Shown: positions 1-64,000 of the stretch, piece by piece
Layout of the letters: every line of letters starts with the position of its first letter
How positions within the stretch are numbered: the first letter of the stretch is position 1
Origin: an uncultured cyanobacterium
GTDB lineage: Bacteria > Cyanobacteriota > Cyanobacteriia > CAKZMO01
Direction of reading: 5' to 3'
Assembly: GCA_963719515.1 (NCBI GenBank)
Contig: CAVRCJ010000020.1
Coordinates: 1-64,000, forward strand
Length of the DNA: 64,000 nucleotides
Notes under the pieces: model-generated
Seen by the model: only the letters and a program-made list of their open reading frames with translations
Told to the model about the DNA's origin: nothing
Database searches by the model: none
Position numbers and translations under genes: made by a program

Positions 1-76
1 CTAAGAAGCCTTGCCAACCGCCACTATCCATAAACATCTGTTCTAGCTATCCTAGAACTACGAGGCCTTCTTACGG

Positions 77-2065
77 TTGCTGCATCCCGTGACCACATCC
101 ACACTCCCCCTCCAGAAAGACCCCGATCGCTTAGAGACCCGGCTAAAGGAGATCCCCCTTTTGCCGGGGGTCTACTTCATGCGGGATGCGCAAGACAACA
201 TCCTCTACATCGGTAAGTCAAAGCGGCTGCGGGCCCGGGTGCGCTCCTATTTTCGGGATGACCACCGGCTGAACCCCCGCATCGGCATGATGGTGATGCA
301 GATTGCCGAGATTGAGTTTATTGTCACCGACAGTGAAGCCGAGGCCCTGGCTCTAGAGGCCAACCTAATCAAGCAGCACCAGCCCCACTTCAATGTGCTG
401 CTCAAAGACGACAAAAAATATCCCTACCTCTGCATCACCTGGTCAGAAGACTACCCCCGCATCTTCATCACCCGCAAGCGCCGCAAACTCGGCCCCCGCG
501 ATCGCTACTACGGCCCCTACGTCAACGTCGGTGCCCTGCGCCGCACCCTCAACATCGTCAAGCGCGTCTTCCCCCTCAAGCAGCGTAAGCAGCCCCTGTT
601 TAAAGACCGTCCCTGCTTGAACTACGACATGGGCCGCTGCCCCGGCGTCTGCCAGCGGCTGATTACCCCTGATGACTACCACGCCACGGTGCAAAAGGTG
701 GCGATGATCTTTCAGGGGCGCACCCAGGAATTGGAAGACGTGCTGACGGCCAGCATGGAAAAAGCCGCTGAAGCCCTCCAGTTTGAAGTGGCCGCCCGCA
801 TTCGCGACCAGCTCAAGGGCATTCAGTCTCTACATGCCGACCAAAAGGTCTCGCTACCCGACGACACGGTGACTCGGGATGCGATCGCCCTGATGGCCGA
901 CGAAAAGCACGCCTGCATCCAGCTGTTCCAGGTGCGGGCCGGGCGGCTAGTGGGCCATCTGGGGTTTATGGCCGAGGCTCAGTCGGGGACGCCGGGGGAG
1001 ATTTTACAGCGGGTGCTGGAAGACCACTACCAAACCGTCGATGCAGTGGAAATTCCTTCAGAGATCTTGACTCAGCACGAGCTACCCCAGACGGATATGC
1101 TGGCCAGCTTCTTAACCGAGCGGCGGGGACGCAAGGTGTCGATTATGGTGCCCCAGCGGCAGACCAAGGCCGACCTGATTGAAATGGTGGAGCGTAATGC
1201 AGGCTATGAGCTGGCCCGCGCCCAGCGATTTGCCGAGCGCAACAATCAGGCGCTCTTAGACCTGGCGGAAATTTTGGACTTGCCCGACGTTCCTCACCGC
1301 GTTGAGGGCTACGACATCTCCCATATTCAGGGCTCCGATGCGGTAGCCTCTCAGGTGGTGTTTATTGAGGGCATGCCCGCCAAGCAGCACTACCGCCACT
1401 ACAAAATCAAAGACCCGACGGTGAAGGCGGGCCACTCCGACGACTTTGCCTCTATGGCCGAGGTGATTGGCCGCCGCTTCCGCAAGTATTCTAAAAAAGA
1501 CCTAGAGCGGCGACGGCTAGAATATGAGAGCGGTGAATCGCTGCTAGATTCTCCCGCTAAAAAGCTGATGGCGGACTTCCCGGACCTGGTCATGATTGAC
1601 GGCGGCAAGGGACAGCTCTCGGCGGTGGTGGCAGTGCTGCGGGAGATGAACCTGCTGGACGAGGTGACGGTAGTCAGCTTAGCAAAGCAGCGGGAGGAGA
1701 TCTTTTTGCCGGGGCAGTCTAAACCCCTAGACACCAATGCCGAGCAGCCCGGAGTGCAGTTGCTGCGGCGGCTGCGGGATGAGGCCCACCGGTTTGCGGT
1801 CAGTTTCCATCGCAAGAAGCGCACCGATAGAATGCGGCGATCGCGCCTAGACGATATTTCGGGGCTGGGATATGCCCGCAAGAAAGAGCTGCTGGCCCAT
1901 TTTCGCTCCATTGACTACATCCGGGAGGCGAAGGCGGAGCAAATTGCAGAGGTGCCGGGGATTGGGCCGCGATTGGCGCAGCAGATTTATAACTATTTTC
2001 ATCCGAGTGCTGCAATCGATGTAGAAGCCGCGGCGGCGGTAGTAGGTTCAGGAGAGCAGACCTAG
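77..2065 (+). CDS. uvrC: Excinuclease ABC subunit C (start possibly GTG at 89)
   Basis: GIY-YIG N-terminus ([15 protein letters not shown]), UVR domain, RNase H-like domain ([20 protein letters not shown]), C-terminal HhH. Confidence 0.98.
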
Positions 2066-2150
2066 GCTTTCACGCGTTGGCGGTAGAATCTGCCTGATAT
2101 CCGGGTTTTTACGAGTAGCGTTGTAGAGAAATTGTGCGACCCTATGAAAA

Positions 2151-3641
2151 TTGTCCTCAAGCTGGCCCGCTAATGCATCACATGCCTGGTTGAACACATT
2201 GCAAGATTCCAGCCCACTAGAATTTTTACAGTCAGTTACGCCGCAAAGTACTGAATCGGATATCACCTATAAGGTTGTTTTGCCACTCCTCAAGGTGCTT
2301 GGATATCACAGTACCGACTGGAAATCTCAGGCGGTGATTGGCAAGAAAAAAGCGGATCTGATTATTTGCCCCGCTAGCTCGTTGCCATACTGTCCTCCCT
2401 ACTTGATTGTTGAGGTGAAATCCCCCAAGAAAAATATTTCTCAGAGCGTATGGCAAATCAGTCACTACATGAGGCAGTCCCATGCCGCGCTAGGGCTACT
2501 GATCAATGGCTATAATTTCATAATTCTCTATCACAACCAAGGGAAAATAGCTACAGTAGCTGAATACTCCCAGGCAGCATTTATCGAAGATTTTGAGCGG
2601 GTTTATAAGCTTCTCTGCAAAACGACATGCACGAAGGTCGAAAATGCTCTACAAGTCACTCAACAAAGAGTTAATCTGAAGTTTGCCAATTCAATGTCTA
2701 CGCTGTTTGAAAGTCAAAGCTTACAAACCTTGATTGACCAAAGTAACTCTTCTATGTTAAATCTTTTCCGAAAATCATCAAATAACGTCAACAAGAGGCC
2801 GTCTATGATTATTACCGTTTTCAACAACAAAGGTGGAGTAGGAAAGACCAGTCTAACAATTAACTTGGCAGCTACGCTTGCTAAATTGGGCAAGCGAGTT
2901 CTACTCATCGATATTGATGCCCAAGCTAACCTAACCATGGGCTTAGGAATTGACCCGCTCAACGACATAGAGCTGAAGGGAAAGAAAGACATCACTCACT
3001 TGCTCCTTGAACCAAAGACAAAGCTGAACGACGTCGTTTATCAAAAGCGATGGACAGATATTCAGCTGGATGTTGTTCCATCCCATATTCGCTTGAGCGA
3101 CAAGGAAACAGAGCTAATCCAAACAGTTGACAGCGATCGCCTATTGGTTAAGAAGCTAAGAAATCATGACTACGACTTCGTCTTCATCGACCCGCCACCG
3201 TCATTTGGTAAAGTCAACAGAATATCGCTGATGGCTTCTTCAGGAATTTTAATTCCGACTCAGCTGTCTCCCTATCCAATTCGGGCATTAGAATATGTGT
3301 TCTCGCAGGTTGAAAAGGTATCTGACTTTAAAGACGAACCCTTAAAGATTTTGGGAATTGCGGTGAGTATGTACGATCAGCGCGCGAACAAGTTCAATTC
3401 CTCAATGGAGGAAGAGCTTCAAGAAGTGCTGTCTAAAAGTAATTACAGTGATCGGGTCGATCTTTTTCCAGAAAATACCTGGGTACCCCGGCTCAACGTG
3501 ATTTCTAAGTGTCCGCAAGAAGGCTATCCGCTTCAGCAGGCTGAGTTTGACGATAACCTAAATTCGCAAGAGCGTGAAACCGCTCAGGCGGCCATCGAAC
3601 GGTTAGAGAATCTTGCCAATCATTTAATTGCTGTTGTATAG
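2151..3641 (+). CDS. Fusion of an HsdR_N-like PD-(D/E)xK nuclease domain and a ParA/Soj ATPase
   Basis: N-terminus ESDIT..VVLPLL..LGY, KADLII, IVEVK, QISHY, GLLING. C-terminus has the deviant Walker A NNKGGVGKT, LLIDIDAQAN and FVFIDPPP. Start codon uncertain. Confidence 0.85.
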   Translation: MSSSWPANASHAWLNTLQDSSPLEFLQSVTPQSTESDITYKVVLPLLKVLGYHSTDWKSQAVIGKKKADLIICPASSLPYCPPYLIVEVKSPKKNISQSVWQISHYMRQSHAALGLLINGYNFIILYHNQGKIATVAEYSQAAFIEDFERVYKLLCKTTCTKVENALQVTQQRVNLKFANSMSTLFESQSLQTLIDQSNSSMLNLFRKSSNNVNKRPSMIITVFNNKGGVGKTSLTINLAATLAKLGKRVLLIDIDAQANLTMGLGIDPLNDIELKGKKDITHLLLEPKTKLNDVVYQKRWTDIQLDVVPSHIRLSDKETELIQTVDSDRLLVKKLRNHDYDFVFIDPPPSFGKVNRISLMASSGILIPTQLSPYPIRALEYVFSQVEKVSDFKDEPLKILGIAVSMYDQRANKFNSSMEEELQEVLSKSNYSDRVDLFPENTWVPRLNVISKCPQEGYPLQQAEFDDNLNSQERETAQAAIERLENLANHLIAVV

Positions 3642-3656
3642 GAGGTCACACTAGCC

Positions 3657-4547
3657 ATGAGTCAGGATCTTCGCCGGGATCTAATTGGTAAAAATCTAGG
3701 GATTAAGCCCATCAATCACGGGCAAGTTTACAGCTTTCAGGTTGCCCTACCCGATCAGAAGAAGCAGCCTATACCCTTAGAAACGCGACAGGTTATCGAA
3801 ACTAGCTTCCTTACCCACGGCAGCAATATATCTTCTCTCATCATCCGGCGCACTGACAACTATGACGATGAGGACATCGAGTACGAACTCGTCTATGGCG
3901 CCGACTGGCTTCAAGTAGCACAAGAATTAGAGATTGAAAAAGTGTGGGCTTGGGTATTCGATCTTACTGATGAGCAGGCGATCGCCACTGCGGAAGAGAT
4001 GGAAAGGTTGTCTAATGGCAAAGGTCCTATTGTCTCCCCTAACGTCACTGACCCCGATATTGAAACACTCATTGAGAAGAAACTTCAGCTCGCTACGGAT
4101 TCTATCAAGGCTACGGTAAGCCATGCGCTGAAAGAGACGAAAGAAGGGCTTGATGACAAGCTAAAGGTTCTCAATTATCAGATGAACAATCTGACTGAAT
4201 CTCTGGATCCAGATAGACTGAGGCAAATTGCAGATACGTTAGACTACATTGAGTCGCTTTTAACCGGCGGAAAGCTAAAAGATCCAATTGATTTGTTGAA
4301 TGCGTCAGACCAAGATATCGGAGTAGCGCTTAAGAAATCTAAGACTAGCGAGACGCAGGTAAAAGCCGCTATCCGAGCCGTCAACAAGTGGAAAAATTCT
4401 AAGCAAGGACTAAGCTGGGAAAATATAGAGCGTTCATCTAAAGGAAGTAAGAAATCCTCAGACAAAGTCCCTGGCTTTGGCAAAACGACTTATACGAGTC
4501 TGTGGCGCGTGGCCTCTATTCCTGGTGACCCTAAAGACACACCGTAG
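3657..4547 (+). CDS. Degenerate ParB-like N-terminal domain + coiled coil + probable HhH (ComEA-like) DNA-binding tail
   Basis: SLIIRR...YELVYGADWLQVAQELEIEKVWAWV parallels ParB PLIVR..YELIAGERRLRAA. Tail has PIDLLNASDQDI and VPGFGKTT. GGAGG RBS at 3641-3645. Confidence 0.6.
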   Translation: MSQDLRRDLIGKNLGIKPINHGQVYSFQVALPDQKKQPIPLETRQVIETSFLTHGSNISSLIIRRTDNYDDEDIEYELVYGADWLQVAQELEIEKVWAWVFDLTDEQAIATAEEMERLSNGKGPIVSPNVTDPDIETLIEKKLQLATDSIKATVSHALKETKEGLDDKLKVLNYQMNNLTESLDPDRLRQIADTLDYIESLLTGGKLKDPIDLLNASDQDIGVALKKSKTSETQVKAAIRAVNKWKNSKQGLSWENIERSSKGSKKSSDKVPGFGKTTYTSLWRVASIPGDPKDTP

Positions 4548-4563
4548 GAGAATCACCGTCGCC

Positions 4564-5142
4564 CTACCGCATCGGCCTACCAAACGTCTGGGTCCAGTAA
4601 TGCCCCCACCGCTCATTCCCAGAATCATTCGGCACGTTGGCATAGCCGATGCCAATATGCCTGAAGCTCGGGTTTAGCATATTCGCCCTGTGCCCAGGAC
4701 TGTTCAGCCACTGATTCACCGCACCACGGGCCGTAGAAGAGCCAGCCGCCGCGTTTTCTGCCGCCAATGAATATCGATAGCCGACTCGACGAAAGCGATC
4801 GCCGACGGAAGAGCCATTAGACCCAGTGTGGCTAAAAAAGTCATTACCCGCCATGTCTTGACTGTGGGCTTGAGCCGTCCGCTTCAGCTTATTGTTAAGC
4901 TTCAACGGCCTGAGCCCTTCCCTGCGCCTTAAGCGATTTGTAATCCGTAGAACCTGGCGCACAAAGCGCCGGCGCTGTCTCTGGGCCACCGGGGTGTTTG
5001 CCACCGCGTCGACGGGCCTGCTGCTGCGGCTTGTGAGTCTAAAATTGGCGCTAGGCTCGAGTGGCGTAGGGGCAGCGGCTTGATTGGCCCGGTTTTGACG
5101 GGCTGGGGAAGCTGGGGAACGGGACGAATCTAGCTGGCGCAT
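4564..5142 (-). CDS. CAP/SCP domain protein
   Basis: TNRLRRREGL.PL, AQAHSQDMA..FFSH, AENAA, WLNSPGHRANML, HYWTQTFG. Confidence 0.92.
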   Translation of the reverse strand: MRQLDSSRSPASPARQNRANQAAAPTPLEPSANFRLTSRSSRPVDAVANTPVAQRQRRRFVRQVLRITNRLRRREGLRPLKLNNKLKRTAQAHSQDMAGNDFFSHTGSNGSSVGDRFRRVGYRYSLAAENAAAGSSTARGAVNQWLNSPGHRANMLNPSFRHIGIGYANVPNDSGNERWGHYWTQTFGRPMR

Positions 5143-5152
5143 GACGACGGCC

Positions 5153-5246
5153 TTGAATTGATCTGCAATGGATTAGTTTGTACTGAGTTAGTCTGTTGAG
5201 TTATCTGTGCTGAGCTGATCTGCACTAAACTGAATCTGCACTGAAC
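5153..5246. repeat. Degenerate ~15-bp tandem repeat, about 6 units (consensus cTGAgyTgaTCTGca)
   Basis: ttgaattgatctgca/atggattagtttgta/ctgagttagtctgt/tgagttatctgtg/ctgagctgatctgca/ctaaactgaatctgca. Confidence 0.7.
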
Positions 5247-5326
5247 AAATGCCAAGACCTTTTCCGACGGCCAAAAGTTCCCGTCGCTCTGATCGGGCAG
5301 CCCAAAGCACCTCAGGCGAGAGGTCT

Positions 5327-6271
5327 TTAGCCGTAGCTGGGAGAAAAGCGATCGCATCCAGTGACCGGAGAGTTAGACTGACCCTGTAGCGGGCAGTCTC
5401 GACAGCTGCAGATGGCGCAGTTGATGGGGTTGGCGAGGGTCATCACGGGATAAAGGCTAATATTTTGCCGAATAAAGCCCTCGATTTCCGTTGCTTTCAG
5501 GGTCTGGTCGATCACAATGACCTGCTGGATGTCGAGGCGCTGGCGCAGCCGGTTAATCTCGATCAGCGTTTGGCCGAAGGGCATAGGGCGGGTTTGGATC
5601 GTGACGATTGCCTGCTGGGGCTGGCTGTGAAAGCAGGGAGGAGGCTCCTGCTCAAAATAATCTTTGTACTGCAGCGTCACAGTGCCGTCGTCGTAGCGGC
5701 GGCAGCGAATATAGCGCTGAAAGGGCAGCGATGAGCGAGCAGAATACCACCACGATTTGTGCCAGGCCTGGTGGGGTAGCTTTAGGATAGCCTGCACCTG
5801 GTCTGCAGGCAGCCGAGCCTGACTTAGCGCTGTCTGCGCCTGCTCAAGGGACACCTCGCGCACGAGCGTGCTCAAAGGCGTTTCGTAGCGCCAGCGCAGC
5901 TGCCAACGGCGGCGAGGCTCTGAAAAGGCGTCGACCGGAGGATTACAGCCAACAGTCGCTAGGGTGCATTGAATCGCCTCGAATTCAACAATGCCGTCGG
6001 CTACTAGGTCTCCGGCAGGGACACCAACCCGGGTAGAAACCGCCCCTATACGCGTTGAGGGCATCAGCGGTGGGGTACAGCTCGACAGTAGCGATCGCAG
6101 CACTGGGGCGTCCGCTAGCGCCAGCGCCAGCCGAATTCGCTCGACGCTGTAGCCACTGGTGCGATCGCGATCGCAAAAGGGGACGACAGACGCCGCCTGG
6201 GGAGAAAGGGACTGCGGCGTCTGGGAAGAGACCGATTGTGAAGAGAACGATGACGGGCGCTGGTCGACCAT
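5327..6271 (-). CDS. Hypothetical protein with a C-terminal Cys cluster
   Basis: Long ORF; C-terminal CAICSCRDCP...GC. Confidence 0.7.
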   Translation of the reverse strand: MVDQRPSSFSSQSVSSQTPQSLSPQAASVVPFCDRDRTSGYSVERIRLALALADAPVLRSLLSSCTPPLMPSTRIGAVSTRVGVPAGDLVADGIVEFEAIQCTLATVGCNPPVDAFSEPRRRWQLRWRYETPLSTLVREVSLEQAQTALSQARLPADQVQAILKLPHQAWHKSWWYSARSSLPFQRYIRCRRYDDGTVTLQYKDYFEQEPPPCFHSQPQQAIVTIQTRPMPFGQTLIEINRLRQRLDIQQVIVIDQTLKATEIEGFIRQNISLYPVMTLANPINCAICSCRDCPLQGQSNSPVTGCDRFSPSYG

Positions 6272-6521
6272 GAAGCGTCTAGTCGTATCAGGACACAGCG
6301 GGGCAGAATGCCCTCATTGTGTCGATACCGGCAGTAAAGCAGCCCAATCGTCAGGTTCTCTTAAGAGTAGCGCCACAGACAGACGCATTTCGTTGCAAAA
6401 CCTCAAGATGCTTTAGATGCCGTAATATTCTCGGGCTGCATTGACGCTCAGACTCTTAAACGACCCCGTCGAACCGATTGCGCTTAACGCACTAATATAG
6501 ATCAAGTCAGATTTACGCGCT

Positions 6522-6595
6522 GCCCCCGCAGTCCCCACTTCTGGGGGACTTTGAGCGCGGAACTCCTTCCAAACATGGAGGAGCCAATGGGGGAA
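6522..6595. repeat. Degenerate palindromic intergenic repeat
   Basis: Hairpin AGTCCCCAC-TT-CTGGGGGACT at ~6530-6550, framed by C-rich and G-rich runs. Confidence 0.4.
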
Positions 6596-6661
6596 ATCGG
6601 CTAGCTGCCTGAGTCCTATCAAGTCCAATTCGGTCTTTACTATCGACCACCCTAGAGCATC

Positions 6662-7180
6662 ATGAAACACACGCTGTCTGTCCTTGTCGAAGACGAGGCC
6701 GGTGTCCTCTCTCGTATTTCGGGTCTGTTTGCCCGCCGCGGATTCAATATTGAGAGTCTGGCCGTCGGTCCTGCGGAACAGGTAGGGGTGTCGCGAATGA
6801 CCATTGTGGTGCCGGGAGATAATCGGGCTATTGAGCAGGTGACAAAGCAGCTCTACAAGCTGATCAACGTGCTGAAGGTTCAAGACATCACCGAGACCCC
6901 CTGCGTCGAGCGGGAGCTAGTGCTGCTCAAGGTCAACGCCGCAAGCTCAACGCGAGCTGAGATAGTCGATATTGCCCAAATCTTTCGCGCTCGCATCGTT
7001 GACGTTGCCGAAGACTCGGTCACGCTTGAGGTCGTGGGAGACCCCGGTAAGATTGTCGCGATTATTAACCTGCTGGGGCGCTTCGGGGTCCGAGAGATCG
7101 CCCGCACCGGGAAGATATCGCTACCCCGAGAATCTGGGGTAAACACAGAATTTCTTAAGATGACATCTACTAGAGAATAA
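6662..7180 (+). CDS. ilvN: Acetolactate synthase small (regulatory) subunit
   Basis: [39 protein letters not shown] domain; EIARTG. Confidence 0.97.
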
Positions 7181-7232
7181 GCTAGAGAGTCGTTAGAGTA
7201 GTCATACAGGTATTGGTTAGGCCAACGCAACT

Positions 7233-9452
7233 TTGTGTCTGACTTTGTTTATGCTAGGGTCTACAGCCGCTGCAAGACGCAACCGCAAACCACGCCGGAG
7301 TTTAAGCTGGCGTCGCTCTGCTGAGACCACACCAGCTTGGGTTGTCTTAGTCATTCCTATCGTGGCGTTGGTTGTCGCTATAGTGAGCGTGACGGGTCTG
7401 CTTGCGTTCTACAACGGTGAGCGGGCGGTAAGCGAGCTGCTAGAGCGATATAAGCAGACAATTACCATCCACGTTGAGCATGAGCTGATTCACTGTCTCA
7501 GCATTCCTTATCAAATCAATAGCACCACCGCGGCGGCTGTTTCCCTAGGGCTTCTGGATTTCGACGATCCTGTCCTGCTGGAGCGGTATTTTTGGCAGCA
7601 GCTGAAGCAGTTTCCAGCCGTTAACTACATTTATGCAGGTAGCAAATTGGGCGGGATTGTTGGCGTAGGGCGCAATGGGGAAGGCGAACTGCGCAGCTAC
7701 GGTACCGAGAGATTTGTTAGCGGAGAATACCGGCTCTATAGAGCCAGCGACGACGGCGTTCGGCAGGAGCAGATCGATGCAGAGTCAAACTATGATGGGC
7801 GATCGCGGCCGTGGTATAAGGCGTCTGCTCAGTCTGGTGAAGAGGCTTGGAGCAACATCTATCTTTATGTCGGAGAGCCCCTGTTGGGGATTGCGGCCAG
7901 TAGTCCCGTTGTTGACCAAGCCGGTGAGCCTTTGGGGGTTGTGGCAACCGACCTTGTGTTGACCCAAATTGGAAAATTTCTCAAGAGTCTCGACATCAGC
8001 CCCTCCAGTCGGCTCTTTATCATGGAGCGATCGGGAAAGCTCGTGGCAACCTCTGCCGATGAGCCGCCGTTTACAACCATTGGTCCCAGTGACGTTCAGC
8101 TACGCCGGCACGCCAGCGAGAGTGGGGATCGGCTCACCCACGCTGCGTACAGACATCTTGTCGAGCGCTTTGGAGATTTAGCTGACATTCGAGAGTCTAG
8201 AGACACGACGCTTTGGTTAGATGGCCGCAACTTTGTTCAAGTCGTTCCCTTTTCCGATGGCTGGGGGCTTGACTGGCTGATTGTCATGGTAATGCCAGAG
8301 CGAGACTTTATGTCTCAAATCCACCGCAATACCCGCTACACGGTTGTCCTATGTCTGGTGGCCGTTGCCCTCGCCATTGGCCTCAGCGTTAGAATGTCCC
8401 GCTGGCTAAGCCGTCCTCTAAAACAGCTCAGCGAGGCCAGTCAAGGGCTAGCCGAAGGGAAATTCTCTCAGCAGCTTTCGGCCTATCAAACGCGGGAGCT
8501 CAATATGCTCTCTAAATCGTTTAACGCTATGGCGCAGCAGCTCCAAGATTCGTTTGAGCAGCTTGCCCAGCGCAATAAGCACCTTGAGAAACGAGTTGAA
8601 GAGCGGACTGCCCATCTAACGCAGGCGAACTATCAGCTGCAGCTGCTTTTGCGCAGCGTTTCCCATGACCTGCGCAACCCCATAATGGGCATGTTGATGG
8701 TGCTCAACAATATTCAATCTCAGGCAGAGACCAAAAACGAGGCGTCCCTAGCTGATGGCTTAGCTCCGGCTAGCCGCAAACTCCCGCCGGAGATTGTCCT
8801 ATCGCGATCGGTGTTGGACACCCTCGTCAGCAGCGGTCAGCGGCAGCTGCGGCTGGTCAACTCGCTGCTGGACCACCATACCGATCAAGGCGCGACAGCC
8901 CCCTCCGGGCCGACAGCACTTCAGGTCGCCACCCTAGATCGAGAGGCCCTAGCCCTACAGCCCTATTCGCTGCGCCAAATTATTAGTCAGGTGGTTCAAG
9001 ACCTGCAGCCCTTGATCGTCAAGCAGCGGGCTATTGTAGAGGTTTCCTGGCCAGAGACGCTGCCTCTCGTGCTGGCAGACCCCGATCAGCTATGGCGGGT
9101 GGTCGAAAACCTGGTGGGCAACGCGATCGCCCATAACGCACCCGATACTCGAGTCACCATTACAGCAGAAGCGCTGACCTCCTCAAGAATCGGGACTGGC
9201 GTGTGCTGCAGAATTATCGACGATGGCGTTGGCATTTCACTGGAGCAACAGCCCCATCTATTTGCCCCCTACCACCAGGGCGACAACCATCCCTTCGGGT
9301 TGGGGCTAGGCCTCTACGTCTGCCGCCGCATTATTGCAGCCCACAGCGGCGTCATTGGCATTTCGAGCCAAAGCGGGGATGGAGCCGTCTTCTGGTTTAC
9401 CCTTCCGGCGGCAGGGGATGACTCTAAGGGCAGCAGTGAGGCCCTCATCTAG
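7233..9452 (+). CDS. Membrane sensor histidine kinase (Cache-type periplasmic domain, HAMP, HisKA, HATPase)
   Basis: Two TM segments, YDGRSRPWY Cache motif, HAMP, SHDLRNP H-box, NLVGNAI, DDGVGI, GLGLGL. Confidence 0.92.
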   Translation: MCLTLFMLGSTAAARRNRKPRRSLSWRRSAETTPAWVVLVIPIVALVVAIVSVTGLLAFYNGERAVSELLERYKQTITIHVEHELIHCLSIPYQINSTTAAAVSLGLLDFDDPVLLERYFWQQLKQFPAVNYIYAGSKLGGIVGVGRNGEGELRSYGTERFVSGEYRLYRASDDGVRQEQIDAESNYDGRSRPWYKASAQSGEEAWSNIYLYVGEPLLGIAASSPVVDQAGEPLGVVATDLVLTQIGKFLKSLDISPSSRLFIMERSGKLVATSADEPPFTTIGPSDVQLRRHASESGDRLTHAAYRHLVERFGDLADIRESRDTTLWLDGRNFVQVVPFSDGWGLDWLIVMVMPERDFMSQIHRNTRYTVVLCLVAVALAIGLSVRMSRWLSRPLKQLSEASQGLAEGKFSQQLSAYQTRELNMLSKSFNAMAQQLQDSFEQLAQRNKHLEKRVEERTAHLTQANYQLQLLLRSVSHDLRNPIMGMLMVLNNIQSQAETKNEASLADGLAPASRKLPPEIVLSRSVLDTLVSSGQRQLRLVNSLLDHHTDQGATAPSGPTALQVATLDREALALQPYSLRQIISQVVQDLQPLIVKQRAIVEVSWPETLPLVLADPDQLWRVVENLVGNAIAHNAPDTRVTITAEALTSSRIGTGVCCRIIDDGVGISLEQQPHLFAPYHQGDNHPFGLGLGLYVCRRIIAAHSGVIGISSQSGDGAVFWFTLPAAGDDSKGSSEALI

Positions 9453-9483
9453 AGGACTTCTGACACTAGACCAGATAGCTCGC

Positions 9484-10197
9484 TCATTTGGGCAGCTGAT
9501 CGATACATTTGTTGGGTCCAATCAGCACCATTAGAGTACCGGCCTTTAGCCGCCGTACCGGGCTAGGATTCATTTCAAAGGTGTCGGCATCCTCCTCACA
9601 GCTGACGGCAATCAGGTTGATGTTGTAGCGTTGCCGCAAATTGAGGTCAGAAACGGTTTTGCCGTCAAATTCCTCGGGAACCGTACGCTCCACAATGGAG
9701 TGGTCGGGGTCTAGCTCAAATCGGTCGAGGATCTCGGGGCGAGTGAGCGATCGCGCCAAAGCGCAGCCCATCTCATACTCTGGAAACACGACTTTGTCAG
9801 CGCCCACCCGCATTAAGAGCTTGCCGTGTACCTCAGAAGAGGCCTTAGCCACGATAAAGGGCACCCCTGCCTCTTTGAGGTTAAGGGTGGTGATGATGCT
9901 CTCTTGAATGTAGTTACCGATAGCTACGATGACGGTGTCAAACTCATAAATCCCGGCTTCCTTAAGGGCGTTGGGGTTGGTGGAGTCAAGCTGCAGGGCG
10001 TGGGCCACGAGCTTGTCGGAGAGCACCCGAGCCACGATTTCCTCATCAGTGTCAATCCCCAAAACCTCGTAGCCCAGCTGATGCAGCGTCGTGCAGACCG
10101 CCCGGCCAAATCGCCCCATGCCAATAACGGCAAACTGCCGGCTTGCGTTTCTCAGGCCGCGAAAGAAGCTTAAATCAGAGAGAGAGGTCAGATTCAC
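9484..10197 (-). CDS. ktrA: Ktr/Trk K+ uptake NAD-binding subunit
   Basis: FAVIGMGRFG Rossmann motif, TrkA-N and TrkA-C; adjacent to ktrB. Confidence 0.92.
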   Translation of the reverse strand: MNLTSLSDLSFFRGLRNASRQFAVIGMGRFGRAVCTTLHQLGYEVLGIDTDEEIVARVLSDKLVAHALQLDSTNPNALKEAGIYEFDTVIVAIGNYIQESIITTLNLKEAGVPFIVAKASSEVHGKLLMRVGADKVVFPEYEMGCALARSLTRPEILDRFELDPDHSIVERTVPEEFDGKTVSDLNLRQRYNINLIAVSCEEDADTFEMNPSPVRRLKAGTLMVLIGPNKCIDQLPK

Positions 10198-10328
10198 CGG
10201 GTGAACTCCAATAGGGCAATGCCAAGCACGGTCAGGATACTGTAGACAACGTTATACCAATTTGGGTGGGGCTTGCATAGGACTCATCTGGCAAGAGAAG
10301 TGGTCTCTCTCCTCGCGCCAGCCACGGC

Positions 10329-11663
10329 CTATCCCACCAAAAGATTCTCTTCCGGAAAATTAATGACGCTGGGCTTAGGATCTCCCAAGATGGCGGACAT
10401 CATTAGCAGTACGCCGACCCGTCCGACGTACATGGTGACAATCAAGATCATCTTGCCTGCAGTAGACAAGGTGGCCGTAATTCCAGTGGATAGCCCCACC
10501 GTCGCGAACGCAGAGACAGACTCAAATAAAATGCTGATGAATTCTATATCTGGGTTGGTGATCGCCACCAGGCTGGTCACGATGATGATCGTTACTCCAG
10601 AGCCAAATACGACGCCCACCGCTTTAATGATCAGCGACATCGGAATCTGCCGTCGATAGCACAGCACCTCTTCCTTACTTTGTAGCACCGCTTTCGTCGA
10701 GCTGAGCAAAATTCTCAGGGTGGTGGTTTTAATGCCGCCGCCGGTGCTGCCGGGGCTTGCTCCAACGTACATCAGTGCAATAGTCAAAAACAGCGTTGCG
10801 GTGGTCATCTCCCCGTAGTTGACCGAATTGAACCCCGCTGTACGGGGCATAACGGCGTGAAACCACGACACCATCAGCTTATCGATTCCATTGAGTCCGC
10901 CTAAAGTTGCCGGGTTGCGGTACTCAATCGCTAGAAACGCGATCGTGCCCGCCGCCAGCAAAAACAAGGTGGTGCTGGTAACGATTTTGAAGTTAAGCGA
11001 AAAAACAATGCAGGTGCGCTTGCCCTTGAGCCGCAGCTGCAGCCCCCGATAGAGCTCCATCAGGGTTTGATACCCCAAACCACCAATAATGATCAAGGCC
11101 GGAATCACTATGTTGACCAAAGGGTGAGTAGCATAGCCGACCAGACTATCTTCAAAGAGGCTAAAGCCCGCGTTGTTAAAGGCGCTAATGCTGTGAAACA
11201 CCGACAGCCACAGGCTATAGAGGCCGTCGTAGTCTTTGGAGAAGACGAAAAACAGCAGCAGCGTCCCGGTAATCTCAAACAGCAGCGTCAGAGAAATGAT
11301 CGACCTGACGAGCTGCACAGCCCCCGAGATTTCCGCCACGTCCAGCGACTTTTGGATCGCCAGCTTCTCTCTAAGGCCAAAGCGTCGCCCCAGAATCAGC
11401 AGCAAGAAGGTGGTGGCCGTCATGTAGCCCAGCCCGCCAATCTGAATCAGCAGTAAAATCACCAGCTCGCCGAAGCCAGAGTAGTAGGAGCCCGTGTCTA
11501 CCACGATCAGGCCCGTGACGCAGACCGCTGAGGTGGCCGTAAATACGGCAGTAACGCCATCGTTCCAGCCTCCTGCCGCGATGGAAATCGGCAGCATCAG
11601 CAGCGCCGTCCCGATCGCAATTAGAGTCAAAAAGCCAATACAAATGGTGCGGGAGACGGTCAT
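10329..11663 (-). CDS. ktrB: Ktr/Trk K+ uptake membrane subunit
   Basis: FTATSAVCVTGL, SAFNNAGF, RTAGF, GSTGGGIK, SAFATVGLS. Confidence 0.93.
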   Translation of the reverse strand: MTVSRTICIGFLTLIAIGTALLMLPISIAAGGWNDGVTAVFTATSAVCVTGLIVVDTGSYYSGFGELVILLLIQIGGLGYMTATTFLLLILGRRFGLREKLAIQKSLDVAEISGAVQLVRSIISLTLLFEITGTLLLFFVFSKDYDGLYSLWLSVFHSISAFNNAGFSLFEDSLVGYATHPLVNIVIPALIIIGGLGYQTLMELYRGLQLRLKGKRTCIVFSLNFKIVTSTTLFLLAAGTIAFLAIEYRNPATLGGLNGIDKLMVSWFHAVMPRTAGFNSVNYGEMTTATLFLTIALMYVGASPGSTGGGIKTTTLRILLSSTKAVLQSKEEVLCYRRQIPMSLIIKAVGVVFGSGVTIIIVTSLVAITNPDIEFISILFESVSAFATVGLSTGITATLSTAGKMILIVTMYVGRVGVLLMMSAILGDPKPSVINFPEENLLVG

Positions 11664-11726
11664 GGCAGTGCCAGAGTCGGTCTAGAGTCAATAATGAAGA
11701 TATCACGACAGTTAGCGGCTTAAGCG

Positions 11727-12572
11727 ATGGCAACCCTGCAGGAACAAATTCAGGCGTTCTACGATACCTCCTCCGGTCTGTGGGAGCAGATCTGGGGCGA
11801 GCATATGCACCACGGTTATTACGGCCCCAGCGGTCAGCAAAAAAAAGACCGCTACCAGGCCCAAATCGACCTAATAGAGGCGCTGCTGGGCTGGGGTGGG
11901 GTGACCCAGGCTCAAGAGATTTTAGACGCGGGCTGCGGCATCGGGGGCAGCGCGCTGTATTTGGCTAAAAAGTTCGACGCCACCGCCACCGGAATTACCC
12001 TCAGCCCGGTGCAGGCCCGGCGAGCCCAGGAGCGGGCAGTGGAAATGGGGATGACGGCGCGCTTTGAGGTGGCGGACGCGCTGGAGATGCCCTTTGCAGA
12101 TGGCTCGTTTGACCTAGTGTGGTCCCTGGAGAGCGGGGAGCATATGCCGGACAAAGAAAAGTTTATTGCGGAGTGCTACCGCGTCCTCAAGCCGGGGGGA
12201 ACGTTCTTGATGGCGGCCTGGTGCCACCGTCCCATTGAAGGGTTTCATCCGCCGCTAACGGCGGATGAGCAGGCGCACCTCGATAATCTCTACGAGGTCT
12301 ACTGCCTGCCCTACATCATCTCGATTCCGGCGTTTGAGGCGATCGCTCAGGAGACGGGCTTTCAAAACATCGCCACCGACGACTGGTCCGACGCAGTAGC
12401 CCCGTTTTGGGGGGAGGTGATTCGCTCGGCGTTTAGCCTGGAGGCCGTAGTGGGGCTTGTGCAGGCGGGGCCGAAGATTATTCAGGCCGCGCTGGCTATG
12501 CGGCTGATGAGCCAGGGCTACGAGCGGGGGTTGGTGAAGTTTGGGGTGCTGAGGGGCACAAAGGGGCCGTAA
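11727..12572 (+). CDS. Gamma-tocopherol O-methyltransferase family
   Basis: FYD.SSGLWE.IWGEHMHHGYY, ILDAGCGIGGS, WSLESGEHMPDK. Confidence 0.88.
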   Translation: MATLQEQIQAFYDTSSGLWEQIWGEHMHHGYYGPSGQQKKDRYQAQIDLIEALLGWGGVTQAQEILDAGCGIGGSALYLAKKFDATATGITLSPVQARRAQERAVEMGMTARFEVADALEMPFADGSFDLVWSLESGEHMPDKEKFIAECYRVLKPGGTFLMAAWCHRPIEGFHPPLTADEQAHLDNLYEVYCLPYIISIPAFEAIAQETGFQNIATDDWSDAVAPFWGEVIRSAFSLEAVVGLVQAGPKIIQAALAMRLMSQGYERGLVKFGVLRGTKGP

Positions 12573-12614
12573 TCAACGCCCGTGACCTACGCGGCTGCTT
12601 TATGTGGTGAACCG

Positions 12615-12812
12615 CTAATGAATATTGGCGATGCGAAACCCCATCTGACATTCGTACTGATCGGGCTGGTCCGACTTCGCTTTGGCGATCGCCCGTCCGC
12701 AGCCCAGGGTACCGTTGCGCCAGCGCGGCTGCCCTGCCTGATCGGCCATCAGGCAGCTTTGACAGACTGATTTAGGAGAGATGAGCTGATTTTCCATTAA
12801 AACGACGAGCAT
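12615..12812 (-). CDS. Small Cys-containing hypothetical protein
   Basis: ATG preceded by GGAGG on the minus strand; VCQSCLMA...ECQMGFRIA. Confidence 0.75.
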   Translation of the reverse strand: MLVVLMENQLISPKSVCQSCLMADQAGQPRWRNGTLGCGRAIAKAKSDQPDQYECQMGFRIANIH

Positions 12813-13053
12813 AATCTAACCCTCCAGGAGCTGCCTTTTGGACCTTGGAAAATCCTAGGGCATTGACCTATTTACTTACGATTGTAAGCAAACCTATCGG
12901 TTGATAGAGGATTTATTCGTATAATTAAGCACAAGTAAAGCCTTCTTAATCTTCATAGACCCTGACTTAGGTCTAGAAGACTCTCAAAGACGGACTCAAC
13001 AAGACACGCTACGATAAAAAACCGAGTGCCAATGATGAGCCTGGAGTTAACCG

Positions 13054-14334
13054 GTGAGCCAAACAAACTTTGATTTCTTAGCAGCAGACGACGCTGTAGC
13101 CCAGCTGGTTCGCAGCGAGCTGGGGCGGCAGCAGACCCACCTAGAGCTGATTGCCAGCGAGAACTTTACCTCTCCCGCCGTGATGGCGGCTCAGGGGTCG
13201 GTACTGACCAATAAGTATGCAGAGGGGCTGCCCCGCAAGCGCTACTACGGCGGCTGCGAGTTCGTCGATGAAATCGAGCAGATCGCCATCGACCGCGTTA
13301 AGCAGCTGTTTGGGGCCGCCCACGCCAACGTGCAGCCCCACTCCGGCGCTCAGGCTAACTTCGCTGTTTTCCTGACCCTACTTCAGCCCGGCGACACCAT
13401 CCTCGGCATGAATCTGTCCCACGGCGGCCACCTGACCCATGGCTCACCGGTGAATGTATCGGGGAAGTGGTTTAACGCCTGCCACTACGGCGTCAGCCCC
13501 GAAACCGAAACGCTTGACTACGATGAAATTCGCGCGCTGGCGCTGCAGCACAAGCCTAAGCTGATTATCTGCGGCTACTCCGCCTACCCCCGCACCATCC
13601 ATTTCGACCGCTTCCGGGCGATCGCCGATGAGGTGGGGGCCTATTTGCTGGCCGACATCGCCCATATTGCCGGCTTGGTAGCCACTGGACATCACCCCAA
13701 CCCACTGCCCTACTGCGATGTGGTCACCACCACCACCCACAAGACCCTGCGGGGACCGAGGGGCGGCCTAATTATGACCAAGGACGCCGATCTGGGCAAA
13801 AAGCTGGATAAAGCGGTCTTCCCCGGCAGCCAGGGCGGCCCGCTGGAGCATGTGATTGCGGCGAAAGCAGTGGCCTTTGGCGAAGCGCTGGCTCCCGAGT
13901 TCAAGGCCTACTCCGCTCAGGTGATTGCCAACGCCCAGGCGCTGGGGGACCAGCTTCAGGCCCGCGACATCAAGCTGGTGACCGGCGGAACCGACAATCA
14001 TCTGACGCTGCTCGACCTGCGGTGCATCGGTATGACGGGCAAGGTGGCCGACCTACTGGTCAGCGAAATTAACATCACGGCCAACAAAAACACGGTTCCC
14101 TTCGACCCGGAATCGCCGTTTGTCACCAGCGGCCTGCGCCTCGGCTCTCCGGCAATGACCACCCGCGGTCTCAAGGAAGACGACTTTAGGGAAATCGCCA
14201 ACATCATTGCCGATCGCCTCCACCAGCCCGAGGATGAGGCTGTCGTCGCCAGGTGCCGTCAGCGCGTCCAGACGCTCTGCAAGCGCTTCCCGCTCTATCC
14301 ACATTTGTCGGGTCCGGTACCGGCGATGGTCTGA
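13054..14334 (+). CDS. glyA: Serine hydroxymethyltransferase
   Basis: [32 protein letters not shown]. Confidence 0.99.
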
Positions 14335-14373
14335 GCAGTGATGGTTTGGGCAGTGATGTGAGCAGTGATGGTT
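14332..14373. repeat. Short tandem repeat TGAGCAGTGATGGTT x3 (middle copy truncated)
   Basis: tgagcagtgatggtt tgggcagtgatg tgagcagtgatggtt, starting at the glyA stop codon. Confidence 0.8.
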
Positions 14374-14501
14374 TAGGCCGCGACAGCATTTTGGCCCAGG
14401 TGGTTTATGCTAGTGGGTGAATTTGCTCTGTCGTTATTAACTACCGTCTCACTGCCCTAGCGCCGGCTAGAGAAGGCACTGCTGCGGTTACTCCTGCGAG
14501 T

Positions 14502-15560
14502 GTGATGCCACCCATACCCTCCGAGCTATACCATCTGCTTGCCTTTATCATCTCTGCCGTCGTCGTCTTGCTCAGTACCCCTGTGGTGCGCTCAATTGGC
14601 CTGACCAGCGGCCGCGTCGATCAGCCCAACGAGCGCAAGATGCACCACCAGCCCATGGTGCGTTTGGGCGGTATCTCTATCTTTTTGGGGGCACTGACGG
14701 CGCTGCTCGTAGTCTGGGGGTTGGGGGGCTTTGGCATTCTGCCCCCCCACAAAGAATATGAGATTTGGGGGGTCACCGTCGGGGGACTGGCATTCTTCCT
14801 GATTGGTTTGGCGGACGACCTGTTTGACCTATCGCCGTTTGTGCGGCTGGGCATTCAGTCTTTGGTGGCGGGTGCCGCCTGGTATGTGGGGGTGAAAATT
14901 GGCTTCGTCGATATCCCTACAGTCGGTATCACCCAGCTTCCAGAGCTGGTTAGCCTGCTGGCAACCGTGGTTTGGCTGGTAGGTATGGCCAACGCCATCA
15001 ACTGGATAGATGGGCTAGATGGCCTAGCTGCCGGGGTCTCGGGCATCGCTGCGGTGATCATGCTGGTCGTCAGCCTGTTCATGAATCAGCCGGCTGCTGC
15101 TCTCGTGGTAGCGGCCCTTGCCGGAGGGACATTGGGCTTCTTGCGCTACAACTTCAACCCGGCCCAGATTTTTATGGGGGACGGCGGAGCCTACTACATT
15201 GGGTTTACCCTGGCGGGGGTCGGCGTCATTGGTTTGGTCAAAAGCCTGACGACGGTGGCGGTACTGCTGCCATTCCTGATTTTGGCCGTGCCTATTTTAG
15301 ATATGTCTGCGGTGATTATCGACCGGCTGCGCCACGGCAAGTCGCCCTTTGCCGCAGACAACCGTCACCTGCACCACCGGCTTTTAAACGCGGGTCTGTC
15401 CCACCGGCTGACGGTGCTGTTTATCTATTCTCTGACCCTGTGGGTGGGTAGCATTGCCCTAGCGATCGCCAAGATTCCTAGCGGCCCCATCTACGCTAGC
15501 GCCGCTACCGCTCTGCTGATCTATACCTGCTGGAAGGCGAAGACAACCCGCTTAGAATAG
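14502..15560 (+). CDS. WecA/TagO/MraY-family (Glycos_transf_4) polyprenyl-phosphate GlcNAc-1-P transferase
   Basis: Multi-TM; GLADD, NAINWIDGLDGLA, IFMGDGG, HLHHRL. Confidence 0.92.
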   Translation: MMPPIPSELYHLLAFIISAVVVLLSTPVVRSIGLTSGRVDQPNERKMHHQPMVRLGGISIFLGALTALLVVWGLGGFGILPPHKEYEIWGVTVGGLAFFLIGLADDLFDLSPFVRLGIQSLVAGAAWYVGVKIGFVDIPTVGITQLPELVSLLATVVWLVGMANAINWIDGLDGLAAGVSGIAAVIMLVVSLFMNQPAAALVVAALAGGTLGFLRYNFNPAQIFMGDGGAYYIGFTLAGVGVIGLVKSLTTVAVLLPFLILAVPILDMSAVIIDRLRHGKSPFAADNRHLHHRLLNAGLSHRLTVLFIYSLTLWVGSIALAIAKIPSGPIYASAATALLIYTCWKAKTTRLE

Positions 15561-15618
15561 ACCGTAGCCTATAGAAGAGCGCCGCCTTGGACCCCATACT
15601 GCACCTGGATACTCAAGC

Positions 15619-16884
15619 ATGACCCACGCCGAAGTAGTCTGTGTTGGAACCGAGCTGCTGCTGGGCGAAATCCTCAACACCAACGCTCAGTTTTTGGCAC
15701 AGCAGCTTGCCCAGCTCGGCATTCCCCACTACTACCAAACGGTGGTGGGCGATAACGTGCAGCGGCTGCAAAAGGTGGTTTCTCTGGCCTGCGAGCGATC
15801 GCGGTTGCTTATTTTTACGGGTGGTCTTGGCCCAACGCCCGACGACCTGACCACCGAGACTCTGGCGGGCTTTTTCGACGTACCTCTTGAAGAGCGCCCC
15901 GAGATCCTAGCCAGCCTAGATGAGAAATACGCCCACCGCACTCAGGCAATGGCCGTCAGCAACCGCAAGCAGGCGCTGATGCCCAAAGGGGCCAAGATTT
16001 TGCCTAACCCTGTCGGTAGCGCTCCCGGCATCATCTGGTCCCCGCGACCAGGTCTGACAATCATGACATTTCCAGGGGTGCCGCGCGAGATGCAGGCCAT
16101 GTGGCAAGAGACGGCGGTCCCCCATCTCAAGGCTCAGGGCTGGGTGACCTCGACCTTAGTGAGCCGTATCCTTCGCCATTGGGGCGTTCCAGAATCAACC
16201 CTGGCTGAGAAGGTGCAGCCTTTCTTTGATTTGGACAATCCTACGGTTGCTCCTTATGCGGGTAAAGGGGAGGTGCGGCTGCGGATTACTGCTAGTGCCG
16301 CCTCTACAGAAGAAGCCTACGCGCTGATTACGCCTGTAGAACAGCAGCTGAGGGCAGCGGTGGGTGAAGACTGCTTTGGAACCGACGATGAGACTCTTGC
16401 GTCTGTGGTAGGAGACCAGCTCCGTCAGCAAGGACAGACCCTCTCAGTCGCTGAGTCCTGCACGGGAGGAGGATTGGGTCATCAGCTCACGCAAGTGCCG
16501 GGCAGCTCAGCCTACTTCAGGGGCGGCGTCATTGCCTACGACAACAGCGTTAAGCAGGCGATGCTGTCCGTACAGGCCGATGCGCTGCAGGAGCAGGGGG
16601 CGGTGAGTGCGATCGTCGCGGAGCAAATGGCCCTTGGGGTGAAGCAGCTACTGCAGACGACCTGGGGGCTGAGCGTTACGGGAATCGCCGGACCAGAGGG
16701 AGGCACGGTAGAGAAACCCGTGGGTCTAGTCTATATTGGCCTTGCCGGTCCGGACGGCGTTCAATCTTTCTGCCATCGCTTTGCGGCCTACCGGGGCCGA
16801 GACTGGGTCCGCTGGTTGAGCATTTGCAGCGCCTTAGATCACCTGCGGCGGCACCACAGCGCCCTCAGCTCCGCTAGCCCCTAA
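15619..16884 (+). CDS. cinA: Competence/damage-inducible protein A (MoCF-biosynthesis-like domain + NMN deamidase)
   Basis: VGTELLLG, GGLGPTPDDLT, AESCTGG, TGIAGP. Confidence 0.96.
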   Translation: MTHAEVVCVGTELLLGEILNTNAQFLAQQLAQLGIPHYYQTVVGDNVQRLQKVVSLACERSRLLIFTGGLGPTPDDLTTETLAGFFDVPLEERPEILASLDEKYAHRTQAMAVSNRKQALMPKGAKILPNPVGSAPGIIWSPRPGLTIMTFPGVPREMQAMWQETAVPHLKAQGWVTSTLVSRILRHWGVPESTLAEKVQPFFDLDNPTVAPYAGKGEVRLRITASAASTEEAYALITPVEQQLRAAVGEDCFGTDDETLASVVGDQLRQQGQTLSVAESCTGGGLGHQLTQVPGSSAYFRGGVIAYDNSVKQAMLSVQADALQEQGAVSAIVAEQMALGVKQLLQTTWGLSVTGIAGPEGGTVEKPVGLVYIGLAGPDGVQSFCHRFAAYRGRDWVRWLSICSALDHLRRHHSALSSASP

Positions 16885-17127
16885 TTCTCTAACGTCTTTA
16901 CAAAAGGTAACGTTTCCAGCTATCCTCCTAAAGGCATATTTCCCGTCAGCGCTACAGAATATATACCTAGAGGATTCCTAACGCGAATCTGACTTGATCA
17001 TTTCTAAGGATTCGCTATGATTAGGTAAAGGCACATATGCCTCCCTACTGCCACAGGTTGGTACAAACCGATAAGGCTGAGTAGGTGTTGATTGTCGAGT
17101 GGCGTCTGTATTGGAGTAACTGAAGCG

Positions 17128-17259
17128 ATGGATTTCATCGAAGACTTGCTTGAAAAGGTAAAGGATTGGGTCCAACAGCTATTAGATTCATTGACCGGTT
17201 CCGGCGCTCAGCCTGAGCCTGAACCTATTCCCATTCCCGTGAACGAGCGTCGTTATTGA
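17128..17259 (+). CDS. 43-aa small protein [43 protein letters not shown] (absent from the ORF track)
   Basis: ATG with GGAG upstream; amphipathic helix then [16 protein letters not shown] double stop. Confidence 0.75.
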
Positions 17260-17744
17260 TAAGCGCTCAGGGTATAGCAGACGCACCGCGAGCTAATTTG
17301 TTGCATTCGATTCTTGTCTTGCATGGCCCTAACCTCAACTTGCTTGGGCAGCGCGAGCCCGAAGTCTATGGAAAGCTGACGTTAGACCGCATCAATCAGC
17401 TACTGCTTTCGGAAGCTAAGCTTCTCCAGGTTGACCTGTCTGTATCTCAATCAAACCAAGAAGGGGTTTTGATTGATTGGATTCAGGAAGCCTTGGGCCA
17501 GCACGATGGCCTTTTAATCAATCCGGGAGCCTACACTCATACGAGCGTGGGTATTCGCGATGCAATATCCGCTGTTGCTCTGCCGACCGTTGAAGTGCAC
17601 ATGAGCAATGTTTACAAGCGGGAGTCGTTTCGCCACCGCTCTTTTATTGCCCCAGTAGCTGTTGGTCAGATCAGCGGCTTTGGGGCAGAAAGCTACAGGC
17701 TTGGGCTACAAGCGCTGGTGCATCACCTCGGCACAGCTTGTTAA
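17256..17744 (+). CDS. aroQ: Type II 3-dehydroquinate dehydratase (real start probably TTG near 17298)
   Basis: [35 protein letters not shown]. Confidence 0.96.
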
Positions 17745-17800
17745 AATCGCACCTGTGAGCAAACTGGAGGCTATAAACGGCAAAAGGCAGCTAGCTCAGT

Positions 17801-18451
17801 TCAGGCCATTTGGTTTTCGAGCGCCCAGCGGGCAAGCTCAGTTCTGTTGTGCAGTCCCGTCTTGCCCAGCATGTTGCTGACGTGGCTTTCAATGGTGCGC
17901 TGGCTCACCTTCAGCTCTTGGGCAATCTCTCGGTTCGCCATTCCTCGGGCAACAAATTGGACCACTCTCAGCTCAGTGGGGGTTAGCTCCACGTCGAACG
18001 GAACCTGAATTCTGTGGGCCCCATCGCCGCCGCGGCTAGGCTGACGCACCATCAATCGCGACGCCTGCTTTAAAGAAGACTCAACCTGGGCTACTAGCTC
18101 TTCAGGCTCAAACGGCTTGACCATATAGACGTCTGCCCCCGTGCTGAGACCCTTCACCTTGTCCTGACTCTGCCCCTTTGCCGACAAAAACAAAACCGGG
18201 ATCCAGTTTGTCTTAGGGTCTTGACGGACGTGCTCAACTAAGGAGTAGCCATCCATTTCAGGCATCATCACATCACAGATGATCATATCTGGCATGTCTT
18301 CTCCAAGGATATCTAGAGCTTCACGGCCATTTTCAGCCGTTATCACGTCGTAGCCTCGGAACTCTAGATAATCTTTGACTAATAAGATCAAGTTCGGATC
18401 GTCATCGATCAGCAAAAGCCGCTTGTTTTCGCCTGTACTATTATCCTTCAT
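17801..18451 (-). CDS. ycf29: NarL/LuxR-family response regulator, Rre1/Ycf29-type (start ATG at 18451 assumed)
   Basis: LLLIDDDPNLILLVKDYLEFRGY receiver domain; LTPTE..V..FVARGMANREIA..SQRTIESHVSNML LuxR HTH. Confidence 0.85.
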   Translation of the reverse strand: MKDNSTGENKRLLLIDDDPNLILLVKDYLEFRGYDVITAENGREALDILGEDMPDMIICDVMMPEMDGYSLVEHVRQDPKTNWIPVLFLSAKGQSQDKVKGLSTGADVYMVKPFEPEELVAQVESSLKQASRLMVRQPSRGGDGAHRIQVPFDVELTPTELRVVQFVARGMANREIAQELKVSQRTIESHVSNMLGKTGLHNRTELARWALENQMA

Positions 18452-18990
18452 GCTCTCCAATACCATCATGCTTGAGCAGCACAGCAGCCGATCCTCTCTC
18501 AGCCAAAACGGCGTTGACCCTCGGTTTGCTGAGTCAATTGGACCGGTCGCTGTGGGTTGAGCCTCGATCGAGCGTTTGCTCACAGTAAAATCATCTAGCC
18601 GCCTCATACTCTTCGTAGGGAAATGTAGGCGTCAGGACACGACTGTTTCGGATCAAACGAGGCAGTTGGCACTAAACAAACCTTGACCACAGCTACAGCC
18701 GAGCGCTGCAGTAGGGTTGACGGCTAAATGCTATGAGGAACCCGTAACATGGCGCTGGTTACCCAGCAATTATAGCTAAGAACTTTCGGGGGTACCGTAA
18801 ACTTTTGAGCTATTGGCCAAGCCATATTGCTAGACTGCCGCATCCCGGAGCTGCTTTATCATCTTAGTCCAATGTTCCTTTGTTGCTTTGAGCAACGCAG
18901 CAATTCTCAGTTTGATACAGAGAATAACCGCCACAGGCGAACAACAGGTTCAGCTTGCCCGCAGCTTACATGCTGTCGGAGGTCAGCCTC

Positions 18991-19812
18991 TCACCCTCCC
19001 ATTTCACCAGCGGCGATCGCGGCAAAGGCAGCTAGGGAAATTGCCTCCGTCCACTCAACAACCGCCCCGTAGGTGTCTCCCGTATGGCCCCCCAGTCGCC
19101 AGGCGAGCCAGGCTCCCGTAGCCCAGGCGATCGCCGCCCATACCGCTGCCCCCCCAAGCCATAGGGGCCAGCCCCCTGCATTTAGCAACCCCCAGTGCAT
19201 TCCCAGCAAGAGCACCAGGCTGGGAAAAGCCGAGCGCAGCGAAGGCAAGGCCTGCTTATGCATAGCCCCCTTACCCTCCGCTTTGAGATAGGGATAGCGG
19301 GCGATCGCGACCTGCTGACCCCAGCGCCCCCAGCCTGCCGCCAAAATCAGCGCTGCGCTGCGGTATTGCCCAATGTCGCTGAGGGCGATCGCCTTCAAAA
19401 GCAGGACAGCGGCTCCAGCGATCGCCCCAAAGGCTCCCACCCGGCTATCCGCCATCACCGTGAGCCGATGCTGTGGGTCCAAGACGGCGAGGCCATCTGC
19501 TGTATCCATGACGCCGTCTAGATGTAGCCCTCCAGTAATCCAGACCCAGACGAGGGTAACGACGACGCTGCAGGTTGCCACCGGCAGCCCAAGCCTCAGC
19601 AGTCCAGCATCGACCCCGGCCAGAGTAGCCCCGATGATTAAGCCGGCGCAGGGAGCAAAGCGCGCTACCCTATCAAACTTTGAACACCACCGGGATGGCA
19701 CCGGAAAGCGAGTGTAGAACATAATAGCGGCGGCAAAGCTGCTGAGCCCATTTTTTACAAATTGACCCAGGCTACAGCGGCTCAAATTGCATCTACCAAA
19801 GCGGCTCCCCAA
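18991..19812 (-). CDS. cobS: Adenosylcobinamide-GDP ribazoletransferase
   Basis: FYTRFP, TGGLHLDGVMDTADGL, MADSRVGAFG, GGHTGDTYGA. Confidence 0.95.
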   Translation of the reverse strand: MGSRFGRCNLSRCSLGQFVKNGLSSFAAAIMFYTRFPVPSRWCSKFDRVARFAPCAGLIIGATLAGVDAGLLRLGLPVATCSVVVTLVWVWITGGLHLDGVMDTADGLAVLDPQHRLTVMADSRVGAFGAIAGAAVLLLKAIALSDIGQYRSAALILAAGWGRWGQQVAIARYPYLKAEGKGAMHKQALPSLRSAFPSLVLLLGMHWGLLNAGGWPLWLGGAAVWAAIAWATGAWLAWRLGGHTGDTYGAVVEWTEAISLAAFAAIAAGEMGG

Positions 19813-20003
19813 TCTTTTTTGAAAACTCTCAGTAAATTTACAGATAACCCCTCCTATCGGTTGAAGACTATTAATAATGTTCCGTAGTCCCTGTCAAGAA
19901 ACCCGACAGAGACGTGAGATAGAATCGGCCGTATTGTGATCGAAATCATAGGGCTGTCAGATACCGTCAGACCGGTAGACATTTAACACTCATACTGCAA
20001 ACA

Positions 20004-20465
20004 ATGACCTATAATCGCTCCGCCAGAGGCCCAAACCTGCCAGCACCCTGTCTTGTCGATGTGGGCACGATCATCAATAAGCAAGACATGCGCCGCGTCC
20101 TATCTAACCTAGGGGCGGTGCGCTACGCCTACCTAGATGAAAAGACCTGTCTTCAGGAAAACGATGGCTACGTGATTGAGGTCTTTTCCGACCCGCATCA
20201 GGCGACGCTCGTCGTCAATCACACGCTTTACCTCAACATCTGTAGCTTCGACTATATCGATCTAAGACGATCAGGCAACGAGGCTTACTTCGACTTAGTG
20301 CAAGACAATCGGCGGCTGCGGTTAATACCGCTATCGAGCCCTCTACACGAACAGACCGAGCATGCAATAGAGATGGCGTCTTTAGAAGCCATGGTGTCTG
20401 ATGTGCTGGCGTCTAATTCTGATATAGACACGAGCCTAGATGCTAAGGACAGCGATCTGCCTTAG
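20004..20465 (+). CDS. Hypothetical protein
   Basis: Clean ORF filling the gap between cobS and the MocR gene. Confidence 0.75.
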   Translation: MTYNRSARGPNLPAPCLVDVGTIINKQDMRRVLSNLGAVRYAYLDEKTCLQENDGYVIEVFSDPHQATLVVNHTLYLNICSFDYIDLRRSGNEAYFDLVQDNRRLRLIPLSSPLHEQTEHAIEMASLEAMVSDVLASNSDIDTSLDAKDSDLP

Positions 20466-21898
20466 AGCAACTCGCTGGCGAGCCGTCCAATGGTCTCTAG
20501 AGCCTGGTCAATTTCGGGGGCCCAAGGCAAGGCCGTATTGAGGCGAAAGCAGTGACCGTAGCCGCCGGAGGCCGAGAACATGACGCCTGGGGCAATGCTG
20601 ATGTTGTGCTGTAGCGCACTCTGGTAGAGGGCAAAGGCATCAAACTCGAGGGGCATCTGCAGCCACAGTACGTGCCCGCCTTTAGGCTGAGTGACGCGGA
20701 CCTCTGCCGGAAAGTAGGTCTGGATAGCCTGCAGCATGCGGGCCGTTTGAGACTGATTGAGGCGGCGCAATCGGCGCAGGTGGCGATCGCAGCCGCCGTT
20801 GGCGAAGAAAGTGGCGATGGTAAGCTGGGGAGCGATCGCGCTCATGTGGCTGACCACCATCTTCAGCTGCTGAATTTGCGGCTGATAGCGCCCGGCAATG
20901 GACCAGCCCACCCGCAGTCCGGGGGAGAGAATTTTGCTCACCGAGGTGCAGTAGAGTACCCGCCCTTCGGTGTCGAAGGCCTTGACAGCTTTGGGGCGAT
21001 CGCCCTCAAACTGGAGTTCGCCGTAGATATCGTCCTCGACCAGCGGCAGGTCGTAGCGATTGAGCAGGTCCACCAGCGCCTTCTTCTTTTCGTCGCTCAT
21101 GCAGCTGCCGGTGGGGTTGTTGAAGTTAGGAATCAGCAGACAGGCCGCGACCTGCTGAGCCTGAATGGCCTCCTCTAGCGCAGGAAGGGAAATGCCGTCG
21201 CGGGGGTGCGTGGGCAGCTCTAGCGCTTTGAGTTCTAGAGACTTAAGCACCTCCAGCATGCCGAAATAGATGGGTGACTCGATGGCCACCACTTGCCCAG
21301 GGCGGGTTACGGCTCGCAGCGACAGGTACACCGCCTCGGTGGCCCCATTGGTGATCACCACCTCCTCAGGAGACACAGAGCACCCTGCATTCAGCATGCG
21401 TTTGGCCACCTCCTGCCGCAAAAACTGACAGCCCGGAGAGGCGGCGTAGCCATGAACAGCGGCTTCAGACCTCAGAACCTTACCCATAATCCGGTTGAGC
21501 GCCACCGTCGGCAAGTGCGCTTCGCTGGGGATTGCCGCCCCGAGCTGCAGCAGGTCGGGGTTGCGCACAGAGCTCATAATTTGCAGCGCTAGGGAGATAT
21601 CCACTGAGGCACTTTCCCGCGGCGGCTCTGATGGACTGGGCTCCAGCAGTTGCTGTGCGGTGAAGCTGACGTAGTAGCCCGACTGGGGGCGGGCCACAAT
21701 CAGCCCCTGGTCCTCTAAAAGGCGGTAGGCCTCCAGCACCGTAGACACGCTCACCGAAAGCTGGTGGTGCAGCTTTCTGACCGACGGGAGGCGATCGCCT
21801 GGACTCAGGGTTCCCTCGTCAATCAGGGACTGCAGGCGATGGGCAACCTGCTCATAGAGGGGTCTGTCGCTAGTGGGGCGCAACGGAGTAACGGTCAT
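20462..21898 (-). CDS. MocR/GabR-family regulator (GntR HTH + PLP aminotransferase domain), YdcR-like
   Basis: LYEQVA..GDRLPSVRKL, VEDDIYGEL, SVSKILSPGLRVGW. Confidence 0.95.
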   Translation of the reverse strand: MTVTPLRPTSDRPLYEQVAHRLQSLIDEGTLSPGDRLPSVRKLHHQLSVSVSTVLEAYRLLEDQGLIVARPQSGYYVSFTAQQLLEPSPSEPPRESASVDISLALQIMSSVRNPDLLQLGAAIPSEAHLPTVALNRIMGKVLRSEAAVHGYAASPGCQFLRQEVAKRMLNAGCSVSPEEVVITNGATEAVYLSLRAVTRPGQVVAIESPIYFGMLEVLKSLELKALELPTHPRDGISLPALEEAIQAQQVAACLLIPNFNNPTGSCMSDEKKKALVDLLNRYDLPLVEDDIYGELQFEGDRPKAVKAFDTEGRVLYCTSVSKILSPGLRVGWSIAGRYQPQIQQLKMVVSHMSAIAPQLTIATFFANGGCDRHLRRLRRLNQSQTARMLQAIQTYFPAEVRVTQPKGGHVLWLQMPLEFDAFALYQSALQHNISIAPGVMFSASGGYGHCFRLNTALPWAPEIDQALETIGRLASELL

Positions 21899-21926
21899 GG
21901 AATACAGTTAGCGCTAGGTTTAACCA

Positions 21927-21953
21927 GTACAGTTCTAAAAAATCAAACTGTAC
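21927..21953. promoter_or_regulatory. Probable MocR operator: inverted repeat GTACAGTT-N11-AACTGTAC
   Basis: Perfect 8-bp IR in the divergent intergenic region; extra half-site ATACAGTT at 21902. Confidence 0.65.
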
Positions 21954-22053
21954 CCATAACAATTTACAGCAGCTGCCTCTGTTCTGGTCGCGTCATCTTT
22001 GACAAAATTCAAGTCATGCCGCGAACCGTCACGTAAAACAGGGAGATACCCCC

Positions 22054-22344
22054 ATGACCCGCTCCACAAGACTGGACTACTACGAGCTAGAAGGCGTTCG
22101 TTTAGAATATCGACCGGCTAGCTTCACCGCACAGATCGCAGGGTCGCTTTTGGACCGCTGGGCTGCGTTTTGGACCCTCTTATTTAGGTCAATGGCTCCT
22201 TCCGGTGAGCCCGTGATCAAAACGTGGCGCGATCGCCAAGGTCAGATGTTCTATGCCGTTTACGACCCTACTACAGGCCAGCGGCTGACCTGCAGCAGCG
22301 AGGCAGAGGTCCGGCAGTGGATAGAGCAGCGCTACCGCGTCTGA
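22054..22344 (+). CDS. Small hypothetical protein divergent from the MocR gene
   Basis: GGGAG RBS; C-terminal YDPTTG...SEAEVRQWIEQRY. Confidence 0.8.
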   Translation: MTRSTRLDYYELEGVRLEYRPASFTAQIAGSLLDRWAAFWTLLFRSMAPSGEPVIKTWRDRQGQMFYAVYDPTTGQRLTCSSEAEVRQWIEQRYRV

Positions 22345-22350
22345 TTTGGG

Positions 22351-23223
22351 CTACTTAGCCTCCGCCGATAGCGCCCACAATCCTTGCTCTAGCCCAACAT
22401 AGACCCGAGTCAGAAAGTCCAGGTCTAGCGTGTCTATGCGATCGCTGGGGCGATGATAGTGAGGATTGCGCAAAAAAGAGGTATCGGTGACCATCATCGC
22501 CCGGTAGCCCTGGTCCCAGAACGAAGCGTGGTCACTGCGCCGGGTCGCTGGAACCAGCTGCCCCCGCTGACCCGCCACCAGCCATTCGCAGGGCACCGTG
22601 GGGCGAAGCTGACGGCTCAGCCAGCGGGTCTCGCGCCAGGTGGGAAGATTGCCCACCAAAGCGATGAAGTTGCCGGTGGCCGGATAGAAATACTTGAGAC
22701 CAGTTGGGTATTGCTGAGACTGGGGCCGAGGGTCACAGTAGCCCAGCATTTCTAGAGAGAGCATCAGTCGCAGAGGCTCACCTCGACGCCGCAGGTCGCT
22801 GGCGTAGGCCCGGCTCCCCAAGAGGCCGTATTCCTCTAGATCGAAGGCCACTAGACGTATGGGACAGGGCAGTGGCTGCGTCGACCAGGCGCGGGCTAGC
22901 TCCAACAGCACCGCAATGCCTGTGGCGTTATCGTCGGCCCCGGGGCTGCCGGGGACACCGTCGTAATGGGCAGCAACCAAGATGGGTGGGACCGAGGGGA
23001 TATCAGAACCCGAAGCCATGGGCAGATCTAGGATGAGATTTTCACCCATCTGTCCCGCCCCTTCAAAGGGGTGAGACGTGACGGTCCCCCATTGGGACAG
23101 CTGCTGCCGCACATACTCCCGCACAAAGAAGTAGCCCCCTGTGGAAATATAGATATCGCGCTCGCGAGCCACCTTCTGGAGGTGCGATCGCAATCGGGTT
23201 TGGATGGCTTGGAGAGTCGTCAT
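22351..23223 (-). CDS. M28-family peptidase
   Basis: AHYD, PGADDNATG, FDLEEYG, SDHASF, YH.PSD. Confidence 0.92.
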   Translation of the reverse strand: MTTLQAIQTRLRSHLQKVARERDIYISTGGYFFVREYVRQQLSQWGTVTSHPFEGAGQMGENLILDLPMASGSDIPSVPPILVAAHYDGVPGSPGADDNATGIAVLLELARAWSTQPLPCPIRLVAFDLEEYGLLGSRAYASDLRRRGEPLRLMLSLEMLGYCDPRPQSQQYPTGLKYFYPATGNFIALVGNLPTWRETRWLSRQLRPTVPCEWLVAGQRGQLVPATRRSDHASFWDQGYRAMMVTDTSFLRNPHYHRPSDRIDTLDLDFLTRVYVGLEQGLWALSAEAK

Positions 23224-23298
23224 GGGCTATGCGGTCGTAGTGTCGTGGGCCGTCATAGCAGTACGATAGGGCCATTCAAGAACAAACCGGAATTAGGC

Positions 23299-23883
23299 AT
23301 GACCCCTCAAGCAGTAACCCTAGCACAATGGCTCGCTGGAGAATTCATCAACAAGGCCCAGGCTCTAGAGCAGCCCTCCTGGTTTGTTCATCTGCGGCTG
23401 TGGCACCGGCCGCTTCCCCAGCGGCTTCAGGGCAATCTGGCTATTTTTGCGGAGCAGGCAAACGTGCTCAAGCTCGAGCAGGCCTACCGGCAGCGAGTGC
23501 TGATGCTGCAGGACACAGAAGCAGGACTACAGGGCCAGTACTTTGCCTTCAAACAGCCTGACCAGTTCAAAGGCGCAGGGCAGGCTCCAGAAAAGCTAGC
23601 CTCCCTAACAGAAGACGACTTAATTCACCTGCCGGGCTGCGTCGTTGACATTGCAGAGGAAGGCGGTCGCTTCCAGGCCCAGATGCGTCCCGGCGATCGC
23701 TGTCGCTTTGAGGCCAACGGCAAAGTAGGGCAAGTGGTGCTGGGATTTGAATCCCAAGCGACCCAGTTTCTCAGCTACGATCGCGGCGTTGATCCGACCA
23801 CGGAAAAGCCGATTTGGGGGGCGCTCATGGGTCCCTACCGTTTCTCGAAACAGCAGAGTCATGCTGGCGATCTGCCGCTCTGA
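23299..23883 (+). CDS. cpcT: CpcT/CpeT-family chromophore lyase
   Basis: LAQWLAGEF.N..QA...P.WF.HLRLW.RP, YRQR, SYDRGVDP, WGALMGPY.F; start set at ATG 23299. Confidence 0.88.
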   Translation: MTPQAVTLAQWLAGEFINKAQALEQPSWFVHLRLWHRPLPQRLQGNLAIFAEQANVLKLEQAYRQRVLMLQDTEAGLQGQYFAFKQPDQFKGAGQAPEKLASLTEDDLIHLPGCVVDIAEEGGRFQAQMRPGDRCRFEANGKVGQVVLGFESQATQFLSYDRGVDPTTEKPIWGALMGPYRFSKQQSHAGDLPL

Positions 23884-24056
23884 TCTCCTTTAGGGTTACG
23901 GCTGCTTCTGCTCTACCACCAGCGTCAGGCTTTCCCAAGCGCCTTTATCGTCGTAGAGTCATGCTGGCGATCTGCCGCTCTGATCTCCTTTAGGGTTACG
24001 GCTGCTTCTGCTCTACCACCAGCGTCAGGCTTTCCCAAGCGCCTTTATCGTCGTAG
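23855..24056. repeat. Exact 100-bp tandem duplication
   Basis: 23855-23954 is identical to 23955-24054 (AGAGTCATGCTGG...TTATCGTCGT), with AG microhomology at the junction. Confidence 0.95.
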
Positions 24057-24814
24057 CGACGAATCATCCGCTGCCGCTGCGTCGGTGAGACAAGCCAGCC
24101 CGCCTCGAGAAAAAAGGCCTGCCCTTTAGGCAAAGAGAGGGGCGTAGTGCTAGAGGCTCCCCCCGGCAGCAGCAGCACCTGCACTGCTCGCTCGCCCTCA
24201 CCAAAGCGCAGGGTGGAGTCGGCGATCGTCGCCTGTGAAGTTAGGGTTCGAGACGGCAGCGTCAGAGATTGGGTGAGTTTGTCGCCCTGGCGCGTCAGGC
24301 TGAGGGTGGTGGCGTAGCGATCGGGCGATCGCAGATCGGCGTAGCGGGTTGTAGCCTCGCCTGACCAGGTTCCCACCAAATCGTCAACGGTGAGATCGGG
24401 CTGTGGCGAGAGATCGAGGCCCTCTCGCCGCTCTCGAATGAGGGTAATTTGTGACAGCTGCGCCGCTTTGTCAAACAGCTGCACCACTCGCAGTCGGCGA
24501 TCGCCCTCTATGAGCCCTAGCTCTGCGCCGAAGGTGGAAAATGGCCCAAGCTGAAGCGACCCTTGGGAAAAGGCTCCCGTCTCGAAAAACCGAACGCTGC
24601 GGGCTAGAGAACTGTATTCCAGCACCCGCTCGTTCATCTCATCGCCTTGACCCGTGCGAATCGTCTGGCGCATAGATTGATTCTGGTCCAAGCCCTCAAG
24701 CTTTACAACACTTGGTATATCCACCTCGAGCTGCCCTGAGGGAGAGAACCGCGCGAAAGTCCCCTCCCAAGCGCCAAGGTTTCGTAGCAGACAATCCCAC
24801 TGAGACACAGTCAT
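23996..24814 (-). CDS. DUF3598-family protein
   Basis: SQWDCLLRNLGAWEGTF, FFETGAFSQGS, FFLEAGWL..RQRMIRRYD.KG.W. Confidence 0.8.
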   Translation of the reverse strand: MTVSQWDCLLRNLGAWEGTFARFSPSGQLEVDIPSVVKLEGLDQNQSMRQTIRTGQGDEMNERVLEYSSLARSVRFFETGAFSQGSLQLGPFSTFGAELGLIEGDRRLRVVQLFDKAAQLSQITLIRERREGLDLSPQPDLTVDDLVGTWSGEATTRYADLRSPDRYATTLSLTRQGDKLTQSLTLPSRTLTSQATIADSTLRFGEGERAVQVLLLPGGASSTTPLSLPKGQAFFLEAGWLVSPTQRQRMIRRYDDKGAWESLTLVVEQKQP

Positions 24815-25220
24815 CTCGACAGTCACCCTGAATGCGTTTGGCCCATGTAGACCCAGCATAGCGCTAGCCGGGCTGAAGTCTATCGATTGTATCTAGTTTT
24901 TCTATATCAGATAAGAAAATTAATGTTTATCAAGGCTCTCTATCTAAAGGTCTGATGCCTCATCAGCCTGAAAAGCCATGAACCATTTGCGACTCAGTAA
25001 GCTCTGAGGCGGGGGCGAAAGCTTTAACAAACCTTGATCTAAATGTAGTTTTCGTAACCTCGTGTACCTCAGTATCTTTTCGGGATTTATAGCTAGGGAG
25101 AGCCAAATCGGCGCTAGCCCGCGAGCCAACACCCCTCTGAGGAATGATGATGGACCCTCCCATAAAAATGTATACCTCAATACTATTACTCAGAGGATCA
25201 AACCCTTTCTGCAGTTGACT

Positions 25221-26216
25221 ATGCAAATTTTTCAAACGACGTGGCTAAATTCCTACATTGGAATCTGGCTGCTTTTTCAAGGTGCCATCAACCTACCCGC
25301 TATATCTCAGGACCAAAATCTGTCAGAAGCGGATGGAACTAGCGCGCCGACATCGACATCGCTGTCGCATGAACTGATGCCAGGCAGCGATTTCAGTCAG
25401 CCTACAGATGACTTACCCCGCGGTGATGCGCTGCTTTCCCCCTGGAAGCTACCTCAGGCCGTAGCGCCGAGTGCCTCAGTACGCGTTGCCCAATCATCCC
25501 AGCAGTCAACGCCAGAGCCACTGTCCTACAAGATGGGCTCAGGAAACCCTAGCTGTCTGGGCTGGCGGGCTACTTCTACGGCCTCAGCTATGCCGTTTCA
25601 GATTTTGGTCGATGGGCAAGCTGTCGCCGAGTTTACTGACCGTGAGCGGGCTTACCAGACTGGCAGGCAAATTAAAGCTGCCGTTGACAGCAATATCAGC
25701 CCCGAAACGCTACACATTGAGCGGGACGGTGAGACGGTGGTGGGCCGTTGGCAGCAGCAGCATTTGTTCACCGTAGACCCTGACCTAGCGCAGCAGCTCG
25801 GACAGTCCCCTGAAGCGATCGCCGGAACCTGGATCAACGCGCTGAGATCCGCCCTCGGGCAGTCAGCGTTGAGTGCGACTGAGATTCGAGCTGCCCTCGA
25901 AGGTCTTTCGTCTACGGGAAAAAACTTTGGAGGGGTTGCCTCGTGGTACGGCCCCTACTTCCACGGTCGGAAGACGGCCTCTGGAGAGCGATTCAACCAG
26001 AACGATCTGACGGCGGCCCACCCGACGCTACCGTTTGACACGTACCTCAAGGTAACCAACAAGGTCAATGGCCGCTCGGTGGTTGTTCGGATTAATGACC
26101 GAGGCCCCTATGTTGGCAGCCGGTCCTTAGATCTATCGCGTCAAGCTGCCTACTGCCTAAATAGCGAGACAAAGGGCATTGTTCCGTACTCTGCAACCGT
26201 ACTTCAGCCGTCTTGA
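25221..26216 (+). CDS. rlpA: Septal ring lytic transglycosylase RlpA family (start uncertain)
   Basis: [41 protein letters not shown]. Confidence 0.9.
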
Positions 26217-26845
26217 GCGCGAACCGCGTTTTCGGAGAGAATAATGTGGCGCTGGCGGTCGAGGGACAGCCAGCCCTCTTCCCTCATCTGACTGAGCAAG
26301 CGGGTGACCGTGACCCGAGTCGTCCCCACCGTATTGGCAAGCTGCTGATGGGTGAGACGCACGCTTAGGCGAATGCCGCGTTCTTCAGGCTGGCCGACCT
26401 CCTGACTGAGCAGCAGCAGCAGGTGTCTAAGGCGCTCCTCGACCCGACGATAGCCCACCGTGGCCAGGAGCGCTTCGGTTTGCCGCAGCCGCCGGTTGAG
26501 GTGGTGGAAGATGCTGTGGGCCAGCGCCGGCGATTGCTCTACTTCCGCGAAGCTGAGCTTCATCAGGTCGGCGCTGGTGAGGGCGACAGCCTGATAGGGA
26601 CGAATGAGCGTGAAGGGCAGTCCAAACGGCATCGAGGGGCAAAGCAGACCCAAGAGCGCCTCATCTCCCGTTGCATAGAGGGTCCCCACTTGAACAATTC
26701 CTCGGCAAACAACCCAGACGTCCTGGGGTTCCATGTCGATCGGTTCTCCTCCAGCGAAGGGGTAGAGCGTGCGGCCCGAATACTGCTCTTCTAGGAGATG
26801 GCGTAAATCCTGCGATGTGGGGTCGGCAGCGAAGGAGCGGACCAT
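26204..26845 (-). CDS. Crp/Fnr-family transcriptional regulator
   Basis: C-terminal [24 protein letters not shown]. Confidence 0.92.
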
Positions 26846-26968
26846 GCGTTTACCTCTAGTTACCCATGGAGAATCCTAGCCCAGCGAGCTGAAGACAAGG
26901 TAAACAACTGGTTTAGAAAAGGTTAAGCCCCAACCTAACGGCTCTAAGCAAAGCGCTCAGCAGACTAC

Positions 26969-28501
26969 CTACGGAGGAGTTTCCTGAAGACAGCGAATAG
27001 CCTCCAGCATGGCCCTCGCTTTGTTTAGCGTTTCTTCATACTCTAGCGGCGGCTGCGAGTCGGCGACTAGCCCTGCCCCCGCCTGGACGCTAACCTGCTG
27101 AGACCCATCAGGCTGGCGCTGCACAATCATGGTGCGAATGGTAATGGCGGTGTTGAGCTGGCCCTCAAAGTCGTAATACCCATAGACTCCGGAATACGGT
27201 CCCCGCCGGGAAAACTCCAGATCGTGAATCAGCTCCATGGCGCGAATCTTCGGCGCTCCGCTGACGGTTCCTGCCGGGAAGGCAGCCTTGAGCAAGTCCC
27301 AGGCTGTTTTGTCCGGCTGCAGCTGCCCGGTCACGTTGCTAACGATGTGCATTACGTGGGAGTAATACTCGATCATCATCAGCTCATCCACTACGACGGT
27401 CCCGGCCTGGCATACGCGACCCAGGTCATTGCGGCCTAGGTCCACCAGCATGACGTGCTCAGCCACCTCTTTGGGGTCGTTCAGCAAATCCTCGGCCAAG
27501 GCGTCGTCTTCAAGCCGCGTTTTGCCCCGCTTTCGGGTACCCGCAATAGGTCGCAGCGTTGCCACCGTCTTCCCATCGACAGGCGATCGCTCTGCTTTCA
27601 CCATCACCTCCGGACTCGACCCAATGAGCTGCCAGTCCTGGAAGTGGAAATAGGCCATGTAGGGAGACGGGTTGATCAACCGCAGCGATCGATAGAGGGC
27701 GAAGGGGTCACCTTGATACGGAGTAGACAGGCGTTGGGACAGGACAACCTGAAAGATGTCCCCCGCCTGAATGTGGTCCTTGGCCTGCTCCACGCTGCGG
27801 CAAAAGTCTGCTTGAGAGACGTTGCTTTGGTAGTTTAAGTCTCGCCCTGCAGTAGCGGAGGACCACTGCAGCACCGTATCACTGTGTGATAAGGGCATCT
27901 GCAGCTTTTGCACTAGCGTGCTGACCCGCTGGCAAGCGTGATCATAAGCCTGCCGCAGCGAAACTGCCGGATCCCTGAGGTCGGCGTAGGCGATCGCCCA
28001 TATTTTGCGCTTCACCTGGTCAAAGATCAGCAGCTGGTCCACCTGCATCCAGATCCCGTCCGGTAAGTCAGTCTCGCTGGCGGAATGAACCGGCACGCGA
28101 GGCTCAATCCAGCGAATTAGCTCGTATCCCCAAACGCCAAATAGTCCGCCAATCCCTGGCGGAAGCTGGGGAAGGGTAATGGGGGTAAACGGCGTCAAGC
28201 AGTCCGCCAAAACGTCGAAGGGATTACCGGTGAAGACGTGGGAAGCGCCACTGCGATGGGTTTGGGTAACGCGATCGCCCCTTGCCTCTAGAACCCACAG
28301 CGGATCGCACCCCAGAAAGCTGTAGCGCGCCAGCTGCTCGCCCCCTTCGACCGACTCTAGAAGAAAGCTATAGGGCTGTCCTGCGCACACCTTGTACCAG
28401 GACGAAACCGGCGTATCGAGATCGGCAACCCATTCTTGATACACCGGAATGAAGTTGCCCTGATGCGAAAGCTCGCAAAACTGTTCAAACTCTGGAAACA
28501 T
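26969..28501 (-). CDS. trpE: Anthranilate synthase component I
   Basis: FLLESVEGG..ARYS, NPSPY, AEHVMLVDLGRND, PAGTVSGAPK; start set at ATG 28501. Confidence 0.96.
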   Translation of the reverse strand: MFPEFEQFCELSHQGNFIPVYQEWVADLDTPVSSWYKVCAGQPYSFLLESVEGGEQLARYSFLGCDPLWVLEARGDRVTQTHRSGASHVFTGNPFDVLADCLTPFTPITLPQLPPGIGGLFGVWGYELIRWIEPRVPVHSASETDLPDGIWMQVDQLLIFDQVKRKIWAIAYADLRDPAVSLRQAYDHACQRVSTLVQKLQMPLSHSDTVLQWSSATAGRDLNYQSNVSQADFCRSVEQAKDHIQAGDIFQVVLSQRLSTPYQGDPFALYRSLRLINPSPYMAYFHFQDWQLIGSSPEVMVKAERSPVDGKTVATLRPIAGTRKRGKTRLEDDALAEDLLNDPKEVAEHVMLVDLGRNDLGRVCQAGTVVVDELMMIEYYSHVMHIVSNVTGQLQPDKTAWDLLKAAFPAGTVSGAPKIRAMELIHDLEFSRRGPYSGVYGYYDFEGQLNTAITIRTMIVQRQPDGSQQVSVQAGAGLVADSQPPLEYEETLNKARAMLEAIRCLQETPP

Positions 28502-28537
28502 GGCGATTTTGCTCGACGGCAACAGCCTACTGACAAA

Positions 28538-28564
28538 CAAGGGGCACGAATATCGTGCCCCTTG
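28538..28564. terminator. Perfect hairpin downstream of psaD (terminator or REP-like)
   Basis: CAAGGGGCACGA-ATA-TCGTGCCCCTTG. Confidence 0.6.
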
Positions 28565-28630
28565 AGAGATTATTAAAAGATTATAGACGCGAGCATGGAA
28601 CCCGCCAACAAAGGTTAGCGGATGCTGGGT

Positions 28631-29059
28631 CTACGCTTCGTAGGGAGCTTCGCCTGTGAACTTGAGGGTAGCAGGCTCAGGATTGTCGCCAATGGCGCGC
28701 TCCTTCTTGCCCACGTAGGGGCGTCCCTCGTTCACTTTCTCAGGAAATACGCCGTCTGCAGGGTGAAGATACTGAATTTCCCCGCTTGGGAAGACTCGGT
28801 AGACCTTATAGTCGTCCATTCTGGGCTTGAATTTAGTGCGTAGCTGAGCCCCTAACGCTAAGCACTGCTCTTTGCGAGCTAGATACAATAGGTTCTCGCC
28901 CTCATTCATAATGGCCGCACCGCCGGTCGGCATCTCAAAGACCTGCTCCTTGGAGCTAGTCCAGGTAATCGCGTATTTCTCTTCTACTTCAGCTTTTGTG
29001 AGAAGTCCGCCGGTGCTGCCGCCGAACTTAGGCGTTTGTCCAGTAAGAGTTTCTGCCAT
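28631..29059 (-). CDS. psaD: Photosystem I reaction centre subunit II
   Basis: [42 protein letters not shown]. Confidence 0.99.
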
Positions 29060-29337
29060 AAGTATTTCTTGTGAACGGGTTGAACAGTTTGATTGGAATC
29101 GTATCACCGGCCCTACCCCAACTGATCTGATTGTGAGGAACTGTTACAGTTACCCTGCGATATGTTACGGCCCCCAACGCGGCACGGCCTCTGCGGAATT
29201 CAGCTCACCGTTGAGACCGCCAAAAGGCAGGACAAGTCATAATGGTATCGGTAACGCAATTCCGTTCACGTACGTCCATGCTGTTGATTAGCAGCGTCCG
29301 TGGCACAGCCGTAGCAAATTAGGAGATTCTGTAGACC

Positions 29338-29691
29338 ATGAATACAGTGCAAACGCAGCAGCGGGGAATTATGCTCACTGACGCCGCCTTGAAACAGGTG
29401 CGTACCCTGAAAGAGCAGCAGGGGGGCAGCGATCTCTGTCTGCGGGTTGGCGTGCGGCAGGGGGGCTGTTCTGGCATGTCTTACACCATGGATTTCGAAG
29501 AACCGACCAACATTCGCGAAAACGACGAGGTCTTTGACTACGACGGCTTTCAGGTGGTGTGCGACCCGAAGAGCATGCTCTACCTTTACGGCCTTGTTTT
29601 AGACTTCAGCAACGCCATGATCGGCGGCGGCTTCCAGTTTACAAACCCCAATGCAAACCAAACTTGCGGCTGCGGCACCTCTTTCTCGTAG
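29338..29691 (+). CDS. IscA/SufA/HesB Fe-S cluster assembly accessory protein
   Basis: [20 protein letters not shown]. Confidence 0.95.
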
Positions 29692-29812
29692 AGCAAGCCG
29701 CAGGTCTCTACACCCTTACTGGGACAACCTTTGACTGGTTACTGGCATAATCTTTGCTAGCACAGTGTGCTGCACCCCTAAACCACAAACTTTCCACAAT
29801 TCTTCCGGCTAA

Positions 29813-30235
29813 ATGACTCAAACGACTGAAAATGCTTTCGATGCAGCCCTAAAGCGCTATGGGGACGGCGAATCTGCAGAGGCATTAATTCCCACCTTTA
29901 AGACGATCTGCGAGCAGGCTCCCAAAAACAGTCCCGCTTGGACCTGCTTATCCTGGCTCTACCTGCTCACGGAGAAGCCCAACTCAGCCTACAAAGCAGC
30001 CCAAAAAGCCGTCAAGCTCCATGCTGAAGACCCTCAAGCACGGGTAAATATGGCGATCGCCATGCTGGAGACCGATCGCAAAGGGGTCCGTCAGCACATT
30101 GACATTGCGCAACAGGTTGCCTCCGCAGTGCCAGAGCTGCGGCAAGAGCTGCAAAAAAACTTTGAAGACGGCTTAGCCCGTCGCCCCGATTGGCCAGAAC
30201 TAACCCGAGTCTATCGCTGGATTTTCGAAGGATAG
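29813..30235 (+). CDS. TPR-like helical protein
   Basis: AWTCLSWLYLL..AYKAAQKAVKL..DPQARVN. Confidence 0.75.
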   Translation: MTQTTENAFDAALKRYGDGESAEALIPTFKTICEQAPKNSPAWTCLSWLYLLTEKPNSAYKAAQKAVKLHAEDPQARVNMAIAMLETDRKGVRQHIDIAQQVASAVPELRQELQKNFEDGLARRPDWPELTRVYRWIFEG

Positions 30236-30464
30236 GCCGCAGCTAGCGCTCGACAAAGCAGCGTGAACTAGATTGCAGTGGGGCTGATTTGAATTTGGCC
30301 CTCACTGCGGTCTCCCTAATTTAAAGAGACGTTACGCTCCTCAAGATAAGTTAACGAAAAGTTCGGGCTTTGAATGATAAGCTTTCATCAAGATAGGCAA
30401 TTGAGAAGGCCGACGCGCCTGCTTTTTAATCTCAGCTTTTTAACTCATCTAAAGGAGATCGGTC

Positions 30465-30659
30465 ATGACAAAAGATAATAATACCGTTGGCGTTAAGCCT
30501 GAAACTCGCAACCACAAGGGCTTCTTCGTTCAAGATACATCCTACACGCTGATGGGCATCGATCGCTCAGGCTGGGCTCTAATCTGCGTGGATGAGGCAA
30601 CTTGCCACTACGTCGATCCTGACAATCTGGCTGATTTGGATTTGGACACTAGCGCCTAG
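30465..30659 (+). CDS. Small hypothetical protein
   Basis: Strong AAAGGAG RBS before ATG; 64 aa. Confidence 0.7.
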   Translation: MTKDNNTVGVKPETRNHKGFFVQDTSYTLMGIDRSGWALICVDEATCHYVDPDNLADLDLDTSA

Positions 30660-30919
30660 CTCATCGGTCAATGGTAGCCGCCGCTTATTCGGTGTGGTTA
30701 CCATCTGACAAATCTTGGCTTCTCGAGCAGGCGCTTCTTTAGATAGCAAAACCAATTTATTCCTTTGGATGACCTCAGCATTGGTCAAACAATGCGTTTT
30801 TACAAAATGGCCTGGTCGCTCACGCCACCCTGAAAGCCAAGCTCAGCAAAAAAGCACGGATTCCGTGCTTTTTTGCTTTAATATACCGAGGAACTCCATC
30901 ACGGCGGTGCGTACTGCTC

Positions 30920-31156
30920 ATGAAAGACACTGTGCTAAGTTGGCTCAACCGAGTATTGGTTGCCAACCTGTTTTTTGTTCTGTTCAGCTTCTTCTGGCTT
31001 TTGGCAGCCGTCGTCGGTCGGGGTTTACACCTCCCATTGGGCTTGAATTTATGGTACAAACTCTGGGAACCTGTATTTACACCAGCCATTGGGATTTTAA
31101 TGGGCGGAGCACTTCTCAGCGGCGTTTGGGGATGGGTATCTAAAAAGCTAGGTTGA
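30920..31156 (+). CDS. Small two-TM membrane protein
   Basis: Two hydrophobic segments; WYKLWEPVFTPAIGILMGGA. Confidence 0.8.
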   Translation: MKDTVLSWLNRVLVANLFFVLFSFFWLLAAVVGRGLHLPLGLNLWYKLWEPVFTPAIGILMGGALLSGVWGWVSKKLG

Positions 31157-31173
31157 AAGGCCGTGCATTTCAG

Positions 31174-32088
31174 TCAGACAACGTCTTTCAGCGCCCCAGT
31201 CACGTTGGGGTAAGTATATTTAAAGTTAGTTCTCTGAATCCGCTTGGGGACCACCTGCTGACCTTCGAGCACAACTTGAGCGGCGTCTCCCAACAGCAGC
31301 TCTAGCGCAAACTCCGGCACCGGTAGCCACGACGGTCGGCCCATCACCTGGCCCAATACGCTGCAAAACTCCTGCATCCGTACCGGTGACGGAGCCGTCG
31401 CATTGTAAACGCCAGTTAGGCTTGGGTCATCTAAGGCGCGGATAATCAAACCAACTAGATCGTCGCGGTGGATCCAGGAAAACCACTGGCGACCGCTGCC
31501 AATAGGACCGCCAACAAACATTTTGAAGGGGGGCACCATGCGCTCAAGCGCGCCGCCTTTACCGAGCACGATACCGGTGCGTAACACAACAAGGCGACAG
31601 CCCAGATCTGTGACCGGTTGAGCCGCCGCCTCCCAGCGTCGACAGACATCGGCCAGAAAGTCGTCACCCGGAGCGCTGTCTTCATCAAACTTAGCAACCT
31701 CACTGGTGCCATAGTAGCCGACGGCCGAAGCGTTGATTAGCACTGCTGGCTTGTCCGATGCCTGGGCGATCGCCTCCACAACTTTCTGGGTGCCCTGCTC
31801 CCGGCTGTCCAAGACTTCCCGCTTGTAATCGGGGGTCCACCGCTCGGCAATTGGGGCTCCGGCAAGGTTGACCACCGCGTCACACCCAGAGACAGCTGAC
31901 TGCCAATCGCCTGACTCCTTTGGAGCGTAGGCCACGCAAGTCAAGTCTGGAAAAGCGACGCTGGGAAAAAGCCTCTGCGCCTGCTCGGGTCGCCGCGTCA
32001 AAATTATGAGCTGGTCGCCGCGCTCCTGTAGCTTCTGGACAAGACAGCTGCCGACAAAGCCGGTAGCACCCGTAATGACAACCTTCAT
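31174..32088 (-). CDS. TIGR01777/YfcH-type NAD-dependent epimerase family protein
   Basis: ITGATGFVG, VNLAGA, ASAVGYYG, WFSWIHRDD. Confidence 0.92.
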   Translation of the reverse strand: MKVVITGATGFVGSCLVQKLQERGDQLIILTRRPEQAQRLFPSVAFPDLTCVAYAPKESGDWQSAVSGCDAVVNLAGAPIAERWTPDYKREVLDSREQGTQKVVEAIAQASDKPAVLINASAVGYYGTSEVAKFDEDSAPGDDFLADVCRRWEAAAQPVTDLGCRLVVLRTGIVLGKGGALERMVPPFKMFVGGPIGSGRQWFSWIHRDDLVGLIIRALDDPSLTGVYNATAPSPVRMQEFCSVLGQVMGRPSWLPVPEFALELLLGDAAQVVLEGQQVVPKRIQRTNFKYTYPNVTGALKDVV

Positions 32089-32112
32089 CGCGTTATCCCC
32101 GTAAACTTTTTA

Positions 32113-32493
32113 TTAGGTAGCGTCTTGACTGGCTTCACCATAAGCCATGCCGTTTGCATCGGCATATCGATGCATAAAGCGCATAAATCGGTCCCAGTGC
32201 TCCGACCTGTCAATCGTAAATTGACAGTCGACCCGGGCCAAATCATCCCCCTCAGGTCCGCCAAACACAAACTGTACAGAGTCGGGCTGGACGCTAATAT
32301 CCCCCTCCTCGTCCCGCAGCATGAGGCTGCTGTTGAAGCGCTTGGTGTAGCTCTGAAAGCGCTCGATTGACCGCAGACGGCGGAAGACCATCAATACGAC
32401 GCGATCGCCCGTCGCGCTGTTCTGACGCAGGCGAACATCGTCAAGGCTCTCTGAGACGCCTTCAAAAAATTCGATTGAGGGGGAGACAATCAT
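32113..32493 (-). CDS. psb28: Photosystem II assembly protein Psb28 (Psb28-2 type)
   Basis: IEFFEG..E....VRL, LRDEEG.I, WDRFMRFMHRYA.ANG. Confidence 0.88.
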   Translation of the reverse strand: MIVSPSIEFFEGVSESLDDVRLRQNSATGDRVVLMVFRRLRSIERFQSYTKRFNSSLMLRDEEGDISVQPDSVQFVFGGPEGDDLARVDCQFTIDRSEHWDRFMRFMHRYADANGMAYGEASQDAT

Positions 32494-32662
32494 AGTGGAA
32501 CTGAGGCCGACGGCGAGTCTCAAAGTAGGCTAACGCTAGATTCTAGCTAGACTTTAATCAGTATACCGGTGGACGGGATGGATACGAATGCGGCCAGCGC
32601 AGGGGCGACCCGGGTAAAGAGTTTGGGGAAGCCGGTAGAGACGGTCACGGGGGAGAGCATCA

Positions 32663-33643
32663 ATGGCACAAACTAATTTATCCGAGCATCTATCCGAAAA
32701 GGGCGACTCCGCTGAAGCTGCAGGCGAGCGCATAGCGCTGCAGGTCGAACTTTCAAGCTCCGATCGCCTCGACCGCTGGCTCTCTCAGCAGATCGACCTG
32801 TCGCGATCGCGAATTCAGCAGCTGATTGAGGCCGGTCAAATTACCCTCAATGGACAGCAGGTCTCGAAACGACAGCCGGTCAAGGTCGGCGATCGCATCA
32901 CGGTCACGATTCCCCCCCCGCAGCCGCTAGCGCTAGCCGCCGAAGCGATTCCCCTAGACATTCTCTTTGAGGACGACTCGCTAATCGTCATCAATAAATC
33001 CGTGGGCATGGTAGTGCATCCCGCCCCTGGTCACCCGTCGGGAACGCTGGTCAATGCGCTTCTGGCCCATTGCCCAGACCTCAAGGGCATTGGCGGCGTG
33101 GAGCGCCCTGGCATCGTCCACCGGCTCGATAAAGACACCACAGGGGCGATCGTTGTGGCCAAGACTGAGCAAGCTATGCGGGAGCTTCAGGCTCAGATTC
33201 AGGCCAAGACGGCGCGCCGCGACTATCTTGCCATCGTTCACGGCGCGCCTACTGCCCAAAAGGGCTCCATTTGTCAGCCCATCGGTCGCCACCCCGTCGA
33301 TCGGCAGCGCATGGCGGTGGTGCCGTTGGAAAAGGGGCGCTACGCTTTGACCCACTGGCAGATCAAAGAGCGACTCGGGCAGTATACGCTCGTGCACTTC
33401 GAACTAGACACAGGGCGGACGCACCAAATTCGCGTACATAGCGCCCACATGGGGCACCCGCTTGTGGGAGACCCGGTCTATAGCTCCGGGCGCTCTCCAG
33501 GCGTCAATCTACCCGGCCAAGCCCTGCATGCCTTGCGGCTCCGCCTGTCTCATCCCGTAACCCATGCGCTCGTCGACGTCACAGCGCCCTTACCCAAACC
33601 CTTTACGACATTGCTCAGCGTCCTGCGAAATCGCTCCAGCTAG
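32663..33643 (+). CDS. rluD: RluA/RluD-family pseudouridine synthase with S4 domain
   Basis: RLDRWL..SRSRIQ, HRLDKDTTG, TGRTHQIRVH. Confidence 0.9.
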   Translation: MAQTNLSEHLSEKGDSAEAAGERIALQVELSSSDRLDRWLSQQIDLSRSRIQQLIEAGQITLNGQQVSKRQPVKVGDRITVTIPPPQPLALAAEAIPLDILFEDDSLIVINKSVGMVVHPAPGHPSGTLVNALLAHCPDLKGIGGVERPGIVHRLDKDTTGAIVVAKTEQAMRELQAQIQAKTARRDYLAIVHGAPTAQKGSICQPIGRHPVDRQRMAVVPLEKGRYALTHWQIKERLGQYTLVHFELDTGRTHQIRVHSAHMGHPLVGDPVYSSGRSPGVNLPGQALHALRLRLSHPVTHALVDVTAPLPKPFTTLLSVLRNRSS

Positions 33644-33833
33644 CGCCGAGTCGATTGTCCGGCTATACAGCGGGTCCAGGCAGAACGTAGAGGCAGCGTG
33701 TAGTATAGAGCTATAAGCCTATACCTTGCCTTATCTACGGCATTACTGCTGCGGCACTGCAGCTACGGCACATAATATTCTAGCTGCCCAAGACCGCCCC
33801 GCCCAAAATATTGAAGCCTGCAGCCAATACACC

Positions 33834-34019
33834 ATGGACTCTAAGCTCTATCTCTCTAACCTAATGCTGAGCGTTGCAACAGTACCCTTAATTGCTATCC
33901 TTTTGGGTCTGAAAGCTTGGGAAGAAGCAACCCAGAGCATGGGGCAGGCGGGGGAAGAGGCCTTTCGGGGCAGCCGGCTGCCGTTGCTCAATCTCTCAGA
34001 CTCGACGCTGCAGCGGTAA
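33834..34019 (+). CDS. Small hypothetical protein upstream of ppc
   Basis: One TM segment then MGQAGEEAFRGSRLPLL; start set at ATG 33834. Confidence 0.7.
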   Translation: MDSKLYLSNLMLSVATVPLIAILLGLKAWEEATQSMGQAGEEAFRGSRLPLLNLSDSTLQR

Positions 34020-34315
34020 TCAAAGGCGCAGCTCCATCGGCAAAGGCGGCCAATCCTACGGTAGACGGCCCATACGTCGCCTAAGTCATACTTCTTTACA
34101 AAAGCCGGCCCCAGCCTTCATGGTTGCGGGTTCAGTCCTTTGACGTATCAACACCAGCCGTTTGAGGGACCTATCGTGCTGAAAACACTGAGGAATTCTG
34201 TCATCAATCGATAGGAACCTGGGGCGAAATGATTTTCATGCCCGGGTTTTTCTAGTAGAGTCCTTAGTTAGAGATCCATTTTCGACGGCAAGAGTTGACT
34301 GTATCAATTGTGGGC

Positions 34316-34350
34316 TACTGTAGCGGATGCGCCCCTCAGCCGCTACAGTA
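34316..34350. other. Inverted repeat in the ppc upstream region
   Basis: TACTGTAGCGG...CCGCTACAGTA. Confidence 0.5.
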
Positions 34351-34443
34351 CCGCCCTCATGTTCTGGCAGTTGGTGGTAGGCCTGGGCCGCAGCTCATTG
34401 AACTTACCGGTCTTTCGCTGTTTTTTTAAACTTCTAAGCAACT

Positions 34444-37400
34444 ATGAGTTCTACGCTTCATTCTTCTGATGATGTCTCTCTCTCCGATGCAGCGGTTCAG
34501 CACCGAAGAGTTTCAGGCGACACCACTCCCCTTACACAATCAGACTCATTCCTGCGCCACCGTCTCAAGGCTATGGAAGAGGTGTGGGAATCAGTCCTAC
34601 GTCAAGAGTGCGGTATTGAGTTCGTCGCGCTGCTTCAAAAGCTGCTTGCGCTTTGTTCTCCGGAAGGACAAGCCCCCGAGATAGGCGGTCAAGAAGCTTT
34701 AGAATTGGTCGAAAACCTGGACCTCAACGACGCTATTCGGGTCACGCGAGCGTTTGCGCTTTACTTTCAGCTGATCAATATCGTCGAGCAGCACTACGAG
34801 CAGAGAGACCAGCAGGAACATTATCGAAGCACGCACGAGCGGTTGAGGCAGCCAGGCCAAGAGTTTCAGTCTTTTTTTGCCTCTGATTCTACCCCAGTCC
34901 ACCTCCACGATGAAGAGAGCGATCCACCGACAGAGACCCTAGAGCGCCACCTGCAAAACACCCTCTCTAGGCGGCGAGAAGCGCGAACCTTCTACAGCAT
35001 TTTTCCAAAGCTCAAGCGGCTCAACGTTCCTCCGCAGCATATTCAAGCGCTGATCAATCAGCTCGACGTGCGCCTGGTGTTTACGGCCCACCCGACAGAG
35101 ATTGTACGCCACACTATCCGGGGGAAGCAGCGGCGCATTGTTCATATCTTGCGGGAGCTTGACCAGCTGGAGAGCAGTCGGCCAGTTCAGCTCGATGAGG
35201 CTTCGGACCTTACCTTTGAGCAGCGTACGAGCCCCGAGGTAGAGGCCGCTCAGAAACGACTGATGGAGGAAGTCCGCCTCTGGTGGCGTACCGATGAGCT
35301 GCATCAGTTTAAGCCCTCCGTATTAGACGAAGTGGACTTTACGCTGCATTACTTCGATAAAGTGCTGTTCGATGCGATTCCTCAGCTCTATCAGCGGTTT
35401 CGCAACGCCCTAGGGACGACGTTTCCAGATCTGACCCCGCCCCGCTACGATTTCTGCAAGTTCGGATCCTGGGTAGGTTCAGACCGCGACGGCAACCCAT
35501 CAGTGACGCCGATTGTCACCTGGAAGACGGCCTGCTATCAGCGCAACATGGTGCTCGGCAAGTATATCGAGTCGGTGGACAATCTTACCGAGCTGCTGAG
35601 CCTCTCCCTGCATTGGAGCGATGTCCTGCCCGAGCTGCTGGAGTCGCTGGAGCAGGACCAGGCTCGTATGCCTGATATCTACGAGGCGAACGCGGTGAAG
35701 TTTCGCCAGGAGCCCTACCGACTGAAGTTCTCCTATATTAAGCGGCGACTTGAAAACACGCGCGAGCGCAACCAGCAGCTGCAGAACAGCGACTTCTCGC
35801 AGACCGACCTTCCCGAGAACAGTCTGCAGCTCATCTACAGCAACGGAGCCGAGTTTCTCACGGATCTGCAGCTCATTCACCGCAGCCTTAAAGAGACGGG
35901 GCTAGCCTGCGAGGCGTTAGACCAGCTCATTTGCCAGACCGAAATTTACGGCTTCAACCTCGCCCGCCTAGACGTGCGGCAGGACAGCTCCCGCCATTCC
36001 GACACCATCAACGAAATTGCCGAATACATGGGGGTACTGCCCCGTCCCTACAACGATCTATCTGAAGAAGAGCGCGTCAAATGGCTGGTGTCTGAGCTGC
36101 AGACGAGGCGACCGCTAATTCCAGCGGAGATGCCCTTCTCTGAAACCACGCAAGAGACTGTGGTGACGATGCGGATGATGCGCAAGCTGCACCAAGAGTT
36201 TGGCCCCCAAATCTGCCAGACCTACGTCATTAGCATGTGCAACTACGTGAGCGACCTCCTAGAGGTGATGCTGCTGGCGAAGGAAGCGGGGCTTTACGAT
36301 CCGGCGACAGGAAGCGGCAGCATTCACGTCGTGCCGCTATTTGAAACGGTAGAAGACCTCAGGCGCGCCCCGGCCGTAATGAAGGAGCTGCTGGAGCTGC
36401 CCCTCTACCGCACCTTTTTGGCAGGGGGAGAGAACGGTCCGGGTCCCTCATCGCCCCAAGCAGACCTACAGGAGGTGATGCTGGGCTACTCCGACAGCAA
36501 TAAGGACTCGGGCTTTTTAAGCAGCAACTGGGAAATCCACAAGGCTCAGCGAGCGCTTCAAGATACGGTGTCACCCTACGGCGTCTCTTTGCGAATTTTT
36601 CACGGACGAGGCGGCTCGGTAGGACGAGGGGGAGGCCCTGCCTATGAGGCTATTTTGGCCCAGCCGGGACGCAGCATTGATGGCCGCATTAAAATCACTG
36701 AGCAGGGGGAGGTGCTGGCCTCGAAGTACAACCTGCCGGAGCTAGCGCTGCACAATCTGGAGACGGTGGCAACGGCGGTGCTGCAGGCCAGCTTGCTCAA
36801 TACGGGATTCGACGGCATTGAGCCCTGGAACAACATCATGGAAGAGCTGGCGATGCGATCGCGAGACCCACTACCGGGCGCTGATCTATGAGGAGCCTGA
36901 CTTTATCGACTTCTTCCACCAGGTGACGCCCATTGAGGAGATCAGTCAGCTACAAATTAGCTCCCGCCCAGCGCGGCGCGGCGGCAAAAAGAAAGGACTG
37001 TCGGGGCTGCGGGCAATTCCTTGGGTCTTCAGCTGGACGCAGACGCGGGTGCTGCTGCCCTCTTGGTATGGGGTAGGTACGGCGCTAAATGAGTTCCTGC
37101 AGGAGGACGCCACCGAGAATCTGAAGCTGATGCGCTACTTCTACTACAAGTGGTCTTTCTTCCGCATGGTGATCTCAAAGGTAGAGATGACCCTGGCTAA
37201 AGCGGATCTAGGAATCGCTCAGCATTATGTAGAGCAGCTCACGAATCCTGAAGACCGCGATCGCTTTGATCGTCTCTTCAAGCAGATCGCCGATGAGTTC
37301 TATTTAACGCGAGACCTAATTCTGCGAATCACCAATCACGAGCGGCTGCTGGATGGTGACCCAGAGCTGCAGCGCTCGGTGCAGCTGCGCAACAGCACAA

Positions 37401-37567
37401 TCATCCCCTTAGGCTTTCTGCAGGTATCGCTGCTGAAGCGGCTGCGGCAGCACCGGACGAGCGCGGCGACGGGAATGATGCGATCGCGCTACAGCCGGGC
37501 GGAGCTGCTGCGGGGGGCGCTGCTGACGCTAAACGGGATTGCGGCGGGGATGCGAAACACGGGCTGA
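34444..37567 (+). pseudogene. ppc: Phosphoenolpyruvate carboxylase split by a +1 frameshift near 36866-36869 (may be a sequencing error)
   Basis: First frame has [26 protein letters not shown] and [14 protein letters not shown]; second frame has [12 protein letters not shown] and [10 protein letters not shown]. Deleting one C from GACCCAC restores RSRDHYRALIY. Confidence 0.93.
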
Positions 37568-37594
37568 TGCAGGCGGATCTGTGGGGTGCCTGTC

Positions 37595-37622
37595 GTAAGG
37601 GCACAGCATGCTGTGCCCCTAC
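37595..37622. repeat. GTAG-type REP-like palindrome
   Basis: Reverse complement GTAGGGGCACAGCATGCTGTGCCCTTAC. Confidence 0.7.
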
Positions 37623-37706
37623 CGTGCCGGGGCCTTATTCAACAAAACGCGACGTATCGCCGTGCCGGGGCCTTATCCAACAAAACGCGACGTATCGCCG
37701 TGCCGG
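37622..37706. repeat. 38-bp tandem repeat, about 2.2 copies
   Basis: CCGTGCCGGGGCCTTAT(T/C)CAACAAAACGCGACGTATCG x2, then CCGTGCCGG. Confidence 0.9.
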
Positions 37707-37807
37707 ATCACCACCGCCACGGGGCGAGCGGATGCGATACCCTATCTACAGACCCGGACAGGGCAGTGCCCTGCCCCCAACCTGCGTAACGGCACCCCAA
37801 TATCCCC

Positions 37808-40153
37808 ATGAATGCCTCGGCTGACTTTCTTGCCCAGCTCAACCCTGCCCAGCGTCAGGCTGTCGAGCACTACTGCGGCCCACTGCTAGTGGTAGCGGGA
37901 GCCGGGTCCGGCAAGACCAGGGCGCTCACCTACCGCATTGCCAACCTGATTCTCACTCACCGGGTTGACCCCAGCAACATCCTGGCGGTTACCTTCACTA
38001 ATAAAGCCGCCCGGGAGATGAAGGAACGCATTGAAACCCTGTTTGCGGAACAGAGCGCCCGGGCAAAGCACGGCAAGCCCCTAGAAGCCCTCACTGCCGC
38101 CCAGCAAACTAAACTGCGATCGCAGGTCTACCGAGACATCACCAAAGAGCTGTGGATCGGCACCTTTCATGCGCTGTGCGCCCGTATCCTCCGCTTTGAT
38201 ATTGAAAAGTATAGAGACGGTCAGGGCCACCAGTGGACCCGCAGCTTCTCTATCTTTGACGAGTCAGATGCCCAGTCGGTGGTGAAGCAAATCGTCACTC
38301 GGCAAATGAACCTGGACGACAAGAAGTTTGAGCCGCGCTCGGTGCGCTACGCCATCAGCAACGCCAAAAACCAGGGCTGGTCACCGGACGAGCTAGAGCG
38401 AGAGCAAAACAACTACCGAGGCCGGGTGGTGTCGGAAGTTTACCGCCACTATCAAGGGGCACTGGCCCAGAACAACGCCTTGGACTTCGACGACCTGATT
38501 CGAGTACCGGTGCAGCTGTTTGAGCAAAATGAACAGGTGTTGGGCTACTGGCACAACCGCTTTCGCCACATCCTAGTGGACGAATACCAAGACACCAACC
38601 GCACGCAGTACGACTTCATTCGCCTGCTGACCACCAACGGCGTAGATTCCAAGAGCATTGAAGACTGGCAGCACCGCTCTATTTTTGTCGTCGGAGATGC
38701 CGACCAGTCCATATACTCTTTTCGGGCAGCGGACTTTACCATTCTCATGGGGTTTCAGCAGGACTTCGGCGATCGCCTCCCCGACGACGACACCCGCACC
38801 ATGGTGAAACTGGAGGAGAACTACCGCTCTACGGAAAATATCCTGCAGCTGGCCAACCAGCTGATCGAAAACAACACCGAGCGCATCGATAAGGTGCTGC
38901 GGCCTACCCGCGCCGAGGGAGAAGCCGCCTACTGCCATCGCTCCGACGATGAGGTGGCCGAGGCCGAATTTGTGGTGGGTACCATCAGTCAAATGGTCAC
39001 CGACCCCGACCTCAGCTACGGCGACATCGCCATCCTTTACCGCACCAACGCCCAGTCCCGCGCCCTGGAGGAAGTGCTGGTGCGGCAGGCCATTCCCTAC
39101 ACCGTGGTGGGCGGGCTAAAGTTCTACGATCGCCGCGAAATTAAAGACGTGCTGGCCTACCTACGGGCGATCGCCAATCCAGCGGATACCGTCAGCCTCA
39201 AGCGAGTAATCAATACGCCTCGGCGGGGCATCGGTAAGACCACGCTAGAGCGACTGGACGGCGCAGCGGCGCAGCTGGGCATCCCCTTTTGGGAAATCAT
39301 CAGCGACGAGACCTCAGTAAAAGCCTTAGCGGGCCGCGCCGCCAAGGCGGTAAACGGCTTCGCCGGTATGCTGAAGCGGCTGCAGGGCGAGAAGGACCAG
39401 ATTTCCGCCTCTCAGGTGGTGCAAGAGGTTCTGGGAGAATCGGGCTACCTAGAGGAGCTCAAGGCCCAGGGCACCGAAGAGGCGGACAACCGGCTGCAAA
39501 ACGTGCAGGAGCTGTACAACGCCGTGCTGCAGTTTGAGGAGGATAGCGAAGACACGAGCCTTCCAGCTTTCTTGTCCAACGCCTCCTTGGCTTCGGACCT
39601 CGACGACCTCAGCGAAGACCGGAACAAGGTCTCCCTAATGACCCTGCACTCCTCTAAGGGGCTGGAGTTCCCGGTAGTATTTTTGGTGGGCCTAGAGCAG
39701 GGCCTGTTCCCCAGCTACCGCTCCCTGGATGACCCCGCCGCCATCGAAGAGGAGCGCCGACTGTGCTATGTGGGTATCACCCGCGCCCAAGAGCGCCTGT
39801 TCCTCACCCACGCCCGCGCCCGCCGGCTGTACGGCTCCCGCGAGCCCGCGAGCCCTTCCCTGTTTTTAGCCGAGCTGCCCCGTGACCTGCTGCTCAGTAA
39901 CTCGGCTAGCGCTATTCCCAAGCTGATGAGGACGCCCGTACAGGAGATTCGCCAGAAGGAAGTCGACGCCCCTGGCACCCACGAAGACGACTGGGGGGTG
40001 GGAGACCTGGTAGTTCACAAAGCGTTTGGCGCGGGCAAGGTCACCCACATCTTTGGGGCCGGGAATAAGATTTGCCTTGCCGTCAAATTTCCGGGACAGG
40101 GCCAGAAGATTATTGACCCCAAGGTGACCCCGCTGCAGCGGGCAGAGGCTTAG
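37808..40153 (+). CDS. pcrA: ATP-dependent DNA helicase PcrA/UvrD
   Basis: AGAGSGKT, VDEYQDTN, VGDADQSIY.FR, ENYRST, TLHSSKGLEF, EERRLCYVGITRA. Confidence 0.96.
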   Translation: MNASADFLAQLNPAQRQAVEHYCGPLLVVAGAGSGKTRALTYRIANLILTHRVDPSNILAVTFTNKAAREMKERIETLFAEQSARAKHGKPLEALTAAQQTKLRSQVYRDITKELWIGTFHALCARILRFDIEKYRDGQGHQWTRSFSIFDESDAQSVVKQIVTRQMNLDDKKFEPRSVRYAISNAKNQGWSPDELEREQNNYRGRVVSEVYRHYQGALAQNNALDFDDLIRVPVQLFEQNEQVLGYWHNRFRHILVDEYQDTNRTQYDFIRLLTTNGVDSKSIEDWQHRSIFVVGDADQSIYSFRAADFTILMGFQQDFGDRLPDDDTRTMVKLEENYRSTENILQLANQLIENNTERIDKVLRPTRAEGEAAYCHRSDDEVAEAEFVVGTISQMVTDPDLSYGDIAILYRTNAQSRALEEVLVRQAIPYTVVGGLKFYDRREIKDVLAYLRAIANPADTVSLKRVINTPRRGIGKTTLERLDGAAAQLGIPFWEIISDETSVKALAGRAAKAVNGFAGMLKRLQGEKDQISASQVVQEVLGESGYLEELKAQGTEEADNRLQNVQELYNAVLQFEEDSEDTSLPAFLSNASLASDLDDLSEDRNKVSLMTLHSSKGLEFPVVFLVGLEQGLFPSYRSLDDPAAIEEERRLCYVGITRAQERLFLTHARARRLYGSREPASPSLFLAELPRDLLLSNSASAIPKLMRTPVQEIRQKEVDAPGTHEDDWGVGDLVVHKAFGAGKVTHIFGAGNKICLAVKFPGQGQKIIDPKVTPLQRAEA

Positions 40154-40355
40154 GCCGCCTACAGCTCCGCCGCTATGGCCTACCATAGCGCTGACGGAGA
40201 GGGCGATCGCGCTTCGCGTTCCTCTGAAGATTTGTATCGAGCGACGGGAATTCGGAAAGTCTACTGTGAAAGAAACATTAACGCTTACCTAATTTCCTTA
40301 TTGAGGAAATATAATTTCTGGGTAAAGCTCATCTTTCACTAAGGACCTGCAGACT

Positions 40356-42027
40356 ATGAAACACGGTAACGAGAGCTACTTCATCAAAGATGTGGGCTGG
40401 ATCGTTGGTCACCTTATCCCTGTCGATATTCTACGCGCAGTCTTTAAGAAGTACTGCCCTTGGTATCTCAACCCGACGACGGATCCCGTCGGCCCTAAGC
40501 CTGACGATCGCCCGCGAGTTCCTCGGCGGGTGTTCTGCCGGCTATTTCCCGAAGGCAATCAGCCCGACGCGGAAGCGCTCATCGAGCTAGGTTTGGCTAT
40601 GGAAACAGAGGTTGTCCCCGCGAGCTTTAGCCAGGTTCCGGGTCTAGTCGACATCACGGCGGAGATTAACCGCAGCGGAGACTCAGACATTCCGGCGGGC
40701 TACACCTACTTCGGCCAGTTCGTTGACCACGACATCACCAGTGATCCAACACCGCTGGGAGAAGATGGAACTGTCGATCCAGACAGCATCTCCAACGGGC
40801 GGACTCCCAGCCTTGATCTAGACTGCCTTTACGGTAACGGCCCCGATAAGAACCCCGAACTTTTTGAAGACGACGGGGTTCACATGAAGGTCGGCACCAA
40901 CAGTGAAACGCCGGAGGGGGCGCCGGGTGGGCCGATTCTAGGCACGTTTGAGCAAGACTTGCCCCGTACGCCGGACAAAAAGGCCATTATTGGCGATGGG
41001 CGCAACGACGAAAATCTAGCGGTGGCACAGACCCACCTCGCTTTCATCAAATTCCACAACAAGAAGGCGGATGAAATTGCCAGCACCCATCCCAACCTGA
41101 AAGGGTATAGATCTATTCAAGGCTGTGCAGAAAGAGGTCATCTTACATTACCAGAGCATCATCCTCCACGACTTCTTACCCCGCATTGTTGATAATGATG
41201 TGCTTCAGGATATTTTGGCCAATGGCCAAAAATTCTATGACAGCGATTTCAAGGAGTGTATGCCCATCGAGTTTTCGGTGGCAGGCTACCGTCTAGGCCA
41301 CAGCATGGTGCGTCCCTCCTACGAATGGAACCGGATTTTCAACTCCCACCCCAGCGGGATTGTAGCGACGATGGAGCTCTTGTTTGAGTTCTCTGAGGTG
41401 AGCGGCAGCCGTGGGGAGGGCGACGACCCCTTCTTTGGGAGCCCGACGCTACCCTCTAACTGGATTGTCGATTGGACCCGGCTCTATGATTTCTCAGAGG
41501 TGAATGGCATCGACAACCACCCTGATCTAAACTTTGCCCGAGAAATCGACGCCAAGCTCTCTTTTGCACTACAGCAGCTGCCTGAATTCCAGAAGCAGAG
41601 TTTACCGCCGGTATTTATCTCTCTAGCAGCCCGCAATCTGCTCAGAGGGCGTCTCCTGAAGCTGCCCACTGGTCAGGTCGTGGCTCAGGCCATGCAGGAC
41701 GTGGGGCTCAGCTTTACCCCGTTGACGGCAGAGGAAATTGCCGGTAGCCCCCATGGCGAGATTGTCACCAAGCACGGCTTCGACGAAGAAACGCCGCTTT
41801 GGTACTACATCTTGCGGGAGGCCAAGGTAAAGCACGACGGCAATAAGCTAGGCCCGGTCGGCAGCCGTATTGTCGCGGAGGTCTTCGTCGGACTGATTGA
41901 GAACAGCGCTATTTCTCTAAGCAAGGAGCACCGAGACCTCAAATTCTCTATGCCGGAGCTGCTAGCCTTTGTGGGCGAGCTGAATCCTCTGGGCAGCGAT
42001 GTGCCGGTAGCGGTACCGGCCTCGTAG
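40356..42027 (+). pseudogene. Animal-type heme peroxidase family protein split by a +1 frameshift near 41103-41106
   Basis: First frame has GYTYFGQFVDHD and GDGRNDEN; second frame has GYRLGHSMV, TPLWYYILREA and GPVGSRIVAE. Removing one base restores KGIDLFKAVQKEVILHYQ. Confidence 0.85.
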
Positions 42028-42030
42028 AAA

Positions 42031-42071
42031 CGCGAAGAGGGGACATGGTGATGCCATGTCCCCTCTTCGCG
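42031..42071. terminator. Strong hairpin between the convergent peroxidase and tRNA-Glu
   Basis: CGCGAAGAGGGGACATGG-TGATG-CCATGTCCCCTCTTCGCG. Confidence 0.75.
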
Positions 42072-42084
42072 CTATTTTTGGCAA

Positions 42085-42157
42085 TACCCCCAGGGGAATT
42101 CGAATCCCCGTCGCCTCCGTGAAAGGGAGGTGTCCTAGGCCTCTAGACGATGGGGGC
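42085..42157 (-). tRNA. trnE: tRNA-Glu(TTC)
   Basis: Reverse complement GCCCCCATCGTCTAGAGGCCTAGGACACCTCCCTTTCACGGAGGCGACGGGGATTCGAATTCCCCTGGGGGTA; anticodon TTC; CCA not encoded. Confidence 0.98.
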
Positions 42158-42230
42158 CTGACTGCCACTCTTACTAAGATATTAGATAGCTTTGAACTCT
42201 GTCAACTCTTTTGAAGAATTAAGGGCTAAG

Positions 42231-42515
42231 CTACTGAGCCCCTCTTGAATTTCTCAAGCGAATCACCTGTCGTCGCATCTGCGCTGAGGCTTCGGTTTCC
42301 GACACGGCCTCAGCCTGCGCCTCGGCAGAAATTGGTTCTAGGTAGTCGTCAGGGCCACAGGCAAAGGCTTCTAGCAACCGCTCCAGCAGTCGCTCGCGAT
42401 CGCCTAAGAGCGCCTCGTCCTCAACCAGACGAAACTTGAGATGAACCTCGCAGTCATAGACGCCAACCACGGGTCGCGCCGACTGATGCTTTAGAGAATT
42501 AGATTTCCTGGCCAT
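42231..42515 (-). CDS. Small conserved cyanobacterial protein (resembles the Npun_R1517 family)
   Basis: GVYDCEVHLKFRLVE...DDYLE...MRRQVIRLRNS; family recalled from memory. Confidence 0.65.
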   Translation of the reverse strand: MARKSNSLKHQSARPVVGVYDCEVHLKFRLVEDEALLGDRERLLERLLEAFACGPDDYLEPISAEAQAEAVSETEASAQMRRQVIRLRNSRGAQ

Positions 42516-42964
42516 AAAACTCGTACTGATAGCGTAATAAAGATAGTTGGTGTCTAGCGCTATGTATTAGCAGCAGCACTTCCAGGTAGGGGCTCCTAGA
42601 GCGCAGTTTGGGACATTGGGATGAAGCACAGGGGCGGTGACGGAATGCCCTCGTCAGAAGTAGCTCGGACAGCGCTCAGGCTATACCGTCAACTGGAGGA
42701 AGTGCTGCCGACGCGTCCCTTAGAGATATGGACTACTTCTATCATTCTCTGAATCTTTGCCCAGCACGTCTATAAAGCATTCGTGAGGATCATGCAGAAA
42801 CACGTAATGATTTTGTGGCTACCCTGTGAGCCAGAGATTTGCTTAGCCTCTCAACCTTTCTTGGGCCAAAACAGGCGGCAGCCTAAGAAGGGTTTTCCTG
42901 ACAGAAATAGTCTACTAAAACCGCATGATATTCTGGCGTCACGTTCTTGTCGTAAGCCACCGCT

Positions 42965-43762
42965 ATGCGCTCTGTTAGTCGTGCCATTCGTATCGCCCAA
43001 ACCCTAATCGCTGTGTACTACGCCTACATGGTGGAATATCGTGCGGAGCTGATGTTTTGGGTGCTTTCAGGAAGTCTGCCGCTGATTCTCATGGGCGTTT
43101 GGACGGAAGCTGCTGCAGGAGGGCAGTTCGGCCTCTCCTCAATCGATTTTGCCCGCTACTTCATTGCCGTCTTTTTCGTCCGTCAGTTCAGCGTCGTTTG
43201 GGTAATTTGGGACTTTGAGCGCGAGGTCGTCGAGGGGAGACTTTCCTCCCGACTCCTACAGCCCCTCGACCCCGGGTGGCACCATCTGAGTTCTCACTTT
43301 GCCGAACGCTTTGCGCGGCTGCCGTTTATTGCGCTTGTGATTGGCCTATTTTTTGCCCTTTATCCCCAAGCAACCTGGCTACCCAGCCTGGGAACGGCGG
43401 CGTTAGTTGCGTTCATCATTGGCCTTGCCTTTGTGCTGCGGTTCGTAATTCAGTACACGTTCGCACTGTTCGCGTTTTGGACTGAGCGCGCTAGCGCCAT
43501 CGAAGATTTCTGGTATTTGCTGTATCTATTCCTCTCTGGCATGATTGCCCCGCTGGAAATCTTTCCTGCAGCGGTTCGCAACGTTATTGTCTGGCTGCCT
43601 TTTCCCTACCTCATTCACTTTCCAGCCAGTTTACTAGTGGGTCTACCAACCGACATTCCCCGCAGCCTCGCCATTATGACGGCCTGGATAGCCCTGTTCT
43701 TTGGCCTCAACCGCTGGCTATGGCGGCGAGGGCTCAAGCAGTATTCTGGGATGGGAGCTTGA
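42965..43762 (+). CDS. ABC-2 family transporter permease (DUF990-like)
   Basis: Six TM segments; YRAE, G.LS.RLLQPL, LSG.IAPL, GLKQYSGMGA. Confidence 0.88.
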   Translation: MRSVSRAIRIAQTLIAVYYAYMVEYRAELMFWVLSGSLPLILMGVWTEAAAGGQFGLSSIDFARYFIAVFFVRQFSVVWVIWDFEREVVEGRLSSRLLQPLDPGWHHLSSHFAERFARLPFIALVIGLFFALYPQATWLPSLGTAALVAFIIGLAFVLRFVIQYTFALFAFWTERASAIEDFWYLLYLFLSGMIAPLEIFPAAVRNVIVWLPFPYLIHFPASLLVGLPTDIPRSLAIMTAWIALFFGLNRWLWRRGLKQYSGMGA

Positions 43763-43769
43763 GCTGAGG

Positions 43770-44186
43770 CTATCTTACTACCAGCTCTGGATATCCCGTT
43801 TCGTCGTCAGGATGCCGGTAAAACTGCACTTGGAGGAGTACTCCAATCACCAGCTCAACAGTGGTGTAGATTTTACATCCCTCAAGTAGATGACCACCAT
43901 AGGTTTGGCCGCGCTTGTCGGAAACTGCAATGTGGATATGACACCCCTCTGGAGAAAGGGTCCCTCCCAAAGACACAATTTCGAAGTGGCCTTTTAAATT
44001 CATTCCCAAAGGCTGTCCAGCGAAGCGAATTGCCGCCTGCGTTAAGCTGCCGACGCAGGAAAGGATACAGGCCGCTTGCCAGCCCTGAGACTCAACCATC
44101 CGAGTTATCTCCCCTTTTAGATCCTGACCGGGGTAGAGGCGGAAAGCGATCGCCTTTATATCGGTAATAGGTATCGGCTGACTCAT
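43770..44186 (-). CDS. PPC/DUF296 domain protein
   Basis: RLYPGQDL, SCVGSL, FEIVSLGGTL, HIHI, GGHL. Confidence 0.92.
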   Translation of the reverse strand: MSQPIPITDIKAIAFRLYPGQDLKGEITRMVESQGWQAACILSCVGSLTQAAIRFAGQPLGMNLKGHFEIVSLGGTLSPEGCHIHIAVSDKRGQTYGGHLLEGCKIYTTVELVIGVLLQVQFYRHPDDETGYPELVVR

Positions 44187-44261
44187 ACTGCCTCCGTGAG
44201 ACCAATTTTGTTTATAGCGAGAGGGCCTCTGGCTTCAGCTTGTTGTCGGATTAGAAATTAG

Positions 44262-45113
44262 TCAAGGCAATACGCCGCTGAGATGAGTCAAAACCGGGTC
44301 GAGTCGCCTGACTTGGGCATTTAGCACAAGCTGAAGATGGCTGCGCGTCACGGTAATTGAGCGAATCGTCGTTGAGAATGACTCCGTCTCAATATGGCGC
44401 TGGCCGACAAGGTGGCCAGCCCACGTCAAAATAGCTGCTGTCTCTGCTAGAAGCGGCACCTGGCCCGGCTTGAAATAGGCCTTTTCCAAATAAACCAGTG
44501 TCGGCCTAGCACCGTTGGGAGCTTGCTGAGGTGGTATTGCTGTCGCCTCAGCCTGCCCCTTAGGGAGCGATTGGGAGGAGACCACCCGAAGGGTCCCCGA
44601 CGCTGCGATCGCCGGAGGCGACGCCGCTTGAACCGCCCCGTGGTGCTGTAGCTGAGCCTCCACGTCAAACTCAACCCGCTCGTCCTCCAAGCTACAGCTG
44701 GCCTGCTGCAGCTTTAGGGAAAAGGCCTGCTGCCGCTTAAGAAATACTATGGCTTCTAGCCACTGGCGTACCATTGGGGAGTTGAGAAGCCGGTTCAGAC
44801 TCTCCTCGCTGATCTTGAGGGCAACGTAGAGGTCCAGAGGCTTTTCTAGCCTCAACTGTCCCTGGACAGCGCCGGACAGCGATAGCGAGAGGCGAGCAAG
44901 GTCTAGGTCCAAAGAATCCAGTTTGAGGTCAGAGGTTAGCCACAGCCCCTTAGAGTGGATCGAAAGCCCCCCAGCCTCTCCCTGCAGCAGCTGCCCTAAC
45001 GCTACAGAACAATCGACTTCTATCTGCTCTGCATCGCTCAGCTGGCTGTAGAGTGCGACTTTGATGAGCTGATTGACCAACAGTTCAACAAACCCAGAAC
45101 TTTCGAAAATCAT
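44262..45113 (-). CDS. DUF2993/LmeA-like protein (start ATG 45113 assumed)
   Basis: LYSQLSDAEQIEV..LGQLLQGE, ISEESLNRLLNSP. Confidence 0.6.
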   Translation of the reverse strand: MIFESSGFVELLVNQLIKVALYSQLSDAEQIEVDCSVALGQLLQGEAGGLSIHSKGLWLTSDLKLDSLDLDLARLSLSLSGAVQGQLRLEKPLDLYVALKISEESLNRLLNSPMVRQWLEAIVFLKRQQAFSLKLQQASCSLEDERVEFDVEAQLQHHGAVQAASPPAIAASGTLRVVSSQSLPKGQAEATAIPPQQAPNGARPTLVYLEKAYFKPGQVPLLAETAAILTWAGHLVGQRHIETESFSTTIRSITVTRSHLQLVLNAQVRRLDPVLTHLSGVLP

Positions 45114-45409
45114 GAGTTCTGCCGAGAAGGGCGAGTGGGAGTTCGTCCTGAATGTCGTAATGATAGTGGGGACGGGAGCGATCGCTACTCGACCTGCAGC
45201 TAGAGATTCAAGCCCTAAAGTCTGCAGATTTGCATCAATAGACTTACGCAATTGAGCCAGGGCTTAAATTCCGTACAATCCCCGCCTTGCTTGTGACGAT
45301 ACGGGAGCAAGACTTATGCGATTTTGGGCTGAGCTCACCTAGGTGCGGCGTCAGCCCGCGGCAAGGGCGCGAGCGGAGTGTCGGCGATCGCGCTTCTACT
45401 GGCTCAGCG

Positions 45410-45916
45410 CTATCGCATCTCGGCCTTGGTGACCGAACCATTGGCCGCGACAGTCAGCTCTAGCGGACGCCCGGTTTCTGTCGCTTTGACCACCTGCCGG
45501 TATACCGAGTAGTTCGTGGGCACCGTCTGCTGTCCGCCATCGTTCCAGTAGGTGATAGTGTAGTCGACTCGCTTGAGGATTTCGGGAGTACCGATGCGCT
45601 CGCGGCGCTGCTGCCGGGCCTCTAGCTCGTCTACGGTGGGGCGAGGCGGCAGGGCAGGCCACCAAAGCCCTTTATCGTCGGGGCCGGTGACGGCAGCGCC
45701 AGGCATCTGGCCGTTGACGTTCTCTAGCGACGTGGCGGTCTCTTCAAACAGCTGAACCCTCGTATCTAGAGGGCGATCGCTCTCGCCGACGTACTCCACC
45801 TTCCAAACGTATTCGGTCGTGGCGGTGGCCTCGTAATCATTGCTCAGCTGCGCGTCACAGCCTAGCACCGTTAGGGCGACGGCGGCGATTGCACCCTGCC
45901 ATTTGAGTCTTTTCAT
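45410..45916 (-). CDS. Putative lipoprotein
   Basis: MKRLKWQGAIAAVALTVLGC signal peptide and lipobox; start set at ATG 45916. Confidence 0.75.
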   Translation of the reverse strand: MKRLKWQGAIAAVALTVLGCDAQLSNDYEATATTEYVWKVEYVGESDRPLDTRVQLFEETATSLENVNGQMPGAAVTGPDDKGLWWPALPPRPTVDELEARQQRRERIGTPEILKRVDYTITYWNDGGQQTVPTNYSVYRQVVKATETGRPLELTVAANGSVTKAEMR

Positions 45917-46005
45917 TGCGTTTGATTGCGTTTGTATGTTGCGTTGCCTTGAGACCATCTCTATGATTTCATCACGTTTGCTCAACCGGCATGTGCTAAA
46001 AGTGT

Positions 46006-46032
46006 GACAGTTTGGCAGAGACAGTTTGGCAG
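46006..46032. repeat. Direct repeat GACAGTTTGGCAG x2 in a divergent promoter
   Basis: Copies at 46006-46018 and 46020-46032. Confidence 0.75.
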
Positions 46033-46232
46033 GACGAGGTATACGGCTGTCCCCTCCACGCAGTACCAATCCAGTTTGAGTATGAGTAAGCATTAAGTAT
46101 AGGTAGTCTAGGTGAATCTGCTCCAAGTTTTCGCCCCTGCGAAAACGCTAGAATCGTTCCATGCCGTACCATTAAAGACCGTTATTACGGCTTCAACAGC
46201 ACCCGATAGTCTGCCTTCAAGAATTTTGACCG

Positions 46233-46895
46233 ATGCCAACGCCTTCAATCACCCCCACCTCAACCGCACCCACCGCTAGCCGGACTAGTCCCGTCACGGC
46301 GGTAGGGCTACTGCCAATTGTCGAAACCTTTCACTCTGTGCAAGGAGAGGGGGCCTGGGTCGGGGCAAGCGCCTTCTTCATTCGTCTAGCGGGCTGCGAC
46401 GTAGGCTGCCCCTGGTGCGACACCAAGCAGTCCTGGCATCGCCGTCATCCGCATCACGCTGTCTCCGAGCTAGTTGCAGCGGTCCAAGCTGCACAGCCTA
46501 AAATTGTGGTCATTACCGGCGGCGAACCGCTGCTGCACGACCTAGACCCACTGACCCGAGCCCTGAAGCGCTGCGCCCAGCAGGTCCACCTGGAGACCTC
46601 TGGAGCCCATCCTCTCAGCGGCGAATTCGACTGGATCACCTTCTCGCCTAAGCGCTTCAAGCCTCCCCATCCCAGCATTTATCCCCATGCCAGTGAGCTG
46701 AAGGTGGTGATCTCTGAAATAGAGGACTTCGAGTGGGCCGAAGCTCAAGCGGCTCAGGTCTCCCCAGACACCGTAAAGCTGCTGCAGCCCGAGTGGAACA
46801 GTCCCGATAGTCAAGGGTGGGTGATGGGCTACGTCAAGCAGCACCCCGACTGGCGCGTCAGCCTGCAAACCCATAAATTTCTGGGAGTGCGCTAG
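46233..46895 (+). CDS. queE: 7-carboxy-7-deazaguanine synthase (radical SAM)
   Basis: [30 protein letters not shown]. Confidence 0.95.
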
Positions 46896-46897
46896 CG

Positions 46898-47617
46898 ATG
46901 CCCCCCGAAACCCGCAGGGCAGCCGGGCAGCCGAGCGCTGTGGTCCTCCTCTCCGGTGGGCTAGACTCTGCTACCGCCGCCGCCCAAGCGATCGCCGACG
47001 GCTATACCCCCGTGGCCCTCTCCCTCCGCTACGGCCAGCGCCACCACCGCGAGCTGCAGGCCGCTCAGCGGGTGGCGGCGGCCCTGAACATTCAGGTTCA
47101 CTACACTATCGACGTGAACCTAGGCCAGTGGGGCGGCTCCTCCCTCACCGATGTTACCCAGACCTTACCGCAAGACGGCCTCAAAACCGACGCAATTCCC
47201 TCTACCTACGTCCCCGGACGCAACACCGTGTTTGTCGCGATCGCCCTTTCTTTGGCCGAAGCGGTGGGGGCAGAAGCCATCTATCTCGGCATCAACGCTG
47301 TCGACTACTCGGGCTATCCCGACTGCCGTCCTGAATACCTTGCGGCCTTTCAGCATTTGGCCACTCTCTCCTCCAAAGCGGGCCTAGAGGGCCGCGCCCC
47401 CAAGCTCGTGGCTCCCCTAGTCCTGGACACCAAAGTCGACATTGTGCGCCGCGCCCTAGTCCTAGGCGTCCCCATTGCTGAAACCTGGTCCTGCTACGAA
47501 GGCGGCGACGAGCCCTGCGGCCTCTGCGACTCCTGCCGCATCCGCGATCGCGCCCTGATTGAGGCAGGGCACCCTGAACTGGCGACCGCCGCCGGACGTC
47601 AGGAGCGCCTATCGTAA
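46898..47617 (+). CDS. queC: 7-cyano-7-deazaguanine synthase
   Basis: [32 protein letters not shown]. Confidence 0.97.
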
Positions 47618-47685
47618 GGCTCCCTGTCCCTCAGTAAGGGCAGATAGCCATTCGCCCCTAGCAGCCCCCCGACCGACCGATCGCC

Positions 47686-48234
47686 CTAATCAAACTCCGG
47701 TGCCCAGATGCTCGACACCTCCATTTCCCAACCCGGTAGAAGTTCAGGCACCGTGAAGCGATCGCCATCGCGCAAAACAACGACCTCTCCCCGGCTGCGA
47801 TGCACTTCGATGGTTTGGGTGCGGTAGTCCACCAAAGCGCCAACGATGGTGCCCAGGTTGATAAATTGCTGAATTTTGTCCCGCAGGGCATCGAGATCAT
47901 CGGTTTTAGAGCGCACCTCAAACATCAGGTCGGGCACCAGGTTGGCGAAATCTTCGGTAGTGCGCCGCATCCGCTCTGCTTTCACAAAGGAGGCGTCGGG
48001 CGCTCGGGTGTCTGTGGTGGCGTTGGGAAGCTTGAACCCTGCGCTAGACGCCGTAACCCGCCCTAGCTTGCGAGGTCGTACCCAAGCCCAAAGCTGAGCG
48101 ACGATGGCTGCGGCGATTTCGTCTGATTCAAATCCAGACGGACTCATGACAATGATGGCTCCACCCACTAGTTCTAAACGATGATTGGGGTGCTGATGCT
48201 GGAACTGTTTGAGGTCGTCAACAGTGAGAGTCAC
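47686..48234 (-). CDS. Uma2-family (DUF820) endonuclease
   Basis: ELVGG.IIVMSP, RAPDASF, PDLMFEVRS, LLPGW. Confidence 0.92.
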   Translation of the reverse strand: MTLTVDDLKQFQHQHPNHRLELVGGAIIVMSPSGFESDEIAAAIVAQLWAWVRPRKLGRVTASSAGFKLPNATTDTRAPDASFVKAERMRRTTEDFANLVPDLMFEVRSKTDDLDALRDKIQQFINLGTIVGALVDYRTQTIEVHRSRGEVVVLRDGDRFTVPELLPGWEMEVSSIWAPEFD

Positions 48235-48404
48235 AGTGCCCTCCGGAGCAGGTTTGCAAGCGTCAAGGGATGGAGCGATTGTGCTAGACCCACGCTCTGC
48301 GAGCGTAGCAAATCACAAACAGCGAATAATTTCTAGGATAGGCGATCGCTGTCTGTGAAAAATTTCCGTGCGACTGAAGCTCTGCGTCGATGCACCACCC
48401 AAGT

Positions 48405-48436
48405 CGGTGCGTCACCCTCGGGTGACAGCACCCTAC
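48405..48436 (-). repeat. GTAG-type REP palindrome
   Basis: Reverse complement GTAGGGTGCTGTCACCCGAGGGTGACGCACCG. Confidence 0.7.
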
Positions 48437-48558
48437 GGCGTTTCGGTTTTGCAAAGCTGCGCTAAAACAAAGGCAAACTAAACGCTTTAACTCCGACGCC
48501 AAAATCTGAACGCACCTAACCCCACAAACTCTCACAGGTAACGCCTTTTGGAGGAGTC

Positions 48559-48610
48559 CTAGAGGACGGTTGCGTCCTCTAGCGGGGGTTTGGGGGCAAG
48601 TGCCCCCCAG
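48559..48610. repeat. Double-hairpin element immediately downstream of the malic enzyme gene
   Basis: CTAGAGGACG-GTTG-CGTCCTCTAG, then GGGGGCA-AG-TGCCCCC. Confidence 0.6.
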
Positions 48611-48614
48611 AACC

Positions 48615-50003
48615 TCACCGCGCTACCCCATCCCGCACCGCCGCCCGCTGCACCGCTTCCGCCACCGTCATCGCCACCCGCAGGTCAAACACCGACGGCA
48701 CGATATGCTCAGGGCCGAGATCGTCAGCAGACACCAAAGAAGCGATCGCCTCTGCCGCCTCCAGATACATCGTGGTGGTCATCGCCTTGGCGCGGCAGTC
48801 CATTGCCCCACGAAACACCCCCGGAAAGGCCAGCACGTTGTTGATCTGGTTGGGGTAGTCGCTGCGCCCGGTGGCCATCACCGCCACCTTATCCATCACC
48901 AGCTCCGGCTGAATCTCGGGGATGGGGTTGGCCATAGCAAACACAATGGGATCTGCCGCCATCGAATCCACCATCTCCGGCGTCACCACCCCCGGCGCGC
49001 TCACCCCTAAAAACACGTCTGCTCCAGCCATGGCGTCCGCCAGCGAGCCGCTCTGCTCCACCGCCAGAGCCTGTTTCTGGGCCGTCAAATTCTCTCGACT
49101 GCGGCTGACAATCCCCTTAGAGTCGCACAGCACAATGTGTTGGCTACCGGCCTTCTGCAGCAGCTTGGCGATCGCGATTCCTGCCGCCCCAGCTCCGTTG
49201 ATGACGATGCGAATCTGGCCTAGGGATTTGTTCACCAGCTTCAGAGCGTTGATCAAGGCCGCCAAGGTCACGATGGCCGTACCGTTCTGATCGTCGTGAA
49301 AAACCGGAATATCTAGCTCCTGCTGCAGCCGCGACTCCACCTCAAAGCAGCGGGGAGCGGAAATATCCTCTAGGTTGACGCCGCCGAACACCGGGGATAA
49401 GTTCTTGACCGCCTCCACGATGGCGTCGGTATCCTGGCACCGCAGGCAAATAGGAAAGGCGTCTAGTCCCGCGAACGCCTTGAACAGCATTGCCTTGCCC
49501 TCCATCACCGGCAGCGCCGCCTCTGGCCCCAAATTGCCTAGCCCCAAAATGGCGCTGCCGTCGGTGACGATCGCCACCGTGTTGCGCTTGATCGTCAGCT
49601 CGTACACCCGCTCGGGGTCTTGGGCTATTGCCCTGCAGATGCGCCCCACGCCGGGGGTGTAGGCCATGGCCAAATCCCCCTGATTGGTAAAAGCAATCTT
49701 GCCCTCTACCGAGATTTTGCCCCCCTGGTGTAGGTTAAAGGTGCGATCGTAGGCGTCCAGTATGGTGATGTCGGGGAGAGCCTTTAGGGCAGAAACAATG
49801 GCGTCGGCATGCTCTGTGCTAGAGGCGTCAACAACCATTTCCCGCACCACCTGCTGACGGCTTTGCTCAACTAGATCAATGGTGCCAATACTGCCTCCCG
49901 CCTCGGCGATCGCCTGGGTAGCGCGGGCCAGCATACCCACTTGGTTGGGCATGGTGAGGCGAATCGTAAGGCTAAAACTGGGATTCGGGGTCAGACTGAC
50001 CAT
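48615..50003 (-). CDS. NAD(P)-dependent malic enzyme with N-terminal ACT domain
   Basis: AYTPGV, LPVMEGKA, VNLEDI, FHDDQ.GT, GAGAAG, FAMANP. Confidence 0.95.
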   Translation of the reverse strand: MVSLTPNPSFSLTIRLTMPNQVGMLARATQAIAEAGGSIGTIDLVEQSRQQVVREMVVDASSTEHADAIVSALKALPDITILDAYDRTFNLHQGGKISVEGKIAFTNQGDLAMAYTPGVGRICRAIAQDPERVYELTIKRNTVAIVTDGSAILGLGNLGPEAALPVMEGKAMLFKAFAGLDAFPICLRCQDTDAIVEAVKNLSPVFGGVNLEDISAPRCFEVESRLQQELDIPVFHDDQNGTAIVTLAALINALKLVNKSLGQIRIVINGAGAAGIAIAKLLQKAGSQHIVLCDSKGIVSRSRENLTAQKQALAVEQSGSLADAMAGADVFLGVSAPGVVTPEMVDSMAADPIVFAMANPIPEIQPELVMDKVAVMATGRSDYPNQINNVLAFPGVFRGAMDCRAKAMTTTMYLEAAEAIASLVSADDLGPEHIVPSVFDLRVAMTVAEAVQRAAVRDGVAR

Positions 50004-50139
50004 AGGTGATATTGATCGCTAAGATGATGAGCAGCAATGCTGTCCTTCACCCTAGCCCAGCGCTAGCGAAACCTCAAGATCCTGGCATCAAGATCTAGAC
50101 AGCCCTCGCTGACTCGACATCACCTCAGCCCAATCGATA

Positions 50140-50568
50140 ATGCCTCGTCTCCACGTCTCCACAGACATCCGCGCCGCCCGCCCGCAGGTGTGGGATGCCT
50201 TACTCGATAAGCGGCTGTGGCGTCATTGGAACACCTTTCTCTACGATCAAACGCCGAACGTCCCGCTTTCGCTAAACGCATCGGTTAAGCTAGCAATGCG
50301 GCGAGTTTCCAAAGAAACCAAAACCCAGTTCAGCGTGCGAGTGGTCTATCTAAGGCCTGAGGCCTGTCTGCGCTGGGTAGCGATCGCGCCGGGCTATCGC
50401 AGCGAGCACCAGTTCGAGCTAGAAGAAGGCGACGGCTACACGCGATACCACCATCAAGAGATGATTACTGGCCCTATGTCTCGATTAATTTTGCCGTTCA
50501 TCCGTCAAGATGAGCTGCGCGGTCTACGGCGCATGGCCCTAGAACTTAAGCGATACGTAGAGGTCTAA
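50140..50568 (+). CDS. SRPBCC domain protein
   Basis: I.A.R.QVWDAL.D...W..WN; C-terminal helix MALELKRYVE. Confidence 0.8.
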   Translation: MPRLHVSTDIRAARPQVWDALLDKRLWRHWNTFLYDQTPNVPLSLNASVKLAMRRVSKETKTQFSVRVVYLRPEACLRWVAIAPGYRSEHQFELEEGDGYTRYHHQEMITGPMSRLILPFIRQDELRGLRRMALELKRYVEV

Positions 50569-50573
50569 CAGCC

Positions 50574-51641
50574 TTGAAGCACAACAGTGCAGAGGACCGA
50601 TACCGGCGGCTGCGTCAGGAGATTTTCCTGGCCCTAGCCGTGCTGACGGGGATCACCACCATCGGCACCCTGGGCTACCACCTGATCGAGGGCTGGAGCT
50701 GGGTGGACTCGGCCTACATGACGATCATCACGATGTCCACCGTCGGGTTTACAGAGGTGCAGCCCCTCAGCCCCACCGGGCGATTGTTTACCATCACCCT
50801 CATTCTGCTAGGCGTTGTTAGCATTGGTTATATCGTCAACCACTTTACCGAAGCCGTCCTTCAGGGATCCTTTCAAGAAGGCATCCGGCTTCGTCAGCAG
50901 AGGCGTCTTGTGAGCAAGCTGAATCGACATTACATCATCTGCGGCTTTGGCCGCACGGGGCGAAATATTGCGCTGGAATTCGCGGCAGAGGGCATCGAGT
51001 TTATCGTCATCGATTTCTCACCGGAGGTGATTGCTCGGGCGCAGCAGCTCGACTACGTTGTTATTACGGGAGACGTAACGCTAGACGAGGTGCTGATGCG
51101 CGCGGGGATTGAGCGGGCGGCCTGCATCGTCGCGGCGCTGCCCTCTGACGCAGAGAATTTGTATACGGTGCTGTCGGCCAAAAGCCTCAACCCCGAGATT
51201 CGCACGATTGCCCGGGCCAATACGGAAGAAGCGGTGCAAAAACTGCAGCGGGGCGGGGCAGATGCGGTAGTTTCTCCCCATGTGACGGGGGGGCGGCGCA
51301 TGGCGGCAGCGGCCCTCCGTCCGCAGGTGATGGACTTTGTGGACGGCATCCTCACGGGCACCGATCGTTCCTTCTACATGGAGGAGTTTTTGCTAGACGC
51401 CACCAGCTCTCCCTGCGTGGGCCAAAGCCTGCGGCAGGCAAAGCTGCGATCGCGGTCGGGGGCGCTGGTGCTGGCCATCCGGCGAGCGGACGGTAACCTG
51501 ATTGCGGGGCCGATGGCGGAAGCGATGCTGGAGGCAGGGGACACGCTGATCTGTATGGGGACAGCGGAGCAGCTGCGATCGCTCAACCAAATCCTCAGTC
51601 CGCTGAAGGTTCGCACGACGCTGCGCCTGCCCAAGCACTAA
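50574..51641 (+). CDS. Potassium channel (2-TM pore + TrkA-N/TrkA-C)
   Basis: TMSTVGF filter, HYIICGFGRTG, RCK domains. Confidence 0.92.
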   Translation: MKHNSAEDRYRRLRQEIFLALAVLTGITTIGTLGYHLIEGWSWVDSAYMTIITMSTVGFTEVQPLSPTGRLFTITLILLGVVSIGYIVNHFTEAVLQGSFQEGIRLRQQRRLVSKLNRHYIICGFGRTGRNIALEFAAEGIEFIVIDFSPEVIARAQQLDYVVITGDVTLDEVLMRAGIERAACIVAALPSDAENLYTVLSAKSLNPEIRTIARANTEEAVQKLQRGGADAVVSPHVTGGRRMAAAALRPQVMDFVDGILTGTDRSFYMEEFLLDATSSPCVGQSLRQAKLRSRSGALVLAIRRADGNLIAGPMAEAMLEAGDTLICMGTAEQLRSLNQILSPLKVRTTLRLPKH

Positions 51642-52003
51642 TCCCGCGGGTCTGGAAATAGGCCGCGGGTAATCACAATCACCACGCCAAACACCTCCGC
51701 CACCGTAGCCCCGATATAAATTTCAACAATCCATCGATTGCGGTATTCCAGCTTTCCCAACCCCAGCAGAACAAATACAGCATTCATCACCAGCAGCTGC
51801 GACACCAAAATCCACATAAACCAGGTCGCATAGCGCTGACGCAGCTGTCGATCAGATCGGCGATCCTCCACGATTTCCGTAGTCAGCGGATCAGCAGGCT
51901 TGGTTTTGGGCGAGGTCTCAACCTGAGCTTTAATCAAACTTACGGCCTGCTCGGCATTGGTCAGCTCCCCAGCTGACTCAAAATTCACGTTGTCAAATGT
52001 CAT
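51638..52003 (-). CDS. Small two-TM membrane protein, translationally coupled to the IrrE gene
   Basis: Two hydrophobic helices (WFMWILVSQLLVMNAVFVLLGLG; IYIGATVAEVFGVVIVI); TGATG overlap. Confidence 0.8.
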   Translation of the reverse strand: MTFDNVNFESAGELTNAEQAVSLIKAQVETSPKTKPADPLTTEIVEDRRSDRQLRQRYATWFMWILVSQLLVMNAVFVLLGLGKLEYRNRWIVEIYIGATVAEVFGVVIVITRGLFPDPRD

Positions 52004-52542
52004 CAGACTCTACGGGCGAAGGCATCAGGCGAGATGCCAAGGACGTTTAGGCGATACGTTAACACAGCTTCAGACACCCCAAAGTGGACCATCGCCGACA
52101 CCAGCGACTCCCCTCGCCGCTGCAGATGGGCAATTTCAGGGGCCGGCATGAGCAGATTGGCCGCGAATTCGTCGGCGAACAGATTTTCTGGATCTTGGGC
52201 TGAGGCAGGTCTGTCTCGCAAATTCACGTAGTTATATTCCCCGCCCGTCGTCCCCTCGGACACGCGCTTAGAGTAGTGGCCCAGCTCGTGGGCACAGGTA
52301 AACCGCTTACGCTGGTTGCTGTCTTGGTAATGAATCACGATCGTCGGGTCTTTGCCCGCTTCCTTCAGCAGAGCCCCTACAACCGGGTCAGGCAGATCTG
52401 TTTCCAGCACATGGAGGCCTAGCCTCTTGGCAATGGTGACGGGATCTACCGGAAACCCAGCATTGTGCCACACCTCATCTAGCATCTGCTCTGCCATCAT
52501 TTTGGCTTGACGGTTAATTGCGGGAATAGCAGGCTGCACCAT
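52003..52542 (-). CDS. ImmA/IrrE-family metallo-endopeptidase (DUF955)
   Basis: PVDPVTIA..LG, RKRFTCAHELGH, FADEFAANLLMP, FGVS. Confidence 0.92.
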   Translation of the reverse strand: MVQPAIPAINRQAKMMAEQMLDEVWHNAGFPVDPVTIAKRLGLHVLETDLPDPVVGALLKEAGKDPTIVIHYQDSNQRKRFTCAHELGHYSKRVSEGTTGGEYNYVNLRDRPASAQDPENLFADEFAANLLMPAPEIAHLQRRGESLVSAMVHFGVSEAVLTYRLNVLGISPDAFARRV

Positions 52543-52786
52543 AGAATTTTCCTCCCGACGCTTCGCACGCTTATCTCGCAGGTGATGTAGGCGGCGATGA
52601 GAGCTTAGCTTTCGCTAACGCGATCGCCATAGGCGACATGCCCCTCATCATACCGGACGACCTGGCTTAAACAGCGCAAAAAAATCCCCGGCTAAGGCCA
52701 GGGATAGGAGGTTAGGCATAATTAAAGCATTCACAACAGATGGAGAGTGGGCGGGATAAAACGCGAATTTTATTCCGCCGCGCTCC

Positions 52787-54067
52787 CTACCTCAAAAGCC
52801 ACTCTTGGACCGCTTCTTCCTTGGTATTGGTGCGGCGCTCGGGCGTTTCACGGTTGAACTTCATGTGGACAGAGCGGTTTTGCTCTCCGTCAGCGGCGAC
52901 CGCCATGATGGGGTAGTCAATCTGACCATCCTGGAAAGACATCTGGAAGCGGAAAGTGCCGTCGGGGTTGAGCTTGATGGGCTGCCCGCCGATAGTCACC
53001 GTTGCGTCAGGCTCGGTCGCACCGTAGACGATCAGCTCAGCGTCGGCCACCAGCCAAAACTGGCGGGGACGGATGGGCGGCATTGATGCCGCGAGGCCCG
53101 CGCCGGACATAGTCAGACCCACGCCGGACATATTTCCAGACATGTTCAGGCCCGCGCCAGACGCTGACCACAACCCCATGCCCGATGGGAAGACAAACGA
53201 GCTCACGGTCTGTTCAGGCACCTGGTGCATTGAGCCGAATAGAGAACCGGCGACGCGCTGCGCTTCAGCGGACTTAGCCATACCAAAGACCGTACCGTAA
53301 AGCTCGTTGCTCCCCGCTGCCGCTGGGGCTGCGCCGGACATGCGCTGGCTGGGGGAAACCAAATTCGCGTAGGTCTTACCGCGGATGTCATCTTCCCAAT
53401 CAACGGTCAGGAACTGATCTTCGACCCAGTCAGACGGGTAGACAGGGGGAATGCGAACCGGGGCAGACCGGGTCAGCATCAGCCAGCGGCCATCCATGGT
53501 GAGGTAGCCAATTTCGACAGCGTAGTCGCGATCGCTGATGGGAACGGGCAGGTACCACTCCCGCGCTAGCTCATCGCACTCATACTGCTGCATGCTGTGG
53601 GAGCGCTGGTAATTGAGGTCGAGATTGGTGACGTCGTAGAAGCGCAGGGCTAGGCGAACGCCACCTTGCCGGCGGAGATCTTCTTTGTGGTCGTTGGGGA
53701 CGTCCCAGTAAACGTAGGCCCACTGGGGGTCGCGGGGCAGCAGGACAACGCGGCTCTCACCGTAGCCCTCGGGTAGGTCGGGTAGAGACTCATCGACATC
53801 TGCCAGCATGACCATCGGATCGGCGACCTGCCCCACGTCAAACTTAGCGGCCTCGACGGTCTCTTGAGCCGTGTGTTCGAGCTGGGTCGTCGGTAAGGGG
53901 GCTGAGGGGCTGGTTGTGGGAGCAGTGCGCGCTTGCTGGGCCTCTCGAATTGCGACGATTAATTGGTCCTTGCGCATGCGGCTGTAGCGAGACACGCTGT
54001 ACTCACTGGCCACTAGGCGCAGCTGGCGCAAAGTCAATTCGTCGAGTGGGACATGGGCCTGAGTCAT
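52787..54067 (-). CDS. DUF4912 domain protein with N-terminal Rho_N-like domain
   Basis: LTLRQLR.VA..YSRMRK, LPEGYGESRVVLLPRDPQWAYVYWD, ADAELIVYGATEP. Confidence 0.88.
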   Translation of the reverse strand: MTQAHVPLDELTLRQLRLVASEYSVSRYSRMRKDQLIVAIREAQQARTAPTTSPSAPLPTTQLEHTAQETVEAAKFDVGQVADPMVMLADVDESLPDLPEGYGESRVVLLPRDPQWAYVYWDVPNDHKEDLRRQGGVRLALRFYDVTNLDLNYQRSHSMQQYECDELAREWYLPVPISDRDYAVEIGYLTMDGRWLMLTRSAPVRIPPVYPSDWVEDQFLTVDWEDDIRGKTYANLVSPSQRMSGAAPAAAGSNELYGTVFGMAKSAEAQRVAGSLFGSMHQVPEQTVSSFVFPSGMGLWSASGAGLNMSGNMSGVGLTMSGAGLAASMPPIRPRQFWLVADAELIVYGATEPDATVTIGGQPIKLNPDGTFRFQMSFQDGQIDYPIMAVAADGEQNRSVHMKFNRETPERRTNTKEEAVQEWLLR

Positions 54068-54085
54068 ATAGATACCTCCTAAAAC

Positions 54086-54123
54086 TGCGAATTTAATAGT
54101 TGCGACTTTATAGTTGCGACTTT
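54086..54123. repeat. Direct repeat ATAGTTGCGACTTT x2 plus a degenerate third copy
   Basis: Copies at 54096-54109 and 54110-54123; TGCGAATTT at 54086; upstream of the DUF4912 gene RBS. Confidence 0.8.
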
Positions 54124-54485
54124 AATAACGTCTTGACTTGACTATCTCTCAACCTTCTCAGTGTCTTCGAGAAGCACGTCAAAACCGGATGAACCAAATA
54201 AGCAATTATGCTCACTGGGATCGCGTCCTTGGCTCTTATATTGCAAAAGATGACGGCAAAAATCAAGTAGCGATCCCCTTGATTTACCGCGATCCCACGA
54301 ATTAATGAGCAAAGCGGGGATCGTATTGTCATGATTTGTTGATATTTAGGGATCTCCGGGATCGCTTTTGGGGATCGCTCTATCTTGGTTTCCTGACCGC
54401 TACAGCCTTTGATCAAGAAGAAATCGATTGAGAGGCTGAAAGGCTGCATGGCGGGCGATACTGGCGGTAGTATCACGCCATCCCA

Positions 54486-55178
54486 ATGCGTCAGCCTCAA
54501 ATTGTCCGTTCACTGCTTACCTCAGCCCTCCAGCTGTGGCTACGATCGCTCGTTACCCAGGCAAAGACCCTCAATATCGACATTCACGCTAACGATCGCC
54601 AGCTGCTGAAAGGACATATTCCCCAAGTCTTTGTAGAGGCGGAGGAGACCGTCTATAGAGGGCTTCACCTCTCACAGCTGACGCTGAACGCCACCCATAT
54701 TCGCGTCAATCTAGGACAGATTTTGCGCGGTAAGCCGGTTCAGCTGCTGAACCCTATTGTCGTGGGGGTTCAAGCCTGGATCAGCGCGGCCCATCTCAAT
54801 CACTCCTTGGACTCCGATCTCTTATCCTCAGCGACAAACACATTGGCCGAGCTGCTGCTGCCTCAAACGCCACTGCAGATAGCGCACCTCGATCTCAAGC
54901 CTGAGCAGCTGATTTTATGGGGTACTCCCATCGCGCCACGGGAAAGAGGGCCAGAAGGCGCGGCCCCATCCATCGCACTTTCAACCCAGGTCACAGGTCA
55001 AGCCTCAACCCTCTGCTTCAGCGCCGTTCAGCTCCTGGCCCATCCAGCCTACGCCAGCCAAAACCTGCCCCACGCGCTTCCTGACCGGTTACTCCCCTTA
55101 GGAGACGTCGTCCTAGAAAGGCTCGCTATCACAGCGGACGCGATCGCCCTAAAGGGTGAAATTAAGGTTCTGCCATAG
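54486..55178 (+). CDS. DUF2993/LmeA-like protein
   Basis: ALQLWLRS.V, RQLLKG.IP.V, YRGLHLS, VNLGQILRGKP. Confidence 0.75.
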   Translation: MRQPQIVRSLLTSALQLWLRSLVTQAKTLNIDIHANDRQLLKGHIPQVFVEAEETVYRGLHLSQLTLNATHIRVNLGQILRGKPVQLLNPIVVGVQAWISAAHLNHSLDSDLLSSATNTLAELLLPQTPLQIAHLDLKPEQLILWGTPIAPRERGPEGAAPSIALSTQVTGQASTLCFSAVQLLAHPAYASQNLPHALPDRLLPLGDVVLERLAITADAIALKGEIKVLP

Positions 55179-56487
55179 CCTTTGGCCCAGCGCGTCGCCC
55201 TGCAGGACCCGAAGGGTAGGTGCGCCCTTTCCAGGCCCCGCCTCGCCCTTGAAGATGGCGGCGGGCGGAGTCTAGGGTCATCAAGGTGTAGAGCGCAGCG
55301 ATCGCAGGCAGAGCGAAGGCAAACCGCCAAGAGCAGTGGTAAAACCGCACAATCGGCCAGTAGGCTACGCTCATAGCAAGCCAGCCCATTAGCCCCAATA
55401 GCGCCACCCACCCCTGACCACTCAGCAGGCCCATCAAAAAGCTTAGGGGGGGAACCAGGTACACCACAATCATCCCCAGCACGGACCCTGTTAGCAGGAA
55501 GGGAGAATAGCGCAGCTGCGTGTATGCCGTGCGAGCCACCATGTCCCAAATGCTCTTTAACGTCGGGTAGGGCCGCAGGCTACAGATGCGATCGCTCAGC
55601 CCAATCCAAATGGGAAAAAAAGGCGGTCCCTCAGACTGGGTGTGCTTGACCGCCGCCGCCAGCGTGCAGTCATCAATCAGGGCCTGCCGAATCGCAGCGA
55701 TACCCCCGATGCGCTTGAGGGCTTCGGGGCGGAGCAAGACGCAGCCTCCTGCCCCCGCCGCCGTAGCGCGATAGAGATTGTTCGTCCAGCGAAACGGATA
55801 TAGCTTTTGAAAAAAGAACACAAAGGCCGGAATCAGCAGCTGCTCCCAGGCGCTTTCGCAGCGCAGCCGCACCATTACGGAGGCCATCTGCAGCTGCTGC
55901 TGTTGGGCCAAAGTCACCAGCTGTCGAAGGCTTTGGGGTGAGTGACGAATGTCGGCGTCTGTGAGCAACAGATAGTCAGGCGCGGCTTGGGCCAAGACAT
56001 GGTCTGTACCCTGCTGCAGCGCCCACAGCTTGCCGGTCCAGCCGGGAGGCAAAGGCTGAGCAGCCAACACCTCAAGCGGTGTTGTTCCTCGCGGAGCGTT
56101 CACGGACTGTGCCCGCTGGGCGATCGCCTGAGCCGCTGCGGCAGTATTGTCCGTGCTGTGGTCGTCCACCAACAAAATCGAGACGGTGCCCGCGTAGTCC
56201 TGGTTCAGCAACGAGGGCAAAGAGTGGGGCAGAACGTCTGCCTCGTTACGGGCAGGAATAATTACCTGAATGGAGGGCAGCGGCTGGAGCACCGCGCCAG
56301 AGCCAGAATCTTCTGACTCCAGCGACGCTAGCTCAGCCGATTCTGACTCTAGCCGAGGGCTTGTCTGCCAAAACCAGCCCCGACCCACCAATAGGTAGAT
56401 CCAAATAAAAAGAGGCAAACCGGCAACAGCAATAGCAATCACATCGTCATCCTCACTGTAGATCTCATCGGGACTAAGCACACTCAA
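55162..56487 (-). CDS. GT2 glycosyltransferase, HpnB-like (start probably GTG at 56442)
   Basis: IPARNEA, VDDHSTD, GWTGKLWA, TDADI, FFFQKLYPF, LIDDC, WDMVARTAYTQL. Confidence 0.85.
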   Translation of the reverse strand: MSVLSPDEIYSEDDDVIAIAVAGLPLFIWIYLLVGRGWFWQTSPRLESESAELASLESEDSGSGAVLQPLPSIQVIIPARNEADVLPHSLPSLLNQDYAGTVSILLVDDHSTDNTAAAAQAIAQRAQSVNAPRGTTPLEVLAAQPLPPGWTGKLWALQQGTDHVLAQAAPDYLLLTDADIRHSPQSLRQLVTLAQQQQLQMASVMVRLRCESAWEQLLIPAFVFFFQKLYPFRWTNNLYRATAAGAGGCVLLRPEALKRIGGIAAIRQALIDDCTLAAAVKHTQSEGPPFFPIWIGLSDRICSLRPYPTLKSIWDMVARTAYTQLRYSPFLLTGSVLGMIVVYLVPPLSFLMGLLSGQGWVALLGLMGWLAMSVAYWPIVRFYHCSWRFAFALPAIAALYTLMTLDSARRHLQGRGGAWKGRTYPSGPAGRRAGPKAMAEP

Positions 56488-56694
56488 CGATGCGGACTCT
56501 TAGCGACCACCTTGTTATCTGTCCCTCAACAGTAGATAAAGTGCGACAACGTTCCCTACACTGAAAAGCTGGTGCTCAGCGCATTGTCCTCCTGTCGCGG
56601 TGACTAGACTATGCCACGGCGACCTATCACTGCGCACATCCCCCTAAAATCATATACACAGAAATCGCCCACAGCCTCATAGGAGAAGCCCTCT

Positions 56695-57585
56695 ATGTCT
56701 GATCTAAACCAACCGTCAGCCTGGCATCGGTCGAAGGCCCTGCGCCGCGGCGCAGCGGCGAGTCTACTGCTCTGCGCCCTATTAAGCGTTAGCGCCTGCT
56801 CTAGCCCCGACCCTGCTGGCCAGGAGACCTCCTCTGAAGTAGAGGCGGACGGAGGTGTGGACGCTGGAGATCCGCAGACAAAGCAGGCCAGACAGGCTAG
56901 CGGCACCCTCAAGCGTCTGCTAGATCTCAGCGGCAAAGTCTACAACAGCGCCTACCGCAACAACTGGCAGAAATCAGCGTCGCAGTTTAACCGCCTGCAG
57001 GACTTGGGCGATCGCCTCGATAATTTGGTGGCCAGTGGAGCGGTCGATGGCCTCGACGTTGAAGCTCTGCTGCTGCAGATTGATACTTTAGAAGATGCCA
57101 TCGTCTCCGAGCAGCAAATTCCCGCGATGGTGGCGGCCAACAATCTGGCCGAAACTGGATTAACGGCTGCGCAGACCCTTGACCCAGAAGGCGACTTCCT
57201 TGACCTGGCACAGTTCGCCTATTATGGCCGGCAGCTAGAGATTGTGACCTTCGGTCTTGAAGGCGATGCCGGCACCGACATCGATCCCGACGAAACAGAG
57301 ACCCTCAAGCAGGCGGCGGATCAAGTGGTCCAGGCTTGGGATACTCTAGACACTCCTGAGGCGAGTTCGACGGAGACTCCTAGCCTAGAGACAGACACGC
57401 CCGCGGCGGCGACAGCGCCCTCAGGCGGTGCGTCCTCGGAGCAGCCAGAGGGCGAGGTGGACACCGTGACCGGCGTCGGCACAGCCGTCAACCAGCTGCG
57501 CTATGCGCCAAACGAGAACTACGCAGCTCTGGCCCGCAGGATTGTTTTAGGATCTCAGAAAATGCTGGCGGAGCAGCCCAAATAG
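56695..57585 (+). CDS. Putative lipoprotein
   Basis: LSVSAC lipobox; acidic helical body; GGAG RBS. Confidence 0.75.
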   Translation: MSDLNQPSAWHRSKALRRGAAASLLLCALLSVSACSSPDPAGQETSSEVEADGGVDAGDPQTKQARQASGTLKRLLDLSGKVYNSAYRNNWQKSASQFNRLQDLGDRLDNLVASGAVDGLDVEALLLQIDTLEDAIVSEQQIPAMVAANNLAETGLTAAQTLDPEGDFLDLAQFAYYGRQLEIVTFGLEGDAGTDIDPDETETLKQAADQVVQAWDTLDTPEASSTETPSLETDTPAAATAPSGGASSEQPEGEVDTVTGVGTAVNQLRYAPNENYAALARRIVLGSQKMLAEQPK

Positions 57586-57679
57586 GGCTTCGCTGTCGCT
57601 CTGCTCAAACTGGCGGCAGTCTTGGTAAAGTAATGTCGAATGCTCATCGTTCCGAGACTTTTCACTTCTACTGTTCTCC

Positions 57680-58468
57680 ATGCTTAGACGACACACCGCT
57701 GCCCTCACCTTTACCTTGATTGGAGGTCTACTTGGTTCAGCATCAGCGAGTCAAGCTAGCCCAATTCTACTGGCTCAAACCGCAGGGGACACCTGTGGTC
57801 TGACCACCGGCAACACCGTCATCTATGACCAGCCCAGACGAGACTCGCCTATCGTCGCGCAGATAGCGCAAGCGGGGCGACAGCTCTCTCTCGACCCCGA
57901 CTTCGCTACGGGAGACTGGATACGCGTTACAACCCCGTCCGTCGCCGGATTTACGCTGGCGCGCTATCTAGAGGGCTGCGGTGCGACAGCTGCAGAGGCC
58001 ACGGCGGATGCTGACGAATCGTCCAGCGCCGTCTCCAACGCGACGCCCGGCGTCATCGGTAGCTGCGCCACTGCCATAGCCGACCGAAGTTCCTCTCAGC
58101 TCAGCGTCAGGACGGAGGCGGGCGCTACAGCGTCCTACAACGCGATCGCGGCTGGAGCCAATCTAATCTTGAGCGCTGAGCCCGCCCTTTATAGCCCTGA
58201 GCAGGGCCGCTACTGGCGTAAAGTACTGGCCTATTCGCCGCTTCAGGCAAGCCGCTCTAGAACCGGTGAGGCCTGGATATCCGAGACAGGACCCAATACC
58301 CCTCGGCTGATTCACAACAGCTCCGGCATCCTGGTCAACCGGCAGGCAGAGGCCTACCCTGACCTCAACATTGTCCGTCGCCCCTGCGACACCTTGTTTC
58401 CCAACGCCAGCATCATTGAAGGGCGGCCCCTACCCCGAACCCTACCCACCGGATACCGTACGCCGTAG
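57680..58468 (+). CDS. Secreted hypothetical protein with probable SH3-like repeats
   Basis: Signal peptide; two modules ending WIRV...GF and WRKV...AWIS. Confidence 0.6.
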   Translation: MLRRHTAALTFTLIGGLLGSASASQASPILLAQTAGDTCGLTTGNTVIYDQPRRDSPIVAQIAQAGRQLSLDPDFATGDWIRVTTPSVAGFTLARYLEGCGATAAEATADADESSSAVSNATPGVIGSCATAIADRSSSQLSVRTEAGATASYNAIAAGANLILSAEPALYSPEQGRYWRKVLAYSPLQASRSRTGEAWISETGPNTPRLIHNSSGILVNRQAEAYPDLNIVRRPCDTLFPNASIIEGRPLPRTLPTGYRTP

Positions 58469-58479
58469 GCGCTCCTGAC

Positions 58480-59770
58480 CAAAAAAACTGGGTCTCAAGC
58501 CCCGCCCTTTAGGGCGGCTTTTGTAGGACAATTGTATTTATGAAGTGCCGCTACCAGTACCGCGTCTATCCCACGTCCGGACAGCAGATCAGCTTAGCCA
58601 AGCTGTTTGGCTGCTGCCGTGTCGTGTGGAACGACGCCCTAGCACTGTGCAAGGAGTCGGATTCGCTGCCTAAGAATGGCGACCTTCAGAAGGCTTGCAT
58701 CACGCAGGCCAAGAAAACGGTTGAGCGCCAGTGGCTGAGCGAGGTATCAAATATCCCGCTGCAGCAGTCCATCGCCGATTTGGGCGTAGCGTTCAAAAAC
58801 TTCTTTGATTCGCTCAAAGGCAAGCGCAAAGGACCAAAGGTGATGCCGCCCCGGTTCAAGCGCAAAGACAATCGCCAGTCGGCGCGATTCCGCAAGGGCG
58901 GCTTCTCGCTCAAGGGCGACAAGGTCTATCTAGCCAAAATTGGCAACCTCAAGGTGCGCTGGTCGAGGCCGCTGCCGTCTGAGCCGTCATCCGTCACCGT
59001 CATCAAGGACAGAGCAGGCCGCTATCTTCTGAGCTTCGTTGTCGAAGTGCAGCCGGTCCACATTCCCGCCAAGAACCAAAGCGTGGGTGTGGACTTGGGT
59101 ATCAAGACGTTCGCGGTGCTCAGCAGCGGCCAGCGCGTTGAGTCTCCTGGTTACGACCGCATTGGCCGCAAGATACGCCGTGAGCAGCGCAAGCTGAATA
59201 GGCGCTTCAAGGGGTCGAAGCGCCGTGAGCGCACCCGGCTGCGCATCGCTAAGCTGAAGGCCAAGCAGCGGGACATCCGCAAGGATTTTCTGCATAAGCT
59301 CTCGACCTGGCTAATTCGCAACCATAGCGTTGTGGCTATTGAAGACCTGAACGTGTCCGGCATGGTCCGCAACCGCAAGCTGGCCCGCGCTATAGCTCAA
59401 CAGGGCTGGCGTGATCTGCGAACCATGTGTGAGGCCAAGGCCGCGATGATACTGGAACGCGAGGTATCGGTCATCAGCCGGTGGGAGCCGACTAGCCAGA
59501 AGTGTGCCGACTGCGGCTACCGCTGGGGCAAGCTGGAGCTGTCGGTGCGAGAGCTGGTCTGCCTTGGCTGTGGCAAAACCCAAGACCGAGACGGCAATGC
59601 TAGCCGCAATATTGAAACGTCTGGGCTGGAGCTAGCCCGAGACTCTAAACGGACGCGGAGCGGGCATAAGACCTCGTCAGGGGCAATTCGCGCTGAGGCG
59701 TCCACCCGTCGGGAGTCCACCTAGTGGGCAGACCGGGAATCCCCGCTCTTCAGGGCGGGGAGGATGTCAA
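58480..59770 (+). mobile_element. IS200/IS605-family element, TnpB-only (IS1341-type, non-autonomous)
   Basis: Left end CAAAAAAACTGGG..AAGCCCCGCCCTTTAGGGCGGCTT after CTGAC; right end CCCCGCTCTTCAGGGCGGGG-AGGATGTCAA; no tnpA; no TIR or TSD. Confidence 0.88.
58540..59724 (+). CDS. tnpB: RNA-guided endonuclease TnpB
   Basis: YQYRVYPT..LFGCCRVVWN, VGVDLG, AIEDL, CADC..CLGC zinc finger, DRDGNAS. Confidence 0.95.
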   Translation: MKCRYQYRVYPTSGQQISLAKLFGCCRVVWNDALALCKESDSLPKNGDLQKACITQAKKTVERQWLSEVSNIPLQQSIADLGVAFKNFFDSLKGKRKGPKVMPPRFKRKDNRQSARFRKGGFSLKGDKVYLAKIGNLKVRWSRPLPSEPSSVTVIKDRAGRYLLSFVVEVQPVHIPAKNQSVGVDLGIKTFAVLSSGQRVESPGYDRIGRKIRREQRKLNRRFKGSKRRERTRLRIAKLKAKQRDIRKDFLHKLSTWLIRNHSVVAIEDLNVSGMVRNRKLARAIAQQGWRDLRTMCEAKAAMILEREVSVISRWEPTSQKCADCGYRWGKLELSVRELVCLGCGKTQDRDGNASRNIETSGLELARDSKRTRSGHKTSSGAIRAEASTRREST

Positions 59771-59790
59771 ACCATCAGCGCCTTTATCAA
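59600..59790 (+). ncRNA. Predicted omegaRNA (reRNA) scaffold plus guide from the right flank; 5' boundary approximate
   Basis: Inferred from TnpB biology: scaffold overlaps the tnpB 3' end up to TCAA (59770), and the guide is the flank ACCATCAGCGCCTTTATCAA. Confidence 0.5.
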
Positions 59791-61189
59791 AAGCGTGCGG
59801 GGGTCGGACCCCGACGCGGCGCTCTACTGGCTGGCGCGTATGGTCTACGCTGGGGAAGATCCGCGCTTTTTGTTTCGCCGCTTAGTTGTTTTGGCCAGCG
59901 AAGATGTTGGTCTAGCCGACTCCAACGCCGTCGCTGTAGTCACCGCCTGCGCCCAAGCCTTCGATCGCGTCGGGATGCCAGAGGGCCGCTATCCCCTAGC
60001 CCAAGCGACGCTGTACCTGGCCACCGCCCCTAAGTCCAATACCACCATGGGCTTTTTCGACGCCTTGGCCGCCGTCGAGCGCGAGCAGACCGAGGTGCCG
60101 CCCCACCTTCAGGATGCCAACCGGGATGCCGCGATGGGCCATGGGCAAAATTACCTCTATCCCCACGCCTACCGAGACCATTGGGTGGCCCAGCAGTACC
60201 TGCCGGATAATCTCCAGGACCAGGTGTTTTACCAGCCCTCTTCCCAGGGCGATGAAGGCCGCCTCGCGGCCCAAGTACAGCGACGACGGGAGGCCCAGCT
60301 CGCTGCTGTCACGAACGAGGCAATTTCCGAAATTCTCACCCTCAGCCCAGAAGACGCCGCTACCGATCGCTGGATTCAGCGATCGCTATCTCAAACCAGC
60401 GCTCACCTAGCCCAGGTGCGCGATCGCCTGTTTGATCACCTGCAGCCCCAGCGCCATCACGTGCTGCTGTGCGTCAATGCCCTTGGGTTGCTCGTCTGGG
60501 AAGCGGTGCGGCGCGTCCCGGAGGGCGGGGTGTATGCTGCGGTGACGGAGGCGGAGCGAACCGCACTGGAGGAGCAAGCCCAGCTGTTGCCAGAGCTGCG
60601 GCAGCCGATGATTTTGCCAATCCTGGTGCGCATAGCTGACAAGCATCCGAACATCGCATTTGACGGTATCGTAGGCCGCAATCTGCTGCTAGGCGCTGCC
60701 GATAAAGCCGTCACCGCTGCCGCTCTCGCTTCAGTGACGGGGCCTGATACCACTATCCTGCTGGCCGAAAGTTTGCCTAAAGATTCGCAGCGAATTTCTC
60801 AGCTTTTGGCGCTGCCTGCTGGGGTAGGCGATCACCTCACAGAAGCAGAGAATGCTTTATACGACAGTGATCCGAACTTAGCTTGGGGACAGAGCGACCT
60901 CATTCAGCTCTTCGAGGCCGCACCCCTGTCGGCTCAGGTCGAGGTCGAGCGCATGACGGTTGAGGTGTACTTGTCGCCTAGGCTTGTTAACCGCTGGGTA
61001 GAACCGGGACAAGAGCAGCCCAGCTACCGCGATCGCCTTGCGCCTCTCTTGTCGCCGCAGGATTTAGAGGCGGTGTGTCGGGGGCTGCGATCGCTTATCC
61101 ATCAGACCGTGAACTGGGAAACTCAGGTCGCGTTCGTGCGTCTCACGGCAACATCACACCGACAGCACAGACAACGGGGGGATGGTTGA
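59771..61189 (+). pseudogene. rarA: 5'-truncated replication-associated recombination protein A (MgsA C-terminal part plus long extension)
   Basis: In frame from the first base after the IS: TISAFIKSVRGSDPDAALYWLARM..ASEDVG..APKSN..YLYPH; AAA+ Walker motifs absent. Confidence 0.85.
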
Positions 61190-62363
61190 TAATAGCTGGA
61201 ACGTGATTAAGGACATCTTCTTTGAGGCTCTACTCGTGCCGCTGCAGCTGGCTCCCACGCTGGTGCGGCACAAGGCGGTGCAAAACTATAGTCGGGGGGT
61301 AGAGCGACATTCACCTGACGAAATATTCGAGCTAGGCTGTGAGAATATTCGAGCGGTTTTTGAGAACCTGGTAGCGTACTGCGATCGCAGGCATGACCGC
61401 GACTGGGCCAATGTCCCAGTTCCCGACCCCAAAGCTCTAGACAACTGCCCCGAGGTCCAAGACGTTCACGCTCATCGCGGCGTGCTGCAAGATCGGCTGT
61501 GGGCCAAAGCGGCATCGGATATCGCTAGCGATCGCCAGCGAATTGAAGCGGCCTATGCCAAACACCAGACGGGAAAAGGAAGCCTAGCGCTAAACCCCAA
61601 TTTGGCTATTCCCACGCACCAGCTCAAACGCAACATTCACCGGATGCCGGGCGGCTACCTGCAGCATTCTGAAGCCGACAGCTTCATCCCAGGCTTGGTC
61701 TATGACCACGGTACGTTTCTATACGGACGGGGATGGTTCGGCCCACTGAATGACGAACTGGGTCAGACCGTAGTCCACCACTTAAAGCAGCACTACCCCA
61801 GTTTTCAGCCTAGTAAAATCCTGGATTTGGGCTGCTCTGTAGGTCACAGCACGCTGCCCTATGTCTCTGTCTATTCGCGAGCCGAGGTCTGGGGCATAGA
61901 CTTGGCCGCATCGCTATTGAAACATGCGATCGCCCGAGCCCGATTGCTCGACAAAGCCGTCCACTTTGCACAGCACAATGCTGAGCAGACAGAGTTTCCG
62001 GACCAGTCGTTTGATTTGGTGGTCAGCCACATTCTCCTGCACGAAATTCCCGGTCCGGCACGGCGGCGCGTGTTTGCCGAGAGCTACCGGCTGCTGAAGC
62101 CTGGCGGCATGATGATGCACCTAGAGAGTCAGCTCTTCCTGGAAGCACCGACATTGATCGCCCGCTACTTCCGCGATACCGAGGTCTGGGCCAATTCAGA
62201 GCCCTACCTAGCATCGTCAAAGTTTGAGGATTTTTCCACCTTTGCGCTAGAGGCGGGGTTCGCCCCAGCTGCGTTTCAGGTGCGCCGCTTGCCAGGATAC
62301 TACGCGGCTCAAGCGGGCGACGACGCGGCTAGGTGGGTCACCTTCTGCGGCGAGAAGCGCTAG
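61182..62363 (+). CDS. Class I SAM-dependent methyltransferase
   Basis: HRMPGGY, ILDLGCSVGHST, FDLVVSHILLHE, RLLKPGG. Confidence 0.88.
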   Translation: MVDNSWNVIKDIFFEALLVPLQLAPTLVRHKAVQNYSRGVERHSPDEIFELGCENIRAVFENLVAYCDRRHDRDWANVPVPDPKALDNCPEVQDVHAHRGVLQDRLWAKAASDIASDRQRIEAAYAKHQTGKGSLALNPNLAIPTHQLKRNIHRMPGGYLQHSEADSFIPGLVYDHGTFLYGRGWFGPLNDELGQTVVHHLKQHYPSFQPSKILDLGCSVGHSTLPYVSVYSRAEVWGIDLAASLLKHAIARARLLDKAVHFAQHNAEQTEFPDQSFDLVVSHILLHEIPGPARRRVFAESYRLLKPGGMMMHLESQLFLEAPTLIARYFRDTEVWANSEPYLASSKFEDFSTFALEAGFAPAAFQVRRLPGYYAAQAGDDAARWVTFCGEKR

Positions 62364-62701
62364 ACAATAGATAGGACGCAGCGAGAGGACTGGCCCGCCA
62401 TAAAAGAGGGACCCATAGACCAAGCCGATTTCCCGCGCGGCCCATCGGTTCGGTACGGACTAGTCTCACTTCACTCGCGCGTTTAAGCAGGCAAGAGGTA
62501 CGACGCCAAGACAGTTTGTCATCGGGCAGTAGGCTATTTCTTCCTGTAGAGCATCAAGGCACGATCGCGAGTAAGGCTTTTAGGCGATGCTCACCGCATT
62601 TAGAATCCTTCTCAAGAGAGGCGTGATTACGAATCGTACGCTGCTACGGTTAGACCTAATCTTCTCAAACTCACCCCTAAGACTGGGACGGAATCGACCT
62701 A

Positions 62702-64000
62702 GTGAAACTCCAGACAAAGATACTAGCAAGCTACGGTGTGGGGCTGACGCTGATTGTGTTGGTTGGCCTGTGGGGTATCGTCAACCTGTGGCGATTGGGT
62801 CGGGCTAGCGGCGCAATCCTGACGGAGAACTACCGCAGCATTCGGGCGGCAGAGGGGATGCTCGACTCCCTGGAGCGGCAGGATAGCGCGACGCTACTGC
62901 TGCTGCTGGAGGATGCGCAGGCGGGAACGCGGCTGTTTCAGGACAATGAAATTGAGTTTTTGCAGTGGCTTGGCCGCGCCAAGGACAACATCACCATCGA
63001 GGGTGAGGCGGAGATCCTGGCGGAGCTGGAGGCCAGCTACCGCGACTACCTTCTAGAGGTGGACCAGCTTCAGACCCAGCTTGGCGACCCTAATCCTCCT
63101 TTCGGGCTCTACCAAACCGAGGTACAGCCGGATTTCCAGGCCGTGCGGCAGGCCTCTGTAGAGCTGCGTAACCTCAACCAGCAGACCATGGAAGCTGCCT
63201 CTGATTCTGCGCAGGTCACGTCCCAGCGGGCGATCGCCTCGATGGTGGTGGCCGGAAGCTCCGCCGCCGCCCTCGGGCTGGTGCTGAGCCTAATTTTGTC
63301 CAAAGCCTTCACCCGTCCGCTAGAGCAGATGACTCAGGCCACCGAGCAGCTCGCCGAGGGAGACTACGACCTGCAGCTCACCGTCAACTCTCGCGACGAG
63401 CTCGGCCAGCTCGCCCGGGATTTTATGGCCATGAGCCGCAAGCTCAAGGGATTCCACGAGCTGAATGTGGACCAGATTGTGGCGGAGAAGCGCCGCAGCG
63501 AGGCCATTGTCCACAGCCTTACCGACGGCCTAGTCTTGTTTGATAGCGAATACCGCATTCTCGCCATCAACCCCACAGCGGCCCGACTGTTTCAGGCAAC
63601 TCCCACTACCGCAATAGGGCAGCACTGCCTCGATTTGATTGGCGACGCCCACTCTGGGGAAGGTCGGCCTGCTCTCGAAGGGCACCGCGAGCTCTACGCG
63701 CAGATTCAGACGACGGTAGCTGGCGCTGCCTCCGACGGGCCTGCCGAGTCCGCGATCGCCCCCACCAGCGAGCCTAACTGCGACAACCTGCTCACGATTG
63801 CGGGAGATCCTCCCCAGTACTACCGCTACTCCACGACGCCGATAAAAACCGAGCCGGGCAGGCTTGTCGGAGTGGTCCTACTGCTGCAGAATATTACCAC
63901 CCTCAAAAACCTAGATCAGCTCAAAAGCCAGTTTGTGATGACGGCTTCCCACGAGCTGCGCACCCCCCTCACCGGCATGGCAATGAGCATTGGCCTACTG
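62702..64000 (+). CDS. Sensor histidine kinase (four-helix periplasmic domain, HAMP, PAS-like, HisKA), truncated by the window end
   Basis: GTG start gives MKLQTKILASYG..TM..ILTENYRSI..LERQDS; second TM, HAMP, and ASHELRTPLTG at the window edge; absent from the ORF track. Confidence 0.88.
   Translation, partial: MKLQTKILASYGVGLTLIVLVGLWGIVNLWRLGRASGAILTENYRSIRAAEGMLDSLERQDSATLLLLLEDAQAGTRLFQDNEIEFLQWLGRAKDNITIEGEAEILAELEASYRDYLLEVDQLQTQLGDPNPPFGLYQTEVQPDFQAVRQASVELRNLNQQTMEAASDSAQVTSQRAIASMVVAGSSAAALGLVLSLILSKAFTRPLEQMTQATEQLAEGDYDLQLTVNSRDELGQLARDFMAMSRKLKGFHELNVDQIVAEKRRSEAIVHSLTDGLVLFDSEYRILAINPTAARLFQATPTTAIGQHCLDLIGDAHSGEGRPALEGHRELYAQIQTTVAGAASDGPAESAIAPTSEPNCDNLLTIAGDPPQYYRYSTTPIKTEPGRLVGVVLLLQNITTLKNLDQLKSQFVMTASHELRTPLTGMAMSIGLL

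Follow-up and report, generated by a model that had tools for sequence, protein, structure and literature searches.

The locus raises the question of what a ParA ATPase that is fused to a restriction-type nuclease does together with a ParB-like protein, and whether the pair belongs to a system that is already known. The window, which is the whole 64,000-nucleotide stretch of DNA that was analysed, is part of a cyanobacterial genome of 5.28 Mb (21 contigs, 100% complete). A preliminary description reported a two-gene cassette with a 15-bp gap and a GGAGG ribosome-binding site between uvrC and a convergent CAP gene, and all of these elements are present in the sequence. Gene 1 (2151..3641, + strand) encodes the REase-ParA fusion, gene 2 (3657..4547, + strand) encodes its ParB-like partner of 296 amino acids, and the GGAGG of gene 2 (3641..3645, + strand) overlaps the stop codon of gene 1. 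The upstream flank is uvrC (77-2065), which was named from its sequence, and the convergent CAP gene (4564-5142) matches PF00188. Further along the window (5327-6271, - strand) is a 314-aa gene with a Cys-rich end and no Pfam match, and a search of 5 relatives found it in all of them.

Read from the TTG at 2151, gene 1 encodes 496 amino acids. This start is probably too early, and TTG 2190 or 2199 is the more probable one, because close relatives begin near residue 14-20 and residues 1-19 are modelled with a pLDDT below 50. The database version of the protein (P0070) begins at residue 44, and the invariant E35 would be lost from it. The cassette had been called AT-rich from counts of 21/60 and 42/60 G+C; the counts are exact, but both come from extreme 60-nucleotide stretches. 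The two cassette genes have G+C contents of 43.7% and 46.0%, whereas uvrC has 59.0% and the window as a whole 56.6%. GC3 is 0.48 in the cassette and has a median of 0.68 in the genome, which places the cassette in the lowest 2.5% among 2287 long ORFs. No flanking repeats or target duplication of note were found at the cassette. The uvrC site is not syntenic in the congeners, so that no empty site is definable.

The nuclease-ParA fusion and its ParB-like partner

The N-terminal part of gene 1 encodes an HsdR_N-type PD-(D/E)xK nuclease domain (2223..2624, + strand, approximately residues 25-158) that features E35, D69, E88, K90, Q102, Y106, and N119-G120. The alignment revealed that D69, E88, K90, Q102, and Y106 are invariant in 68/68 full-length relatives, and a fold search with the predicted structure matched the domain to HsdR, BpuSI, and DrdV, which bears out the complete catalytic set proposed for it. 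A sequence search of solved structures with the nuclease domain returned chance or coiled-coil matches only. The nuclease domain is followed by a helical connector (approximately residues 159-201) and a short, disordered and variable linker (residues 201-216), which were delimited from the predicted structure and the alignment (2625..2798 together, + strand). The region had been described as a low-complexity linker, and this did not hold: residues 157-201 are mostly two helices (pLDDT 73-87 by block) and disorder is confined to approximately residues 201-215. The ParA/Soj ATPase domain (2799..3641, + strand, residues 217-496) contains NNKGGVGKT, DIDAQAN, and IDPPP, and the ParA is intact as described, with KGGVGKT, IDIDAQAN, and IDPPP all present. 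N226, V230, and Q258 of this domain are invariant in 68/68 relatives. The mean identity to relatives is 66% for the ParA domain and 47% for the nuclease domain.

The model of the gene 2 protein has a mean pLDDT of 81.5 and features a ParB-N domain, long helices, and a compact C-terminal domain. The ParB-N domain (3657..4016, + strand, residues 1-120) has the CTPase fold and matches Noc, ParB, PadC, and KorB in the fold search. This agrees with the ParB-like fold that had been reported together with a GADW sequence in place of GERR, and all three CTP motifs are in fact degenerate: QPR, GERR, and ENLQR/ENxQR are each replaced when compared with the canonical ParB proteins of loci L138 and L140. 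An arginine at positions 83-84 is found in 0/69 relatives, N57, R64, E77, and G81 are invariant in 69/69, and H21 is kept in 67/69. The protein is thus predicted from its sequence to be a ParB that lacks CTP function and keeps its polar residues. Two long helices (residues 135-179 and 185-202; 4059..4262, + strand) are likely to form a coiled coil for dimerisation in the predicted structure, and the mean identity to relatives in this region is 19%.

The C-terminus of gene 2 is an exchangeable helical module (4278..4547, + strand) that is predicted to be a DNA-binding tail, with a pLDDT of 86-97 by block over residues 211-290. The window-type tail is found in 36/69 gene 2 relatives, and in others its place is taken by HHH_3 or Rho_N/HeH. 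A scan of 44 gene 2 relatives placed Rho_N over the cut-off in 14 and HHH_3 in 5, with sub-threshold Rho_N/HeH matches in 5 more. The window-type tail resembles ComEA by eye, a comparison with the ComEA-type tails of relatives by hhalign gave a probability of 24% (E 8e-4), and the ESM Atlas produced a lead of 0.77 to HHH_3 clusters. The Pfam HhH families matched 0/36 window-type tails at E<=0.1. The fold-search matches to whole gene 2 fall on the ParB-N domain and on the coiled coil rather than on the tail, and a sequence search of solved structures with gene 2 and its tail gave chance or coiled-coil matches only. The tail is weakly HhH-like by these measures, and it is possibly a divergent (HhH)2 domain.

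Distribution, chromosomal sites and turnover

The search found 77 loci, of which 76 are cyanobacterial or from bins and have a near full-identity architecture; L077, an archaeal locus that matches solely in the ParA part (25% identity), is excluded from every count. Gene 2 lies directly behind gene 1 in 72/76 loci, at a spacing of -38 to +102 bp, and the remaining 4/76 end at contig edges within 123 bp of gene 1, so the co-occurrence that had been proposed as a check was found. The distribution is patchy, as had also been anticipated: gene 2 was found in 10/40 sampled relatives, 1/4 congeners (80-93% complete), and 28/251 genomes of the phylum, 4 of these 28 being genes of a sister clade whose match rests mostly on the tail. 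It was found in 0/107 genomes of the largest family sampled. The sole carrier among the four congeners has the cassette at another site, with a nucleotide identity of 73% compared with 86% for uvrC. The carriers include many filamentous genera. Plasmids yielded no match to the cassette at E<=1e-30, and no match in viral contigs was confirmed. GC3 is below that of the flanks in 71/71 loci with enough flank, a count that includes kin that are not independent. Genus-level synteny and the reach of the clade into Gloeobacteraceae fit long vertical descent with loss.

Most neighbours are ordinary genes, and they remain syntenic within several genera; across the loci, no cluster of neighbours encoded on the same strand as the cassette was seen to recur. 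The suggested enrichment in defence islands was not seen: 12/142 neighbour representatives match PADLOC at E<=1e-10, mostly through apparently generic domains, a count that has no baseline and leaves 23 more representatives unscanned. PADLOC and NCBIfam contain no model for the pair and returned generic ParA matches only. The statement that no methyltransferase lies nearby is correct, as the only methyltransferase-like motif found in the window is approximately 58 kb away. The same applies to the parS palindrome, with 0 sites in the 5.28 Mb genome at <=2 mismatches to a parS consensus, a search that a divergent site would escape. PF02195 (ParB_N) has no match in the host genome at E<=0.01, and gene 1 is the host's best AAA_31 match. 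A second, divergently oriented ParA of approximately 294 aa is located upstream of the cassette in 14/76 loci (L014, L025 at 4817-5701 on the - strand, L027, L029, L034, L041, L042, L046, L048, L050-L053, and L055), often beside an ileS-like gene; in a quick tree it branches with neither nuclease clade.

Even at 91-95% identity between their gene 1 proteins, cassettes can differ in their tails. The pairs, which were chosen because their tails differ, are L030 (Rho_N)/L032 (window-type), L038/L032, L020/L022, L020/L023, L039 (HHH_3)/L037 (Rho_N), L040/L072, and L044/L045. A sister REase-ParA clade (approximately 30% identity) is accompanied by an arginine-less ParB of its own, and the window-type tail is found in 4 of its loci. 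In three g31 genomes the sister-clade cassette sits behind a desaturase-like gene (74-77% identity), and the same gene precedes the window-clade cassette in L030, L031, L032, and L070; the sister clade thus occupies the same chromosomal site as the window clade does in other genomes. The quick tree (56 rows, L142 skipped, with long-branch warnings) places both nuclease clades apart from canonical ParA with an SH-aLRT of 98. Among 26 related ParAs that were scanned, RloB was found on two, P0222, which is in the sister clade, and P0307, and on none of the window's own clade. The nuclease is absent from L069 and L139. In genome G031 (L134, L125, and L139) the relatives of gene 1 and gene 2 are approximately 1 Mb apart, and this gene 1 looks intact; in addition, the genome has a ParA-ParB pair without an effector (L139), which belongs to the sister clade.

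Further arrangements were observed among the relatives. A three-gene form arises where the cassette is followed by a further ParB-like gene (362-374 aa) whose tail is of the Rho-N type. This was observed in L031 (8304-9392), and the same extra gene (L113-L122) lies behind the cassette of the sister clade in the 3 g31 genomes that were checked. In the g31 genomes this gene belongs to the window's clade and is carried by 9/9 genomes; the reading of these gene 2 copies as orphans was rejected from their position in the three genomes checked. The same g31 genomes contain further nuclease-like ParA genes (L141:586-2649 and L143:1072-3242) that are more distantly related and have ParB-like partners, and one genome can therefore hold several such cassettes. 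L073 is a broken cassette with a truncated ParA and ParB-N. The cassettes in L066 and L126 are frameshifted, which may be due to sequencing errors.

Proposed function and competing explanations

The inference of repurposed partition machinery is upheld by the conserved nuclease fold and residues, the lost CTP motifs of the ParB, and the patchy distribution. The cassette in the window is very probably a member of effector-ParAB, and it is on balance likely to act in defence against foreign DNA through an ATP-gated nuclease. ParA forms dimers upon ATP binding, and each HsdR-type domain contains a single active site. In the proposed mechanism the tail of gene 2 would bind foreign or abnormal DNA, and gene 2 would dimerise via its coiled coil and act as a static adaptor rather than a CTP-cycling clamp. 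Its N-terminal domain would dock on the ParA-ATP dimer and thereby recruit ParA, and the ATP-driven ParA dimer would pair two single-site nuclease domains so that the DNA is cut. The invader would be destroyed or the infected cell would die, and the outcome would not be classical restriction-modification because there is no methyltransferase. A complex model of the ParA dimer with ATP and ParB-N scored 0.58 compared with 0.00 for the best control, with a run agreement of at least 85% and a partner pLDDT of at least 79. The mark used for such models was reached by 116/157 solved and 2/215 mismatched pairs, and the passes that score 0.60 or under comprise 18 solved pairs and both mismatches. The model lends weak support to the docking of ParB-N on ParA, and its score may reflect likeness to solved ParA-ParB complexes. 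The defence reading is otherwise backed by the invariant catalytic residues in a domain of 47% mean identity, the pairing of the two genes, the exchange of tails and effectors, the sister clade at a shared site, the patchy occurrence, and the low GC3. The mostly ordinary neighbours, the signs of vertical descent, the good conservation of the ParA domain (66%), the separated genes in G031, and the loci that lack the nuclease weigh against it.

One competing explanation was proposed with the class itself (bioRxiv 10.64898/2026.10.19.760177): an inactive ParB would clamp invader DNA and ParA would coat it, blocking replication or transcription, with the nuclease as a backup that kills or stalls the cell. 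The variation of the effectors, the nuclease-less ParA-ParB pairs (L069 and L139), and the retention of N57, R64, E77 (69/69), and H21 (67/69) in gene 2 are consistent with such a coat. It is nevertheless rather unlikely here: regular use of the nuclease is suggested because the catalytic set is invariant in 68/68 full-length relatives, and the three degenerate CTP motifs argue against a nucleotide-closed clamp. A housekeeping or developmental role in DNA handling, either as a substitute for chromosome positioning or in programmed nucleoid degradation in filamentous cyanobacteria, is conceivable because the host has no match to canonical ParB. The standing of gene 1 as the best AAA_31 match, the chromosomal location without plasmid matches at E<=1e-30 or confirmed viral contigs, and the stable synteny within genera point the same way. 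This role is improbable, however, for a cassette that was not found in 223/251 phylum genomes or in 3/4 congeners and that has no parS-like site. Nor would a fixed target in the cell's own DNA easily explain why cassettes that are nearly identical have swapped tails.

The tight coupling of the two genes, the low GC3, the many different chromosomal sites, and the lack of a methyltransferase would also suit a selfish addiction module, with the nuclease-ParA as its toxin and the ParB-like protein keeping that toxin inactive. Such a module would be expected with little confidence, since plasmids and viral contigs gave no match, the flanks carry no notable repeats, and in G031 a gene 1 that looks intact has been kept at a distance from its partner. 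Returning to defence by an ATP-gated nuclease, a more specific version of it can be put forward tentatively as a methylation-free surveillance switch, in which a CTP-less ParB would serve as the plug-in sensor with three interchangeable tails (one of them barely recognisable as HhH-like), the ATP sandwich dimer of ParA would be the licensing step that pairs two HsdR-type nuclease domains, and cassettes and tails would turn over at fixed chromosomal sites in cyanobacteria. If the switch reading is true, this would be a ParA/ParB pair that cuts DNA instead of moving it. The questions posed are whether the ParA switch gates the nuclease and whether the tail sets the target. The window provides a compact member with intact catalytic residues, and together with the natural tail-swap variants it makes the prediction for the class directly testable. 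A working system could also help to limit the transfer of DNA into filamentous cyanobacteria.

Comparison with known systems

The preliminary description considered the system undescribed, which fails because the architecture has been named effector-ParAB (ConB1 clade) by Li, Burroughs and Aravind (section 15; bioRxiv 10.64898/2026.10.19.760177). According to the text on this class, it consists of an operonic ParA-ParB pair with an enzymatic effector, most often an REase, directly N-terminal to ParA. The effector slot varies (e.g., RloB), the ParB is predicted to be inactive with polar residues retained, and a variable C-terminal HhH or Rho-N HeH replaces the HTH. The same text reports that effector-ParAB is common in cyanobacteria and enriched in multicellular taxa, and that the PriB1/ConB1 ParA is marked by an N before Walker A, a V within it, and a Q two residues after DxD. 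The immune role given there is a computational prediction, and no experimental study of effector-ParAB was found within the literature collection searched.

The cassette in the window shares with this class, as described in the text devoted to it, the operonic coupling, the N-terminal REase, and the inactive-looking ParB, and RloB as an alternative effector and the HhH and Rho-N tails are seen among its relatives at the family level. The ParA marks are present as N226, V230, and Q258, but they are not discriminating because the canonical ParAs of L138 and L140 also have GGVGKT. The cassette differs in its window-type tail, which is shared by 36/69 relatives and which Pfam does not recognise as either HhH or HeH. 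The main-text passages on effector-ParAB mention neither tail swaps between cassettes that are nearly identical, nor three-gene forms, nor the replacement of one clade by its sister at the same site. The present analysis adds the tail differences at 91-95% gene 1 identity, the sister clade at the same site, and the lower GC3 in 71/71 loci.

The pair resembles chromosomal ParABS (Soj/Spo0J) in the ParA fold and motifs, the ParB-N fold, and the gene order. It is unlike ParABS in that a nuclease is located on ParA, gene 2 lacks QPR, GERR, ENxQR, and the HTH, and no parS-like site was found. The nuclease fold and the D...ExK...QxxxY set are those of type I HsdR and the type IIG enzymes BpuSI and DrdV; however, the helicase motor, the methyltransferase, and the specificity subunit of these enzymes are missing from the cassette, and the nuclease is coupled instead to a SIMIBI ATPase.
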